A DNA stretch of 63,993 nucleotides, counting the filler, from Neoconidiobolus thromboides FSU 785 (Eukaryota; Fungi; Entomophthoromycota), in the NCBI GenBank assembly GCA_025603075.1. It is 11 parts of 11 records of this genome, joined end to end, with 100 filler letters (N's around TTAATTAATTAA, not from the genome) between each part and the next. Parts side by side here need not be neighbours in the genome. Positions count along the whole stretch, not along the records: positions 58,576 to 61,024 come from MU626855.1; 10 more parts are not named here. The stretch is one strand, 5' to 3'. Made by a program: the position numbers and the translations under genes. The notes under the pieces were generated by a model. The model was not told where the DNA came from. It saw nothing but the letters and a program-made list of their open reading frames with translations, and did no database searches. Shown here one piece after another: positions 1 through 63,993 of this stretch (within the stretch, counting starts at the first letter, position 1; each line of letters begins with the position of its first letter).

Positions 1-492
1 ACAATGTCTGAATTTATGGAATCAATACCAACTTTATGGAAAACAGTTAATAAATGGATTGAAACTAACAATATTCAACTACCAAAAGAAAACGCTAAAG
101 AATGGCTTTTGGATCATAAAGGGGATTATAATGGATATCATTTTTGGTCGAATTTTGAAATCGGGTCGTTAAATATGTTACGTAGTCCCGAATATCGAAG
201 CTATTTTAATTATTTGGATAAAAATGGCGGTTTTTACTTTGAACGTTGGGGAGATGCACCTGTTCATTCTATTTTTGTGGCTTTAATGTTAAAAAGAGAA
301 GAAATTCATTTTTTTAAGAATATTGGTTATAAACATGATATGTATGAAAATTGTCCTGTAGAATCGGAGATGAATTTAAAATTGAAATGCTATTGTGAGT
401 CAGATAAATCGGTAAATTTGGGTTCAATGACTACATTGTCCTTGTTGAGGTTAATTGGAGATCCAATGCATGAAAAATTATATAGGCTCTAA
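1..492 (+). CDS. KRE2: KRE2/MNT1-family alpha-1,2-mannosyltransferase (GT15), 3' part; 5' end lies upstream of the window
   Basis: Motifs HFWSNFEIGSLN, YFNYLDKNGGFYFERWGDAPVHSI and IGYKH are typical of GT15; close paralogue of 3225..4480. Confidence 0.93.
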   Translation, partial: TMSEFMESIPTLWKTVNKWIETNNIQLPKENAKEWLLDHKGDYNGYHFWSNFEIGSLNMLRSPEYRSYFNYLDKNGGFYFERWGDAPVHSIFVALMLKREEIHFFKNIGYKHDMYENCPVESEMNLKLKCYCESDKSVNLGSMTTLSLLRLIGDPMHEKLYRL

Positions 493-899
493 CGTAGTAA
501 TAAGCCGGATTTATCTAATCTATTATTTTTCACTGTTTCAAAGATTAAACAATATAAGTTATGCACAATATAATTTTATCTATATTGAGTATAATATTTT
601 TAATGTCATTATATTGTTTATAATTTTATACTTATATTTCCTTAATTTATTTATACAATAGTAGTTTAAGATATAGTTATTATATTCAAGGAAAATTATG
701 ATATATAAATTTATGAACATAATACACAATATCAATGCTGCTTTGGTAAATTCATTTTGAATTAAATACTTGTCTAGAACATTAAGATTTTTTAAAAAAG
801 TAATCATTAAAATTGATTTTTGATATTAAAAAGATTTACATATTCATCAACCATAGTATATATAACTGATCAGAGTAGCTAAATAAAAAATGATCAATT

Positions 900-2617
900 T
901 TAATGCGATATTGTTTTTAAAGTAGTAAGTGGAATATGTTGAAGGAATAGTGAAAGTATTAAACTTAAAGCAGAAAAAGGAATTAACGAAAGAAACATAG
1001 TACGATAAGCAGTTAAATATGCTTGAACGGCTAAAGCATGTTGGTCTGGAGGTAGTGAGTGTAAATACCCCAATGATTCAACAATTAAACTAGGATTAAT
1101 TTCAGGTAGCAACCCTTTCAAGTTTTCAACTAATATATTATTGAATATACTTCCTTGTATAGCTAATCCAAATACACCCCCTATTGTTAAGGAAAAGTTG
1201 ATAAACGCTGTCATAATGGCTACGTCTAATGAAGTGAACAGTAAGTAAATATATAATCAATAGTATAAATTTGTGGTTACCTTCTTCTTTAACAGCAACT
1301 TGAGCAGCAATCAAGCATGTCTGGATACATAAACCAATGCCAATACCGATTATCAATGGATAAAGTATTTCTTCGAACCTTAATACATTACCAGATAACC
1401 TAGCCATCAACGAGTTTCCAATTACTAAAAGCACCATACCTGACCATATAAAAGGTCGATAAAATTTGAGTTTATTAACGATTAAACCAGATGCAGCAGC
1501 AAATCCACAAATACCAACTAAAATAGGTAAAGTTTCAATTCCAGCACTAATGGCTGAAGAAGAATGAATTGTTTGATGATACAATGGCCAATAGTACATA
1601 TACACGAACATTGAAAAACCAAATAACATGGAGCATAAATTTAGCATGATGGCATTTCGAGAGAACATTTTGGTTGGTATAACAGGTTCAATGGCATATT
1701 TTTTTTCAATTAAAACAAATAAAGCTAATACAATCAATCCAAGTATTAAACAAACTATCACTTGAGGAGATGACCAAGGATATTCTTTTCCACCCCAATT
1801 GAGCCCTAATACTAGCAATATTATACCAATGATCAAAGTTAGTGTACCAAATATATCTATCCTTTTCAATGTTTCTTTGATATTAGCATCAGTCTTATGA
1901 TTTGGTAGTATAAATATAATTAATGCAACAGCCACCACTACAATTGGTATATTTATATAAAAAATCCATCTCCAATTAACATAATCTACGAATACACCAC
2001 CTAATAATGGACCAATGACATAGGATAGAGCAAAAGTACCACTGATTAAACTAGTATACCCACTTCTGGTTTCAATTGGGATAATATCTGGAATAAATAA
2101 TTATAAGTCAGCTTGTTATATGCAATATAATCTACAACTTACCTGCAACCACAATGTAAGCCAATGCAATTAAACCACCAGCGGCAACTCCAGATAACGC
2201 ACGAAAAATAATTAAAACTAATAAGTTAGTAGCAGTACCGCAAACAATGGAGCCTATCAAAAACAATGCTAAACTAAATAATAAACAATATTTGCGACCA
2301 AACAAATCTGAAAATTTGCCATATAAGGGCTCAAAGGCTGTCATTGTCAATAAGTAAGCCCCAGCTATCCAAGTCACTTCGCCACTGCTATTAAATTCTT
2401 TAGTTATTGCTGCTAATGCAGTGGCTACTATGGTTTCATCTACAGCAGCTACTAAGATAGATAGGACCAAAGATATCAAGATTAATGTAGTTTTAGATTT
2501 ACTTAATTTGGGAGTAGAATTGTTTTTTTCTACAATGTTATCTGGGATATTGAATTCGTATTTTAATGTGTCGGTCATATTTGAAACTATGATTTTTTCT
2601 TGTTGAATTTTGAGCAT
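900..2617 (-). CDS. DHA2-type (EmrB/QacA-like) MFS drug:H+ antiporter, 3 exons
   Basis: Exons 2617-2143, 2087-1281, 1225-900 (GT-AG introns 2142-2088 and 1280-1226) join in frame. Motifs DETIVATAL, WIAGAYLLT, YGKFSDLFGRK, IGPLLGGVFVDYVNWRWIFYINIP, IDIFGTLTL, LNWGGKEYPWSS. Start may be 2617 or the second Met. Confidence 0.92.
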
Positions 2618-3224
2618 ATTTATAGTTTTTAATGTATTTTGAAAATTTCCCAGATCTTGCCGAAATTTTGGGAAAAAAATTAGCTCAAGTTTTTTGACTG
2701 AAATTGGCTAATTCACTTAGATTTCGGCTTGATTTTTCCAGACAGTTTAAAATTATGATTAAATTTAAAGAATTAAACTCTGGAACTCTTTTTTCAAAAT
2801 TCTTTTTTACACATCGTAAAAATTGTAATTCTTGCCCAAATATTTAAATAAATTTTGATATTCACACAAGTTATTGAATAGCGAATTGTAGAAAATAAAC
2901 CTAAAATATTTTTATCTAAAGTGTATAATTAAAAAACATTTTTAGCTTATGTATTGATTCTAGTCTTATTAAATTTGAATTACATTAACCATGGGTTTTA
3001 GAAAAATTATTAAATTCCCCTGCAAATATTGTTATATGGATATCTAGAAGATCTTGAGTTAGATAAACATTATTTATTAAAATTTAAAAAAAATAGTCGT
3101 TTGATAAAATTACTTAACAAATGAAGCAAGGGTAAAAAACGAGCTGATAATCATAGATACTATAAATACCTATATTCTGTGATAATAGAATAGAACTATT
3201 TTATTTGATTTTAGATTTCGTTAT

Positions 3225-4480
3225 ATGCCTCGTTTCAATACCAATTGTCTCCTATTAGTGGGTTTCGCACTGCTGTGTTTAGCACTTTATTCTTTTATGA
3301 ATAATGTCTATGACTTGGACTTTGATCAAAATAGCATAGTCCGGTTAACTTCTCAAAATATACCAGAAGTCGGGCTCAAACTTTCAAATAATTTATTAAA
3401 TCCAGGAAATGTATTATCACCACAAACAAAAGACTTGGTACCAAGTAACTCAACTCAAGAAAAAGCAAATGCATGTTTTGTAGTCTTAATGAGAAATAAT
3501 GATGTTCATGAATTTCGAAAAACAATGCAACAATTAGAAGATCGATTTAATAAGAATTTTAATTACCCTTATGTGTTTTTAAATGAAGTACCTTTTACTG
3601 AGGAAGTTAAAACTTATTTGAAAGCACAAACAAAAGCTAAAGTTGAGTTTGGTTTAATCCCAAAAGAACACTGGGAAATACCAAGATTTCTAAATGAGAC
3701 AGCTGTATTAGACTCTATAAAAGAACAAAAAGAAAAAGACCAAGTGCCTTATGCTGGTAAGCTGTCCTATCATCATATGTGCCGGTAAGTTTATTCATAT
3801 TTGAATTATTTAAACATACTAATTAGTTTAGATATGAATCTGGTTTATTTAGTCAACACGAGCTATTAGACAAATACGATTATTATTGGCGCGTGGAGCC
3901 AGAAGTTGAATTCAGCTGTGACATCATTGAAGATCCATTTTTATACATGCATAAAAACAATAAGAAGTATGGGTTTACAATCACTATGCTTGAATTTATG
4001 GAATCTATCCCAACTTTATGGTCAACTGTGAAAGAGTGGATAAAATTTAACAATATTTTATTGCCAAAAGATAACCTCAAGGAATGGATTATGGATGACA
4101 ATGATAACGATAAATATAATGGTTTTCATTTTTGGTCTAATTTTGAAATTGGCTCCTTAAATATGTTGCGAAGTCCCGAATATCGAAGCTATTTTAATCA
4201 TTTAGATAAAAATGGAGGGTTCTATTTTGAACGTTGGGGAGATGCACCTGTTCATTCTATCTACGTTGCTTTGATGCTAAGAAAAGATGAGATTCACTTT
4301 TTTAAGAATATTGGATATAAACATGATGCTTTTCAAAACTGTCCAATTGATCTAAATACTAATTTAGAGCTTAAATGTTATTGTAGACCTGAGGAATCTG
4401 CTAGTCATGGCTCAATGCCTACCCAATCACTTCTTAAGTTGCTTGGTGATCCAGTGTACGATAAACTAAAAAGGGATTAA
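3225..4480 (+). CDS. KRE2: KRE2/MNT1-family alpha-1,2-mannosyltransferase (GT15), complete, type II membrane protein, 2 exons
   Basis: N-terminal TM anchor; intron 3785-3831 (gtaagt...tttag) restores YHHMCR|YESGLFSQHELLDKYDYYWRVEP; FWSNFEIG and ERWGDAPVHSI motifs. Confidence 0.95.
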
Positions 4481-5549
4481 GTTCAACATATATTATTATA
4501 ATTTAGTTTGTTGTTTTCTTGTTGTTATAAAAGTAAAATTATATTTTATATTATTGAAATTATCAATTATTTGTAGTTGGAACTTTGAAGCTTAGCATTT
4601 TTTAGAAATTTTTATTTAAATAACTGTTAGTTATTTCAAACATTTCAAATCTCAGTTTGAACAAATACTAACAAAAACTTACAATAGCAAGTTTTATCAT
4701 TTTTTACTTTCTTTTATTAACTTTTTTACTATTTAAAATTTTTAAATCCCAATTACAATTGATAATTATTTTCTTGTTTTTAAAACTACATGATTTCACT
4801 TTTGGTGTTAATTGTACTAAAGTGTAGCATATCCTTTATTTTTTTTTGGTAAATATAGATGTTCAACTGCTGATACTTCTTTTAATAATTAAAGGTGTAA
4901 TACTTTTAAATAGAGGTTTATTTTAAAATCATAATGAATATGACTATATAAAAATACCAGCAAACCTCAAACTAATGATGTTCTCAAAGACATGATATTG
5001 CATTAAAAATTATTAGAAGTACATGCTATTCATGTTTATATAAAAATTTGAAAAATTAAATTGAACACTATGATCTTGGTTTATATTGAAAGTGTTTTTA
5101 TGACACTCATTTGTTTTTAAGATTTTACACAAGTAGAATATGAAATTACTTAAATTTAACTTTATAAGCATCGCTAAAAAGTTGAAATGTTATCTAATTA
5201 TAACTTAAAAGTAACTGAATGGTTGTTGTTTTAGTATGATGTCTTAAACCATTTGTATCTAAAACTAGACTTAATGAATTTTTTGCCAATATGGTTATAG
5301 TAATTATTAAAATAAAAACAAAGAATGAAATGACGAAAAAATTGACCACTAACTTTGCGAAATAGAAGTTTCTACTTTGATTCATCCTATGTATAAATAG
5401 GTTCAGATAGCTGACCCTCTCTTGGTTTATCCGACAACTAAAAAAGTTCAAAAGCTTTATGATTGATGCATAATTTTATCTAAAACTTCATTTTTTTTAA
5501 AATTCTTCACACACCTCTTCAAAACCTTAAAATCTTAAATTTATATACA

Positions 5550-5788
5550 TGAGTTATTAGTTTATACTGGGTTTTTATGTAGGCTTTAATAGGGATAGGC
5601 ATTCTACCTATTATCATGTAAAATAAATTATATGGAAATAAATTCCTTGACTATAAACTAACTGATATAGCCTTGCTTCTTTTATGCTAGGCATTTTATT
5701 TTTGTAACTTCTTTTGTATGATTTCGGATTAGAATGGCTATCCCTACTAAAACCTATCATAAAAACCCCAGCATAAAACTAACAACCT
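5550..5788. mobile_element. ~240-bp MITE-like element with ~55-bp imperfect terminal inverted repeats (unrelated to the 105-bp family)
   Basis: 5551-5605 gagttattagtttatactgggtttttatgtaggctttaatagggataggcattct is an imperfect reverse complement of 5731-5788 agaatggctatccctactaaaacctatcataaaaaccccagcataaaactaacaacct; non-coding interior. Confidence 0.65.
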
Positions 5789-6882
5789 ATAATGTGATGA
5801 TTAAAATAAGTTAAAGTATGCCATTATTTCTTTTTTAGGCCATATAGATGTCAACATTGCCCTACTTTAATTAAAATTCTAAAAATTATAACTTTAATCT
5901 CCGTGATTTACCTAAATCTTAGTAGATTTTAATTATCATTATTTATCGTTTAGCATTTTTAGTATGTCAAATTGAAAATAGATAGTATTTATTATAAGTT
6001 ATACCATTTTTGTCTTAATCAATTCATTTTATTTTATACCAGCGTATCACGTCAGCCAATGTGACAATTATTATTTTGATATAATATATTTTAATATAGA
6101 ATTGAATCAATTGGGTCTACTGATTTACATATTAATACTACTTCAGTACCTATATCAATTCTTAAAGATTTGTTTAATATTGGTGTACTTTGGTTTTACC
6201 TATTTGCTGGTAGCTCTAATATTTACAAAGTGAGGCTATTATGGAATACATCTCCACAAAAGTAGCACGAGTAGTGGTAATGAATAACTTTAAATCCTTT
6301 ATTATATGTACACTATCCATTTTACAATTTGTTTAATCCAAAATATATTGCTTTATTATTATGTTAAATAATAACTAATGTTTAGAATCCCAAGTACTGA
6401 AACAAATACAACTGTTTGTATTTAGTAAAATGCGAAGTTCAATATTTAGTTAGGACATGGTTTTAAAATATAAACAAAGATGAATTCTTGATCTATGTTT
6501 TAATACATATATACTAAAAATAACAAGATACTGTCAAAATAGCTCCTTCAACATCACTTTGATCAAGTTTTTAAATATGTGCATAGACTTTTCAATAAAC
6601 TAAAATGTTCAAAGTTCGCAGTTTGTTGGCTTCTGTACTTTTTAGGTTAATAATTTGAAATCATAAAGTTTATCTATCCATGGTTGCATTTTGATTCTAT
6701 GCCTACCCCAACTGTTATTTTATTTTACTGTGAATTTATAATATCAATCAATAATACTATCAATATTGTTTAATGATAAAATAGCTTATCTGGTTTATTA
6801 CCTAACATAATTACACACAGAAGTCAATATTTTCTTTCATCACCTATGCTTTACTTTATAAATAAGCCATATAGAGTAAAAG

Positions 6883-6890
6883 TATATAAA
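6883..6890 (+). promoter_or_regulatory. Candidate TATA box of the defensin-like gene
   Basis: TATATAAA ~60 nt upstream of the ATG at 6950; weak evidence in AT-rich DNA. Confidence 0.35.
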
Positions 6891-6949
6891 CCCCCAATTT
6901 AAATATAAAATCAATAAAATCAATTCAACCAATTTAGTAATAAATTTAA

Positions 6950-7186
6950 ATGAAATTTCAACTTGCTTTAGCTTTAGTTACCATTGCATCTGTATTTGCT
7001 GCTACTCCAGATGGTAAACTTGCTACCGAGATCCAAGAATGTGGTGCTGCTGGCTCTTGTGAAGGTCCAGGTGGAGGTGATCTTTGTAACGATCGCTGTA
7101 AAAGATGCTCTGGACCAACTGGCATGTATCATCGCGGTGAATGCTGTGGCTGGTTATGGCTTTCTTGCTGCTGTTACTATCAATAA
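6950..7186 (+). CDS. Small secreted cysteine-rich peptide, CS-alpha-beta defensin-like (copsin-like)
   Basis: Signal peptide MKFQLALALVTIASVFA; 10 Cys in residues 31-75 with CxxxC (CNDRC), gamma-core GEC-x7-C and terminal CxC; GC-richer, coding-like sequence in AT-rich surroundings. Confidence 0.85.
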   Translation: MKFQLALALVTIASVFAATPDGKLATEIQECGAAGSCEGPGGGDLCNDRCKRCSGPTGMYHRGECCGWLWLSCCCYYQ

Positions 7187-8094
7187 ATTAATATAGGAAC
7201 CCTAAATTATAAGGGCTTACACGCCTATTTTTATTCATGAAAATAAACGAATGTATCAAAAAGTTTATTGTTTATCTTACTTTTTCTTACACTTCATTTT
7301 AGTTGAAAAGTCAGTGTTTTGTATAATAGAATTATTTTATAACACCTCGCTATAATGGAGCTTTTTTACCATCTCAAATTTAATAATGGTAGATTTAATA
7401 AAAAACGTTATTCAAATTTAATATCTTTTATAGCCACTGTAAAATATTACATAAATGAGTGACTCATTTAAAAGTATGATCACGAGTAGATACAGCCAAC
7501 TTCTCATATCTGCCTACCTATATCAGCCGCTTCACAGGCTCTCGTTATAGATTCAAGTTGTTAAATTATTCAAATTAGTTTTGAATCTCTCTTATTTATA
7601 AAACCTAAGCCCTCCTCCAATATTGTCCCTCTGGCAAACTAGTTTGCTTTCTAAGCCAAAGGACAGACTCGGACCTCATGGAGCCTATCAGAATTTAAAC
7701 TCTTTGGAGCCATACTAGATAAACTCCCCTTTATTGATTTTTTATATCTCATATTTAATGCCACCTTGAACTAGCCAATTCAAGACCTTTTTTACACCTT
7801 TTATTCTAGTCAGTATAGCACCTAGGTCTTGACTTTCATAGGTCTTAAAAATTTTAAAACAAATAGATAAAATAAATAAAGTTAAGCATAACAAGTATTA
7901 TTTTGGAGAGAAAATAATATTTTGACAGCTACTATAACGCAGTATTCTATAGAATGTTACAGTGTCACATTTTTATAAAGATTTAATGCATCTATTTTTA
8001 TTTATTTATTACTGTTGATATATCTTAAAAATGAAGACACCTAAATCTACTTAAATAGAGTTAATAATAATAATCAATAGAAATCCAATTAATT

Positions 8095-8196
8095 ATATGT
8101 GGATGTTTCGGTTTCATCACTTTTTTTATCTTTTAAGCACTATTTGAGTGGAAAGATTGTTAGTAAAATTCTTAAACAAAAAATACATTCCTACAT
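8095..8196 (+). mobile_element. 105-bp MITE family copy 1
   Basis: atatgtggatgttt...aagcactatttgagtggaaag...aaatacattcctacat. Confidence 0.8.
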
Positions 8197-8210
8197 GCTT
8201 ATAATATAAC

Positions 8211-8315
8211 ATAAGGGAGTGTCTTTTTTAACTTCATTATTTTTTCCATTTTTAAGCGCTATTTAAGCGGAAAATTTGTTAGCAAAATTCTTAAACACAA
8301 AAATACATTCTCATA
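8211..8315 (+). mobile_element. 105-bp MITE family copy 2 (tandem with copy 1)
   Basis: ataagggagtgtc...aagcgctatttaagcggaaaatttgttagc...aatacattctcata. Confidence 0.8.
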
Positions 8316-8664
8316 AACTAATAAGAATTCAATAAATGTGTGTAAGCTTTTTGCAAACTTTAAATTTTACTATGATAAATGTTGCTCAAGGCTTTTGAAC
8401 AATTACTACAACTCTTCCATAAAAACAAAAGCAGATACTTAAGTGTGTGTCAACATACTAACATTAAAAACATCAATTTGAGCAGAAACCTTTTATTAAA
8501 ATTTTGACTTCTAACTTATAAATAGGTAGTATTTTTAAAATGCTCTATCATTCAAATAAAAAGGAGCTAGCCAAAGTAGTAAAAAAATCCGAACATAATG
8601 TGCAAAAATCAATTTGATTATTTTTTACTTGTTGGACAAAAATACACCAATAAAATCTACAACT

Positions 8665-8732
8665 TCAATCTTTCCACTCAAATAGCGCTTAAAAGATAAA
8701 AAGAGTGATAAAGCCAAAAAAACACCCCCATG
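8665..8732 (-). mobile_element. 105-bp MITE family copy 3 (partial)
   Basis: tttccactcaaatagcgcttaaaag...aagccaaaaaaacacccccatg. Confidence 0.7.
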
Positions 8733-9247
8733 TATTTGTTTTATGCACTTTCTAATTTAATAGTTTCCTTCCCAATAATACATACATAATTGTGCCATAA
8801 ATGTGATTAAAGAGTCCCTTTGCTATATAAGTAAATTGAACTATTATCATTGGTACAAGTCGTATGATAATGGATGATAAATATGATGATATAAGTTTAA
8901 TAGGATTCAATAAAAGTTCCATGAATTGTAATGTAATATTGGTATTAAAATTCTGTAATATATATAATGCTATTAAAACAACTTGATAAATGATAGTAAA
9001 ATAAAAAAGTGGCACTTTATCATATTAGATTAGTTCTTAAATAGTGGGAATCAATCATAAATAAACATAGTATTTTGTCACATTTAAGTAAAACAATAAA
9101 AGCGATTTTGTTGTTCTTTATCATTTCATTTGGTGATAAAAGTTTATTTATGTTATTAAACGCTTTATCTTCTAGATATATTGATTTATAAATATTAGTT
9201 TTGGATAAAGTTATATAACACAAGCTAGCATCTGATACCTTTATTGA

Positions 9248-9347
9248 NNNNNNNNNNNNNNNNNNNNNNNNNNNNNNNNNNNNNNNNNNNNTTAATTAAT
9301 TAANNNNNNNNNNNNNNNNNNNNNNNNNNNNNNNNNNNNNNNNNNNN
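9248..9347. other. Synthetic 100-nt scaffold spacer N...TTAATTAATTAA...N (stops in all six frames)
   Basis: Same spacer at 13757-13856, 31723-31822, 37387-37486, 39038-39137, 40977-41076, 54847-54946, 58476-58575, 61025-61124, 62748-62847; assembly artefact. Confidence 0.97.
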
Positions 9348-9809
9348 TGGACGATGAGTATTGATAGAGCCATATATATATGCCCCACCATGTAAATAAA
9401 GTAAAGTTTCTTTATCAACATTTGGGTCCTTAATTTTAGGTACTGCAAGTTCTAGCTCCAATTTTTCACTATTGTACCAAAAGGCATTTTTCCTTTCAAT
9501 TGGATATTTACCAATCTCTTTGACTAGTTTCTCTTTAATAATATTATGACTCAATTCCCTATAATGATCTGGAATATATGTCTTTGTAAAATCGAAATCT
9601 TTGGAAGGTGGAAAAATATTAATATCTTTAATTTTACGGACTTCTTCTAAACTTTGACCAGGTTGTGGACCACTACTACCTTTGAGGAAGTTGTAAATTA
9701 AGTGGGACTTAAAGTCCCAAGAAGGAAAAGGTGCTCCTTTTGTAATACGTTCATAGCCTGTATAAATGATGGCTTTGATTAAATTGATAAAGAATTTCAG
9801 TTTGTCCAT
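9348..9809 (-). CDS. HSL-family alpha/beta hydrolase (esterase/lipase), paralogue A, N-terminal part cut by gap
   Basis: LLYLHGGAYIYGS oxyanion-loop motif; collinear with exon 1 of 11004..12440. Confidence 0.85.
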
Positions 9810-10475
9810 GATGAAAAAATTAAGAGTTGAAATTCGTCAAACTTCGAATTTTAAAAGGAAAAAGTTAAATAAACTGAGTTTTTATTCTGTTTTTATATGT
9901 TTTTTGGGAATTGTTTTTTTGTTATGAACAAGTTTTTATTTAGTTGTCATTAGCTTTAATAGCTACTTTTTATCATCATTTCGGTAACAGGATTAGCCTC
10001 AGCCTATAATGAATTTAAATTGGTAAATAATGTGATCAAAGCGGATTACAGCTCAATATTAATACTGGTATTTACAAAATCTTACCAGTAACTCATAATT
10101 TATAACTACATTAATTGGTAAAATTAATTACACTTAGAATTTATCATCTATCAAATAAATTTTTATCGAATAAAAAGCCCACAGATAGAATAAGAATGTA
10201 GTTTAAGTAACTTTGAATTTTTTGATGAAGAATTAACATAAGGGTAGTAAGTTGCAACATTGTATACCTTTATATTCAAATATTCCTTATTTTTGCACAT
10301 AAAAAATACTTGTTGTTAAAGCAAATAACTTTATTTTTTTACTTTGAAATGCAAGATTAACTATACTATGTCTTTATAATTTTTCTCTTAACAGTGACAA
10401 AAAATAAACAAAAAAGATACAGCTGTTGAGTCCTATAACAACTTTATTTGTGGTAGTTTTTAGAGCTATTTAATG

Positions 10476-10578
10476 TTTGGGGATGTATTTTTTTGTTTAA
10501 GAATTTTACTATAATCTTTCCACTCAAATAGCGTTTAAAAAATGGAAGAATAATGAAACCAAAAAAAACAGCCTCATT
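10476..10578 (-). mobile_element. 105-bp MITE family copy 4
   Basis: ttggggatgtattttttt...ttccactcaaatagcgtttaaa...aaaaacagcctcat. Confidence 0.8.
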
Positions 10579-11003
10579 TATTTAGTATTTCTAATGCCTA
10601 ATCATCAGATTTTAGGCTTGGTTTAGCAAGACGCTATACTTAAATAAGTAGTCGATTAGGTCATAAGAGAGCTATGAGTGTCGTATTTTCATCTTATTTT
10701 TTTATAAAAATGATGACTATATACGCAGAAAGTTTAAGGAATGTTGCGATAGTTTTTGTACCCTATGTGTGTGCCAAAGTTTAATTTATTAAAATAAGTG
10801 GAAGCTTGATGAAGTAGTTAGACGTAATTTATTATACTTACTTCCCAATGATACTTTATTGAAACAAGATAACCTTTTATGACGGAGTGAGTAGTTTACT
10901 ATCAAAGAATCATTAATTTTATTAGAGTATGAGGCTATGAAAGAGGTTTTAAGAAACTTGAAATGAAAATAAAATGGAAAATATTTTATTAATTCATCAA
11001 AAT

Positions 11004-12440
11004 TTAAGCTTCTTTAAGACTAAAGGCTTTAGCTACCTTATAATTTGTAATATCGTAGTCAAATGGAGTTAAATTTAGTTTGTTGTCAATTTTATAAGCC
11101 CAAGATCCATTATTATTATTTTTGATATTATTACTAAAACTATGTTTAATAAACTGGCCGCATAGCTTAATCGACTTTATACTGCTTGGATGAAATTCAA
11201 TTGACTGAAATGCATGTGGCATATCCTCAAAATGATGTAATATCACTTGTTGACCATTTGACTTGGTTTGGCTGTGACTTTTGATTTTACGTGCAAATAT
11301 CATAATTTCGTCCTCAAACCTTTCTTCGCTGCCTACAGTCTAAATATAATCATTAATAAATAATCGTTAATATAATAAACCAATCTTCATTTACCACCAT
11401 TATTGGGGGGAATCCATCAAAGCTATTCTGATACATTGGACTAACGAGTGGGTATTTCAAATATTTTTCAGTAGTGTAAAAATGACCATTAACACTTAAA
11501 ATCTCTTCTTTTAAAGAAGGAATTGTGTTTTCTAATAATTCATTGATAAATAAATAGCCTTTTCCATATTTGGAGTTGGGCTCTGGTAAATAATCATTAT
11601 TTTTTGTCAAAATACTGGGTTGTGATGAGGTTAAGTCGACCCATGGACTTAATAATAAACCTCCTGCTACCATTTTATATTCTTCAAGTTGACTTAATAA
11701 TATTAAAAATGAACTGGATAATCCTCCTCCTGCACTATCACCAGCAATTACTATTTTACTTGCATCAATGTCCATTCCTAGACATTTGGCAGTGCTCTGG
11801 GATATTAGAAATAGGTAAGCTGCCAAAGTGTCCTCCAAAGCACAGGGGAAAGGGAATTCAGGCGCTAGTCTATAGTTTAAAGCTAAAAAATATTGTTAAT
11901 GGTAAGGATATCAAAATGAAAGCGTAATTTATTACCAGCTACTTGACAGTTTGCTTCTCTACCCAATTGGCAATAGAGCGGGCGCTGAGTATTATTAGAG
12001 CATAATATGTATGCGCCACCATGTAAATAAAATAGTGTTTCTTTGTCAACCCTACAATCCACACTTTTGGGCACTGCGAATTCTAGTTCCAATTTTTCAC
12101 TGTTATACCAAAGAGCATCTTCTCTTTCAATTGGATATTTACCAATTTCTTTGATTAATATTTCTTTAATGATGTTATGACTCAACTCCCTATAGTGATC
12201 CGGGATATAAGTTGTTGTTATATCAAAATCTTCAGGTGGTGCCTTGGAGCCCATCTCCATGTTATCACGAGCCATCTTCAAGGTTTGCCCTGGATAAGGA
12301 TCCAAGCTCTTTTTGATAGCACTCCAGGTTTGGCGGAACTTTAAATCCCAAGAAGGTAGAGGTACCTCTTGAGTTAAATTTACATAGCTTGAATATAGAG
12401 CTGTGTTTAGTAAATTACAAGCAGATTTTTTTTTGTCCAT
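11004..12440 (-). CDS. HSL-family alpha/beta hydrolase (esterase/lipase), paralogue B, complete, 3 exons
   Basis: Introns 11935-11883 and 11394-11340 join HGGAY...QVA|ALNYRLAPEFPFPCALED...GDSAGG...LSPWVDLT...IMV|TVGSEERFEDE...EDMPHAFQ; nucleophile Ser and His motifs present. Confidence 0.93.
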
Positions 12441-13070
12441 GATAAGGAATTATAAGTTAAAGTTGGTTGTTTATTTGATTTTATATACTTTTTTTGTGTT
12501 TAATCTGCAATTGATTATTTTGATTTAGACCATCGTTGATTTGTAATTAATTTTGATTTTTTCGGGAAATATTCTGATGGTACGATTTAAATGTGCCTAC
12601 ACTTTAATTACTAATTAGTTTGATAGAGGCGGGTTACGGCTTAACATTTAAGCCAATATCCATAGGAATTGTATAACTGATTATTATAAATTTCTATAAT
12701 CTATTATTTTTTAAACACTATTTTAAATACTATCAAGATATTTTTTTAATTTTTCTTTTTGTTCATTTTTTATAGCATAAAATTTAAAGAATTATAAATA
12801 TTAAAATAAAAAAGATGTTTCGCACTTGGGGGGTTTATACTGTTTCAAGGTTTTCATTTTCTGAAAAAAAGATGTCTCTATACATTAAACACCCTCTACT
12901 TGGAAAACTATCTTTTATGAAATAACAAATTACTAATAAAACTTTATAGCATAAAATACTATACTGATTATACTCTAACAGAGTTAAAAAATCAAACAAT
13001 GCAGGAAACTTTATAAGTTAGAATATATTGAGCCAAGAAACAAGAAAATAAGTTATTGCTTCATTTAAAA

Positions 13071-13756
13071 TCAAGCTTCCTCTTCTTTAAGACTAAAAGT
13101 TTGTGATATTTGATACTCTGTTATATCATAATCAAGCGGGGTTAAATTTAGTTTGGTATCAATTCTACATGCCCAAAATTGATCATCGTTGTTATTATTA
13201 ATGTTATCACTTAAACAATCAGCAATAAACTTGGAGCCTAATTCAAATGATTTTTGACAGCTTGGATGGGAATCAAAAGTTTGAAATAGATGTATCATCT
13301 CATCATAAACATGTAGTATTACTTGTTGACTATTTGAGGTCCCTTTGTTATTACTCTTTAATTTGTAAGCGAATATCATACATTCATCCTCGAATCTTTC
13401 TTCATCACCTACAATCTAAAAGCAATTGTTAATTAACTAAAAATTTATATACAAAAAATTTAACTTACCACCATTATCGGAGGGAATCCATCAAAGCTAT
13501 TTTGATACATTGGACTAACAAGTGGGTATTTCAAATATTTTTCAGTAGTGTAAAAATGACCATTAACATTTACAATCTCTTCTCTCAAATTGTCGGATAC
13601 ATTTACCAGTAGCTCATTAATAAATAAATATCTTTCACCATCTTTCAAGTTTGGTGCCTCTAAAAAATCATTATTTTTTGTCAAAATACTGGGTTGTGAT
13701 GAGGTTAAGTCGACCCATGGACTTAATAATAAACCTCCTGCTACCATTTTATATTC
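13071..13756 (-). CDS. HSL-family alpha/beta hydrolase, paralogue C, C-terminal part (5' lost in gap)
   Basis: LSPWVDLTSSQPS...IMV|IVGDEERFEDE...DEMIHLFQ; intron 13468-13416 at the same position as in paralogue B. Confidence 0.88.
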
Positions 13757-13856
13757 NNNNNNNNNNNNNNNNNNNNNNNNNNNNNNNNNNNNNNNNNNNN
13801 TTAATTAATTAANNNNNNNNNNNNNNNNNNNNNNNNNNNNNNNNNNNNNNNNNNNN

Positions 13857-14443
13857 GATTCTATGACTTGAACTCTGGTTCATTACATGTAGAAGGAACT
13901 AATATTAAAGAATGGAATTTGCCTTATTTGAGATCTGGTATGGCCATAGTAGGACAAGAGCCAGTCTTATTTGATTTAACTATTAGAGAAAATATAGCTT
14001 ATGGTAGACCTGATGCAAGTGAAGAAGAAATTGTCAATGCTGCTAAGATGGCAAATGCTCATAACTTTATTTTGGAACAACCTGAAGGTTATGATACTAG
14101 AGTTGGTGAACGTGGTGGTAAATTATCTGGTGGCCAAAAACAAAGAATTGCTATTGCTAGAGCTGTACTCTTGAATCCTAAGTTGTTGTTATTAGACGAA
14201 GCTACCTCAGCTTTAGATTCTGATTCTGAAAAAGTAGTCCAAGTTGCATTGGATAAAGCTGCAGAAGGTAGAACAACGATTACTATTGCTCATCGTCTTT
14301 CTACAGTACAAGATTGTGATTGTATTGTAGTAATGAAGTTAGGTAAAATGGTTGAAATGGGCACTCACGAAGAATTGTTAGAACTAAAAGGATATTATTA
14401 TTCTTTAGTTACGCAGCAACAATTGACTAAAGAGGAGGAATAG
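13857..14443 (+). CDS. ABCB (MDR/P-glycoprotein) transporter, C-terminal nucleotide-binding domain; 5' lost in gap
   Basis: Q-loop GQEPVLF, signature LSGGQKQRIAIARA, Walker B LLLDEATSALD, H-loop IAHRLSTV. Confidence 0.93.
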
Positions 14444-15156
14444 AAGCTTGTTTACTGGTTTATAATTTTATTAATAAATAATAACATATTTTTTTAACTT
14501 ATAAATTTCTTTTGTTTTTTGGCTTAATAGTTAAGTATAAATTTATAAACTAATACTATAATAATAACTTGCAACATAATTTTATTTTAGTAATAGATTA
14601 TCAAAAAGATTTACTGAATTAGAATATTGAATAGGGATAACAAGCAATTTGGTTCAAAATTTAGTATTTTTAACTTATCAAGTTTATCAAGTAATTTAAA
14701 CAAATTAGTGTAAAATTTTTCTTCAATAATTCAAAACAAAAACGAACAAATAAGAAAGCTAATCTATAAAGAGGTTTATTATATTTTGACCATAACCATT
14801 TTGATTTACGCTACTAAGTTTACATTTTGTTTACTTTTATCCAAAGTATCATTGCAATATTTTGATGATTTGCTCATATTTCTCTCCTAAGATAAATGTG
14901 GTGTTAAAAATACTGTAAAGTTTCTTGCACTACCAAGAATTCCGAAAAGACTTAAAAAATTATATCGACTTCATTGACCATTGCCTAATAACCTATTAAT
15001 TCCGAAAATCTTTTTGCATATTGATGTTTGTTTGAATAATATAACAAATAATAGGTCCTAGTATAGTATTTTTTCAACAATTCTAGTATAGTTTATTAAT
15101 AATGGCAGAAAAGTCACAAACGCTTAAATAAAATTCCAAGTATTAGGATAAAAGTA

Positions 15157-15255
15157 ATGGGGTGTTTTTTTGGCTTCATTACTTTTTCTATCCTTTAAGC
15201 ACTATTTAAGCGGAAAATTTATTAGTAAATTCTTAAGCACAAAATACATCCCCAA
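15157..15255 (+). mobile_element. 105-bp MITE family copy 5
   Basis: atggggtgttttttt...aagcactatttaagcggaaa...aaaatacatcccca. Confidence 0.82.
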
Positions 15256-15806
15256 TGTTAATAATAATAAAATTTATTTTAATTAGTTGAATAATATTAA
15301 ATGGAAAAACAAGATCAGTTAAAACAAAGTACAGTTAAAAGCATAACTTTTATTATATTGATGCTATTATAGAATATTTCAATATATTTGTTTATAGTTT
15401 CATAATTTACTATATTAAACAAATTTGGTTCGGATGGCATAATGAGAGTAAAAATTGAAATATCATGGTTGCTTTATAGTTAATGAATATAATTAAGTTA
15501 TATAAAAACTATTTGATTGATAGAATTTCTTGAATATTTGGTAAAAATAATCCAGTTAAACTATCCTGACTTTGTGAAATTTGATTATAGCAAATAACCA
15601 CTTTTTCCAATCTTTATGTGATGTAAATATATTACAACAATATAGCTAATAATTTATTTCAAGAACATTTATTTCAACATGTTAGCTAAATTGCTTTATT
15701 TAGAGATTTCAAAGCATTAATTGTCATTGATAATATAACATTAAGTAACTATGTTAAAATGAAAAAGTATTTAAGACAAATTGAGTGTAAAAAAACATTT
15801 ACAAAG

Positions 15807-17240
15807 ATGAATTTTAGATTATTTCAAATTTCAATAATGTTTTTATCCGTAATGGCTGAGCCATATTACGGTGGATTGTTAAAAGTAGATAACGGTGTAT
15901 TAAAGAAGTTCAAAGTTTTTAGGAGTGGAGGTTCAACGGAACGATGGTTTAATCAATCTTTAACCCATGATGGTGGCCCAGATAGCAGAAAGTTTTGGAA
16001 GCAACGTTATTTTGTAAATGATCAATATTATCAACCAGGCGGGCCTGCTTTTCTTTATATAAGTGGCGAAGATGAACTTGATGGTAGCTGGGCACAATAT
16101 TCACTTTTAGCTAAAGCAGCTGAAGAACACAATGGAGTTGTGTATGCTCTAGAACATCGGTTTTATGGACAATCTCAACCTAAACCTGATTTAAGCCTTG
16201 AAAGTTTGAAATACCTTACTTCTGATTTGGCTATCGGTGATTTGGCTACCTTTGTTTTAAATATTACATTGCCACAATCGAATACCAATCGGACTAATAG
16301 CCTTAATACTAAATGGATAATTGGTGGTGGAAGTTATGCAGGAAATATTGCTGCTTGGGCACGCTCTATATATCCAAACATTTTTTATGGAGCAATTGCA
16401 TCCTCCGCACCAGTTGAAGCGAAAGAAAACTTTTATGAATATGATTTACAAGTTCAAAAATCAATTGTTGTAAATGGTGGACAAGACTGCTTGAATTATT
16501 ACATTGAAAACATTAAAGCAATTGATCATGTGCTGTTTAGTGGTGATGAAGTTAAAATTAAGAGTTTAAAGGAAAAATTTAATTGTGCAGATGTTGATAA
16601 TAGATATTTTGTTAGTAGTTTAGGCCAAATTGGTGGTATAGTTCAGGATAGTAATAACACCAATATTAATATTGCCAATCATTGTAAATCATTATATTTA
16701 AAGGGATCGGGTGCCGAAAAATTAGATGATTTTGCTTCAAATTTCAAAAAAAGCCTTGGAAAGAATACATGTAAAAGCTTTACTGACTTTTCGCGTTACA
16801 ATTCTACTCATCAACTTGGCCCCAATGAATCTACGCGTCAATGGTTTTATCAATCTTGTAATGAATTCGGTTACTGGCAAGTTGCACCTCCAAAAAACTT
16901 TCCTTCATTAAAATCTCGGCTTTTTGATGTTGCTTTTAATCGTGAATCAATTTGTAGTGCCGTTTTTGGACCCAAAGGGCCTGCATATCCAAACATTAAT
17001 GAAACCAATAAAAAATACAAAGGTAAAAGCATTAAGTTTGACCGATTGTTGTTTGTTAATGGGGAGCTTGATCCATGGACCCCACTTTCTGTTACTAATT
17101 CAACAGATAAATTACAATCTATAATCATCAAAGGAGCTGCGCATTGTGCTGATATAGCTTATCCAGATTCAAGTGACACACAATATATTGCAGAAGCAAA
17201 GAGAAAAGTTCTTGAATTTATCAGAAACATCTTAAAATAA
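15807..17240 (+). CDS. Secreted serine carboxypeptidase S28 family (PRCP/DPP7-like)
   Basis: FNQSLTH, WKQRYFVN, ALEHRFYGQSQP, GGSYAG nucleophile, ASSAPV, WFYQSCNEFGYWQ, NGELDPW, AAHCAD. Likely start MNFRLFQ at 15807 (ORF opens at 15759); intronless. Confidence 0.93.
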   Translation: MNFRLFQISIMFLSVMAEPYYGGLLKVDNGVLKKFKVFRSGGSTERWFNQSLTHDGGPDSRKFWKQRYFVNDQYYQPGGPAFLYISGEDELDGSWAQYSLLAKAAEEHNGVVYALEHRFYGQSQPKPDLSLESLKYLTSDLAIGDLATFVLNITLPQSNTNRTNSLNTKWIIGGGSYAGNIAAWARSIYPNIFYGAIASSAPVEAKENFYEYDLQVQKSIVVNGGQDCLNYYIENIKAIDHVLFSGDEVKIKSLKEKFNCADVDNRYFVSSLGQIGGIVQDSNNTNINIANHCKSLYLKGSGAEKLDDFASNFKKSLGKNTCKSFTDFSRYNSTHQLGPNESTRQWFYQSCNEFGYWQVAPPKNFPSLKSRLFDVAFNRESICSAVFGPKGPAYPNINETNKKYKGKSIKFDRLLFVNGELDPWTPLSVTNSTDKLQSIIIKGAAHCADIAYPDSSDTQYIAEAKRKVLEFIRNILK

Positions 17241-18093
17241 ATGGAATAAAAGCAATAGCTACAGATATTTAATGTCTATAGTTAAACTTTATTAAGCAGC
17301 TAAACTAGTATTATTCGAAATAACATTTAAATGCTTCAGTTATGATTATAAAGTTCTCAGGGACCTTAGCAGTACTTTCAACATTTTTGAACCCATATTA
17401 TTATCTTATGTAATCAAAAATAAAAATAAAGTTCTAATATTCAAATACGGAAATAATCATATCATTAGTTTAAAGGTCCCTCTTAAGAATTATTACTGTA
17501 TTAAAAAATTGGATTATCTAAGTTTTTTAAAAAAATGGGCTGCTGCTGTGTAACTCTATTGTTTAGTTAACTTCTCTTAAAAATGTGTTATTTGTAAGGT
17601 ATAGCAATAATTTTAAAAGCTTGGTAACCTAGAAAAAGAAGCTCGGATATTCCAGATAGTTATGATTGCTGATTTACTTATTTTAGTTTTAAAAATTACA
17701 AAAATAAATCCAATCATAGAAAACATATAACTCGCTAATACTAGCAATGTATAGTTAGGTAGTCTAGTGAATACCCTGTACTTTGTTCTCGAACTGTTAC
17801 TACATTATTTGCTCCTCTCTTTTTTAATACTCTCTTTTTAAATTCCAAATAACGATTAATCATAGTCTAAATACTAGCAATATAAATACAGAAAAGAGCG
17901 CTGGGTCAAAGTTGGTTGTAACCCTCCATATAACTCCATCTCCTTTTATCAAAGACTATATCCGTCAGTTGTTTTTACTTTATCAGATTCTGCTAATTGT
18001 GTGCTTAAGATTGTTGAAATTAAAGATGATATACTATAAATCAACGCTATCATATGTGGTTTGATCTTAAATTATATTTTGTAGATAATAAAA

Positions 18094-18196
18094 ATATGAG
18101 GATGTATTTTTGTGTTTAAGAATCCTACTAACAAATTTTCCGCTTAAATAGCGCTTAAAAAGTAGAAAAAATAGAAGTCAAAAAACACTCTCATAT
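18094..18196 (-). mobile_element. 105-bp MITE family copy 6
   Basis: atatgaggatgtatttt...ttccgcttaaatagcgcttaaaa...aacactctcatat. Confidence 0.85.
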
Positions 18197-18382
18197 AGTA
18201 GAAATGTTTGAGGTGTAAAGTATCGTAATTCATTGATGGAGCTTATATTCAGCTGATGTCAAAGAAATAAAAATAAATATAATTTAAGATATTGAATCTG
18301 ATAAACCGCTTATTGAAATAATAGTAATAATTATTATCAAAAAAGCGTATAAAGTATATAAATTTATTAACTTCAAAACAAA

Positions 18383-18486
18383 ATATGGGGATGTTTTTTT
18401 GACTTCATTACTTTTTTCATTTTTTAAGTGCTATTTAAGCGGGAAATTTGTTAGTAAAACTCTTACACAAAAATACATCCCCATAC
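18383..18486 (+). mobile_element. 105-bp MITE family copy 7
   Basis: atatggggatgttttttt...aaaaatacatccccatac; near-perfect TIRs. Confidence 0.88.
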
Positions 18487-18526
18487 TTTTTAAATTTGAA
18501 TTATTAGATAAATTTTCTTTAATAAA

Positions 18527-18626
18527 ATATGAGGGTATTTTATTTTATCATTTTCCAACTTTTAGGTGCTATTTGAGCGGAAAATTTGTTAGTAAAATTC
18601 TTAAACACGAAAATACATCCCCATAT
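18527..18626 (+). mobile_element. 105-bp MITE family copy 8
   Basis: atatgagggtatttt...gctatttgagcggaaaatttgttagtaaaattc...aatacatccccatat. Confidence 0.82.
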
Positions 18627-20838
18627 GTAGTTTAAAAATTATAGTACTTGAATTCTGAAAATCATAATATTAACCTGTAATTGTTGTATTTTTCAATCCA
18701 GTATTCTAATGAATTATCTATAAAATCTAATAGTATTATAATTCACTTATATTTTATTTTCAATTTTCAAATCAATTTAACATAAAAATAAAATTTATTA
18801 AAATTTATTAAAATTTATAGGTCCACCATATTTAAAATGTTTCATTTAATTTTATCAGGAAGCTATCTCAACCTTTTAAATAATAAAATAATAATCTTTA
18901 CATAATGTTTTCATAATAAAAAAAGGCAATATAAAATACATACAATCTACTTTAGCAAAATGATGTGGTACTATAAAAAATAAGATACGGTTATGAGGCT
19001 AAATTTCGAGATGCTTTTTAGAATAATTTTAAATAAATTCGTATTATGTAATATGTTATTGGAGTTATAAGATAGAAATGAGGCAGATGTATAAATATAA
19101 AATATGGAAAAAGTATCATATGGATTTATCATGAATTAAAGTTTAAAAAACTGATGTATATAAAAGCTGTTTTAAGCTTAAGATCGCTCAAAAATGAACC
19201 TATTAAGTAAATTTATTAATATTTTAGTTACTTTTTTCCTTTTAAATTCCAGATAGCGGTATATTCCTTTTTAACATAATATTAAAGATTTGACCATTTT
19301 AGCATAACGTTACAATGTATCAAGTATTCTATCTAATACGCAATAATTAAGGTTATTAATTTACTATCGCTTATTTCTAATACCATTCGTAAAAAGAATT
19401 TAAATACTTAACTTATTATCAAAATAGGGTGGATTATAGATTATGATAGGAAATAAATGATAAAAAAATAATAAAAATTAAAATAGTAAATTTAAATAAA
19501 CTTTAAAGTATTTGAGGTCATTGATTATAGCATAAATTCTAGATTATAAACCATACAAGAACCACAATACCGAACTTATATTAAGAATTATATTTTGGAA
19601 TCAATAGAGTCTGCATTTTTATTTATAGAAAACCGTCCTATCTATATCTTTATTTTGTTCATTTTATTCTGGGACTTTATGAAATTATGATGCTTTTATT
19701 TATTAATAGCAATAGTTTATACTAATAAGAATGGTTCTTTTATTGCTCTTATAGTTAATTATATATATATATTATAATTAATGACTTTATTTTATTAAGT
19801 AAGAAGATTCTAAGTTGATTGATTACATTTAGGGGTTATCCTTTACTGGTTAGAAGCTTTTACTTTAAAAAAATGAGCCAAGTAAAAAAGATGATTAAAG
19901 TTAAAATAAAGCGAAAATTAAATAAATTTGCAATGGTTTTAATAATAACTTATATTTGTTATTTAAAAATATAACTTTTTTAAAATTATATTAATAGCAT
20001 CAAGTTTTTTTACCTTCATTAATCAATAAAATGACAGAGTTTTATGTTAAGGTAGGAATAGTAGTACAAAGATGGCTGTGAGCGAACATCTTTAGGTTAC
20101 ATTAAAGTAAAGTTAAATTATTAAGCGCTTCGATAAAATCTAACAAATCCATTAATTTGGTCCTCGTGGCTATGTATAAGATAACCCCCCTTTTCTCCCT
20201 TTACATTACTATTCATAACAATTATTCAACTCTTTTTTGATGTTCTGTTTTATAATAAATTTTGGAACTATAATCTTTTACGGGTTTGTGGATATTTAGA
20301 GAAAAATTAAAACCATAGTAAGAATAAAGATAAGGTAGTATTACTAAGTAAATAACATTAACAATTATTATCAAGGTTTGAGATAAACCTTTTGTATGCA
20401 GTTAACATTTATATAACATTACAATAACAAGGAAGAATAAGATGTTTTAAAATAATAATAATAATAATAAAAAGGAGAATTAAAATCAAAAATAGGAATG
20501 GAAAAGGGGTTGAGGGAAATTGTTTAAATATTACAAAATTTATTTAAATAAAATTAAAAAATGTGATTAAGATACATAAACAGGTTAGGTGGATATAAGA
20601 AGAATGATGGGATATTACAATATAAACTTTAAGAAAAAATGAATAGTAAAACTTAAATAATTGAAATTGAAACTATTATTATAATATTTTCAATTAATTT
20701 TGTTTTTCATAATGAATTATTATAAATAATAATAAAAGATATGATCATACTAAAAAATATAAAATGCTACAGAAGATAAAAAATCTGATATTTCTCAGAA
20801 ACTTACAACGTCAAATCATAATATCAAAAAGCAATAAC

Positions 20839-21681
20839 TTATTTTTTAGCTACCATTTTCCTTATATGGGTACGTATGTGTTGATTAAGATTATCTGATC
20901 TTGAGAATGCTTTTCCACAATCAATATATGAACAAATAAATGATTTTATAGGGTTGTGTACTGAATTCAAATGTCTTTTGAGATGTTCTGATCTTTTAAA
21001 TGTTTTATTACATCCTGGTTTAGGGCAATCAAATGGTAAATCACAAACCGGTTTAGTACATTTACGTTTATTGCGTGTTATTTTAGTCTTAGAATTACTC
21101 TGTTGCTGGTTATCATTTACATTGTTAATACCATTATTATGCAAAGTTGACTCTAAATCCATTTTAATTGGGCTAATTGCTTCTGGAGAAGCTATTTTCT
21201 TATTAAATGAAAATGATGGTGAATTTAATGTTATACTGGCTTCGCTTCCTTTATTTAATAAACTTGTTTCAATAATGCTTGAAGTAGGTGATGAATTACT
21301 ATTATTCATTATTAGTGAGTTATTCATATTGTTCATATTCATGTTGTTACTTGTTAATAATAATTCCGGCATCATTGTTGCAGCAGTAGCAGTGGAAGTC
21401 ATTGGATCATAATAGTTCAATAAGTGATAGTTCAAATGATAATTATAAATAGGATGGGGATGAGTAGCCATTACTGGAGGGGGTAATAGCGCTATACCAG
21501 AAGAGGAAGGCGATAGTGAAGAAGATTGGTGCTGTAAATAAAATTGTGAAGATAAAATGGGTTCAAAGTAAGATAATTCATTATTAGTAGTTATATTGTT
21601 TAGGTTTGCAGCTGAACAATAATTATAGGGATCTTGTATGTTTATTTCTTGATATAGTTGTTTTTTATTGTATTCTTCCAT
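20839..21681 (-). CDS. Msn2/Msn4-like C2H2 zinc-finger transcription factor (paralogue 1)
   Basis: C-terminal [24 protein letters not shown]...[23 protein letters not shown] matches the Msn2/4/Seb1 finger pair; Asn/Ser-rich N-terminus. Confidence 0.9.
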
Positions 21682-24600
21682 TCGATTATGTTATTTGTTT
21701 AATATTCTTTGTTTTTTAAAAAAATAAATAAAGAGAGAAAGAACCACTATTTATACCTAAATTCCAGTTTATAAATTCTAATTACAAAAGTAAAAAGTTC
21801 AAAAAAAAATTGATTTATTTAAGTAATTCTAAAAAGTAATTAGTGTTATTACCAATTTAAGTTCAGCTGGTTTAGTTTGTCCATTTTAATTCACTTACTA
21901 TGGTGTAAAATCAAGTAATGTTTCGAATGATTGGCAATAAAAGATTCAACCATAAATTCTTGACTTTTGATTGGATACCATAGCCGAAATCGATACAAGT
22001 TTAAAAAGCAAATATCGATTTATTTATTTACTTACTATTAGTTTTAAATATAAATGATGTATAATGAATAATAACGAATTTATACTACAAAATGGCTATA
22101 AATATATGCTTAAAAACTAAAGATATTATTTTTATTCCAATTATTATAAATTAAGCAATGCTATTTCTGATTTTTAATTTTGATCTTATTTTTTATAAAT
22201 CAAAATTGAAAATGAATGATGTTTCATATGAATTATTGAACTTTTAAATTTTGTTTTTTATTGTTATTTTTATCTGATTAATTGAAGTTAATCAGTCTCT
22301 TGACTTTTATATTTATATTTTCAGTTGACATTATAATTTCTATTATTGTATGATAAGCCTAGACTCTCTATATACAAGCATTTAGACTATATGATCATCT
22401 TTACTTTTACTTATTACTATAGTATCCAATATGCATATTCGTCACTATATAATGTATTAAATATAATAGATGGAACAGCAAATTAAAATAAGCTTAAGTC
22501 TATTCATTAGTAATCAAAGTAACTAATATAAATGATAACGGTTATTATATTAATAAATATATAAAAATAATACGCACCGTAGTTCATTTGATGAGATCAT
22601 GGTTTCAGGGAAGGATTTGCCCCCTTTACTATTAGAAAGTTCGCTATATTCCACATTTTTCATTGTTACTTTATATTCATTCTTGATATTTTATAGCTAT
22701 TCGTACTATGTTTAGCTATGCTTTGTTATATACATATAAATACAAACATTGTTTGTTTTAATTTATGTATATAATAAAAGTAATATTTGCATAAATAAAT
22801 ACTGTTCTTTTCTTTTCATCAACTTTGATTTATCATTTGATAATAATATTAAATCATCGAAAATAATTTAGTAGTTACTAGTGTGAATTTATATTCTTAT
22901 TGTGTATTAATTCTTATTGTGTATTGTGCTATTTTACGAGCATTTGAATTAACTATAGTTGGATCATTCCATATTATACTAAATGAACGGGGCGCTGTCT
23001 ATAGTCAAATTATAAGTATTTGTTTACATGTATATATATATTATTCATTAGAGGAAGATTAAACTAGACAGCTCAGTTTTTCAAACTTTCATAATCAAAT
23101 GAGATATAAAAATTATAAGAAATAAACAGAATTGAGTTTTTTATTTAAAATATTAGTATTATCTTTAAAATAGACAACAAGATTTTTGTAACTTATACTT
23201 TGTTTTTCACAATTTAAAGTTTAGTAATTAAAATTAATTTAATACATCTAAAGTACTTTATTTATTGATATTGGATTGGTCTATTTAATATGAATTAGTA
23301 TCAAGATTTTAAATTAAATGTAAAATATGAGTTTATCAAAATAAGAAATTCATTGACATACAGCTACTAATATATTAAAGATATAATTCAAAATATAAGA
23401 TAAAATAGAATAAAGTATCAGTTGTATCAAGGTTTAAATAGTATAGTATTCACGATCTAAAAAATAAAACAAGACAAACTATAAAAAAGTAAAAAGATCA
23501 AGTTAAATGACAATAGTAATTTATTAGGATCATTAAATAATGAACTAAAATAGTAATAAGGAAAAGCTATGAACTCGTTACTTTTAGGTTCATTGTAAAT
23601 AGTAGATCCGTTTTTATCCTTATTTTTACTCATTTCAACTCTATACTACATTATTATTGTAGCTCATTTTCAATAAGTAAACACCTCACTTTAATTTCTA
23701 TTTTTGTTATTGTTACTATTATTACCTCTTTTTTATTTTATCTGCATTTACTAAGAGATTTAATAGCATTTATTAAGTTTAATATCTTAAAAGAATAAAC
23801 TATTATATTGTTAGTAATACAATAAAATGAAAAAATAAAAACTAGTTAGATAATTTATATTAAACAATATAATATTACCGTAAAACGAACTTTAGCTTTA
23901 ATATCTTTATTCTTTTTGTTTATATAACATAAAATCAAGATTGATTATTTTTGAAATTCAAACTTAAATAGAAAGTAAAATGATGATACAAAATAAAAAT
24001 AAAACTTGTAAGTAACCAAATCAAATTTCGGCTAAACTGATAGAAACAATTATATGTAATAAATGAAAAAACCATACAGATTGTTCACAAATAACTATGA
24101 ATTTATGACATATATATGGTACTATCCGCTCATTTAGTTCATTTTTATTTTGGATCATAATTGGGTAGATATTATTTAATAATATAATATTGATATATAA
24201 AATGAATTAAAGATATAAATAAAATTAAAATTAGTTAAATATAGTAATAAAGTTAACAATAAACTACAAAAAATAGGAATAGAAACTATAGCTAATCCCA
24301 TAACTAACAGTAGACAATTTTTTGACTATGGAAAATTTAAACTCCGAAAGTTTAATTTTTTAGTAATGTTTTTTTTATTAACAGTTTACTAAGGATTTTT
24401 TTGAAATTTTGGCTTTAAGAATTGAACAAAATACCAAAATAGGAAAAAACACTCCTATGTGAATTTACATTTTTTTGTATAAATATAGTATAGTAGTTAT
24501 TGTGTACAAAGAAGTGACTATAATATATATACTATAATATTTGGGATCATGAAAACTAAAAATCAAGATTAATATTATGAAATATAAGTTAATTTTCTCA

Positions 24601-24891
24601 TGTATTTTTCATTTTAGGTTATTTAATGTATTTTAATAACTCTTTGTTCAATAATAGTAGTGATCATTTATATTTTCGAAAAAAAAAATGAAGATTACTA
24701 ATTAAACCTTTAAGAATAAAAGAATATTTAGAACAATAGTAACCGTATTAGCAATAAACTAAAAAAGGAATGATAAAAAATAATGACAGATCTTATGAAT
24801 ATATAAAAACGAAAATAAACAGTAACAATATAAAAAAGTGTATAAAATAAAATAAGTAATGATTATATTTAAATAGAATAACATCAGTTTG

Positions 24892-26064
24892 TCAGCTTAT
24901 TAAAAATACAGTAAAACAAATGATTAATTGAGCTAACACCTTATTTTTAGCACCATGTAAGTTCAACGTGGCATTACTAGTAAAAAAGTCATCAATTCCA
25001 CTCTCGCTATTATTGTTACTACTACTGACTGTAGTACTATCTTCTTCTGAGCTACTAACAGTAGTATCTGGATCATCATCGGAATTACAAACACAGCTAC
25101 CCTGTTGGTTACAACTCATAAATTTAACTCCACTTTTATTAGCACATTGATTATCTCGACAATTTTTTTGGAATGATATACAATCGGAGAGAGATAAACT
25201 GGACGTTGGTGCGGGTGGAGATGTGTTGGATAAAGTTTCTGTAGTGATAAAAGAAAGAGGACTGGACAAGGTAGGACTGGGTAAAAGAGGAGTAGAAGTA
25301 GTAGCAAGAGTAGGTGAACTTAAGGGAATGGAAGTGGTAGTTGGTAAAGGTAAAGTAGGGCTAATTAAACTATTAATAGGAGACAAGGTGGGAGACGAAG
25401 TGGGAGGTAAGGTAGGGGAAACATTGATAGTAGATAATAAGGAAGATAATAAAGAGGAGGGGAATAAATAATGGGAACTAGGATTTAAATTGTTATTTGG
25501 AGTAGGCAAATTCGAATTTAGATTTGGATTAGGGTTGCTATTTGATACTACTGGTGTATATTTGATTCCATTTAATAGCATGGCAAGGTCATCGTTCCCT
25601 ATATTTGCTTTATTATTTGATGGAGATTGTTGTGGTTTATTTATTACTGGAACCTCATTTATATTGTTACTTAGCATAGCAATCTCGTTTTTATTGCCAC
25701 TTATTATTGGAATCCTATTTTTATTGTCACTTATATTATCCTTATTTAATTTACTTGAAGATAAAAAATTTGAAGAAGGTGATAAGATTTCGGATTTAAC
25801 ATTATTATTAATATTGTTAATGCTTATACTTTTATCGTTATTATATGAGTCTTCATTTCTATCTAAAATTTCGGTTTGAGGATATAAATCGTTTAAATTT
25901 TTTTTATTATAATAATTATCAGAACTATGATCCATGTTGTTCCACGAGTTTAAAAAATCACTATTTTCATTAGTCTGAATAAAATTATTATTAGATAGAT
26001 ATGAAGAAATAAATAACACTATAAATGAGTAAGATTTCATGTTGATTGGTATAATAGAAATCAA
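24892..26064 (-). CDS. Probable secreted GPI-anchored Asn/Ser/Pro/Thr-rich surface protein with a 6-Cys module
   Basis: Hydrophobic N-terminus (likely start MKSYSFIVLFISS at 26040), low-complexity stalk, CISFQKNCRDNQC...SCNQQGSCVC, hydrophobic C-terminal tail VLAQLIICFTVFLIS. Confidence 0.7.
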   Translation of the reverse strand: MISIIPINMKSYSFIVLFISSYLSNNNFIQTNENSDFLNSWNNMDHSSDNYYNKKNLNDLYPQTEILDRNEDSYNNDKSISINNINNNVKSEILSPSSNFLSSSKLNKDNISDNKNRIPIISGNKNEIAMLSNNINEVPVINKPQQSPSNNKANIGNDDLAMLLNGIKYTPVVSNSNPNPNLNSNLPTPNNNLNPSSHYLFPSSLLSSLLSTINVSPTLPPTSSPTLSPINSLISPTLPLPTTTSIPLSSPTLATTSTPLLPSPTLSSPLSFITTETLSNTSPPAPTSSLSLSDCISFQKNCRDNQCANKSGVKFMSCNQQGSCVCNSDDDPDTTVSSSEEDSTTVSSSNNNSESGIDDFFTSNATLNLHGAKNKVLAQLIICFTVFLIS

Positions 26065-27045
26065 TGTAAGTATAGAATATAAAATATAAACTGTAGTTAT
26101 AATTATAAATTAAAGAAAAAAAGAGTAAACCTTAAATTCATTGATATTTTATTTTTATATATTTTATTTTTGTTTTACTTGACAATTAGAATGAAATCAA
26201 ATAAATCTTGAAACATAAACGCTAGTTTGAAATTAGTTAGAGAACTTTAAAAATAGTCAGCTAAAAAATTGTTGAAATAAAAAACAAATTCTTTAATAAA
26301 AAGAACTTTCGATTTAATTTTGAGTTCTTTACAAAAAAACAAGAGCTCAAAAACTCGAGATTAATTTGGAAAAATAAATTTTATTAAGCAAGTACAGTAA
26401 GCATAAATAATAACGCCAGTTCTCAATAAAGTTGCTATCATCTATTCTTTTTTGAGATTTTCCACTATAAATGCTATTAAAAAATGGGATTCTTTTAATA
26501 AAGGATCATTTTAAGGTTAAATTTACCTCAAATAATGAATTAATAAAACATCCAAATTAAACACCAACAACACAAAGTTACTATCATCGGAATCACAACC
26601 TGATGCTCCTTTACTATTTATTTTTATCTCTTAATAATAGTAAATCCTTTTAAGGCTCGAAGTTGAGTAACTGGTTTTTGAAACATTGATAAAGTGAGCC
26701 AGAGAACACATAATTCGCACACCAAAAGATTAGGATAAACCTGAAGATAAAGCTCAAAATAGATGTAAAATTATTAAATAAAATAATGAAAAAATAATTT
26801 AATTAAATACAATTAGAACAATACAAAGTGAACAGGTGGCTGTTTATTATTCCTATTATTAAAAATAACTTTTTATTAAACTACTTTTTATTTTTTATTA
26901 TATATTTATACATATACAATGAAAATAAACTTAAAAATAAGATAGTCTAAAAAAGAAGGGAAAGAGAGAGAAAGCACAAGAGATAGATAAAACAAACTAA
27001 AAATGGAATCAAAAAATAAAGGCAACAATGATGTCATTTAATGCC

Positions 27046-28005
27046 TTATTTACTATTAGTTTTAGGAACATGAATTTTCAAATGCTGGTTTAAATTATCA
27101 GACCTAGCGAATCTTTTTTGACAGTGGGTACAAGCATATGGCTTGTAGCTGGTGTGTAATGATTGATAGTGTCTCTTAAGGTGCTCAGGTCGCTTGAATA
27201 CTCTTTTACAACTCTCATAAACGCATATATGGGGCTGTTGCGGGCCTGTGTTACTTGCTAAACTACCTCTTCTTACACTTTTTTTCTTGGGAATAATAGG
27301 GTTATTGGGATTAGTAATTATAACGTTATTATCTAATGAATTCGTACGATCATTATACACTTTGGGTCCTTTAGGTTCATTATCATTATCATTATTGTTA
27401 AATTGGAAATAGTGGACAAGATTGGGCTCTGATAATGTTCTTCCTCTTCCACGATGGTTTAGTCCACTATATTGATTATTTCCAATACCTTCAGTCATTC
27501 TCATATCATCATTCATTGAATTGTTATAATTTAGATAATAATTTAAATTGGTACTTTCATTGTTATAAATGTTGTTATTACTACTACTTAATAAATTATT
27601 TATGTTCCTCTCATTATCTTCACTATCAATAGTTAATTGAACTTCACTGTCTCTCTCTTTAATATAAGACATTAAATTTTGCTTAACACCCATTTTATTA
27701 ATATTATTGACATTATCATTGCTGTTTTGGGTATTGTAAGTTTGATTATAGTAATTCAAATAAGGGTCTTCATGAATCGGATAAAAAATAGTGTCAATCA
27801 TGGGATTAGTTGTATATATACTTGTCTCATCAATTATTGGTAACATGTTATAAGAAAAGTGAGGTGGATTAGTTGTATTAGATATCATATCATTGTTGTT
27901 GTTATCATGGCTATTATCATGATTAATATAAATAGAGTCTAAGACTGGCTCTTCACTATTTAAAATAAAGTTACTGTTATTACTTTCGTTATCTTTTTGG
28001 AACAT
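27046..28005 (-). CDS. Msn2/Msn4-like C2H2 zinc-finger transcription factor (paralogue 2)
   Basis: [24 protein letters not shown]...[21 protein letters not shown]; PKA-type site RRGS before the fingers. Confidence 0.9.
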
Positions 28006-29135
28006 TATGGATTAACTAAACTTAAAAATTTAAAGAGTAACAAAGTAAAGTAATAAAAAATTGAAATTTATTTTTTAATTGAATAGAATCGAACATTTTT
28101 ATAGCTTCTAAGTGGTAATTTAAAAATTATAAACAGGAAACTAAAACAAATAGAAAATGCAGATAACTAATCAAGAGAATATAATGTGACAAAATTAGAA
28201 GTCCAAGTATAATTTCTAAATAAAATACACTATTATTAGTGCTGCACGCAAATCAAAATCAAAATGAATAATAAATTACTAGTGATAATTTATTCTTGAA
28301 ATTATATCATTTATAGTTTATGGTTAAATTAATTTTATAATAATTTGAAACTTGTAATTTTAACTTTTAATTCATTTATAACGTAAAAACTGCAGACGCT
28401 ATTGGCGGATAGTTACTATAATTATCATTATAGACTTCTAATTTTAGCAATGTCCCTTGGTTTTATAGATAGTCAATTGAAGTCTGTTATTACATTCAAA
28501 AATAACAATTTACTTTCTACTATTTTATTGCTTTATTACTTCAAATAACATTGTCGCTTTTTCTTATCTGTTATTTTATTCCATTAAGTATAATATTATG
28601 TGATTAAAATTTTTTTGCTTCAAATGTGATAATATCAAATTTTTTATCATTATGCTTATAATAGTTAATAGTCTAATTACATAAAATATAGCAATGTCAA
28701 CATCCCTTTAAGTCCTATTTTTAATCAAACTAAATTTGGTCATTTCATTATTTATCCTTGTATAAATAGATAATAAAAATGTATACACTTTATAATAAAT
28801 GATTTAATTGTACATTTTATATTTCTAATTATTCAATTCAATATTTGATTTCTTTAAAGTAGAGTCTTACTTATTTCTTGAATTAATTTACAATAACACC
28901 AGATAATTTTATTATTAGAAACAATGATATATGTGGCTATTATCTTTGAAACAAATTTTAAGTGAGGTGTTTATTTAAATTTACTTTGAACAAAGATTGT
29001 TTTCAAAACAATAGTCAAATGTCTTTGAGCGATAATCTTATAAACAAGATAATTATAGAATAGGAATTCAATCTCAAAAATAAAACTGATAGATACGAAT
29101 AATAATGAATATAATATGCATGTAACTATAAAGAC

Positions 29136-29725
29136 TTAACAATGAATATCAACTAAAAGAGAGCAAGAGACACAATTAATTAAAACGGATAACCCAACTT
29201 CTAGTTCTTTTTTAACTCCTTCAATATCTTCAATTAAATAGTACTCTCCACAACGACATGGAAAAGTATATATTCCTACTAAATTAAGTCTATTTATTTT
29301 AGATATATATCGTCTTTCTTACCTTCTTCCTCTTCTGTAAAATCATCTATTTCTACTATTTGGTCGATTACTCCGGGCTGAGATAATCTTCTTTCTATAA
29401 GTAAACAACATTAACTACCACTACTACCATTATTATTTAATGCTCACCATTTAATCCCAAGTCATAAACATGCTTTAATTCTTCGTTTGATAATATGAAA
29501 TAAGCTTTTTGTATCTTTTCAAATATTTTTTGGTCTTCTTTTTCGCCTCTTTGTTTTTGCTTATCTGGATGGTGCTAATTATTAATAATTTAATTCAGCA
29601 TCTCACTATATAATTATTATAATTTTATTATATGTTACCTTTAGTACCAATTCTTGATATCTTTTTCTTAATATTTGTTTGTTAAATTCAGTTTCATTTA
29701 TGTTCAATACTTCATAATGATTCAT
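29136..29725 (-). CDS. DPH4: Diphthamide biosynthesis protein 4 (J-domain plus CSL zinc finger), 4 exons; absent from the ORF track
   Basis: Manual splicing gives MNHYEVLNINE...QELVLK|HHPDKQ...QKAYFILSNEELKHVYDLGLN|ERRLSQPGVIDQIVEIDDFTEEEE|VGIYTFPCRCGEYYLI...LINCVSCSLLVDIHC*; HPD and CRCG...CxxCSL motifs. Confidence 0.9.
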
Positions 29726-30101
29726 TCCTTTTTTATCCGGTTATAAAGATCCTTGATTTTCACTTCAAATATAGAAAACAGAAAAAAATTATTAGTTCAA
29801 ATTCTAATTATTAAAACTAAATTAATTGGTTAAAAGAGATAGTATATTTAATTTCAGTGTAATTGATTTGCCTAAAAAATCAAATTACAACCCCAAAATT
29901 AAGCTACACTGGTTGAGTTAATCATTGCAACTAAAAATAAAATTTTATATATTTCGATTATTTACAGAGTAATAGCAAAATAAATAAATCTTATATTAAT
30001 AAAACCTCTGCTTTTTAACATTTAAAATAGTATAGTAAAAAACTATTAATGATCATCCTTTTTAAATTCACAGCAAAATTATTTGCCAAATTTGAACATA
30101 A

Positions 30102-30176
30102 ATACTAATAATTTTTTCACTTAAATAGTGCTTAAAAGATAGAAAAAGTCATGAAGCCAAAAAAACACCCCCATAT
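30102..30176 (-). mobile_element. 105-bp MITE family copy 9 (partial)
   Basis: tactaataattttttcacttaaatagtgcttaaaag...gaagccaaaaaaacacccccatat. Confidence 0.75.
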
Positions 30177-30399
30177 ATTAAAATAATTAAAAAAAAACTT
30201 TGTCTAGCAATATTACAAAACAAACTGCCACGGTGGTAGTGTATAAATAAAGCAATTTCGTATTAAGAGCTCCAATAGTTCCTTTACTAACATCTAACAT
30301 CTATTTCTTCAATTTTAGAGGTAATTTTATAAATTTATAAATTTATGATTTTATCTGGCTCCTTAAAAAATAAGTATTAAAGCTTAATCAAAATGTTCA

Positions 30400-30680
30400 T
30401 ATTTTAAACTTATATCATAAGCTTTTTTGACATTTAAAATGATAAAAATAAGTCTTGAAATTTTGCTTTTGATTGGAACAATCAGTTCAACTGATACAAA
30501 TGAAGCATAAATACTTCAGTATCGTAATACTGATCATTATCTACACTATTGTCCACTTTAGATCTTATCTTTTTCTTAAAAAGATTACAAGCACTTACAT
30601 AGCATATAACATTTTGCGTTCAAACTGGTGGTTTCGAAATTAGGCTAAGCTGAATTAGAAGTACGTATTTATAGCGTATA
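30400..30680 (-). pseudogene. Degenerate non-LTR (LINE-type) reverse transcriptase relic
   Basis: Frame-shifted pieces PNFETTSLNAKCYMLCKCL, KIRSKVDNSVDNDQY and LIFIILNVKKAYDIS occur in the order of LINE RT motifs (P.NYRPISL..YK, Q.GF, LD..KAYD); multiple stops. Confidence 0.45.
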
Positions 30681-31141
30681 TTTTACTTCAATTTGACCTA
30701 ATTAATGTAACCAACTCCAATTGTTGATACAAATTCACCAATTTGGATGCAAAATGTTATAATAGTGAAAAGTATGAATTTCATAAACTTTAAGTCATTT
30801 TCTCACTGTATTTGTAATCCTATTTTCTGGATTCTTTACTTCTTAATATGCAATTTTATGAAACACCATTGGTTTGTAGAGAAATAATCTTTAAACAGTT
30901 GATAATAGTAGAACTTTACGCGCTATATTTACATAATATATTGCTAATTTCCATTGTTCGATTTTATAATAACCTCTTATGTTTTAACCCTTTTGCTTCA
31001 CAAATATATTCTACTCTATAGTAGTCCAATTCGCTTTTTAAAGTGTCTCAAAAGATCTGGTGTAAATTTTTATTTTATATCAAATAAAAAAACCTCGTAT
31101 TTTCAAATCAAATTACTTTTATTACATATAAAAAACAGATA

Positions 31142-31722
31142 TTAACTTTTATGAAGATGCTGCTGATGGACTAAAGAATAATAAAATCCTCTAATATTTA
31201 ATAGTTTTTCATGGGTACCTATTTCGACGATCTTACCCAATTTCATTACTATAATACAATCACAATCTTGTACTGTAGAAAGACGATGAGCAATAGTAAT
31301 CGTTGTTCTACCTTCTGCAGCTTTATCCAATGCAACTTGGACTACTTTTTCAGAATCAGAATCTAAAGCTGAGGTAGCTTCGTCTAATAACAACAACTTA
31401 GGATTCAAGAGTACAGCTCTAGCAATAGCAATTCTTTGTTTTTGGCCACCAGATAATTTACCACCACGTTCACCAACTCTAGTATCATAACCTTCAGGTT
31501 GTTCCAAAATAAAGTTATGAGCATTTGCCATCTTAGCAGCATTGACAATTTCTTCTTCACTTGCATCAGGTCTACCATAAGCTATATTTTCTCTAATAGT
31601 TAAATCAAATAAGACTGGCTCTTGTCCTACTATGGCCATACCAGATCTCAAATAAGGCAAATTCCATTCTTTAATATTAGTTCCTTCTACATGTAATGAA
31701 CCAGAGTTCAAGTCATAGAATC
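31142..31722 (-). CDS. ABCB (MDR/P-glycoprotein) transporter, C-terminal NBD, second copy; 5' lost in gap
   Basis: Same motifs as 13857..14443; appears identical to it from the contig edge to DCDCI, then diverges. Confidence 0.92.
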
Positions 31723-31911
31723 NNNNNNNNNNNNNNNNNNNNNNNNNNNNNNNNNNNNNNNNNNNNTTAATTAATTAANNNNNNNNNNNNNNNNNNNNNN
31801 NNNNNNNNNNNNNNNNNNNNNNATAATAATAATTAAATAGACATCTTCCTATTCTAGAATTCAAATTCCCTTATATAATAGCAAGACAGCTATCTACAGC
31901 TTCATCACAAT

Positions 31912-32828
31912 TTATCTAGTTCCAGTAGATCCAAACTTTCCACTACCACGAACAGTGACATCTAGTTCATCTACAATTTCAATTTCAGGTGTAACAATCT
32001 TTTCTAAAACAAGTTGAGCAATACGATCTCCTTTTTTGATTTCAAATTCTTTATCTTCATGGTTAAATAATACTACTCCTACTTCTCCCTAAAATAAAAA
32101 AATACAAGTCATTAACTGAAATCCAAAATAAATCCGCTTGCTTACTCTATAATCTCTATCTACCACACCAGCTCCAGTTTCAATACCAAACTTTACTGAT
32201 AAACCTGAGCGTGGGGCAACTCTACCATAAGTACCATATGGTACTTTAATAGCTAATCCTGTCTTCGCTACTCCGCGTCCACGGGCTGGAATCATTGTAT
32301 CTTCAGAACTAAAAGATAGAATTCAATTTAATATTCCAACTTCTTATAATAAACAATATATTTACCTATATAAATCATAACCAGCTGCTGAAGCCGAACC
32401 GCGTTTTGGTAATTGAGCATTCAAGTTTAACTTTTTAATTAAAAGTAATGAATCTCTATCAACAGACTTGTGATAGAACTATAATTAAAAAGAATTAGTA
32501 TCAATAAGTAATCAGATTATATGTTATATTACATTATGTTTCTTAGTAGTTGGGCTCATTTCAGTAGTTGTAGTATTAGTAGTGCAAGAATTTTCATAAG
32601 TATCTGATGTTGAAGACTAAAAGAAGAGAATGTTAATTCAAGTTTAGAAATGAACAATTATGGATCAATTTTACCTTTGCTCTTTTATTAGTTGATAAAG
32701 TTAATAAAGAAGCAGAGGAAGCAGAGGAAGCAGAGGAGGATGAGGACTAATTAGATATTAATTTTAATGATGATTGCAATTAAACAATAAGAAAAGAACT
32801 ATACCTTAGTTCTTTTAAGACTAGACAT
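31912..32828 (-). CDS. DUT1: dUTP pyrophosphatase, 6 exons
   Basis: Introns 32804-32747, 32674-32617, 32532-32479, 32365-32309, 32145-32089. Motifs [26 protein letters not shown]|[24 protein letters not shown]. Confidence 0.95.
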
Positions 32829-32872
32829 AGTTAAAGTAGATAAGCGATAAAATTGATTAAATTTCAATAAAA

Positions 32873-33084
32873 CCAATATTTCAACCCAGGTACAAACTTA
32901 TTTTTATATTCTAATTGGACAAATTTACAACTCCCTTCATTACCCAATCAATCATGAATATTAGCTCTTTTAGTAAGGAGAAGAACCAATTAAAGTAATC
33001 AGTATTTTTATATTATTGTACTATTATTGGCTCGTTAAATTGAACCAATCCTTTTGATCTTTGATTGAAAACTTTAAGCGCGAC
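32873..33084. promoter_or_regulatory. CCAAT-box cluster plus a GCGCG motif upstream of dUTPase
   Basis: CCAAT/ATTGG at 32873, 32914, 32944, 32986, 33026, 33045; GCGCGA at 33078-33083. Confidence 0.45.
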
Positions 33085-33918
33085 TTAAAACGAATCAAGA
33101 GCGTGTTTTCTAATAGAATAGTTAAAAACTCTATGATATATTAATGAATATTGTTTCATTTTACAAGCATCACAAAAAGAAGCTCTAATTACTCAGAACT
33201 CTTATGTAATTGAAAACTCTAGAATTTGGTAAAATCACTATCTTTATTTTTAAACAGTATTTGTTTAGCACATTAAAGTTTATACTAAAATAATATTAGC
33301 TGTTGCAATTTTTGTTATACTATCTAAGTAATGTCGATAATTTATTTATGGTTTACTTATTTTGTTATTTTGAGTCAAGAATTAGTAAATACAATTATTG
33401 TAAAGTTAAAAAATAAAGTGCTTCCTATAAATTTATATGATATTTAAAGGGACTAAAGGTTAAAATAGGTTTTATGTAATATTTATTAAGTGTTAATTTA
33501 TCAACTCCCATTGTTCTTTTTTGTTTAATACAGGATTAGTTTATAAGTTAAACGGAATAAATTCCCTAATTAAATCTATTTTTTTATCAATGAATATTAT
33601 CGAAAAAATAAATAAAGGCTATTGATTAGGTTTGTTTTTTATGTCAGTTTAATTTTTGTATTATTTTTATTTATAAATTCCTTAGTTTTAACACTGTATA
33701 AATATACAGTTTTTTATAGGAAATGTGATATAATACCTTAACCTTAGACTTATGAAATTAATAAGATAGTTTTTAAAGCTTGAGCTCAGCATAAATTATA
33801 ACCAATAACGTTACAATTTTTTTAAGCATCAGTTCAGAGTTAACACAATATAGTGTCATACATTATTTTAGCACTAAATGGTATATAAACTAAATTAGTA
33901 ATACTATTTCTTATTAAA

Positions 33919-35367
33919 ATGATGAAAGATAATTTTAGATTTGAGAATCTTGGAAGCGAAGTAATTAAAGAAGTTTTATACCATCTCTCAGATAAGGATA
34001 AAGTCAATTTGCTCTCATGCTGTAAAGTATGGAACAAGGTGGTTATACCAATGTTATGGGAGAATACAATTGTATACTGTCGTCGTAAATATAGAAAGGA
34101 TATGTATAATAGCTTCAAAAAATATGGGCATTATGTCAAATCATTGGATATTATGACACCATATAAAATACCATACAGCCAGCGATCAATTTGCACAAAT
34201 AATACCAGAATACATATGTCTTTAAATAAGTATATAGAATATAAAAATCACTTTAAAAATGCTTCATTGGTAGGCCTTTATTGTACAAATTCCATTGAAA
34301 ATATGCAAATTAATGAATATATGTATGAAAATGAAGAATATATCAGGGAAAAATTTCAGCATTTAGAACATTTAGTGCTTGACAATTCAGATGATTTAGA
34401 ATATTATTTTAAAGCACCCATCATACGATACCTTCCACCTACTATTACTTCATTAATAATTCAAAATAGTCCTTTTGCCTCATTTTTAGATTTGAGGGAG
34501 TTGGTAAATAAGTTTGACAATTTGACAATTCTCGAATTAGTTCATATTCGTGTTGACATTAGTGATTTTGATTTTTTATTAAAAAAACAACTCCCTCGTT
34601 TAAATAAATTACATCTTGCATTTTCATATGGAATTGATATTGAAGGGATATGTATAAACTTAGACAATTATCCAAAACTTGAAGCACTTGATATCGAAGA
34701 AGATTCTGCATCTGGGATTAATGTAATATCAAAATTGAAAGGATTAACATTTAGGGGTGTATCGAATCTAAGAAAACTAATAATGTCTAACGTTAGTCTA
34801 GTTAAAGTAATTATAAACAAAGAAACGTTTCCAAAATTAAATCAATTAAGTTTACAATGGTGCTCTACTCTTTTATCTAAGCCTTTGTATTCCATATTTG
34901 ATGTGTCTACAATTACTTTTTTAGATATATCTGTAGCCAGTTATCCAATATTTGAAATTTTTACAATTATTCATTCAAACCCACCAGAAAAAGAGTATCG
35001 ATTATTTTTAATAAAAGAAATATACCCAAAGCATGCTACAAATTTATTAACATTAAGAGTTCAAAATTTAGTTTTGGGATATCACTTTTTCAACTTTTTA
35101 TTTACTCTATGTCCTAATTTATATAATCTTGAGATAGCAATTTGTTCTTTTGAAAATGATATACCATTTTCAAAGCATCCGGTTGTAAGAGAATCAACTT
35201 TAACTAATGTAACATTTACTAATATTGAATCCCCAAATGCAGATGCTTTTATTAATTTTATTTTATTTTATTTTAAAAATATAAGCTCTTTTAAACTTGT
35301 AAATTGTAGCGATTTGTTTCCAAAATACAAGCATGACCCTAGATTTTGTCTTTGTAAAAGTCGTTAA
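33919..35367 (+). CDS. F-box/leucine-rich-repeat (RNI-like) protein, intronless
   Basis: F-box-like N-terminus FENLGSEVIKEVLYHLSDKDKVNLLSCCKVWNKVVIPMLW; repeated LxxLxL units. Confidence 0.75.
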   Translation: MMKDNFRFENLGSEVIKEVLYHLSDKDKVNLLSCCKVWNKVVIPMLWENTIVYCRRKYRKDMYNSFKKYGHYVKSLDIMTPYKIPYSQRSICTNNTRIHMSLNKYIEYKNHFKNASLVGLYCTNSIENMQINEYMYENEEYIREKFQHLEHLVLDNSDDLEYYFKAPIIRYLPPTITSLIIQNSPFASFLDLRELVNKFDNLTILELVHIRVDISDFDFLLKKQLPRLNKLHLAFSYGIDIEGICINLDNYPKLEALDIEEDSASGINVISKLKGLTFRGVSNLRKLIMSNVSLVKVIINKETFPKLNQLSLQWCSTLLSKPLYSIFDVSTITFLDISVASYPIFEIFTIIHSNPPEKEYRLFLIKEIYPKHATNLLTLRVQNLVLGYHFFNFLFTLCPNLYNLEIAICSFENDIPFSKHPVVRESTLTNVTFTNIESPNADAFINFILFYFKNISSFKLVNCSDLFPKYKHDPRFCLCKSR

Positions 35368-35966
35368 TTTGTATCACGAGATAACCATATCCCATACTCT
35401 ATATCATATTAACAACAAAGATCTATAGCTTATCAAGTAAATGAAACGGTATTGACGCAAAATTATTTTTTCCTATTATTTAAAAAATTATTATCATATT
35501 ACACTTTGGTATAATTTGTCAAAACTCTGGTAATATTTTAATATAGTTCACATAAAGTTTTATTTACAATTAGTTTTACTAGCTAGTGAAATACAATAGA
35601 TTAATTTAAATATTGCTAATCTCTACAATAAAATAGACATACAAGTGATGCGATATGACCATAATGATTCGTAGTAAAGGTTGTGAAGCAGCTACTTTGT
35701 AATAATTTCAATCTCTTAAACTCAATTAAACTTTCATGTAGACAGCATCTAAATAGGTGAATCTTTCATATTATCAATAATAATTACTAAATTATAACCT
35801 ATATTATTAAGTTTTAGTTTAAATATAAAAATGTTTTTTATTTTGTCTATTTTTTATATAACGTAAAATTTAAAGTCATTAATTAAGCACTGAACAATAA
35901 ATAAAATGTATTCATATTATACATTTTAATTCAAAAATAAAAAACAAAATTATAAAATATAAGGGT

Positions 35967-37334
35967 TTAAACATATTTATTAAAAATCGAACTATATTCA
36001 TCCATATATTTCTCTAGATAGTCACCTGTATTTGTGATGTGAAATGATTTTAGATTTTTATAATGCTTTAAAATATACTCAATGAAAATTTCGGAATTTA
36101 AATCATAGTAATTATAAAACATTACATTAGTTAGGCCATGGTTCAATGTCAACTCATTTTTACTAGCTATTGGTGATGGTCCAAAGTCAAAATCACAGTC
36201 TGATATCTCAAGGTTATGTAATTTAGGACATAGAGTATACAAGAAAGTAAAAAAATCATTTCCTAAAGTAAAGCTTGTAATAGACAATTTTATCAAATTA
36301 CAGCTCTTTTTTGGATAAACCTCTTTAATTAAAAATGAAGGATTATTGTATATCATTAAGTTTAAACTTGTGACCGTTGGCATGTTAAATATCGAATGTA
36401 GATGTTTAGTTGAGAGATTATAACAATATTCTATTCTTATTTGATTTAATTTTGGAAATATTCCATCATTTATGACTGTTTTGGATAATTTGACGTCATT
36501 CAATATTAATTCTCTTAAATTAGACACCCCGTTGAATACTAATGTAGTATACCTATGATAATATAATACTTTAAGTTTTGGATAATTGCCTAAATTTATG
36601 ATTACTTCGTCTAGATTATCTACCTCTACATATTGGATATGTAACCTTTTTAATTGTGGAAATTCCTTATTCAATAAATAATCGAACTCTTCTGGTTTAA
36701 TATAAATACCAATCAATTCAAGCACCTTTAAATTGTCGAATTTATTTAACAAATCCTGAAAATATGGTACTTCATTATCATAGTTGTATTTAACTATTAA
36801 CGATGTAATTGTTGATGGCAAATATGGTATTATTGTTGTTTTAAAATAATTATCCAAATTGTCAAGTTCTAGATACTGTAAGTTTTGAAAGATCTCTTTG
36901 ATATTAATTTCATGTGCAAATATGTATTCTTCAGTTGTCATATCATCAATGAAGGTTGTGTAAGTAAGTCCTGTCAGAGGAATATTTTTTAAGTGGTTCC
37001 TTTTTTTTAAATATTTACCTAAATATATGTACAATTTGGTGCTATTTGGGTATACTGAGAAATGCACCGGTAGATTCGAGTATGACCTAAGATCCAAGGT
37101 TTTTATGTAATGGCCATATTTTTTGTAAGCTTCTTTCACTTTTCTATTATCATTATAGTATGAACTTGGAGTTATGTCTCCCCATAGTATGGGCGTTATC
37201 GCTTTATTCCATTCTTTACAGCAAATAAGCAAGTTAAATTTATCCTTATCTGTGAGATGATATAAAACCTCTTTTATCATCTTCCTTTCCAAGTTCTCAA
37301 ATTTAAACGAATTCCTCATATTGGACCTAGTCAA
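35967..37334 (-). CDS. F-box/leucine-rich-repeat protein, paralogue of 33919..35367, intronless
   Basis: FENLERKMIKEVLYHLTDKDKFNLLICCKEWNKAITPILW; shares KKYGHY(V/I)K(S/T)LD, NKFDNL and KE(I/V)YPK blocks with the neighbour. Confidence 0.75.
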   Translation of the reverse strand: MTRSNMRNSFKFENLERKMIKEVLYHLTDKDKFNLLICCKEWNKAITPILWGDITPSSYYNDNRKVKEAYKKYGHYIKTLDLRSYSNLPVHFSVYPNSTKLYIYLGKYLKKRNHLKNIPLTGLTYTTFIDDMTTEEYIFAHEINIKEIFQNLQYLELDNLDNYFKTTIIPYLPSTITSLIVKYNYDNEVPYFQDLLNKFDNLKVLELIGIYIKPEEFDYLLNKEFPQLKRLHIQYVEVDNLDEVIINLGNYPKLKVLYYHRYTTLVFNGVSNLRELILNDVKLSKTVINDGIFPKLNQIRIEYCYNLSTKHLHSIFNMPTVTSLNLMIYNNPSFLIKEVYPKKSCNLIKLSITSFTLGNDFFTFLYTLCPKLHNLEISDCDFDFGPSPIASKNELTLNHGLTNVMFYNYYDLNSEIFIEYILKHYKNLKSFHITNTGDYLEKYMDEYSSIFNKYV

Positions 37335-37486
37335 AGTAAAAAAAATAAAGAAATAAAATGTTATGTTTCTTTATATACTCAATGATNNNNNNNNNNNNNN
37401 NNNNNNNNNNNNNNNNNNNNNNNNNNNNNNTTAATTAATTAANNNNNNNNNNNNNNNNNNNNNNNNNNNNNNNNNNNNNNNNNNNN

Positions 37487-37999
37487 ATCTTTAACTTGAC
37501 TATCTAAAATAAGTGATTCATCTAAAGAATATCTTCTTACTTGTTGTTTACTTGAAACTTGAATACCATCTATTTCACTTAATGAAAAGGAACGCGGCTT
37601 AAATCGGGGCTTTTCTTCTTTTTCTTCTCTAAAAAATAAGGTACTATTCTCAATAGTAGGTGAATAAGCTATATTACTACTCATCAATTGATCAGGTGTG
37701 TTACCCTTTGAATTATCGATAACTGCTTCATTTATACTCTCAATAAGTGGGTTACATGTAACTAATTGATTTGAAAAAGTATCACAACTGTAATCATTAA
37801 TCATATCTTTATCAAAAGATATATTATTTAAGTGTTCATTTAATTGATGGTAAATAAAAGGCATAGAATAAAAGGATTGATTAACACAAGGAGTATATGA
37901 AGGTTCATTCAATAATGTAGAAGATAAATCGGTAGAAAACACAACATCCTCTTGGTTTAAATAATTCAAATCGTTATCACAAAGAGTACTAAAATTCAT
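37487..37999 (-). CDS. N-terminal fragment of a low-complexity, possibly regulatory protein; 3' lost in gap
   Basis: 171 open codons to the gap; acidic/Asn/Ser-rich with RSFSL and RRYSL kinase-type sites; no diagnostic domain visible. Confidence 0.55.
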
Positions 38000-39369
38000 T
38001 TGATTTAGTTTTTATCGTAAATGAAGTGTAAAGAAAGTAAAAGTATCATTTATATGGCGTTTCGTTTTTGTAAGCTTATATAATCAATTGATGTAATTGT
38101 TTTGGATTTAAGGATAGTACTTATGGCACTTTCTCAAGTTAAGCATTATAACTTATGTTTTTTGATTATTTTCTTACTAAGACATTGAAGTAGATTATAG
38201 ATAAGAAAACTAAGGTAACAATTAATATAATGCTTATTATATGTTTAATTTAAAACAATTATAAATTATCATTCTTTATAAATAAAATAAATAAAGCATG
38301 CTTTAAGATAGCGTATCTTAATTTAATTATAACAATAAATATTATATTTAATAACTTAGTTTTCAATTAATTTCATATAAATATGTTAAATATTAAAACT
38401 TTATTTGAAAAACTTTTTAATATTTTTAGCTTTTAAATCAAATAATTCTAAATGGAAACAATTAATCTTGAGGTGAAAATTTGATTTAATTCATAAGAAA
38501 TGTTTTTAACATATTTTAAATTGTAATAAAAATAAGATGCTAAGATATAAATATTAAAAGCTAATTTATACTTTATCTATCAGCACATTCAATCAAATTA
38601 TTTACTTTCTGGAATATGACTTTACAATGAACTAAATTTAATAGAAATTAAATGCATTAGAAAGTATTTAAAAAAGATAAGGTTAAAGTTATTCTTATTT
38701 TTTAATGATATATATTAAGTAGAGATATCAAATATAATAAGTTAATGCATTTTATGTTTATATTTGTATAAAGTATATAAACAATTCAATCTCTTTCTTT
38801 TGATTTCTTGTTATGAAATTTGTTTTATTTTTAAAATCAACTCAACTCTATTTTTAACTCTATTAGTTATTTAATTTATTGAGCTTAATTTAGATTATAC
38901 TATTTACTTTACATTTGTTTAAGAAGGCTTTGAAACTCTCCTTTTCTATTGGCCAAGTATTGAATTTCATTATATCAACCCATCAGTTAATATATCACTA
39001 AGTTTAAAGACCTCAAAGTCCTAGTATTTACATATACNNNNNNNNNNNNNNNNNNNNNNNNNNNNNNNNNNNNNNNNNNNNTTAATTAATTAANNNNNNN
39101 NNNNNNNNNNNNNNNNNNNNNNNNNNNNNNNNNNNNNATCAACTTAAACTTGGTTTAGAATGCAATTATATCCAAGAGTTACCTCCTAGCTATTAGTTCA
39201 ATATTGTAAATATTGTTTATAATTTTTTATTTAAAATTAAATAATTGTTCTTCAAAAAGTATACAACATATATATATATTGTTTAAAAATTAATAGCTTG
39301 ATAAAGTGATGAAAGAATGAAAACAGCGTTTGGTATAAAATAATAATTTCTAGTTTTGAATTGTTTAAT

Positions 39370-39476
39370 ATATGGGGATATATTTTTATGTTTAAGAGTT
39401 TTACTAACAAATTTTCCGCTTAAACAGCGTTTAAAAAATGGAAGAAATAATGAAGTCAGAAAAGACATCCCCATAT
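39370..39476 (-). mobile_element. 105-bp MITE family copy 10
   Basis: atatggggatatattttt...ttccgcttaaacagcgtttaaa...gacatccccatat. Confidence 0.87.
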
Positions 39477-40697
39477 AATAAAATAGTATCAAATGAATAT
39501 AAAAAGTTAATGTTTAAGGCAATATAATAGGTAACTTATTTTGTCCTAGTTTAAAATATAAAAAAGCTTCTAAGATTGAGTACTTTTTTATCCTTAATTT
39601 AATTCAACTTCTTATCTGGGGTATTAAAATAGCTATACTATGAAACTTCATTATTGACAAGTACTCTTATTAAATTTTAGCCCATTTGGATCGATTTTAA
39701 GATCATTAACACTAGGTCAAATAGGCTATCTTTTTGACTCTAGTCTTTTCTAGTATACATAGAAATTAATTCTTGGTTCGATTGCAATTCTTATCTTTGT
39801 AACAACACTTCATATATCTTGTTAATATAAAAAAAACCAATCAATCTAAATGGGTTGATTTTTCAGCTTATATTAAAGAATCAAATGATACTTATTTTGC
39901 ACAAGTATTTATACAAATAAAACTGTAATTCTTTAAATTTTATTTTAATACTTTTTTTGTACTATACATAATACTATTTAATTTAATATACTATCCAAGG
40001 TAACTTAAAAAAGGGTTAGAATGGTATTAGAATATTTATGATTCGACAGTATTTTAGATATCATGAACACATATAAGTGTCCCAAATCATTATCTGAGGC
40101 TTGACCTATCGTAGCCTTTTATTTAAGATAACAAACAAAAGCTGATGGATTTATTTGACACAATCGATCTTTTTGGGGTGATTCGATCTAAAAGAGTCAT
40201 TTTGAAAAGTACTCGTTAATAAACTAATTTGTTTACATTTGGTCTTTTAATATTGAAAATTATTGTCAAAGCATGCAGTTAATGGATATATATAACTTGA
40301 AAATAAAGAAAATAACTAATCATTATTTATAATATATGATACATTTTTGAGAATAAAAGATTTATAAAATTATACATACCAATATAATTCCTTAATAGTC
40401 ATAGATAGAAAAATAATAGGCTTTTAACAGTATTTTTATTTTTTTGTATGTATAAGAAGTGGTAAAAGTATATAATTGCAGCAGTCATTCGCTTTCACTA
40501 GATTGTATTTTTATTTTCATGTAGCAAAAGCTTATGATACAACTAGTAACATCTCTTACTTTTTTCGCTAAAAAAAAGTAGGATTTCTTGAAAAAACCGA
40601 AAGCAGGTTTAAATTAATAAAAAGAAAAAAGAAAAAGTTAAAAAGAAAAAGAAAAAAGTATAAAAAGCACTGAAATGACATTTCGAAATTAATTAAA

Positions 40698-40976
40698 ATG
40701 GCACTTGATACTTTTGTAAATATTGCTATCTCACTTTTAGTATGTGTTTTTGGAATTGCAGTGGCATTCTATATAATTAGTTGTAGGTATAAGCGTGCGA
40801 AAGAAAGGCTTGAAAAGACGAAAAGACTGGAAAGAGAAGAAAATATAAACAGAATTATTCAAATGAGACGTAATGATGTGACGATTCAATTAAGCGAAAT
40901 AAGGATTGAAAACAACTTGAAAAATAAGACTAAATTTAAGGCAACTGTTGGAGAAGAAGAAAGGATAATACTAAAA
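40698..40976 (+). CDS. Single-TM membrane protein, N-terminal fragment cut by gap
   Basis: Hydrophobic VNIAISLLVCVFGIAVAFYII followed by a basic, coiled-coil-like stretch; function unknown. Confidence 0.55.
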
Positions 40977-41111
40977 NNNNNNNNNNNNNNNNNNNNNNNN
41001 NNNNNNNNNNNNNNNNNNNNTTAATTAATTAANNNNNNNNNNNNNNNNNNNNNNNNNNNNNNNNNNNNNNNNNNNNATAATAAATATTTCTCAATAAAGT
41101 TTTATAAGAAT

Positions 41112-41296
41112 ATGTATTTAAGATCTATTAGAAATTCAACTAAATTACAGTATGAGCTATAATAGAATGATTTAGAACTGTGTCTGCGTACTTTTGTTTT
41201 GATAAAAAATTTATTTTTAGAATTTTAAGCAAGTTTTAAAATACAAAATTTTTAAAAAATTGGACAATAATGAAACTAATTCAGACAACCCCATAT
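41112..41296 (-). repeat. Longer repeat sharing one terminus with the 105-bp MITE (copy a)
   Basis: Reverse complement of 54656-54846 over ~185 bp; ends aatgaaactaattcagacaaccccatat. Confidence 0.8.
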
Positions 41297-41509
41297 TATA
41301 AAAATAATTATTATAGCTTTGAAGCTAATTATTGTTTTTTATAGCTAACGTTATGTTTTATATCTTTAATTATAACAATCAATTATATTAAAAATCTAAC
41401 TATACAACTAAATTTAATTTGTTTTATTAATTTTATTGGTTGTACTTAGTTTAAAAATGATTGATAATAAAACTATTAGTAAAATTTTATTTTATTTTTA
41501 TTTTAAATA

Positions 41510-44500
41510 ATGAATAAGCTACCTTTAAAATATTATATATATAATATTACTAACCTTCCTACTAAAATTAGTGATACTGAGCTTAATGAAGTTTTAATAA
41601 AATATGGCAAAATTGATAAGCTAACAATTAAAAAAAATAAAGACTTATTTGATTTTATAACAGCAGAAGTTGTGTTTAACCCATTTAAAGATGATTTTTT
41701 AACCCAGAGTATTTATATTAGAGATTATAAATTAAATATACAATTAAAAAACAAAATGAATAATCAGCTGTATAGACGTCAGGTTTTTCCAATAAATAAG
41801 ATACAGCTGGGTAACTTTACTGACGGAATTTTTGACTTGGAATGGGATATAAATTTAAGCAAAGAAAATGGGATTTCGACTAATTCAAAGTTTATAGTCC
41901 ACTTTATTCATACTGAATTTATTATCTTTTTCAACTATCAAAATAACGAATATAAAGCAATCATCAGTTTTCAAGATGTAAGAGAAAAGCTGATACTTCA
42001 AGAGAACGGCAGTTCTGTTTCATTAGTTATCAATTTAAATCGACCCCCTAAGTTTTGGATCAAAGAAAAATCAACAGAGCAACAAAGTGGCTTGTGGGAA
42101 AGGAATAGATATCAAAAAAGGATTATAGCTATTTATACAGAAGAAGATAAAGAACATTTTTTAGACGAAAGCCCTTTTGACGTGTCCTATAATTACTGTA
42201 AAAAAATAGGGTATTGGTTATCTTGGCGTTTCAAATTTCGTTTTGGGTTTTCTTATGACAAAAGAGTTTTTGAGAGGGTATTGAGAGATTTATCTAAATA
42301 TAATTTAATTGAACAACCATTCAACTATCAAAAATATGAAGTCCATAAGAGCAATACATCAGCGGATAAGATAAATAGTAATTGCATGCTACCTTTTGAC
42401 TTAAGTTATTCAGTCGAAAGTATCATTTCTCTTAATTTAACGTCTCGCAAATGTATTACAGAAGATTTTATTAATTTGTTAAAGGATAAGAACTCAAAGC
42501 GTAGGACTATTAACCAAGGATTTGAGAGGTTATGTTCTGAAGGGAAGTTTATTTCAGATTTATATGAATATTTCTATAAACATATAACATCAAAGTCTTT
42601 AATAAAAGGGTTATGCTTTCAGCCATCACACTCTGTTTTAGTAAGGAAAGTAGCTATAACACCTACTAAAATTTACCTTTTACCAGCAACCCTTGAGATG
42701 ACAAATCGGGTTATTCGACAGTATTCAAGTGTAAAAGATAGGTTTTTAAGAGTTGTTTTCTGTGATGAGAATATGAGACCATTAGGAGCGAATAAAGAAA
42801 CTAACCACGATATATTGATCCGATTCTTTTGTATACTTAGGTATGGACTAAAAATAAGTGACCGTAGATATCGTCTGTTAGCTTTTTCTTCAAGTCAATT
42901 AAGGGAGCATGGATGTTGGTTCTTTTCAGATACTGAGGATATTACAGTTGAAGCAATACATCAGTGGATGGGTGATTTTAGTAGTATACATAATGTTGCA
43001 AAGTATGCTGCACGTATGGGACAATGTTTTTCTAGCTCTAAAGACGGAGCTGAGCTTGAAAATTATAATGTTACTGAGATACCTGATATCAAGAGAAATG
43101 GTTGGACCTTTTCGGATGGGGTTGGTAAAATATCGAGCGAATTACTGAAAAAAATTGACGGAAAATTGGATCTTCCCAATCCACCTAGTGCCATACAATT
43201 CCGGATGGGTGGCTATAAAGGAGTTGTTACCCTATCACCAGAGCTTGAAGGTGAACAACTTTGTTTAAGGCCCAGTCAAAAAAAGTTTGAGTCTAACCAT
43301 TTAGTACTTGAAGTAATACGAATAGCAAATTATCGCTGTGCACATTTAAACCGACAGGTTATTATACTCTTGACTGCCCTAGGTATCGAAGACTCTGTTT
43401 TTATAGAGTTACAAAATGAAATGGTACAAGAATTATCAAAAATGAAGCAATCTCTCAATAAAGCTATTTCCGTACTAGCAAACCATACCGATGAATATGG
43501 AGTTGCGAAATCTTTGATTAAGCTTATTCAAGCTAATTTATTTCATTCAAAAGACAACTATATTAGAAATATGCTTGATCTCGTTTACATTTATGTCTTA
43601 ACAAATTTAAAAAATAAAGCAAGAATTCAGGTACCAAAAGGGGCCCTTTTAATTGGGGTTATGGATGAATATGGTGTCTTAAATGAAGGTGAAATCTTTG
43701 TTCAATGTTCCAATTCAGAAAACTTGAATGATTTCAAAATAGTTACAGGTGAGTGTATTGTAACTAGAAATCCATGCTTTCATCCAGGTGATGTCCGAGT
43801 GGTCACTGCAGTTGATAAAAAAGAATTAAAGCATTTAGTGAATGTAGTAGTATTTCCATCCACAGGATATAGAGATATACCCTCCCAATGTAGTGGCGGA
43901 GATCTCGATGGCGATGAATTTATAGTAATATGGGATCCAAGACTTATACCAAGCCTAAAAAATGAGCGACCAATGAGTCACTTACCAGCCAAACCTAAGT
44001 TTCTTGAAAAAATAGAAACGCTTGATATATGCATATTTTTTATCAATTATATTTTAAACGATAATCTTGGCGCCATTGCCAATTCCCATTTAGCCTTATC
44101 CGATGCACGTCATAATGGTGTTTATGATACTGATTGTTTAACCTTAGCACAACGTCACTCTAGGGCTGTTGATTTTCCAAAAACGGGTATACCAGCTGAT
44201 TTAGAAAATGAACTAAGAGCTAAAGAGTTTCCCGATTTTATGCAAAAGGAAGATAAGCCAATGTATACATCTAAAAAACTGTTAGGAAAGCTATATCGAT
44301 CGTTAACATTCGGTTCTTTTTCACCAACTAATTCGTTTGATTTAAACCCTATTTTAAGAGTTGAAGGGTATGAAACATATATTGCAAGCGCCATTCGTAA
44401 TAAAGCAGCCTATGATTCAGCAATTGAAAATTTAATGCTTCAACATGGTATCAATAATGAGTTAGAAGTTGTTTCTGGGTATATACTAAACCATCGAGAG

Positions 44501-44977
44501 ATGGGCAAAAAAAGATCGTATCGAGTAAGGGTCAGCTTAATGGAAGCTATGGAAGATATTAAAAAAGATTTTCGAACTATTTTTTTTGAAAAATTGAAGG
44601 TCAAAGGACAAAATGAAGTAAGAGGCAAAAATATAATAGAAAGTTACAAAAAAGCATCAGCTTGGTATTTTGTTAGTTATGATAAAGGATTTAATAGGGA
44701 CATGCAATCCAATTTTAATACTTTTTGTTGGGTTATTTATGATGTACTTTGTGAAATTGTTGAATCAAAAAGAGAAAAGTTAGCTACTTTTACTAACTTC
44801 CAATTTAACAATAAGGTAATCGAAAAACGGACAGAAGTAAATGATAAACCAGATAAGGGAAACTATTCTATCATCAATGAGTTTATGGATAATAAAAACC
44901 TGATGGAAGAAAGAATAGCGTATAACACATTGGGTGATAGGTTAACCACACTCAAGATTGGGGATGGGATTATTTAA
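41510..44977 (+). CDS. Cellular RNA-dependent RNA polymerase (RNAi RdRP) with N-terminal RRM-like region, intronless
   Basis: ITPTKIYLLP, NRVIRQY, FLRVVFCDE, FSSSQLREHGCWF, AARMGQCFSSS, FSDGVGKIS, QFRMGGYKGV, RNPCFHPGD and catalytic CSGGDLDGDEF. Confidence 0.96.
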   Translation: MNKLPLKYYIYNITNLPTKISDTELNEVLIKYGKIDKLTIKKNKDLFDFITAEVVFNPFKDDFLTQSIYIRDYKLNIQLKNKMNNQLYRRQVFPINKIQLGNFTDGIFDLEWDINLSKENGISTNSKFIVHFIHTEFIIFFNYQNNEYKAIISFQDVREKLILQENGSSVSLVINLNRPPKFWIKEKSTEQQSGLWERNRYQKRIIAIYTEEDKEHFLDESPFDVSYNYCKKIGYWLSWRFKFRFGFSYDKRVFERVLRDLSKYNLIEQPFNYQKYEVHKSNTSADKINSNCMLPFDLSYSVESIISLNLTSRKCITEDFINLLKDKNSKRRTINQGFERLCSEGKFISDLYEYFYKHITSKSLIKGLCFQPSHSVLVRKVAITPTKIYLLPATLEMTNRVIRQYSSVKDRFLRVVFCDENMRPLGANKETNHDILIRFFCILRYGLKISDRRYRLLAFSSSQLREHGCWFFSDTEDITVEAIHQWMGDFSSIHNVAKYAARMGQCFSSSKDGAELENYNVTEIPDIKRNGWTFSDGVGKISSELLKKIDGKLDLPNPPSAIQFRMGGYKGVVTLSPELEGEQLCLRPSQKKFESNHLVLEVIRIANYRCAHLNRQVIILLTALGIEDSVFIELQNEMVQELSKMKQSLNKAISVLANHTDEYGVAKSLIKLIQANLFHSKDNYIRNMLDLVYIYVLTNLKNKARIQVPKGALLIGVMDEYGVLNEGEIFVQCSNSENLNDFKIVTGECIVTRNPCFHPGDVRVVTAVDKKELKHLVNVVVFPSTGYRDIPSQCSGGDLDGDEFIVIWDPRLIPSLKNERPMSHLPAKPKFLEKIETLDICIFFINYILNDNLGAIANSHLALSDARHNGVYDTDCLTLAQRHSRAVDFPKTGIPADLENELRAKEFPDFMQKEDKPMYTSKKLLGKLYRSLTFGSFSPTNSFDLNPILRVEGYETYIASAIRNKAAYDSAIENLMLQHGINNELEVVSGYILNHREMGKKRSYRVRVSLMEAMEDIKKDFRTIFFEKLKVKGQNEVRGKNIIESYKKASAWYFVSYDKGFNRDMQSNFNTFCWVIYDVLCEIVESKREKLATFTNFQFNNKVIEKRTEVNDKPDKGNYSIINEFMDNKNLMEERIAYNTLGDRLTTLKIGDGII

Positions 44978-45558
44978 AGTCTATATATATTATATTTGAA
45001 ATAATATTTGAAATTTATTAATGGCTAAAAGAGCAATCTAATTGTACAAAGAATTTTTATTTTGTATTGAGAATTATTTATCTAACCTCGTTATTCTATT
45101 TATTTTTATTAAAAGTTCAAGTTTATAATTATTTATTGTGATAATAACGTACTATTTAAAAGTTCTAGATATGTTCATGATTATTGTTATCTTTATCCTA
45201 TATTCTCATCTTCTATATAAAACATTGTTATAGTTTTTATAAAACATTTTGGTATGCCCTTCTATATATGCTTTAAAATCTAATCGGATACTATCAATTT
45301 GATAGAAATGAATTGCACTAAAGCATTTAGTGTTTAAAAAAATTAATGTATACAAAATATGATAGATCAACTCAAAGCTTTTGATCATTATTTAATTGTT
45401 TTTTCTCCCTTATATTTATATCAAGTTATATTATTATAATCTTTTTTGATTTTGTGTATTTGGTTTCTTACTTCCACTGCATTTTTCATTCTCTTTTTTA
45501 AGGGTCCAAAAATGTTGGTCTAGGTTTACAAACTACAAAAAAACTTTCTTCTCTTAAC

Positions 45559-48500
45559 ATGTATTTCGAAGCAATTAATAAGAGCGCTGCTGTCCAACAA
45601 AATGAAGAAAAAAAAGCAAATGAAATTAAAGACAAAGTAAGTTGAAACTAAATTTATTGAAAGTTAGTACATGGATATAAATCAATCATATTTTATAGGT
45701 AAAAGAGTTACGAAAGGAATATATAGAGTCACTTGAAAATATACAAAAAAAAGAATATTTAAAAGCAAAAATTAAGTTGTTAAATTTGGTGGATGAATTT
45801 GAAAATGGAGCAGTAAGTAAAAGACTTGGTCAACTATTGGAATCAAAGGTAAATGGGTAATTAATTTGTTAGATTATTTATTTAAATATATTAAGGAGGA
45901 AGAGATGGAAGATTTATTTGCCAAAGAAATCCAACAGCTTTTAAAATTTAGCTACCAAAATTTAGCTTTTTTATATGAGCAAGAAGTCCTAAATTCGGAA
46001 GGTAAAAGTAATCAATTGGAGCTCAATCAGAAGATTTTGATGCATTATAAAAAGGTGAGTTGTTGTCGTAAACTATAAAAAATGGTTAAATAAAACAAAA
46101 ATCATAGGCAGCAGAGTATGGGCTTGATATCCAATTAATAATAAAAATAGGCAATGCATTAAAAGCTCAAGGCTTACTAAATCAAGCGAAATTCTATTTT
46201 GAAATGGGATTAAATAATGAGCTATATTCAACAGAAGAATTTATTAATATTTTAAAACAACCAGCAAAGTGGGATTGTTTAACAAAACTTATCGAGGTTA
46301 GTCGTGTTTTTCTGAGTTTTTGTTAAATAGTATAGTTATTTTTTTAGGTTTTATATGAAATTAAAGACTTTCAGTCTTGTAATGCTTGGTTGGAAATGGC
46401 TTTTCAAGTTTATCCTTTTTTTAAAAGAGGAAAAGAGTTGGTTTTATTGATGGAAAATAGTGTCAAATTGGATAATGTTGGGTAAGTTATTTTATATTTT
46501 ATATTTTACATTTTAATACCTAATATTTTTAGAATAAATAAAAGTAAAACAGAAGAAATAGAGGAAAAAGAGATTCAAGAGTTACATATAAAAGAAGCAA
46601 GTATTGAATTAATTGGAAACTTACTTATAAAAACATATCAACAAAATATTCAAAATCAAAAAAATAATCAATATAAGTAAATTTAGTTTGTTTGAGAGAA
46701 TTATTTTTTAATCTTCTTAGAATAATAACAAAAGAAAGTCCAAGGTTACAAAAACTTAATGACTTGAATAATCCAACACGAAAATCAAGTACAACCTCAA
46801 TATTGATTGATTTGACGGAAGATGAAGATATGGATATTGAATTGAATGCACCTATGACACGCAACGCAAGTAAAAGAGTCTTAGAAAAATATAATAAAAA
46901 TGAAAAAAAACGATTTAAAGGAGAATTTTTTTCTATTAATGTTAATAAACATATAAATAGAATATTTGAACAAGTTCAATTAAATAATCAAGATTATGAT
47001 AAATATCATACTCCATTAATTGAATTGTCTAATTCTATTGATGAGTTTGGTGATGTATTGGCTTGTCTATTGGCTATTTTTACTAATCAAAAAGAGGGGC
47101 TTGAAATTAATTTAGATTCTATAAGTGAATGGAAAGAGTAATTCATATACTAATTATTATAATTATAAATAATTTGTTTTTAATTAGTAAGTTTGAAGAT
47201 TTGTGTCATATAAAAGGAGAAAAAAATATTTTGAATGAATGTTCTGATATTAACAATAATGAAAAAGAAGAATTATATGAATTTATTCAAGAACGAAATA
47301 ATCTAAATTTATCGATTTATGATTGGATATTAGATTACTTATTAATTTTACTTGGTATTTCAAATCAATATTCATCGTTCTATTTTAATTATTATTACAA
47401 CATCTCATCTAAAATTATTTTGTGTGATTTAATTTTATATTTTAGTTCATCTATTTATGATTTTATTTCAACTTGTTTTGAAAAAGAGAATTATACTGAG
47501 GTAGTTATTAATTTATTTTATATATATAACAATAACATATTTAATATTTAATATTTATTAGATATGTTTTAATATTTGTGAAATTTTATTAAGTATTCAA
47601 CAAAATTATAATGAATATGAAAATCAAATGCAATTAAGTAAAGGATTAATGATCGATGATATACTTGAATTTTGGTTGATGCACTTGGATATTAAAATGG
47701 AGCTTAATGATAATTTAAATTCAAATACTTTAGTAAGGTAAATCATTAATGTAATAGAATAAATAAAAACAAATAAATAATATTAAAATAAATAGATATT
47801 GGTGGTTAAAATCATGGTTATTTCATTATAATAAAGAATCAACTAAAGAATTACAAGCAATTAAAAAAATAATTCAACTTAAAGAATCGGATTTAAATAA
47901 TACAATAAAAATAAAGGATTTTATAAATAAGTAATGATCTTTATTAATAATATAATATAATATAATTAATTGATTTTAATTAGTATAAAATCAGATGTTA
48001 ATATGGATCAACTTAAAGAAAGAATAAATAATATAAAGAGAAACATCAATTTAAAGTTAATAGAAGATGGGGAATTATCAGGTGATAAGATAGGAATTTA
48101 TTATTTACAAGTTTTAAATCAATTAAAACAATTTCATGAATTAAGTTTATTTAAAAATAAAAATAAAATTATTAGTAATGATATTGATTTATTAAAAGAA
48201 TATGGTAATTTACCTGAATTATTATTAAAAGTAAGATCATTATTTATATTATATTATATTATTTATTTTATTCATTAATTGACAAATTAAATTAGATGTA
48301 TGATTTAAAAATATTTGAACAAAATAATAGTTTGATGGACAAAAACAATTCAACTCACGAAAGTTCCATATTTTTTAGTTGTTATATTGGAATTGAAATT
48401 GAAGTTTATAATTTACTTGAATTAGCATTTAGAAATTCCAAATATATTAAAATTAAAAAAGAAAACGATAAAAAAGAAAACATACAATTCAAACAAAATA

Positions 48501-51500
48501 AAAAAGATGAGAATGATAATAGCAATGAAATAATAGTACAAGAAATTTTATTAATTTTAGATAAAGTAAATTTTAACTATTAAATTAATTTAATACAAAT
48601 TAATTTTTATTTTTACTTTTTTTAGATAAATAAATATATTACAAAAATAGCAACAATATTTGAAAATAATCAATTCAGCGCTAAATTATTAAAAACATAT
48701 TTACTTTCAGATCAATTAATTAAAATAGCTTCCATGATATTATTAATTAATTATATGTCATGTACCTTTATGTTACATTTTGACAATGAAATATTTTTAC
48801 AAAAAGACAACCAAATAATTAAATCTTTTTTAGTTAAAGCTTGGCAATTTACAGCTTATTCATTAATTTTATTCAATAATAATAATAATAATCAACAATT
48901 AAATGAAACTGAAGTTGTCAATAATCCCAATTCCATCGATGTTATTAATCAAACTATGGATCTTTTATTAGATGTTCATGGAGAAATTGGTAATAAATAT
49001 TTATGTGATGAAGAAAATGGTAATTGATTGATTTATATTTAATAATAATTTAGTGTTAATTTAATATTAATTTAGGATTATTTCCAAAATTATGTTTGTT
49101 ATTTATGGAATTATCTAAAGGATCTTTTGAAGACGAAAAACATCAATGTTATTATTGTTTATTTCATTTTCCAATTAGCGTAAATATTATTATTATTGTT
49201 ATATTAATTTAATTAATTATTATTTTATATTAGACAAATTCATTATATAAACAAGAACATTCAAAAACACCATTATCGTTGGATATGAAATCAGCACTGG
49301 ATGTATTTAATATTGTTTGGAATTTAATTGAAAATAAAGTAAGCAAAGGATTTCAAACGATTCGTGACCATCGAAGTATTTTGGATAATTTAAAAGATTT
49401 TATTAACCTTCCTAATTTCAATAAACATGGTACATTAATTAATTAATTAATCTGATATTTAATATTAATTGATACTGTTTTAATTAGGTGATATTGCTTA
49501 TAATAAAAGTATAATTGAAGCATATTTTGATAAACATCTTGATTTATTTAATAATAAATCATTTACTAATAAAAACGATATTTTACTTTGTCATGGTACC
49601 TTAGGAAATACTTGTTTTATATTACCAGGTAAATATCATTACTATTTAATAATAATGACAATTACAATAATAAATATTACATTTGAATTATAGAAATTTA
49701 TTCTAAATTATATTTTGCACTTGGAAGAATTCAATTTTATCAATATAAAATGAAATTTAAGCAAAGTGCTGTTATTGAAGAAGCAGAATGGGAACAAACT
49801 ATTGATTTATTTATGGTAACTAATTAAAATTAAAATAACAATATTGATAATTAATAATAATCAAATAGAAACATTTATTAATATGTCCAAAAAGTATTGA
49901 ATGTTGGTATTATCTTGGTTTATCTTATTTTGAATTAGCAGGTGGTTTAGTTTCGAGAACAGCAACTAATATCAAATTTAATGGTATAAAACTTGGAACT
50001 CTTTATAAAGTAAATAGTGATATATTGTTCTTGTTTAATATCATTTATTTATTAATATTTAATAGAAATCATTAGCTTGTTTTTCTCAAGTAGCTAATTT
50101 ATTAAATAAATATAAAGTAAGTGAAACAAACCCAATGTTATCCAAAGTACACTTTTTTAATGAGTTTGGTAATGCATTATACTGCTCTGCTGGTTATCCA
50201 ATGAACATGTTACCATTTACATTATACGAAAAGGAAGTAGTTAAATTGATAGAACCCAAAGATAATGACTTTTTAGAGAATGAAGTCAATTTTAAAGTAA
50301 CTAAAATTGAAGTACCAACTAAATCACAAGTTTATAAATTAGCGGAGGTTTTATTTAAAGCAGCTTGTTCGTTTGAAAAACCAAATTGGCAGTAAAGTTT
50401 ATTTTATTTTTATTAGAAATTAATTTATTAATTTTATTTAGTACTTTGATGATGATTGCAAAATGTAATCATAAACTCAAGTCCCCAATCAAAGTAATTA
50501 ATTTAATATTTTAAATATTTGATATTCTTATTTTATTTAGAAAGTACTTGGTATTGTTATTAATTCTATTAAACACTCAACAAACATTCGACATCATGAT
50601 TTTATCGTTGAACCCTATTATTTACTATTAAGTTTAGCTTATAAATATTTGAAAAATAAACGAATAGGTGTAAGTTTATATTATTAATTAAATTAAATTA
50701 AATTAAATTAAATTATTATTATTAGGAATCTATATTATATTCATATTTATCTAAAGGGTTTGAAAAATTAAATGATATTGAAGAAATACGAAATCTCAAT
50801 AATATTAATCGGGAAATATTAATTGATACTATATTAAAATGGTTACATAAACTTAAAGCATTAGATAAAAAAAAATGGCAACATAAATTATTTTATTTAG
50901 AAGCAAGAATCTTATATTTTGAAAAAGGAGATACTAAAGGAGCTATGGATGAAATGGAAAATATAGTTAGAATTAACACTTCACCTCATATGTTTTTAGG
51001 TATTTGGAAACCAGAATTTGAAAGGTAATAAATAATAATAATAATAATAATAAATTAATTTATCTTTTTTTATTTAGACATGGAAAACATTTTGTTTATG
51101 TGGCTAACTATATTAAATTTATGTATGAATTAACTATTAAATTGCCACAAGAAGATTTGATGTATAAATTATTGAAAAGATTATCAAGAGTGGAAATTTC
51201 AGTTTATGATTTTGAAAAAACATGGAAAATGGGACAAAGTTATTATATTAAAGTAAAATTAGTTATTATAGTCAATATTTTATATAATTAATTAATATTC
51301 TTATTAGATTGTACGAAAACGAATCTTTCAAAGACAATCGAATATTACATCACTTACTATTAGTATTGATTTGTTTCTTAAATTAGTTAGTCCAATTGAA
51401 CAAAAAGTAATTCAACTGCATAAACTCAACTATAATAATGAATTTAGTTATCAAAAAGAAATTCAACAAATGGTTAAAGAATATCAACAGAGCTTTGAAT

Positions 51501-51875
51501 TATATAAATTAATTAATAATATTAAACCAATGGACAGCTTTGAAACTTTAGTTATTGATTTATATACTAATATATTAGAAGAATTTGGTTTTTTTGAAGA
51601 GTTATCAGATTATCAAAAATTAAATAGTAATTTTTTATTTAATATTATTATAACTTGTTAAATTGATATTAATATATAATATTTAGAAAATCAAATGGTG
51701 GATTTAACAAAACTTAATGTGAAATTAGATAAATTCAAAATTTTGAAGCAAATGGAAAAATTTAATAAGGAATTAACTATTATTTCAAAAGTAAATTAAA
51801 TTAAATTAAATTAAATTTATTTTTGAATATTTTTTTATTTAGACTAATGCTCTTCATTCCCTTTCTCAATTATAA
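45559..51875 (+). CDS. HIR3: HIR3/Cabin1 histone-chaperone (HIRA complex) subunit, many short exons
   Basis: Start MYFEAIN (cf. fungal Hir3 MxxFxAxN); TPR block KWDCLTKLIE|VLYEIKDFQSC...KRGKELV resembles Cabin1 as recalled; C-terminal KWQHKLFYLEARILY and WKPEFER|HGKHFVYVANY. Exact exon boundaries not all resolved. Confidence 0.82.
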
Positions 51876-52081
51876 TTTATCTATTGAAATTTTATTAAAT
51901 AATTGTTATAATAACTTATTTATTATTTTATTCATTATTTATTCATTTATAAATTTCTTTTTTATTTTAAATAATACTGTATATTATTATCTATTAAATA
52001 CATATATATAATTAATATTATAAAGTAATAAAAATAAACTAAATATTTTATTAAAAAAGCAGTTTCAATCCTTTAAAAAAA

Positions 52082-53017
52082 TTAAAGATCAGAACGAACT
52101 CCAAATCCAGGGCCAGTAGGTTCTTCTTTAAGAGAAGATAGACCCACGATAGGTTCACAAGTTTTACGACCTGAAATTGGGCCTGGAGTAACTTTCTTAC
52201 CACTTTTAATATCTTCTAATATTTTAATAGTAGCTTCTGGGGTAAGATCCTCCTATTTAAAATAAAATAATATAAAAAAATAGATTAAATTTAGAAATAG
52301 ATTAAAAATAAAACTTACAAAATAATCATCATTAATAGCCAAAACAGGAGCATTAACACAAGCACCAGCACATTCCACTTCCACTAAAGTAAATAGATTG
52401 TCTTTAGTTGTTTCCCCCATTTTAATACCCAAATGTTTTTTAATAGCATCTACAATTTTATCCGATCCACAAAGTTGACATGGAGTAGTTGTACAAACTT
52501 GAAGGAAATATTTACCCACTGGATCTCTTTGAAATTAAAATTTATCAGTATTAATAATATTAAAAAGTTAAATTAAAATTTCAATATTTACCTATTAAAC
52601 ATTGTATAGAAAGTAGCTACTTCATACACACGCATTGGTGGCATTTCTAATAAACGTGCTACTTCATTCATAACCGAAATAGAAGTAAAACCTAATTGCT
52701 TTTGACCTAAATGTAATAATGGTATAGCAGCTCCTTTTTTATATTGTTTTGGATATTTAGCAATAATGTTTTGTGCTTCTTTTAAATTTTCTTCAGTGAA
52801 TTTAAAATCAATTTTAGGATTGTTTCTTTCAGTATCACGATGCTATTTTTTTATAAAATTATTGTTACTCTATTTTATTTTATTTTATATATAAGCTTAC
52901 AATAAAAAGTTTATCCGATAATTGAATACTACGGGTGGTAAAGTTCACTCGGTTAACACTTTTTATACCATTAGAGAACATACATCTCTTAATTAATTTA
53001 CTACTTAATCCAAACAT
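52082..53017 (-). CDS. NDUFV2: NADH:ubiquinone oxidoreductase 24-kDa subunit (NuoE/NDUFV2), mitochondrial precursor, 4 exons
   Basis: Presequence [11 protein letters not shown]; SDKLFI|[29 protein letters not shown], 2Fe-2S ligands CTTTPC and ECAGAC, C-terminal [10 protein letters not shown]. Confidence 0.96.
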
Positions 53018-53566
53018 TTTTTTTATTTATTCTTTATCCTTCTTTTTAAATCGTTATAATGTTATCTGCTATTTTCTTTTGTTTAACTTTATTGATTTTT
53101 TTTAATAAAAAAATTGGACTTGTTTGTAGATTTAAATCTTGATGAAAATTATCATCTGAATCTAAACTAATCAATCTATTGAGTCCAATCGGAATCATCT
53201 AAAATTAATGGGATTGATTGGTTAATAATTAAAAATTGACTATTTCTCAAATTCAATTATATTACAGTACTTGTATCATTTACAGCTATAAAAAAACTTT
53301 CAACAAAATAAGTAATAATATTTTGATAATATCTTATAACAAAAGTGAACAAAATTAAAAACATTATTACTTCATTTTTTTGAAATTTTTTTGCTATAGC
53401 TGTAATACATTGAAATTATTATAATATTTATAGAAAGTTAAATAGTTTTATTATTCGTTTAAATAAGAATATTTTAATTATTTTAAAATGTGCTTTATAA
53501 AATATACTAGTTAATATAACTGTTATCACATATTAAATGTTTTATAAGAATTATATAAAATTTACT

Positions 53567-53671
53567 ACATGGGGATGTATTTTTTTGTTTAAGAATTTTA
53601 CTAATAATTTTTCCACTCAAATAGTGCTTAAAAAAATAGAAGGTAGTGAAGCTAAAAAAACATCGTCATAT
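53567..53671 (-). mobile_element. 105-bp MITE family copy 11
   Basis: acatggggatgtatttttt...ttccactcaaatagtgcttaaa...aaacatcgtcatat. Confidence 0.85.
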
Positions 53672-53924
53672 CATATTTTTAAAGCTACAGAGTACATAAT
53701 ATCTTTATTAAAACATATATACTATCTTTAATAAATTTAGCTTGGATGTAATAAACACTACCTTAGATATGTATTTTATAAAAAAATACCGGTTCAATTG
53801 TCTATAATCCTATTTTAGAAATATCTTCGAAATTAGGAATGTTGAATTAACTACTGAACCAAGCAATTTGTCCTTTGCAAATTATACTTTTTTGATATTT
53901 TTAATATCTCATTAGAAAAGCAAG

Positions 53925-54328
53925 TGTAACGTCACCTAATCACTTAATCACTTAATTACTTAATCATGAGGTTTTTAAGCCCTGCGCTTCTTTATCTTGT
54001 AGTGTACTTAACTTCAGAGTTGCGAGTTTGTTTTATGAAAAAATTGTAAAATCTAGTTGCCACAGGTTTATTTTTTATTTTGATGTACAAAAATTCTGGG
54101 ACTCAGTTCTGTAATTTTCAACTTATTCTCCCCTTAATTTTTCTGGCACCTATCTATCTTATAAATAATTAAACGTCCTTCTACATTCACTCATTTTCTG
54201 ACCAAACTCTTATCATGTAAACTGGGTTGTAACCAATATAACTATATTATGATAAACTTTTAGGGAATAACTAATTGATCTCACTTATATTCTCTCATTA
54301 ATATTCTTTATGTGATTTACCTTTTACA
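53925..54328 (+). mobile_element. Possible degenerate solo LTR
   Basis: Starts TGTAAC, has an internal TATAAATA, ends TTACA; no matching TSD found. Confidence 0.25.
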
Positions 54329-54655
54329 AATTGGAAGTTGAAACCATTTAGTGTGACCTCTCCAGGTTGAAAAAAGAAAAGTCAAATAAGTATTCTTACT
54401 TTGGACTTATATCTAAATTTTTGCTTTAATCGCTCTTACCCATTATCTGAAGCCTCTTTGTTTTTATTATCGGGAATGAATCACTTGTGGCCTTACTCTT
54501 TCAGAATGTATATAAAAACAGTTGATTATTGATACAGAAAGATTTTTTATTTTTGGACATACAGTTGCTTTAAAAGTTATGCTGAGCTCCAGGCTCAAAC
54601 AACCTTTTGGAATTTATGGATGATTTTTAGAAATTGTGTGTATTATTAGTTTAAT

Positions 54656-54846
54656 ATATGGGGTTGTCTGAATTAGTTTCATTATTTTAGCCAATTTTTG
54701 AAAAATTTTGTATTTTAAAAACTTCGCTTAAAATTCTATAAAATCACATCTTTTATTAAAACAAAAGTACCCAAACACAGTTCTAAATCATTCTATTATA
54801 GCTCATACTGTAAGTTAGTTGAATTTCTACTAGATCTTAAATACAT
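54656..54846 (+). repeat. Longer repeat sharing one terminus with the 105-bp MITE (copy b), runs into gap
   Basis: atatggggttgtctgaattagtttcattatt...tcttaaatacat; reverse complement of 41112-41296. Confidence 0.8.
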
Positions 54847-54946
54847 NNNNNNNNNNNNNNNNNNNNNNNNNNNNNNNNNNNNNNNNNNNNTTAATTAATT
54901 AANNNNNNNNNNNNNNNNNNNNNNNNNNNNNNNNNNNNNNNNNNNN

Positions 54947-56136
54947 GAAAGTACTAATACCTACACCTATCAAAGATGGTGATAAAATTAAACCAAAGAT
55001 ATTAAGTGTAAAAGTATCTGCACCAAATGGAATTTGTGTAAAACTAATTGTCATAATAATATTGAGTAAGGTGATAGGTCCAGTTAATTTTGGAAATTTA
55101 GTTCTAATATAGCCAGATAGGAAAATGTAAGTATAAAGAAACAAAGCAAGTATAAAAGATCCATCAAATATAACAGTATTTTCATCATCTCTAACAACAT
55201 AACTCTTATTAAATAAAACAAAAAGGCTGAAGGCCACCATATAAAATAAGAGTCCGATTAAAGAGCATATACAAGCTAACAACGTGTTTTCTAACTGTGA
55301 TCCTACAGTTCTGGATGAATCAAAGATGATAGTAGCAATAACAGCAGTATAGGAACCGGTGCCCAAAACATCTCGAACTGGGTTTATGATAACCAATAAA
55401 GTAGCCAAAAAGAAAGCAATTGATGACTTTACAATTCTTTTGAATATTCTTGAGTTTACTGAATGTCTTCCTTTCTTAAAGAGTTCTAATATTTTTCTCA
55501 TCCGTGTGTTTTCTGGCTCTGGCGATAGCGGTGGGTTGTTATTTGATGATTTTATTCTATCTGGTAATGGTATTTCGAAATTTGTTATTGCTGTTTGAGC
55601 AGTCATCTGATTTCTTTCTTCATTAGTTTGCTCCACTTCTTGTTGGCTATTGATATTTTGGTCGCTTGGTACTGAAGTTATTATTCTAGGAATATCATCA
55701 GCTATATTATTATTCGTTTCTATAGTATGATTTGCTTCATTTTTTATACCAAATAAGTCTTGAAGTGGGGTTGTTTCAGGCTTAAGGCTCGTGCCTTCTA
55801 TATTATTTAGGCCAAAACCATACACATTATTATTAGAAATTTGTGGAAGTACTTTTGAAGTTTCTCTAAAAATAAATTGTTTTTAGTTAAAGATCTTTAA
55901 AACAGTTTTGTAGTTCATTGAGCTATGATTCACTATGTTAAGTTCTAATATAAAATTCATTACTCTGTTTTTTCTCCATCTGAAATACTATAATTTAAAG
56001 TAGAATCTAAAGAAGCTTTTTTACTTTTGGGATTCTGTAGTGACCATGGTGAAGAATGTCTCATCGAATTGGTGCCAACTTTGCTTGGTTTTAAGCTTGA
56101 GAATGGCGAAATTGATGCTGGAGATTCATTACTCAT
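54947..56136 (-). CDS. ArAE/FUSC-like integral membrane protein (ArAE_2_N type), 5' part; 3' lost in gap
   Basis: Exon 1 MSNESPASISP...GEKTE spliced (gtaatg...ttttag) to ETSKVLPQISNNNVYGFG; IVKSSIAFFLATLL...LGTGSYTAVIATIIFDSSRTVGSQLEN followed by TM helices. Confidence 0.72.
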
Positions 56137-57169
56137 TAAAATAAATATACATGCACAATTTTGATTTTATTTAAATACTGATAAATGATTCTTGTTGGTT
56201 TAAAGGTGCTTTATAAAGGAAAACAAAACAGCTAATAAAGGCTTTTAAATATCAGGCTAAGCAAAAGCAATAATGAGATAGATGAATAGAATTAAAAGAG
56301 AAAGGAATTTTTATTTTTGTTTTATTTTGTGTTTATTCTATTCTTTAAGATTTATGTATTTATGGGTGGCACACTACTGGAAACTTGAAAGATTTAATTT
56401 AACGGATAATTTTAATGGAAAAAATGATGAGTTTTAGAGTTGCACACGAGATGATTTAAGAATTTGTTGGTCAATTTATACTGTGAAACCATTTTGAAAT
56501 TTTTAGACAAAGCTTATTGACCATTCCACTTTTTCCTCTTTCCACCTAGAACGAATTTTTAAAGGCTTCAGGCTCACTTTTACCCTCTTGTATCATAGAG
56601 TTCATCCTTTGGATGGTGTATCATTCCCGCTGTGAGTATTCAGCTAAAGATACTGATACCTATTTTTCAGTACCTTTATATTAAATGGCACATAATCTGG
56701 GTCAAAGAACTTAATTGTGGAATCAAGGGTCAATCTATAGATCCTCTGGGGCTAAAGCCTTGATTAAACCGCCATCTGATATCCTTCGTTAATTTGATTC
56801 TATTTAATAAAACCTTGCCCTTCAGGGCTCAAGATTTTCCAAAGAAAAAAATTAGACAAAACAATGAGTTAAGTATTGTAATTTTTGCAATATTAGCCCA
56901 TTTATATTTATTATATTTGATGTAAAAATTTTTGAATATTAGATTTTATGTAAATTGAACGAGTTAAATGGCTTTGTCTTTTCATAGTTAGTTGGTAGTA
57001 AAAATTTAATGAATTCCAAATATAAAACTTAGCCTTATAAAAACCAACAAAAATGATATAAGTAATATAGATAATATATGTTTAATAAAGTAAGCAATTA
57101 TATATATGTCTGTATTTACTTTATTATAAAGTGATGCATTTTTCAATTTCTATAAGCCACATTTTTATT

Positions 57170-57276
57170 ATATGGGGATGTATTTTTGTATTCAAGAATT
57201 TTACTAATAATTTTTCCACTCAAATAGCGCTTAAAGGATGAAAAAAGTAATAAAGCCAAAAAAAACACTCCCATAT
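57170..57276 (-). mobile_element. 105-bp MITE family copy 12
   Basis: atatggggatgtattttt...ttccactcaaatagcgcttaaagg...aacactcccatat. Confidence 0.88.
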
Positions 57277-57954
57277 TAATATTTAATAGTATTATTTAAG
57301 CTCGCTATTGTATAAAAAAACATGATTATTTATGATAACTAAACTATTTAAAACAAATATAAAAGAAGGCTCAAAATCAAAACTATTTTGTTTTATTTCT
57401 AATAGCATTTATTTAATAATCTTTAATAGAAAAAATAAAATTTTAAAAATAATTATCCATTAGAATATAAGTTAAGTTTAATTATTTTTTCTATAAATAA
57501 AATATATGATTTTTTCCGGGACTTTTTGTCTCAATTTATATAACTTGATAGCCTATCCCTACTTTCAATGAATAAACCTTCATGAAAAAATATCCTTTAC
57601 CTGACTATTATTTGTTTTATTTTTATGTTCGTCTCTTCCTCTTGTATTAAACTAATGTTCTATCTCACTTCCACAGCGTCAACTGACTTCTTTCTTAGAT
57701 CAAAACCTTATCTTTTCTGAAATAAAGTTCTCAATTGCTAGGCTTACAAACAACAAAAATTATATTATAAGCTCCCTGATTCCTTCCTTTATGACTGGTA
57801 TCAATCATCTCGTGATGGCTTCTTCCATAAATTTCCATTAGATCACCCAGTTTTTCACCTTGTGCCACCCTAATACCACTCATATAGACGTTTTATTTAA
57901 TCTAAAAATATAAAACCCTTTGGGCTTTGAATTAAAAAAACAAAAGATTCAAAA

Positions 57955-58047
57955 GTGTCTTTCTTTAGTTTCATTTATTTTTTCATTTTTAAGCGCTATT
58001 TAGTGGAATAATTGGAATTGGAATTCTTGAACAAGAAAAGACATATT
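57955..58047 (+). mobile_element. 105-bp MITE family copy 13 (degenerate)
   Basis: gtgtctttctttagtttcatt...tttaagcgctatttagtggaa...aattcttgaacaagaaaagacatatt. Confidence 0.6.
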
Positions 58048-58353
58048 CGTGTTTGATTGATGTTTTAAAGTCCTTTCTTTTTTCAACTGAAATCTTTTTC
58101 CTGAATAGAAAGGGTATTAAAGTTTAAATGCTTGTCTGTAGATTATGAAAACTACAAAGATGTTTTAAACTTATTTTTTATTTTATTTAGTATTCTTAAG
58201 AAATTCTAACTACTTTTTTGTATATCCCTCATAAAATTAAACAATGTTGTAAATAAATCAATAACATGACTTTCTTTTATTAATATTAGTGAAAATTAAC
58301 AATAAAAATTCAACGAAAATTAATGATAAATATTAGTTACAAAAAAGGCAATC

Positions 58354-58475
58354 TTAGTCATCGTCTTCATCATCATCTGGAAAAGTAACTATATGTTCTT
58401 TAACTGGTATTGAAATCTCTCCCACTAACCCAGCAATATTATGGCCTAATAACTCGACATCTTCAAATAATCTTA
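58354..58475 (-). CDS. C-terminal fragment of an unidentified protein with acidic tail
   Basis: Open from the gap: RLFEDVELLGHNIAGLVGEISIPVKEHIVTFPDDDEDDD*. Confidence 0.55.
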
Positions 58476-58575
58476 NNNNNNNNNNNNNNNNNNNNNNNNN
58501 NNNNNNNNNNNNNNNNNNNTTAATTAATTAANNNNNNNNNNNNNNNNNNNNNNNNNNNNNNNNNNNNNNNNNNNN

Positions 58576-58617
<42 letters not shown>

Positions 58618-61024
58618 CATACTCAAAACAAAAAATATATAAGAATTGAAATGAATATATTGGCATCAACATTATTTGCTGTAAGTTTTGTGAATTTTGA
58701 ATCAATGAAAGGAACAAAGGGTGCTAATGGTGCTTTACATTCTAGTTTAACTCATCTTTATAGATTTTTAAAAAGTATCTTTGCAACAGATGACACATTA
58801 AAATCATTAAGTTCATTAGCTCAAAGAATACCACAATTTAAAGCGTCTAAAGAAATAACATCAGTACCAACAGCAACAGAAGAAGAAGAAGATTCGGTTA
58901 TTAAAAAAGAAATAGTTAATAAGATTGATATTAATATAATTAAAGAATTATGGTCTACATTTGCACATGAGAAATTAGAATTTATATCTAATGGTTTATT
59001 TGATGATTATTCAAGTATATTATTTATCAAAAAGAAAAATAATAATTTAAAAGAGAATAATGATAATAATAACAATATAGATCCATTTGATTTTAAAGTA
59101 GAATTAAAACAGTTAAGACAATTATTTTTAGAAAACCTGAATTATTCAGTTATTTCTGATACAACTTATATTAAATATTTAACAGCTCATAAAACAGGTC
59201 AACATTCATTTCCTAGTTTTTGCATATTAAGATTAGTATCAATTACAAATACATTAATATGGTCACGATTAGTATTTGTTAATGTTAAATATCCAATTAG
59301 AGAGAAATTAATTCAACAACATTTGTCAATTAAATTTGAATTCAAATTAAATCAACAATCTTATTTAATACAAAACTGTCAACGACCCTTACATAATTTG
59401 TTAGTTCAAAATGAATTCCCAAAAAAGGAAAGTTATTTAAATCGACAATCTTTATTACCTTCATTTGCTATTGGATATTTGAAATATTTTACAAAAGAAT
59501 GGTTAATCGAATTAAATTTAGATAATTATTTTATAAATAATAATTTACCTTCAATTTATGATTTAGTTTATTTTATTTTATTAAAAGCCAAATTATCTCA
59601 AGGTTTCATTAAAATTGGTGAGTATGAAGATGAATCTGTTTTATTTTATAAAGAATTTAATTCTCCTTGGAAACAAAGTTATCGTCAATTTGGTATTCAA
59701 TATAAAATCAATAAGGATTTTAAAAACAATCAAGTAACAAGTGAAATTTGGAGTGAACCTATTAACAATGAACAATTAGAAGATGTTAGTTTAAATGCCT
59801 CAATGGAAATTTTAGCTAAAGATGAATGTATTATTACTAATTTAATATCGTTTGATTTAATTCATCAAGCTTGTAGAAATAAGAAGAATTTACTAAATGA
59901 TAAATTAAGATTAAGGTCCCTCGTTTTAAATAGTGTAGCATTAATTTCAACTTATAAAATACCCAAATTTGAATATAATTTACAAGTATTAATAGAATTA
60001 GAAAAAGATATCTCATTTTTAAAAGACAAATCTTATTTTATACCAAATTTAAATGAAAATAGTATTTATCCATTAAAATTTAATTTAACTGAAGAAGAAT
60101 TAATGAATTTAAACTCATTAACAATCCAATGTTTATTTTTTCAATTTTTTATTGAAACTTCAATAATGAAATTAACAGATACTGCAGTAGCTGGTGAAAT
60201 CAAAGATCCTTGTAATATACCAGTTAACCAATTAAAAGGGTTAGATATTATATCACCTGAAATGGCCTCCCAAAAATGGGGATTTGCTAAATTAATTAGT
60301 TCTACTTCATTTGCATTAACTTTTGTACCCAATATTATTGATGTTTTATTAAGCTTTCAAAAATATATTCAAAATAATGGAAGTAATAATGAAAGTTTAA
60401 AATTAAAGTTATGGTCATTTGAATGTATTCGAGAAAATAATACAAATTCTAATCAATTTAGTTTAAATTTATCTAAATTAAATGAAATTCAATTTACTAA
60501 AGAGAAATGTTATAATAATTTATATCCAATTATACCAACAAATGAAAAATTAGTTTCAATTATGACTGAATTAGAGAGAGTAGAATTCTGGACAAAATGG
60601 AGTCAACCTCAACCTAATATTTGTTTACAAGTTCATAAACTACAAAGTTTATTTGATAATCTTATTGGGAGATGTTTTGTTCAATCTATTTATTCCTCAA
60701 TGTTGTTGAATTATAAAATGGACATTATGGATGTTAATATGGCATTAAAATTATGTTTTAAAGTTGAAATTGAAATTGACATAACAAATTATTTAAATTT
60801 AAAAACAGAGAAAGATAAAAGAAATTTTAATCAATTAAAAAAACAACAAAATGAATTACAATTTCAACAAAAATTTGAAAAATTAATTTATAATCATTTT
60901 AATTTATTTAATCAACAAAATAATTCAAATAATGAACAATTAATCTATTATTTAAAATCATTAAATAATGTGAAAGAGAATGAAAATAATTCAAATAATA
61001 ATAATTCAAATAATAATAATTCAA
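58576..61024 (+). CDS. SZT2: SZT2-like (KICSTOR scaffold) protein, internal fragment open at both gaps
   Basis: Collinear blocks resemble human SZT2 as recalled: LKSIFATDDTLKSL, PSFCILRL, RPLHNLLV, KLSQGF, VTSEIWSEP, DECIITNLISFDLI, KLISSTSFALTFVP, RCFVQSIYSSM...EIDITNYL. The upstream (AAT)14 is in frame (poly-Asn). Confidence 0.8.
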
Positions 61025-61124
61025 NNNNNNNNNNNNNNNNNNNNNNNNNNNNNNNNNNNNNNNNNNNNTTAATTAATTAANNNNNNNNNNNNNNNNNNNN
61101 NNNNNNNNNNNNNNNNNNNNNNNN

Positions 61125-61275
61125 TATTTGTCTTACATAGTCCGTAACCTATTACATGTTATTCTTCATAATTCAAGTCTATCTTAGTCACATAAACTAA
61201 GACCTTTCGACTTATAGTGCAGTCAACCCTGCAATAGCTGTTCTTGATTCTAAACCCTGAGTACCAGATTTCACA
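61125..61275 (-). repeat. 151-bp arm of an inverted repeat at the left contig edge
   Basis: Reverse complement of 62597-62747 with about 3 mismatches; inner end reads TGTGAAATCTGG on the minus strand. Confidence 0.9.
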
Positions 61276-61467
61276 ATAGGAATATTTATTTGTTTATATA
61301 CAATAACTTTGATTAATACCAATATCAATATCAATATATAAGTTATACTAGCAAAAGCCTCGCTAATCTGGGAATTTTCATCAAATTTAGTAGAGATTCT
61401 ACTAACTCATGATATAAACTATAATAAAATAATTTAAAGCTACGTTAAATACTTTTAGTTTTTAATA

Positions 61468-61550
61468 AAAAATTTGTTTTTATAGAATCTTAAGCAAAAT
61501 ATTTAAAAATTAGATAAAAAAATAAAACCAATTGGGTCATTTTCATATAT
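61468..61550 (-). repeat. Degenerate third copy of the 41112/54656 repeat
   Basis: aaaaatttgtttttatagaatcttaagcaaaat...aaaccaattgggtcattttcatatat resembles 41205-41296. Confidence 0.45.
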
Positions 61551-61752
61551 TAATAAAACAACAGCTGAGGTTTTTTTATTTACTTGTACTATTATTGAAG
61601 ATTAAAATTGGTTATTTTAATAACTATAACTTTTGAAATATAGTTTATAATTACTCTTATCACTTTGTGCTATTTATCGTTATTTTTATATTATATTACT
61701 ATTTTTTAAATTATTAAATAGAGTTATTCTTATTTTTAATATTTATATATAC

Positions 61753-61853
61753 ATATGTGTTTTTTTGTTTAAGGATTTTACTAACAAATTTTCTACTTAA
61801 ATAGTGCTTAAAAAATGGAAAAAATAATGAAGTTAAAAAAAACACTCACATAT
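61753..61853 (-). mobile_element. 105-bp MITE family copy 14
   Basis: atatgtgtttttttgtttaagg...tacttaaatagtgcttaaaaaatgg...aacactcacatat. Confidence 0.8.
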
Positions 61854-62596
61854 CTTATTTTTTAATATAATCAAAACTTTATCTTTTAAATCTATATATT
61901 AATTTTAAATTTTAAATATAAATACGGAAACTAGATTAGTTTTATAAAAATATTATTAACGCAAGTTCAAAATTTAAATAACATAATTCTTATATAAAAA
62001 AGTTTAATATGGTTATATTATTATTATTTGTTATTATTTATTATTAAGCTAGCTTATTTATTTTGTTTTTATTTTTTATCTTTATTTTTAAATAACCAAA
62101 AACATCACTATATAGTTCAATTTGCTAAAGTTATTTATAAATTATTTTCTAGATATTATTTGCTTACATATAAGCTTCGATTTGCTTTTTTTTAAAAACA
62201 ATTATTTATAACCTAAATTTTTTAATTTAAACTAAATAAAATAATATAAACAAAAAATTTAGTTTATAACAATAAAATCAAAAGTTAATTTAAGTATTAT
62301 TTTATATTTGTTTTTTATTAAAGCCATTATTGTTATCCTTATTTAAAGATACTAAAATATATAATAAATTTTTAACAATATTATATAAAAAAATAAATAT
62401 ATTCAATTGAAAGTTACTTTATTAATATCTTAATATAATATTTAATTATTAAATAAGCTTAAAATCAATTTTTTTTGTTATATTAGTATAAAATTTTAAC
62501 ATAAAAAAATCAAAAAACTTACAAAATAATCAAAAAGATTTAAATGCAAATTATATATATATAACTATAAAAAAAGTTAAAGAAACTATAAAGTTA

Positions 62597-62747
62597 TGCG
62601 AAATTTGGTACTCAGGGTTTAGAATCAAGAACAGCTATTGCAGGGTTGACTACACTATAAGTCGAAAGGTCTTAGTTTATGTGACTAAGATAGACTTGAA
62701 TTATGAAGAATAACATGTAATAGGTTACGGACTATGTAAGACAAATA
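62597..62747 (+). repeat. 151-bp arm of an inverted repeat at the right contig edge
   Basis: tgcgaaatttggtactcagggtttagaatcaagaacagc...gtaagacaaata; partner of 61125-61275. Confidence 0.9.
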
Positions 62748-63913
62748 NNNNNNNNNNNNNNNNNNNNNNNNNNNNNNNNNNNNNNNNNNNNTTAATTAAT
62801 TAANNNNNNNNNNNNNNNNNNNNNNNNNNNNNNNNNNNNNNNNNNNNACCGCCGAGTTTGAAACTAAAATTATATACGTGATCATATAAATATATAATAT
62901 TATTTTAAAATATTGCTGTAAAGATCATAATTATATCATTATCCCACTTTTATAGGGATATTTCAATATTAGCTTGTCACTATCAATATCGGTTTAACAT
63001 TTAACCAATTTACCCGTAATATATGACTTCTAAAAGCATATACTAATTATATAAGTGAACATTATGTAATTTTTATTTTATTTTATCTATTTTAAACTAT
63101 TTTTTGTAGTATTCTTACTCTATTATATTATTGATGATGAAATCTAAATTGCTTTATTATTTCTCTTAACAATAACAAAAATTAGTAAATATTCAGACTT
63201 CCTATAGTAATATTGATAAAATAAAATAAAATAGTTCAGTTTAATCTATTTGATTATTAGTATTTAAATAACTATTATTATATTATATATAAATGAAATC
63301 CTTTTAAAAAGGTATACTTTACTACAAAAATAAATGGTTTAACCCACTAATAAATGTGGTACGTTGTAAATTTAAAGTTTATAGCTGAAATTTTAATAGA
63401 ATTCTAATACACTTGGAATTACTGCTATTTTTATACAAATTATGAGTATTTGTTGTTTTAAATACTTCATTAAACTCCATCGTTGTTGAATTTTATCATG
63501 AATAAATGTATTAGATGCACTCTATCATTTATTCATAAGTATATTGGTAGTATGAATTTTGTAATAATATATTAAACATTTAATATAAAGGATGGAACTT
63601 ATCTTGAAAAGCAATATTTTTATATAGTAATTCTATAACTCAATAGTTGATTCAATTATCGTTAATACATAATTTATAATAACTGGAGAATATTATAAAA
63701 TATAAACTTGATTCAATAAATTAAACACTGTATTCAAATCACATTTTACATTGCTATTTGATTTACTTTTACAATGTTATACAACTGAAAAAGTTAATAT
63801 TAAACCAACAAATAATAGTTTAAAATCATAAAGTATATAATATATAAAATATATAAAATACAAACAGTGTTTATTAAATCAGAGAATAATATTTACATAA
63901 AAATAAAAGGAGA

Positions 63914-63993
63914 CTAAAGTTTATCACCAAGCCAAATAGATGTCTTTTCCTTATTAATGATTCCATCTTCTGCTTTAGGTTCAATTTTAATAG
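63914..63993 (-). CDS. Probable C-terminal end of a gene continuing beyond the window
   Basis: Reads IKIEPKAEDGIINKEKTSIWLGDKL* with coding-like composition; too short to identify. Confidence 0.35.
   Translation of the reverse strand, partial: IKIEPKAEDGIINKEKTSIWLGDKL

Follow-up and report, generated by a model that had tools for sequence, protein, structure and literature searches.

The gene at positions 6950..7186 (+) of the window analysed here, a stretch of 63,993 nucleotides (filler included) joined from 11 parts of the Neoconidiobolus thromboides FSU 785 genome assembly (GCA_025603075.1), is, taken as a whole, best explained as encoding a secreted, disulfide-rich peptide of the CS-alpha-beta type, a reading which we hold with a probability of about 60%. 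The gene belongs to a small, old and strongly conserved family of fungal defensin-like peptides which lies outside Pfam and is undescribed. This family is best described as a separate one, with a copsin-like core of eight cysteines, which cannot be filed under copsin's own; what is new here is a five-disulfide fungal defensin-like family with a putative extra C66–C74 bridge. Few eukaryotic peptide antibiotics have a defined, resistance-proof target; fungal defensins such as plectasin and copsin count among them, and no more than a handful of families has been characterised. The family to which this locus points has no name, is missing from Pfam and is mis-annotated, and the deposited gene model of the locus is corrected below. 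As the sequence-only reading of this DNA had stated, the organism is an early-diverging fungus, N. thromboides FSU 785 being a member of Entomophthoromycotina. The peptide would be the first defensin-like effector from this group, as far as our literature search reached; that search found no paper on Conidiobolus defensins.

Gene structure and transcription

Translation of the window bore out the ATG-initiated open reading frame of 78 residues at 6950..7186 (+), and its product matches exactly the previously proposed cysteine spacing, QEC-x5-C-x8-C-x3-C-x2-C-x11-CC-x6-CCC, with the ten cysteines at positions 31, 37, 46, 50, 53, 65, 66, 73, 74 and 75 of the precursor. The full product consists, in this order, of MKFQLALALVTIASVFA, ATPDGKLATEIQ and ECGAAGSCEGPGGGDLCNDRCKRCSGPTGMYHRGECCGWLWLSCCCYYQ. 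The expected signal peptide is recognisable as the hydrophobic leader MKFQLALALVTIASVFA, which is followed by an alanine and which, judged by eye under the −3/−1 rule, has V at −3 and A at −1. The short acidic pro-region that had been proposed to follow it is present as a spacer, but ATPDGKLATEIQ is just mildly acidic, with a net charge of −1. GC content is 0.38 across the frame and about 0.25 in its flanks, and the host contig is eukaryotic, AT-rich and intron-bearing. The locus comprises the following features.

6883..6890, + strand: TATA-like box TATATAAA, lying 26–33 nt ahead of the point where the transcript contigs start (sequence)
6916..7262, + strand: unspliced polyadenylated mRNA with its 5' end at or before 6916 and its poly(A) site at about 7257–7262 (contigs of public runs)
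6950..7186, + strand: single-exon coding sequence of the 78-residue precursor, stop codon included (open reading frame, paralogues, dN/dS)
6950..7000, + strand: predicted signal peptide, residues 1–17 (MKFQLALALVTIASVFA), with likely cleavage between VFA and A (−3/−1 rule; position kept in paralogues and homologues)
7001..7036, + strand: spacer or pro-region, residues 18–29 (ATPDGKLATEIQ), identical to the spacer of a paralogue on contig C349 and lacking a dibasic site
7037..7183, + strand: predicted defensin-like domain, residues 30–78, of 49 residues with ten cysteines and a net charge of −1 (AF2 model mee7d79098693 and fold matches)
7242..7247, + strand: AATAAA polyadenylation signal, 10–20 nt upstream of the poly(A) site (sequence and loose ends of the contigs)

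The TATA-like box at 6883..6890 has a low information value in a genome this rich in AT.

The sequence-only reading had named the lack of a transcript as an outcome that would speak against it; poly(A)-ended contigs from public runs cover 6916..7262. Three runs of one study each yielded one contig (X1, 6916–7261; X2, 6916–7262; X3, 6964–7262), all three free of any splice joint, with the loose ends past 7262 consisting of runs of A, and depth is zero in the flanks at 6388–6891 and 7312–7563, that is, over about 500 nt upstream and 250 nt downstream. The runs carry only the label ‘RNA?’ and were taken as RNA because their coverage is island-like and ends in poly(A) tails, the pattern left by a polyadenylated, unspliced mRNA about 350 nt long. 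The open reading frame is a real, transcribed gene, far beyond a chance reading frame.

The model deposited at NCBI for this gene, K502DRAFT_353612 (P0001, 76 residues), has the C-terminal ECCGWLWLSCCCYYQ swapped for TLNYKGLHAYFYS, the authentic C-terminus having evidently been lost through a predicted intron, and is contradicted by the transcript contigs, the paralogues and the orthologues, all of which disagree with it. The neighbouring genes encode two GT15 alpha-mannosyltransferases and an MFS transporter and have no evident link to the peptide.

Paralogues and selection

A search of the fungus's own genome (24.6 Mb in 799 contigs) for the paralogues that the sequence-only reading had suggested looking for found five further intact copies, two on C349, two on C161 and one on C346, together with one pseudogene carrying two stops on C212, so that six intact copies exist in total, every one of which keeps all ten cysteines. 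Pairwise Nei–Gojobori comparisons among the paralogues gave dS of about 1–2, which is saturated, dN of 0.05–0.27 and dN/dS of 0.05–0.19 (0.05–0.14 in the mature domain), with values of 0.11–0.19 for the window copy against its paralogues. Saturated dS combined with low dN/dS indicates that the paralogues are old duplicates under strong purifying selection. The copy in the window is the sole anionic one among them, with a net charge of −1 and a pI of 5.6, compared with charges of +3 to +5 in the others.

A conserved family across fungal phyla

A word-based search yielded 14 relatives of the window peptide, and HMMER, run exhaustively with the family profile over 1.84 billion cluster representatives, recovered only 17 clusters at E ≤1e-3, six of them at ≤1e-10. 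Members occur in Zoopagomycota, Mucoromycota (Umbelopsis), Basidiomycota (Collybia nuda) and Ascomycota, including the Sordariomycetes Fusarium oxysporum f. sp. conglutinans, Purpureocillium, Clonostachys, Thelonectria and Monosporascus, as well as Aspergillus wentii, and in addition in a bdelloid rotifer, Adineta ricciae. Across these phyla the mature domains are 58–82% identical to the window peptide, the exception being a divergent metagenomic member with 40% identity. The family consensus is xCGAAGSCxGxGGxxLCNDRCK+CxGPxGxYx+GxC(C/G)Gxxxxx C(C/x)CYY, in which C37, C46, C50, C65 and G63 are invariant in all 26 aligned members and CxC is found in every complete one, and all full-length members keep a hydrophobic N-terminal leader, as judged by eye with the −3/−1 rule. 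Many of the deposited ascomycete models of the family are truncated or read through introns, and one Clonostachys member is listed in UniRef as ‘Invertebrate defensins family profile domain-containing protein’, a name derived from a PROSITE profile. A text search of the literature for the family motifs matched only leech macins (CNDRCK) and unrelated nucleotide primers.

Predicted fold

The CS-alpha-beta cystine framework, which in the available text of one study is defined as C...CxxxC...C...CxC (PMC5234102), is complete in the window peptide, in keeping with the sequence-only reading (C37, C46xxxC50, C65 and C73xC75). Given 16 sequences, AF2 produced a poor model (pLDDT 55.6), for which copsin was the sole Foldseek match; given 26 family sequences, it reached a pLDDT of 84.9 and a pTM of 0.64, with all five models at 81–85, a rise in quality that is due to the deeper alignment. 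The elements of this model (numbered from residue 1 = Q29) are a helix at 14–23 and strands at 34–38 and 44–48. In precursor numbering, the predicted helix spans G42–K51 (GGDLCNDRCK) and carries C46xxxC50, and the predicted strands span R62–C66, with C65 and C66, and S72–Y76, with C73-C74-C75, the gamma-core being G63-E-C65-x7-C73.

In a Foldseek search of the PDB, copsin (2MN5) came first (probability 0.97, E 0.09, TMq 0.59, 44 columns, 30% identity), followed by MGD-1, plectasin variants, ARD1 (rank 4), micasin and scorpion toxins. VIA-align, which compares the query exhaustively with 48,161 representative chains and is independent of Foldseek, put plectasin (Z 4.7, rmsd 1.8 over 38), copsin (Z 4.7, 48 aligned) and eurocin (Z 4.4) at the top, with drosomycin (Z 3.9), NsD7 (Z 3.8), other plant defensins, K+/Na+ channel toxins, termicin and heliomicin (Z 2.6, rank 20) further down; most of its 39 matches are CS-alpha-beta structures. 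A shape search of the ESM Atlas led to Defensin_2 and Gamma-thionin clusters (TM 0.62–0.64). These structural scores, obtained with a predicted model as the query, are modest (Foldseek E 0.09; Z <5), as is usual for a query of about 50 residues. The predicted structure agrees with what the sequence-only reading had anticipated, in that a helix with CxxxC lies on a hairpin with CxC and the nearest structures in all three libraries are CS-alpha-beta defensins. Since the match lists consist almost entirely of one fold, it is very likely, conditional on the predicted model, that the window peptide adopts the CS-alpha-beta fold; the three top entries of VIA-align are precisely the characterised fungal defensins that bind lipid II.

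Recognition by the profiles of known defensin families, to which the sequence-only reading had also looked, did not follow. Pfam was blank for the window protein and ten of its relatives at E up to 10; scores stayed below the thresholds of Defensin_2 (PF01097) and Gamma-thionin (PF00304), and a spurious HPTransfase hit (E 0.24) was the lone match. Nor did a search of the N. thromboides genome with PF01097 return anything, and neither phmmer nor the family profile matched any sequence in the PDB. An atlas search with a protein language model gave sub-threshold leads only (0.76–0.77), namely a viral hypothetical protein, a drosomycin-like protein and a nematode antimicrobial peptide.

Readings of the product as a RiPP precursor, a pheromone or a hydrophobin were dropped, as the protein has no repeated core, CAAX motif or hydrophobin cysteine pattern, and also because the fold prediction is confident.

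Predicted disulfide pattern and maturation

The disulfide map of the window peptide is inferred as follows. In the register of the CS-alpha-beta fold, the core bridges would be C46–C73, C50–C75 and C37–C65, and two further bridges would be formed by C31–C53 and by a family-specific, cross-strand C66–C74 pair on the outer face of the hairpin. C66 and C74 are both present in 14 of the 14 complete members with ten cysteines and both absent from all six complete members with eight (Purpureocillium, Clonostachys, Adineta and P0031 among the sources), in which residue 66 is G and residue 74 is Y or Q. A C66–C74 bridge would be geometrically natural because, in an antiparallel hairpin in which C65 faces C75 and G67 faces C73, 66 and 74 would be cross-strand neighbours pointing away from the helix; with these two paired, C31–C53 is left as the fifth bridge. 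In the divergent member P0031, C31 is kept, C53 is missing and a cysteine stands six residues later, a shift that is consistent with C31–C53 pairing.

As for the mature N-terminus, the position of Q29 is occupied by the KR end of the pro-region in Umbelopsis and by R in Purpureocillium, Aspergillus and Monosporascus, and P0017 is devoid of a pro-region, its leader directly abutting A-C. This arrangement suggests that in those relatives the mature peptide starts one residue before the first cysteine. Accordingly, pyroglutamate formation at Q29 of the window peptide, as envisaged by the sequence-only reading, is possible, but it is not favoured because the relatives have KR or R before the first cysteine or a leader that abuts A-C. 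In the Monosporascus member, the residue just before the first cysteine is Gln.

Relationship to copsin and other known peptides

The features of copsin's sequence cited in the sequence-only reading proved accurate: as published in Table 1 of PMC4381204, the sequence starts with QNC and contains CRNHCRSC and QCTGFLGTTCTC. Copsin and the window peptide have in common a Gln-x-Cys start, a CxxxCxxC helix motif and a gap of seven residues between the beta-2 cysteine and CxC, and C3, C10, C18, C22, C25, C40, C48 and C50 of this copsin sequence (PMC4381204) correspond, position for position, to the eight core cysteines of the window peptide. The hairpins are also alike (C-T-G-F-L-G-T-T-C-T-C in copsin, C-C-G-W-L-W-L-S-C-C-C in the window peptide), with T41 and T49 of copsin at the places of the cysteine pair C66/C74. 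By contrast, C32, C35 and the C-terminal tail INPCPRC (C54, C57) are found in copsin only, which has six disulfides, whereas the window peptide has ten cysteines; moreover, His21 of the copsin helix is Arg in the window peptide, and copsin is by its sequence strongly cationic whereas the window copy is anionic. The pyroglutamate of copsin and its binding to lipid II are demonstrated.

Direct sequence comparisons gave a similarity that by itself falls short of significance. BLASTP of the window peptide against copsin aligned the hairpin only (E 0.053 over 14 residues), and hhalign of the family profile against copsin gave a P of 0.0031 and a probability of 10% over 35 columns, with six cysteines aligned (C18, C22, C25, C37, C45 and C47 of the family with C18, C22, C25, C40, C48 and C50 of copsin). 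Thus, of the proposal that the peptide is a copsin-like defensin, the predicted fold and the cysteine core hold, copsin being the best match in Foldseek and tied with plectasin in VIA-align, but the weak BLASTP and hhalign results do not establish membership of the copsin family. To judge from the model, the window peptide probably folds like copsin minus the tail.

Plectasin, eurocin and micasin, classical fungal defensins of the fDEF families, share with the window family the CS-alpha-beta fold and a precursor laid out as signal, pro-region and mature peptide, but they have three disulfides, whereas the window family has five and an N-terminal extension with an extra cysteine. The GFGC N-terminus of plectasin-type sequences is absent from the window family, in which, furthermore, the plectasin-type His is replaced by Arg and no Pfam Defensin_2 match is obtained. 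The specific likeness to heliomicin that the sequence-only reading had perceived comes down to the level of the superfamily. Heliomicin/ARD1 and drosomycin share the superfamily fold, but they rank below the fungal defensins, show no specific sequence kinship with the window peptide and differ from it in the number and placement of disulfides. The leech macins neuromacin and theromacin, which are cysteine-rich, defensin-related antimicrobial peptides, have in common with the window peptide CNDRCK, then GGEC and a C-terminal CYCYC run; this is no more than a coincidence of short motifs. None of the sequence or fold searches brought up macins, which are longer and differ in their N-terminal half.

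Proposed function and alternative readings

Under the mechanism that we propose, removal of the signal peptide, and possibly of the 12-residue spacer, would yield a domain of about 49 residues, in which C46 and C50 would tie the helix GGDLCNDRCK to the last strand, at C73 and C75, and C37 would be bonded to C65. Released into the surroundings or into an insect cadaver, the peptide might inhibit Gram-positive competitors by capturing a precursor of the cell envelope that is conserved, for example lipid II, while the hairpin, through its hydrophobic GWLWL tip, would anchor the peptide in the membrane. This antibacterial, lipid II-type mode of action, which is drawn by analogy, is put forward tentatively, at somewhat less than even odds. 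It is favoured on three grounds: lipid II binders are the nearest structures, purifying selection and conservation across phyla would fit an invariant target, and the family is found mainly in soil, dung and cadaver-colonising fungi. Two properties of the window peptide count against lipid II as the target, namely the Arg in place of His and the net charge of −1, an anionic peptide being a less obvious binder of membranes or lipid II. In plectasin, the corresponding H18 is highly conserved, and the H18A substitution leads to a more than 10-fold loss of lipid II affinity (PMC11222147); Arg takes the place of this conserved helix His in 25 of the 26 family members.

The same fold could also serve other purposes. 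As an antifungal defensin, the peptide would act against competing fungi by binding lipids of their membranes (glucosylceramide or phospholipids) with the hairpin of its gamma-core, in the manner of drosomycin, heliomicin and plant defensins. Such a role would agree with the VIA-align list, in which drosomycin (Z 3.9), NsD7 (Z 3.8) and plant defensins come right after the fungal antibacterial peptides, with the fourth rank of ARD1 in Foldseek, with four or more disulfides, which are typical of antifungal CS-alpha-beta peptides, and with a GxCx7C gamma-core bearing the hydrophobic, aromatic tip GWLWL. Plant defensins use the tip region of the gamma-core for lipid binding. Yet the best matches are antibacterial fungal defensins, with heliomicin at a Z of just 2.6, a fungal producer of an antifungal peptide would need self-protection, and the extreme sequence conservation of the family is atypical of antifungal defensins, so that we consider this role unlikely. 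A role outside antimicrobial defence, be it in signalling, development, the spore or cell wall or metal and redox buffering, or else decay or neo-functionalisation of the anionic copy, is slightly more doubtful still. That the window copy is the sole anionic paralogue would suit such a scenario, and an endogenous partner could underlie the very high conservation across phyla; antimicrobial activity can be lost in large fungal defensin-like families, as is thought, in the available text, for many such peptides of Zymoseptoria (PMC5234102). However, with dN/dS of 0.11–0.19 against its paralogues the window copy is not decaying, and it is transcribed; AfusinC, an anionic fungal CS-alpha-beta defensin, is, according to the text available, active on Gram-positive bacteria (PMC6181372).

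An effector directed at insects, which would act like a toxin and modulate ion channels or the immunity of aphids or thrips during infection, is the reading to which we give the lowest probability. N. thromboides is an insect pathogen and the invertebrate pathogen Purpureocillium also has the family, scorpion Na+/K+ channel toxins and the NaV1.5 antagonist FS50 are among the fold matches, the gene family has expanded to six copies, and licosin, a zygomycete defensin, is described in the available text as blocking K+ channels (PMC13199095). Nevertheless, the family is also present in saprobes and plant-associated fungi (Umbelopsis, Collybia nuda, Aspergillus wentii, Monosporascus and Fusarium), selection on it is purifying and not diversifying, unlike that on most host-directed toxins, and the transcript was found in runs that resemble a plain fungal transcriptome.

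The compact scaffold with its five predicted disulfides is likely to be very stable. Six paralogues with charges from −1 to +5, together with natural variants of eight and ten cysteines, provide a test set for the determinants of lipid II binding by CS-alpha-beta peptides, and the family may yet yield a new antibacterial or antifungal lead.

Gene architecture and the Fusarium relative

The architecture of the genes differs across the family. In the Fusarium gene, which displays the true structure behind the faulty ascomycete models, a phase-0 intron interrupts the helix motif between CNDR and C, and a phase-2 intron lies in the c-loop (the loop of the hairpin); the Collybia gene has a single phase-2 intron in this loop, three codons away from that of Fusarium; and the Umbelopsis gene, the gene on a Logan contig and all Neoconidiobolus genes are intronless. 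Wu, Gao and Zhu reported that micasin-type, fDEF2 and fDEF8 genes have a phase-0 intron in the helix and a phase-2 intron in the c-loop (PMC4165938). When compared by region and phase, the introns of the Fusarium member agree with those of the micasin-type genes (PMC4165938).

In a maximum-likelihood tree of 17 mature domains, built on about 50 columns, the window copy groups with the Fusarium protein (UFBoot/SH-aLRT 95/86), apart from its own paralogues, and the two have in common the GECCGWLWLSCCCYY block and a negative charge. Recent horizontal transfer between Neoconidiobolus and Fusarium as the simple cause of their 82% identity was rejected, because the Fusarium gene has two introns of ascomycete type and GC-rich codons, whereas the zygomycete genes are intronless, and because the leader and spacer of the window copy are of the Neoconidiobolus type. 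Older transfer, convergence and tree error are possible explanations of the grouping, which 50 columns cannot separate.

The family could further be seen as a distinct, ancient branch of fungal defensins, the conserved surface and unique cross-strand CC/CCC disulfide of which would recognise a target other than the lipid II site of plectasin-type peptides, and thus constitute a new antibiotic pharmacophore, with horizontal spread and not loss alone behind its distribution. We regard this combination of proposals as having little likelihood. The surface concerned, made up of the CGAAGSC loop, the LCNDRCK helix and the YxRGxCC strand, is conserved at 58–82% from Zoopagomycota to Dikarya.

Transposase genes of the hAT and MULE types flank the Fusarium gene. 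The patchiness that can be cited for horizontal spread consists of the occurrence of the family in a single strain of Fusarium oxysporum, within a region rich in transposons, its occurrence in a bdelloid rotifer and the grouping of the window copy with the Fusarium protein.

Deposited gene models and run contigs

The deposited protein model of the window peptide gene (K502DRAFT_353612, NCBI, 76 aa) parts from the open reading frame at 6950-7186 after residue 63 and ends in TLNYKGLHAYFYS, a differing C-terminus that apparently stems from a predicted intron. Because the sequencing-run contigs over the gene are unspliced and the C-terminus of the open reading frame is kept in paralogues and orthologues, the deposited model is wrong. 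The 86-aa model of the paralogue on contig C161 of the same genome is mis-spliced in a similar manner.

The peptide gene is also represented in public run X5 (2023), which belongs to another study and carries another organism label than runs X1-X3: a 154-nt contig of this run is identical to positions 6994-7147, inside the coding sequence, and thus another sample also contains the peptide gene or the fungus itself. Elsewhere in the window, a low-depth contig of run X3 (depth 7) covers 7599-8030, an intergenic stretch devoid of open reading frames of at least 60 aa, from which it differs by a 4-nt deletion and one substitution; this contig may represent an unannotated transcript or DNA carry-over.

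Paralogues and dispersed repeats

Contig C349 of the same genome carries two peptide paralogues in inverted orientation, separated by ~1.7 kb:

C349 10786-11036 (L012, the stretch holding the pair, 2287-2537), peptide paralogue
C349 12734-12984 (L012 4235-4485), peptide paralogue

The two share 251 nt at 100% identity, which is essentially the coding sequence alone, the identity ending at its edges. Such confinement suggests either an assembly effect or a recent gene conversion that did not extend beyond the coding region.

A short dispersed MITE-like repeat (core ...TTTTAAGCGCTATTTAAGCGGAAAATTTGTTAG.AAAATTCTTAAACAC...), present in direct and inverted copies, lies close to all three peptide loci examined:

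Window 8106-8302, 8666-8719, repeat copies
L012 38-128, 4629-4719, 5135-5337, repeat copies
L013 (another peptide locus) 398-507, 977-1037, 4586-4659, 5055-5147, repeat copies

Hundreds of run contigs match the repeat at 90-95% identity and high depth; it is therefore abundant and probably transcribed genome-wide.

Homologues outside Neoconidiobolus

The homologue in Fusarium oxysporum f. sp. conglutinans, found in one strain record only (within 1380269-1388663 of RSAI01000016.1), is flanked by hAT and MULE transposase genes. The tree places the mature domain of the Fusarium peptide together with that of the window copy (support 95/86), a placement for which an old transfer or convergence would both be possible explanations. 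The bdelloid rotifer Adineta ricciae has an 8-Cys-type member (CAF1344152.1) of this otherwise fungal peptide family, sitting inside a longer, probably mis-modelled protein. Acquisition of foreign genes is a known trait of bdelloids.

Neighbouring genes

Other genes of the window include the following:

4-492, KTR/MNT-type alpha-1,2-mannosyltransferase (Glyco_transf_15, GT15), cut by the contig start
900-2617 (-), MFS transporter (MFS_1) with similarity to a TRI12-like efflux pump
3225-4480, second GT15 gene (Glyco_transf_15, KTR/MNT-type alpha-1,2-mannosyltransferase), intron at ~3789-3892

The GT15 genes stand in tandem, ~4 kb apart, with 76-79% DNA identity, and introns divide the transporter gene into at least three open reading frame pieces.

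Follow-up and report, generated by a model that had tools for sequence, protein, structure and literature searches.

The contig MU626855.1 (2,449 bp) of NCBI assembly GCA_025603075.1 very probably carries an internal, intron-free part of a single-copy-type gene orthologous to SZT2, which is evolutionarily constrained, has an SZT2-like predicted fold and would encode a segment of a KICSTOR-like scaffold. In the window (the whole 63,993-nucleotide stretch of DNA that was analyzed and to which all coordinates of this locus refer), the contig occupies positions 58576 to 61024 and is called here the piece. Its identification as SZT2, already proposed in a preliminary description of this DNA, held up on a chain of matches through a full-length Entomophthora protein, on a profile built from a wider set of fungal sequences, and on a comparison of the predicted fold with experimental structures.

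An open reading frame under purifying selection

The 2,449 bases of the piece have a G+C content of 21% (A 43%, T 36%). The frame that starts at 58576 contains no stop in 816 codons, as the preliminary description had stated, versus 50 to 137 stops in each of the five others; with a stop probability of about 0.10 per codon at the composition of the piece, such a frame would remain open by chance with a probability of about 5e-38. Asparagine makes up 13% of the encoded protein. Open frames on the opposite strand, otherwise unremarkable, are all 65 aa or shorter.

The public gene call starts the protein at an internal ATG, yielding a 791-aa model. Immediately upstream of the shared MNILA sequence, the window encodes KKYIRIE, compared with RKYIRIE in Entomophthora and RKYLRIE in Massospora. 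Because the homology with these relatives extends upstream of the ATG at 58651, this codon is not the true start, and both ends of the frame are accordingly truncated. The features of the piece, including three blocks that are conserved across fungi, are listed in Table 1; the second block is the best conserved part and corresponds to an alpha/beta core.

Table 1. Features of the piece in window coordinates
Feature	Position	Strand	Remarks
Internal fragment of the probable SZT2 orthologue, open reading frame of 816 codons	58576..61023	+	Open past both edges of the piece; corresponds to Entomophthora P0003 490-1211 and human SZT2 ~461-1345
(AAT)15 run coding for poly-Asn	58576..58621	+	Left edge; assemblies end there
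ATG taken as start in the public gene call (791-aa model)	58651..58653	+	False start
Conserved block 1	58651..58830	+	MNILA...TDDTLKSL, residues 1-60 in the 791-aa model; matched at corresponding positions in fungi ranging from chytrids to Mucoromycota
Conserved block 2	59203..59910	+	Residues ~185-420; contains KLSQGF and VTSEIWSEP; human SZT2 ~650-970; pLDDT 80-92
KLSQGF motif	59590-59607	+	
VTSEIWSEP motif	59734-59760	+	
Conserved block 3	60283..60960	+	Residues ~545-770; contains RCFVQSIYSSM and EIDITNYL; helical end on human SZT2 1289-1343
RCFVQSIYSSM motif	60670-60702	+	
EIDITNYL motif	60772-60795	+	
15-nt repeat, 2.7 copies, coding for an Asn/Ser-rich run	60985..61024	+	Right edge; assemblies end there

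The piece was found in 13 public runs from 10 studies (the DNA or RNA type of these runs is the guess of the search tool). Substitutions among the 40 listed variants (36 further variants are unlisted) were 32 synonymous and 8 non-synonymous, with a pN/pS of about 0.06, and the three indels detected in run contigs (+12, +3, and +3) are each a multiple of three and keep the frame. These data show that the piece is coding and under purifying selection. No credible splice-like joint was seen in the run contigs over the piece, which is intron-free. One joint that skips 482 positions was considered as an intron; it occurs in a single DNA contig with 21 letters on the shorter side and was judged to be a low-complexity artefact. 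In DNA run X7, two sets of contigs cover window positions 58998 to 61020, one matching the window and the other several percent diverged (for example, 0 versus 17 differences in 199 nt), suggesting that the sample contains two haplotypes or two nuclei, or a mixture of two strains.

The poly-Asn runs that the preliminary description had reported at both edges were located, as AAT triplets on the left and as an Asn/Ser-coding repeat on the right. Contigs from four independent runs cover the piece, and in two of these, a single contig (~2,425 nt) runs from position 58635 to 61014 and ends at the same AAT runs as the piece. Contig ends beyond the AAT runs conflict between runs, and neither gap closes. 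It is because of these Asn-coding runs at both edges that the putative SZT2 gene is split in short-read assemblies. The runs themselves are lineage-specific, low-complexity inserts located in loops.

Homologues in early-diverging fungi

A word-based protein search with the piece retrieved a single relative, from Massospora cicadina: a hypothetical protein of 1,336 aa (E 1e-165, 38% identity) whose residues 552-1271 match the piece. Exhaustive HMMER search yielded 36 matches, most of them 2,800-4,000 aa long; on the long ones, the piece maps to residues ~350-1,600 in three collinear blocks (query residues 1-60, 185-420, and 545-770). The best match, Entomophthora muscae DSO57_1005373 (2,874 aa; denoted P0003), aligns with the piece end to end with 45% identity (E 1.6e-166). 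Source names were checked for 20 of the 36 matches, and all 20 come from early-diverging fungi, namely Entomophthora muscae, Basidiobolus, Glomeromycota, Mortierella, Mucorales, chytrids, and Paraphysoderma; no animal protein was present among the 36. Three matched clusters, from Mortierella, Borealophlyctis, and Geranomyces, were deposited under the name “KICSTOR complex protein szt2.”

A quick maximum-likelihood tree was built for the region of the piece, with long branches flagged and with a window sequence that deviates in composition. In this tree, the piece is the sister group of Massospora and Entomophthora (SH-aLRT 100), whereas chytrids, Mortierella, Glomeromycota, and Mucorales each group separately, with the phyla placed as expected. 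The tree and the closest relatives support the fungal origin assumed in the preliminary description, and the placement points to an AT-rich entomophthoralean (Zoopagomycota sensu lato) of the insect-pathogen type, outside Entomophthoraceae, as the source. The branch of the entomophthoralean clade is long (2.14 changes per column), so that functional divergence is possible.

Two observations concern the gene models of the relatives. In Massospora, the genes L0F63_002966 (1,336 aa) and L0F63_002965 (1,515 aa) are located 29 bp apart on the same strand of JAKSZP010011999.1, and residues 7-2871 of DSO57_1005373 are collinear over positions 10983-19554 (L001) of this sequence, through the model boundary near 14766. 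By this sequence comparison, the two models are one SZT2 gene split by annotation. In Entomophthora muscae, DSO57_1005373 has a near-identical SZT2 homologue, DSO57_1005369 (P0037; 2,890 aa), four locus tags apart on the same 723,745-bp contig; the pair may stem from a recent local gene duplication or from sequence that was duplicated in the assembly. A word-based search for further pieces of the gene in the organism studied here, with the adjoining downstream part of the Entomophthora protein as the query, matched only the second Massospora model.

Sequence connection to human SZT2

Among PDB sequences, the Entomophthora protein P0003 matched SZT2 chains only, the best being the human chain 9v0j_D (3,432 aa) with an E-value of 1e-48. 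The matching stretches connect P0003 residues 62-341 with human residues 90-367, residues 1508-1840 with 1914-2251, and residues 2501-2644 with a chain that represents a C-terminal fragment. The piece corresponds to P0003 residues 490-1211, that is, it lies between the first two stretches matching the human protein.

For this intervening region, we used a profile (A1) derived from an alignment of 27 sequences, which is limited to the part of the proteins that the piece covers and has the piece itself as its first row. HMMER aligned A1 with human SZT2 (9v0j_D) with an E-value of 4.6e-31 in three collinear stretches: A1 positions 35-376 on human residues 492-873, 379-439 on 900-970, and 748-802 on 1289-1343. 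Residues that do not vary among the A1 sequences are D47, E335, E369, P370, P438, P560, C592, C702, T712, and F742, numbered on the 791-aa model. The four motif pairs that the preliminary description had given as examples of the similarity were recovered: the fungal motifs are present in the window, and the human counterparts RLSEGF, VTEVWVEP, RCYVRGLFRSL, and EIDITPFL follow in the same order in this alignment. Its assignment of the piece to the N-terminal third of SZT2 is roughly right with respect to extent, given that the piece covers approximately residues 461-1345 of the 3,432 human residues (to about 1599 by structure), but the segment is not the N-terminus.

When the piece alone was compared with PDB sequences using phmmer, there was no match at E <= 1, and a profile of four entomophthoralean sequences did not reach human SZT2 in the PDB; the profile check proposed in the preliminary description was significant with the 27-sequence profile. 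The link to human SZT2 therefore runs through the wider fungal profile, the P0003 chain, and the predicted structure. Entomophthoralean SZT2 is undetectable from human SZT2 unless intermediate sequences are used, and a word-based search from chytrid SZT2 retrieved chytrids only and no animal SZT2. Taken through these intermediate fungal sequences, the homology of the piece to SZT2 is strongly indicated.

Scans of the piece against Pfam and NCBIfam identified no family, and neither did the Pfam scan of the Massospora protein. The 2025 copy of Pfam-A has no model that picks up this part of SZT2, either in the piece or in the Massospora protein, and therefore such fragments remain “hypothetical” in automated annotation.

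Predicted fold

AlphaFold2 modeling of the piece on the A1 alignment produced a model with a pLDDT of 70 and a pTM of 0.68. All seven significant Foldseek matches of this model were chains of human KICSTOR cryo-EM structures; the top match was 9o5a_D from the KICSTOR-GATOR1 complex (E 1.5e-15, probability 1.0, 779 columns), followed by 9o5d_E (E 9.7e-11) and 9o5e_E. VIA-align superimposed model residues 1-427 on human residues 461-1001 (Z = 11.2; 340 aligned, rmsd 4.8), residues 1-607 on 461-1257 (Z = 10.5), and residues 46-782 on 503-1599 (Z = 10.0; 522 aligned). The predicted fold of the piece is thus that of the matching SZT2 segment in the cryo-EM structures of KICSTOR-GATOR1; since the model was built on A1, this result is independent of the profile match only in part. 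The search for look-alikes in the ESM Atlas gave no usable match; the model generated by the Atlas itself was poor (pTM 0.17), and the structural neighbors of that model carry no meaning.

The best-modeled alpha/beta domain (window positions 59377-59862; model residues ~243-404) resembles small alpha+beta platform folds, in particular the AP2 appendage platform, KA1, TBP-like, and Bet v 1-like domains (VIA Z-scores of 8 to 9.4, with ~100 aligned residues). It also shows weak similarity (Z = 7.7, 114 aligned) to chain X of 9h4q, a structure of the yeast SEAC wing with EGOC. These are probably generic folds, with no function implied.

Proposed role and alternative explanations

In mammals, KICSTOR is organized around SZT2 as its central scaffold; SZT2 binds GATOR1 and is needed for the presence of GATOR1 at the lysosome, where GATOR1 renders RagA/B inactive, so that a shortage of amino acids leads to inhibition of TORC1 (PMC11836306, PMC12999518). 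By analogy with the animal protein, the full-length product of the gene studied here (~2,900 aa in the closest relatives) could be the large scaffold of a KICSTOR-like complex. Such a complex would hold GATOR1/SEACIT (DEPDC5/Iml1, NPRL2/Npr2, and NPRL3/Npr3) at the vacuolar or lysosomal surface, where GATOR1 would turn off RagA-type GTPases, so that TORC1 would be inhibited under amino acid scarcity. Our search of the literature found no experimental test of any fungal SZT2.

A different fate of the gene has to be weighed against this proposal, namely that the piece comes from a true SZT2 descendant that functions without KPTN, ITFG2, and KICS2, or in a changed role, with no animal-like KICSTOR in this organism. 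The long branch of the entomophthoralean clade and the failure of the subfamily profile to reach human SZT2 are compatible with such a change, as are the incomplete KICSTOR sets of several early-diverging phyla (PMC11836306), and this genome is represented by the piece alone. Nevertheless, KICSTOR homologues are reported to be conserved in Entomophthoromycota (PMC11836306), Entomophthora muscae having copies of KPTN and Basidiobolus copies of KICS2 according to the supplement of that study, and the strong purifying selection, together with the retention of the same blocks as in other fungal homologues, fits a retained role. We consider this alternative improbable. A related and likewise unlikely scenario is that entomophthoralean SZT2 has a remodeled N-terminal module and belongs to a reduced or rewired KICSTOR, for example, with SZT2 alone docking SEACIT at the vacuole.

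Two further explanations fare far worse. The contig is short and isolated, and SZT2 is best known from animals, so one might suspect that an animal or some other non-fungal source contaminated the sequenced sample, but the provenance of the matches speaks against it: fungal names for all of the relatives whose source was checked, with Entomophthora and Massospora the nearest, no animal protein in the complete set of matches, and a tree that follows the fungal phyla. Furthermore, the same stretch recurs across the independent studies with strain-level variation, and animal coding sequence does not typically combine AAT runs with so low a G+C content. Because the tree makes the piece the sister of Entomophthora and Massospora, it is not a contaminant; this placement, the exclusively fungal named matches, and the many independent runs exclude an animal source, and contamination in general appears exceedingly improbable. 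Equally negligible is the chance that the piece is a decaying pseudogene fragment or a fortuitous open frame in AT-rich DNA, an idea invited by the low-complexity repeats that flank the fragment and by the absence of a matching Pfam or NCBIfam model. For the piece itself, this was rejected on the open frame and its vanishing chance probability, on the low pN/pS with indels that keep the frame, and on the conservation with Entomophthora over the full length of the piece. The preferred explanation is accordingly a constrained segment of an SZT2 orthologue, with the KICSTOR-like role as proposed above.

Implications

The occurrence of SZT2 and KICSTOR in Entomophthoromycota is already published (PMC11836306, 2025), and to the distribution of KICSTOR outside Dikarya described there, the piece adds one unannotated, fragmentary SZT2 orthologue. 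The preliminary description had inferred that this lineage retains an animal-like, amino acid-sensing arm of TORC1 control; this agrees with the published survey, which names Entomophthoromycota and has the retention of such a TORC1-inhibitory arm as its main conclusion, so that the inference itself is not new. Whether fungal KICSTOR tethers GATOR1/SEACIT and restrains TORC1 is no more testable with this fragment than with the published full-length fungal genes. The practical value lies in annotation: the public gene model of 791 aa is incomplete and begins at a false start codon. If the reduced or rewired KICSTOR were to prove true, these fungi would offer a natural minimal system for the role of SZT2 without its animal partners.

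Comparison with known SZT2 proteins and KICSTOR systems

Wolfson et al. (2017), as cited in the later work, considered KICSTOR not to be conserved in fungi, a view revised by PMC11836306 (Sci Rep, February 2025). According to the latter study, the genome set of which included Conidiobolus coronatus, Entomophthora muscae, and Basidiobolus meristosporus, KICSTOR homologues including SZT2 are conserved in Mucoromycota, Entomophthoromycota, and Neocallimastigomycota, occur here and there in other early-diverging fungal lineages, with incomplete sets in several early-diverging phyla, and are absent from Dikarya such as yeasts, which concurs with the absence from budding and fission yeast stated in the preliminary description. 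Its supplement records duplicates of KPTN in Entomophthora muscae and of KICS2 in Basidiobolus. The main conclusion was that a TORC1-inhibitory arm like that of animals persists in early-diverging fungi.

Compared with human SZT2 (PDB 9v0j, 9o5a, 9o5d, and 9o5e; IPR033228), the blocks of the piece are collinear with residues 492-873, 900-970, and 1289-1343, and the closest full-length relative, P0003, is also very large, with collinear N-terminal, middle, and C-terminal matches. The differences are the low identity in structural alignments (~15-18%), the Asn-rich inserts of the piece, which are lineage-specific and unlike human SZT2, and the length, 3,432 aa in human versus 2,874 aa in the full-length fungal relative. 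The fungal SZT2 homologues (PMC11836306; Mortierella, Borealophlyctis, and Geranomyces) belong to the same family as the piece by direct HMMER matches and share the same three blocks at equivalent positions, with vertical inheritance along the fungal phyla. Unlike these, the piece is an unnamed 791-aa fragment model of extreme AT content in a long-branched entomophthoralean subgroup. Its nearest relatives, Entomophthora muscae DSO57_1005373 (45% identity) and Massospora cicadina L0F63_002966 plus L0F63_002965 (40%), cover the whole piece without large gaps; in contrast to the piece, their coding sequences are far less AT-rich and lack the Asn runs, and, being labeled “hypothetical,” with the Massospora gene divided between two models, they stand to gain from the same annotation.
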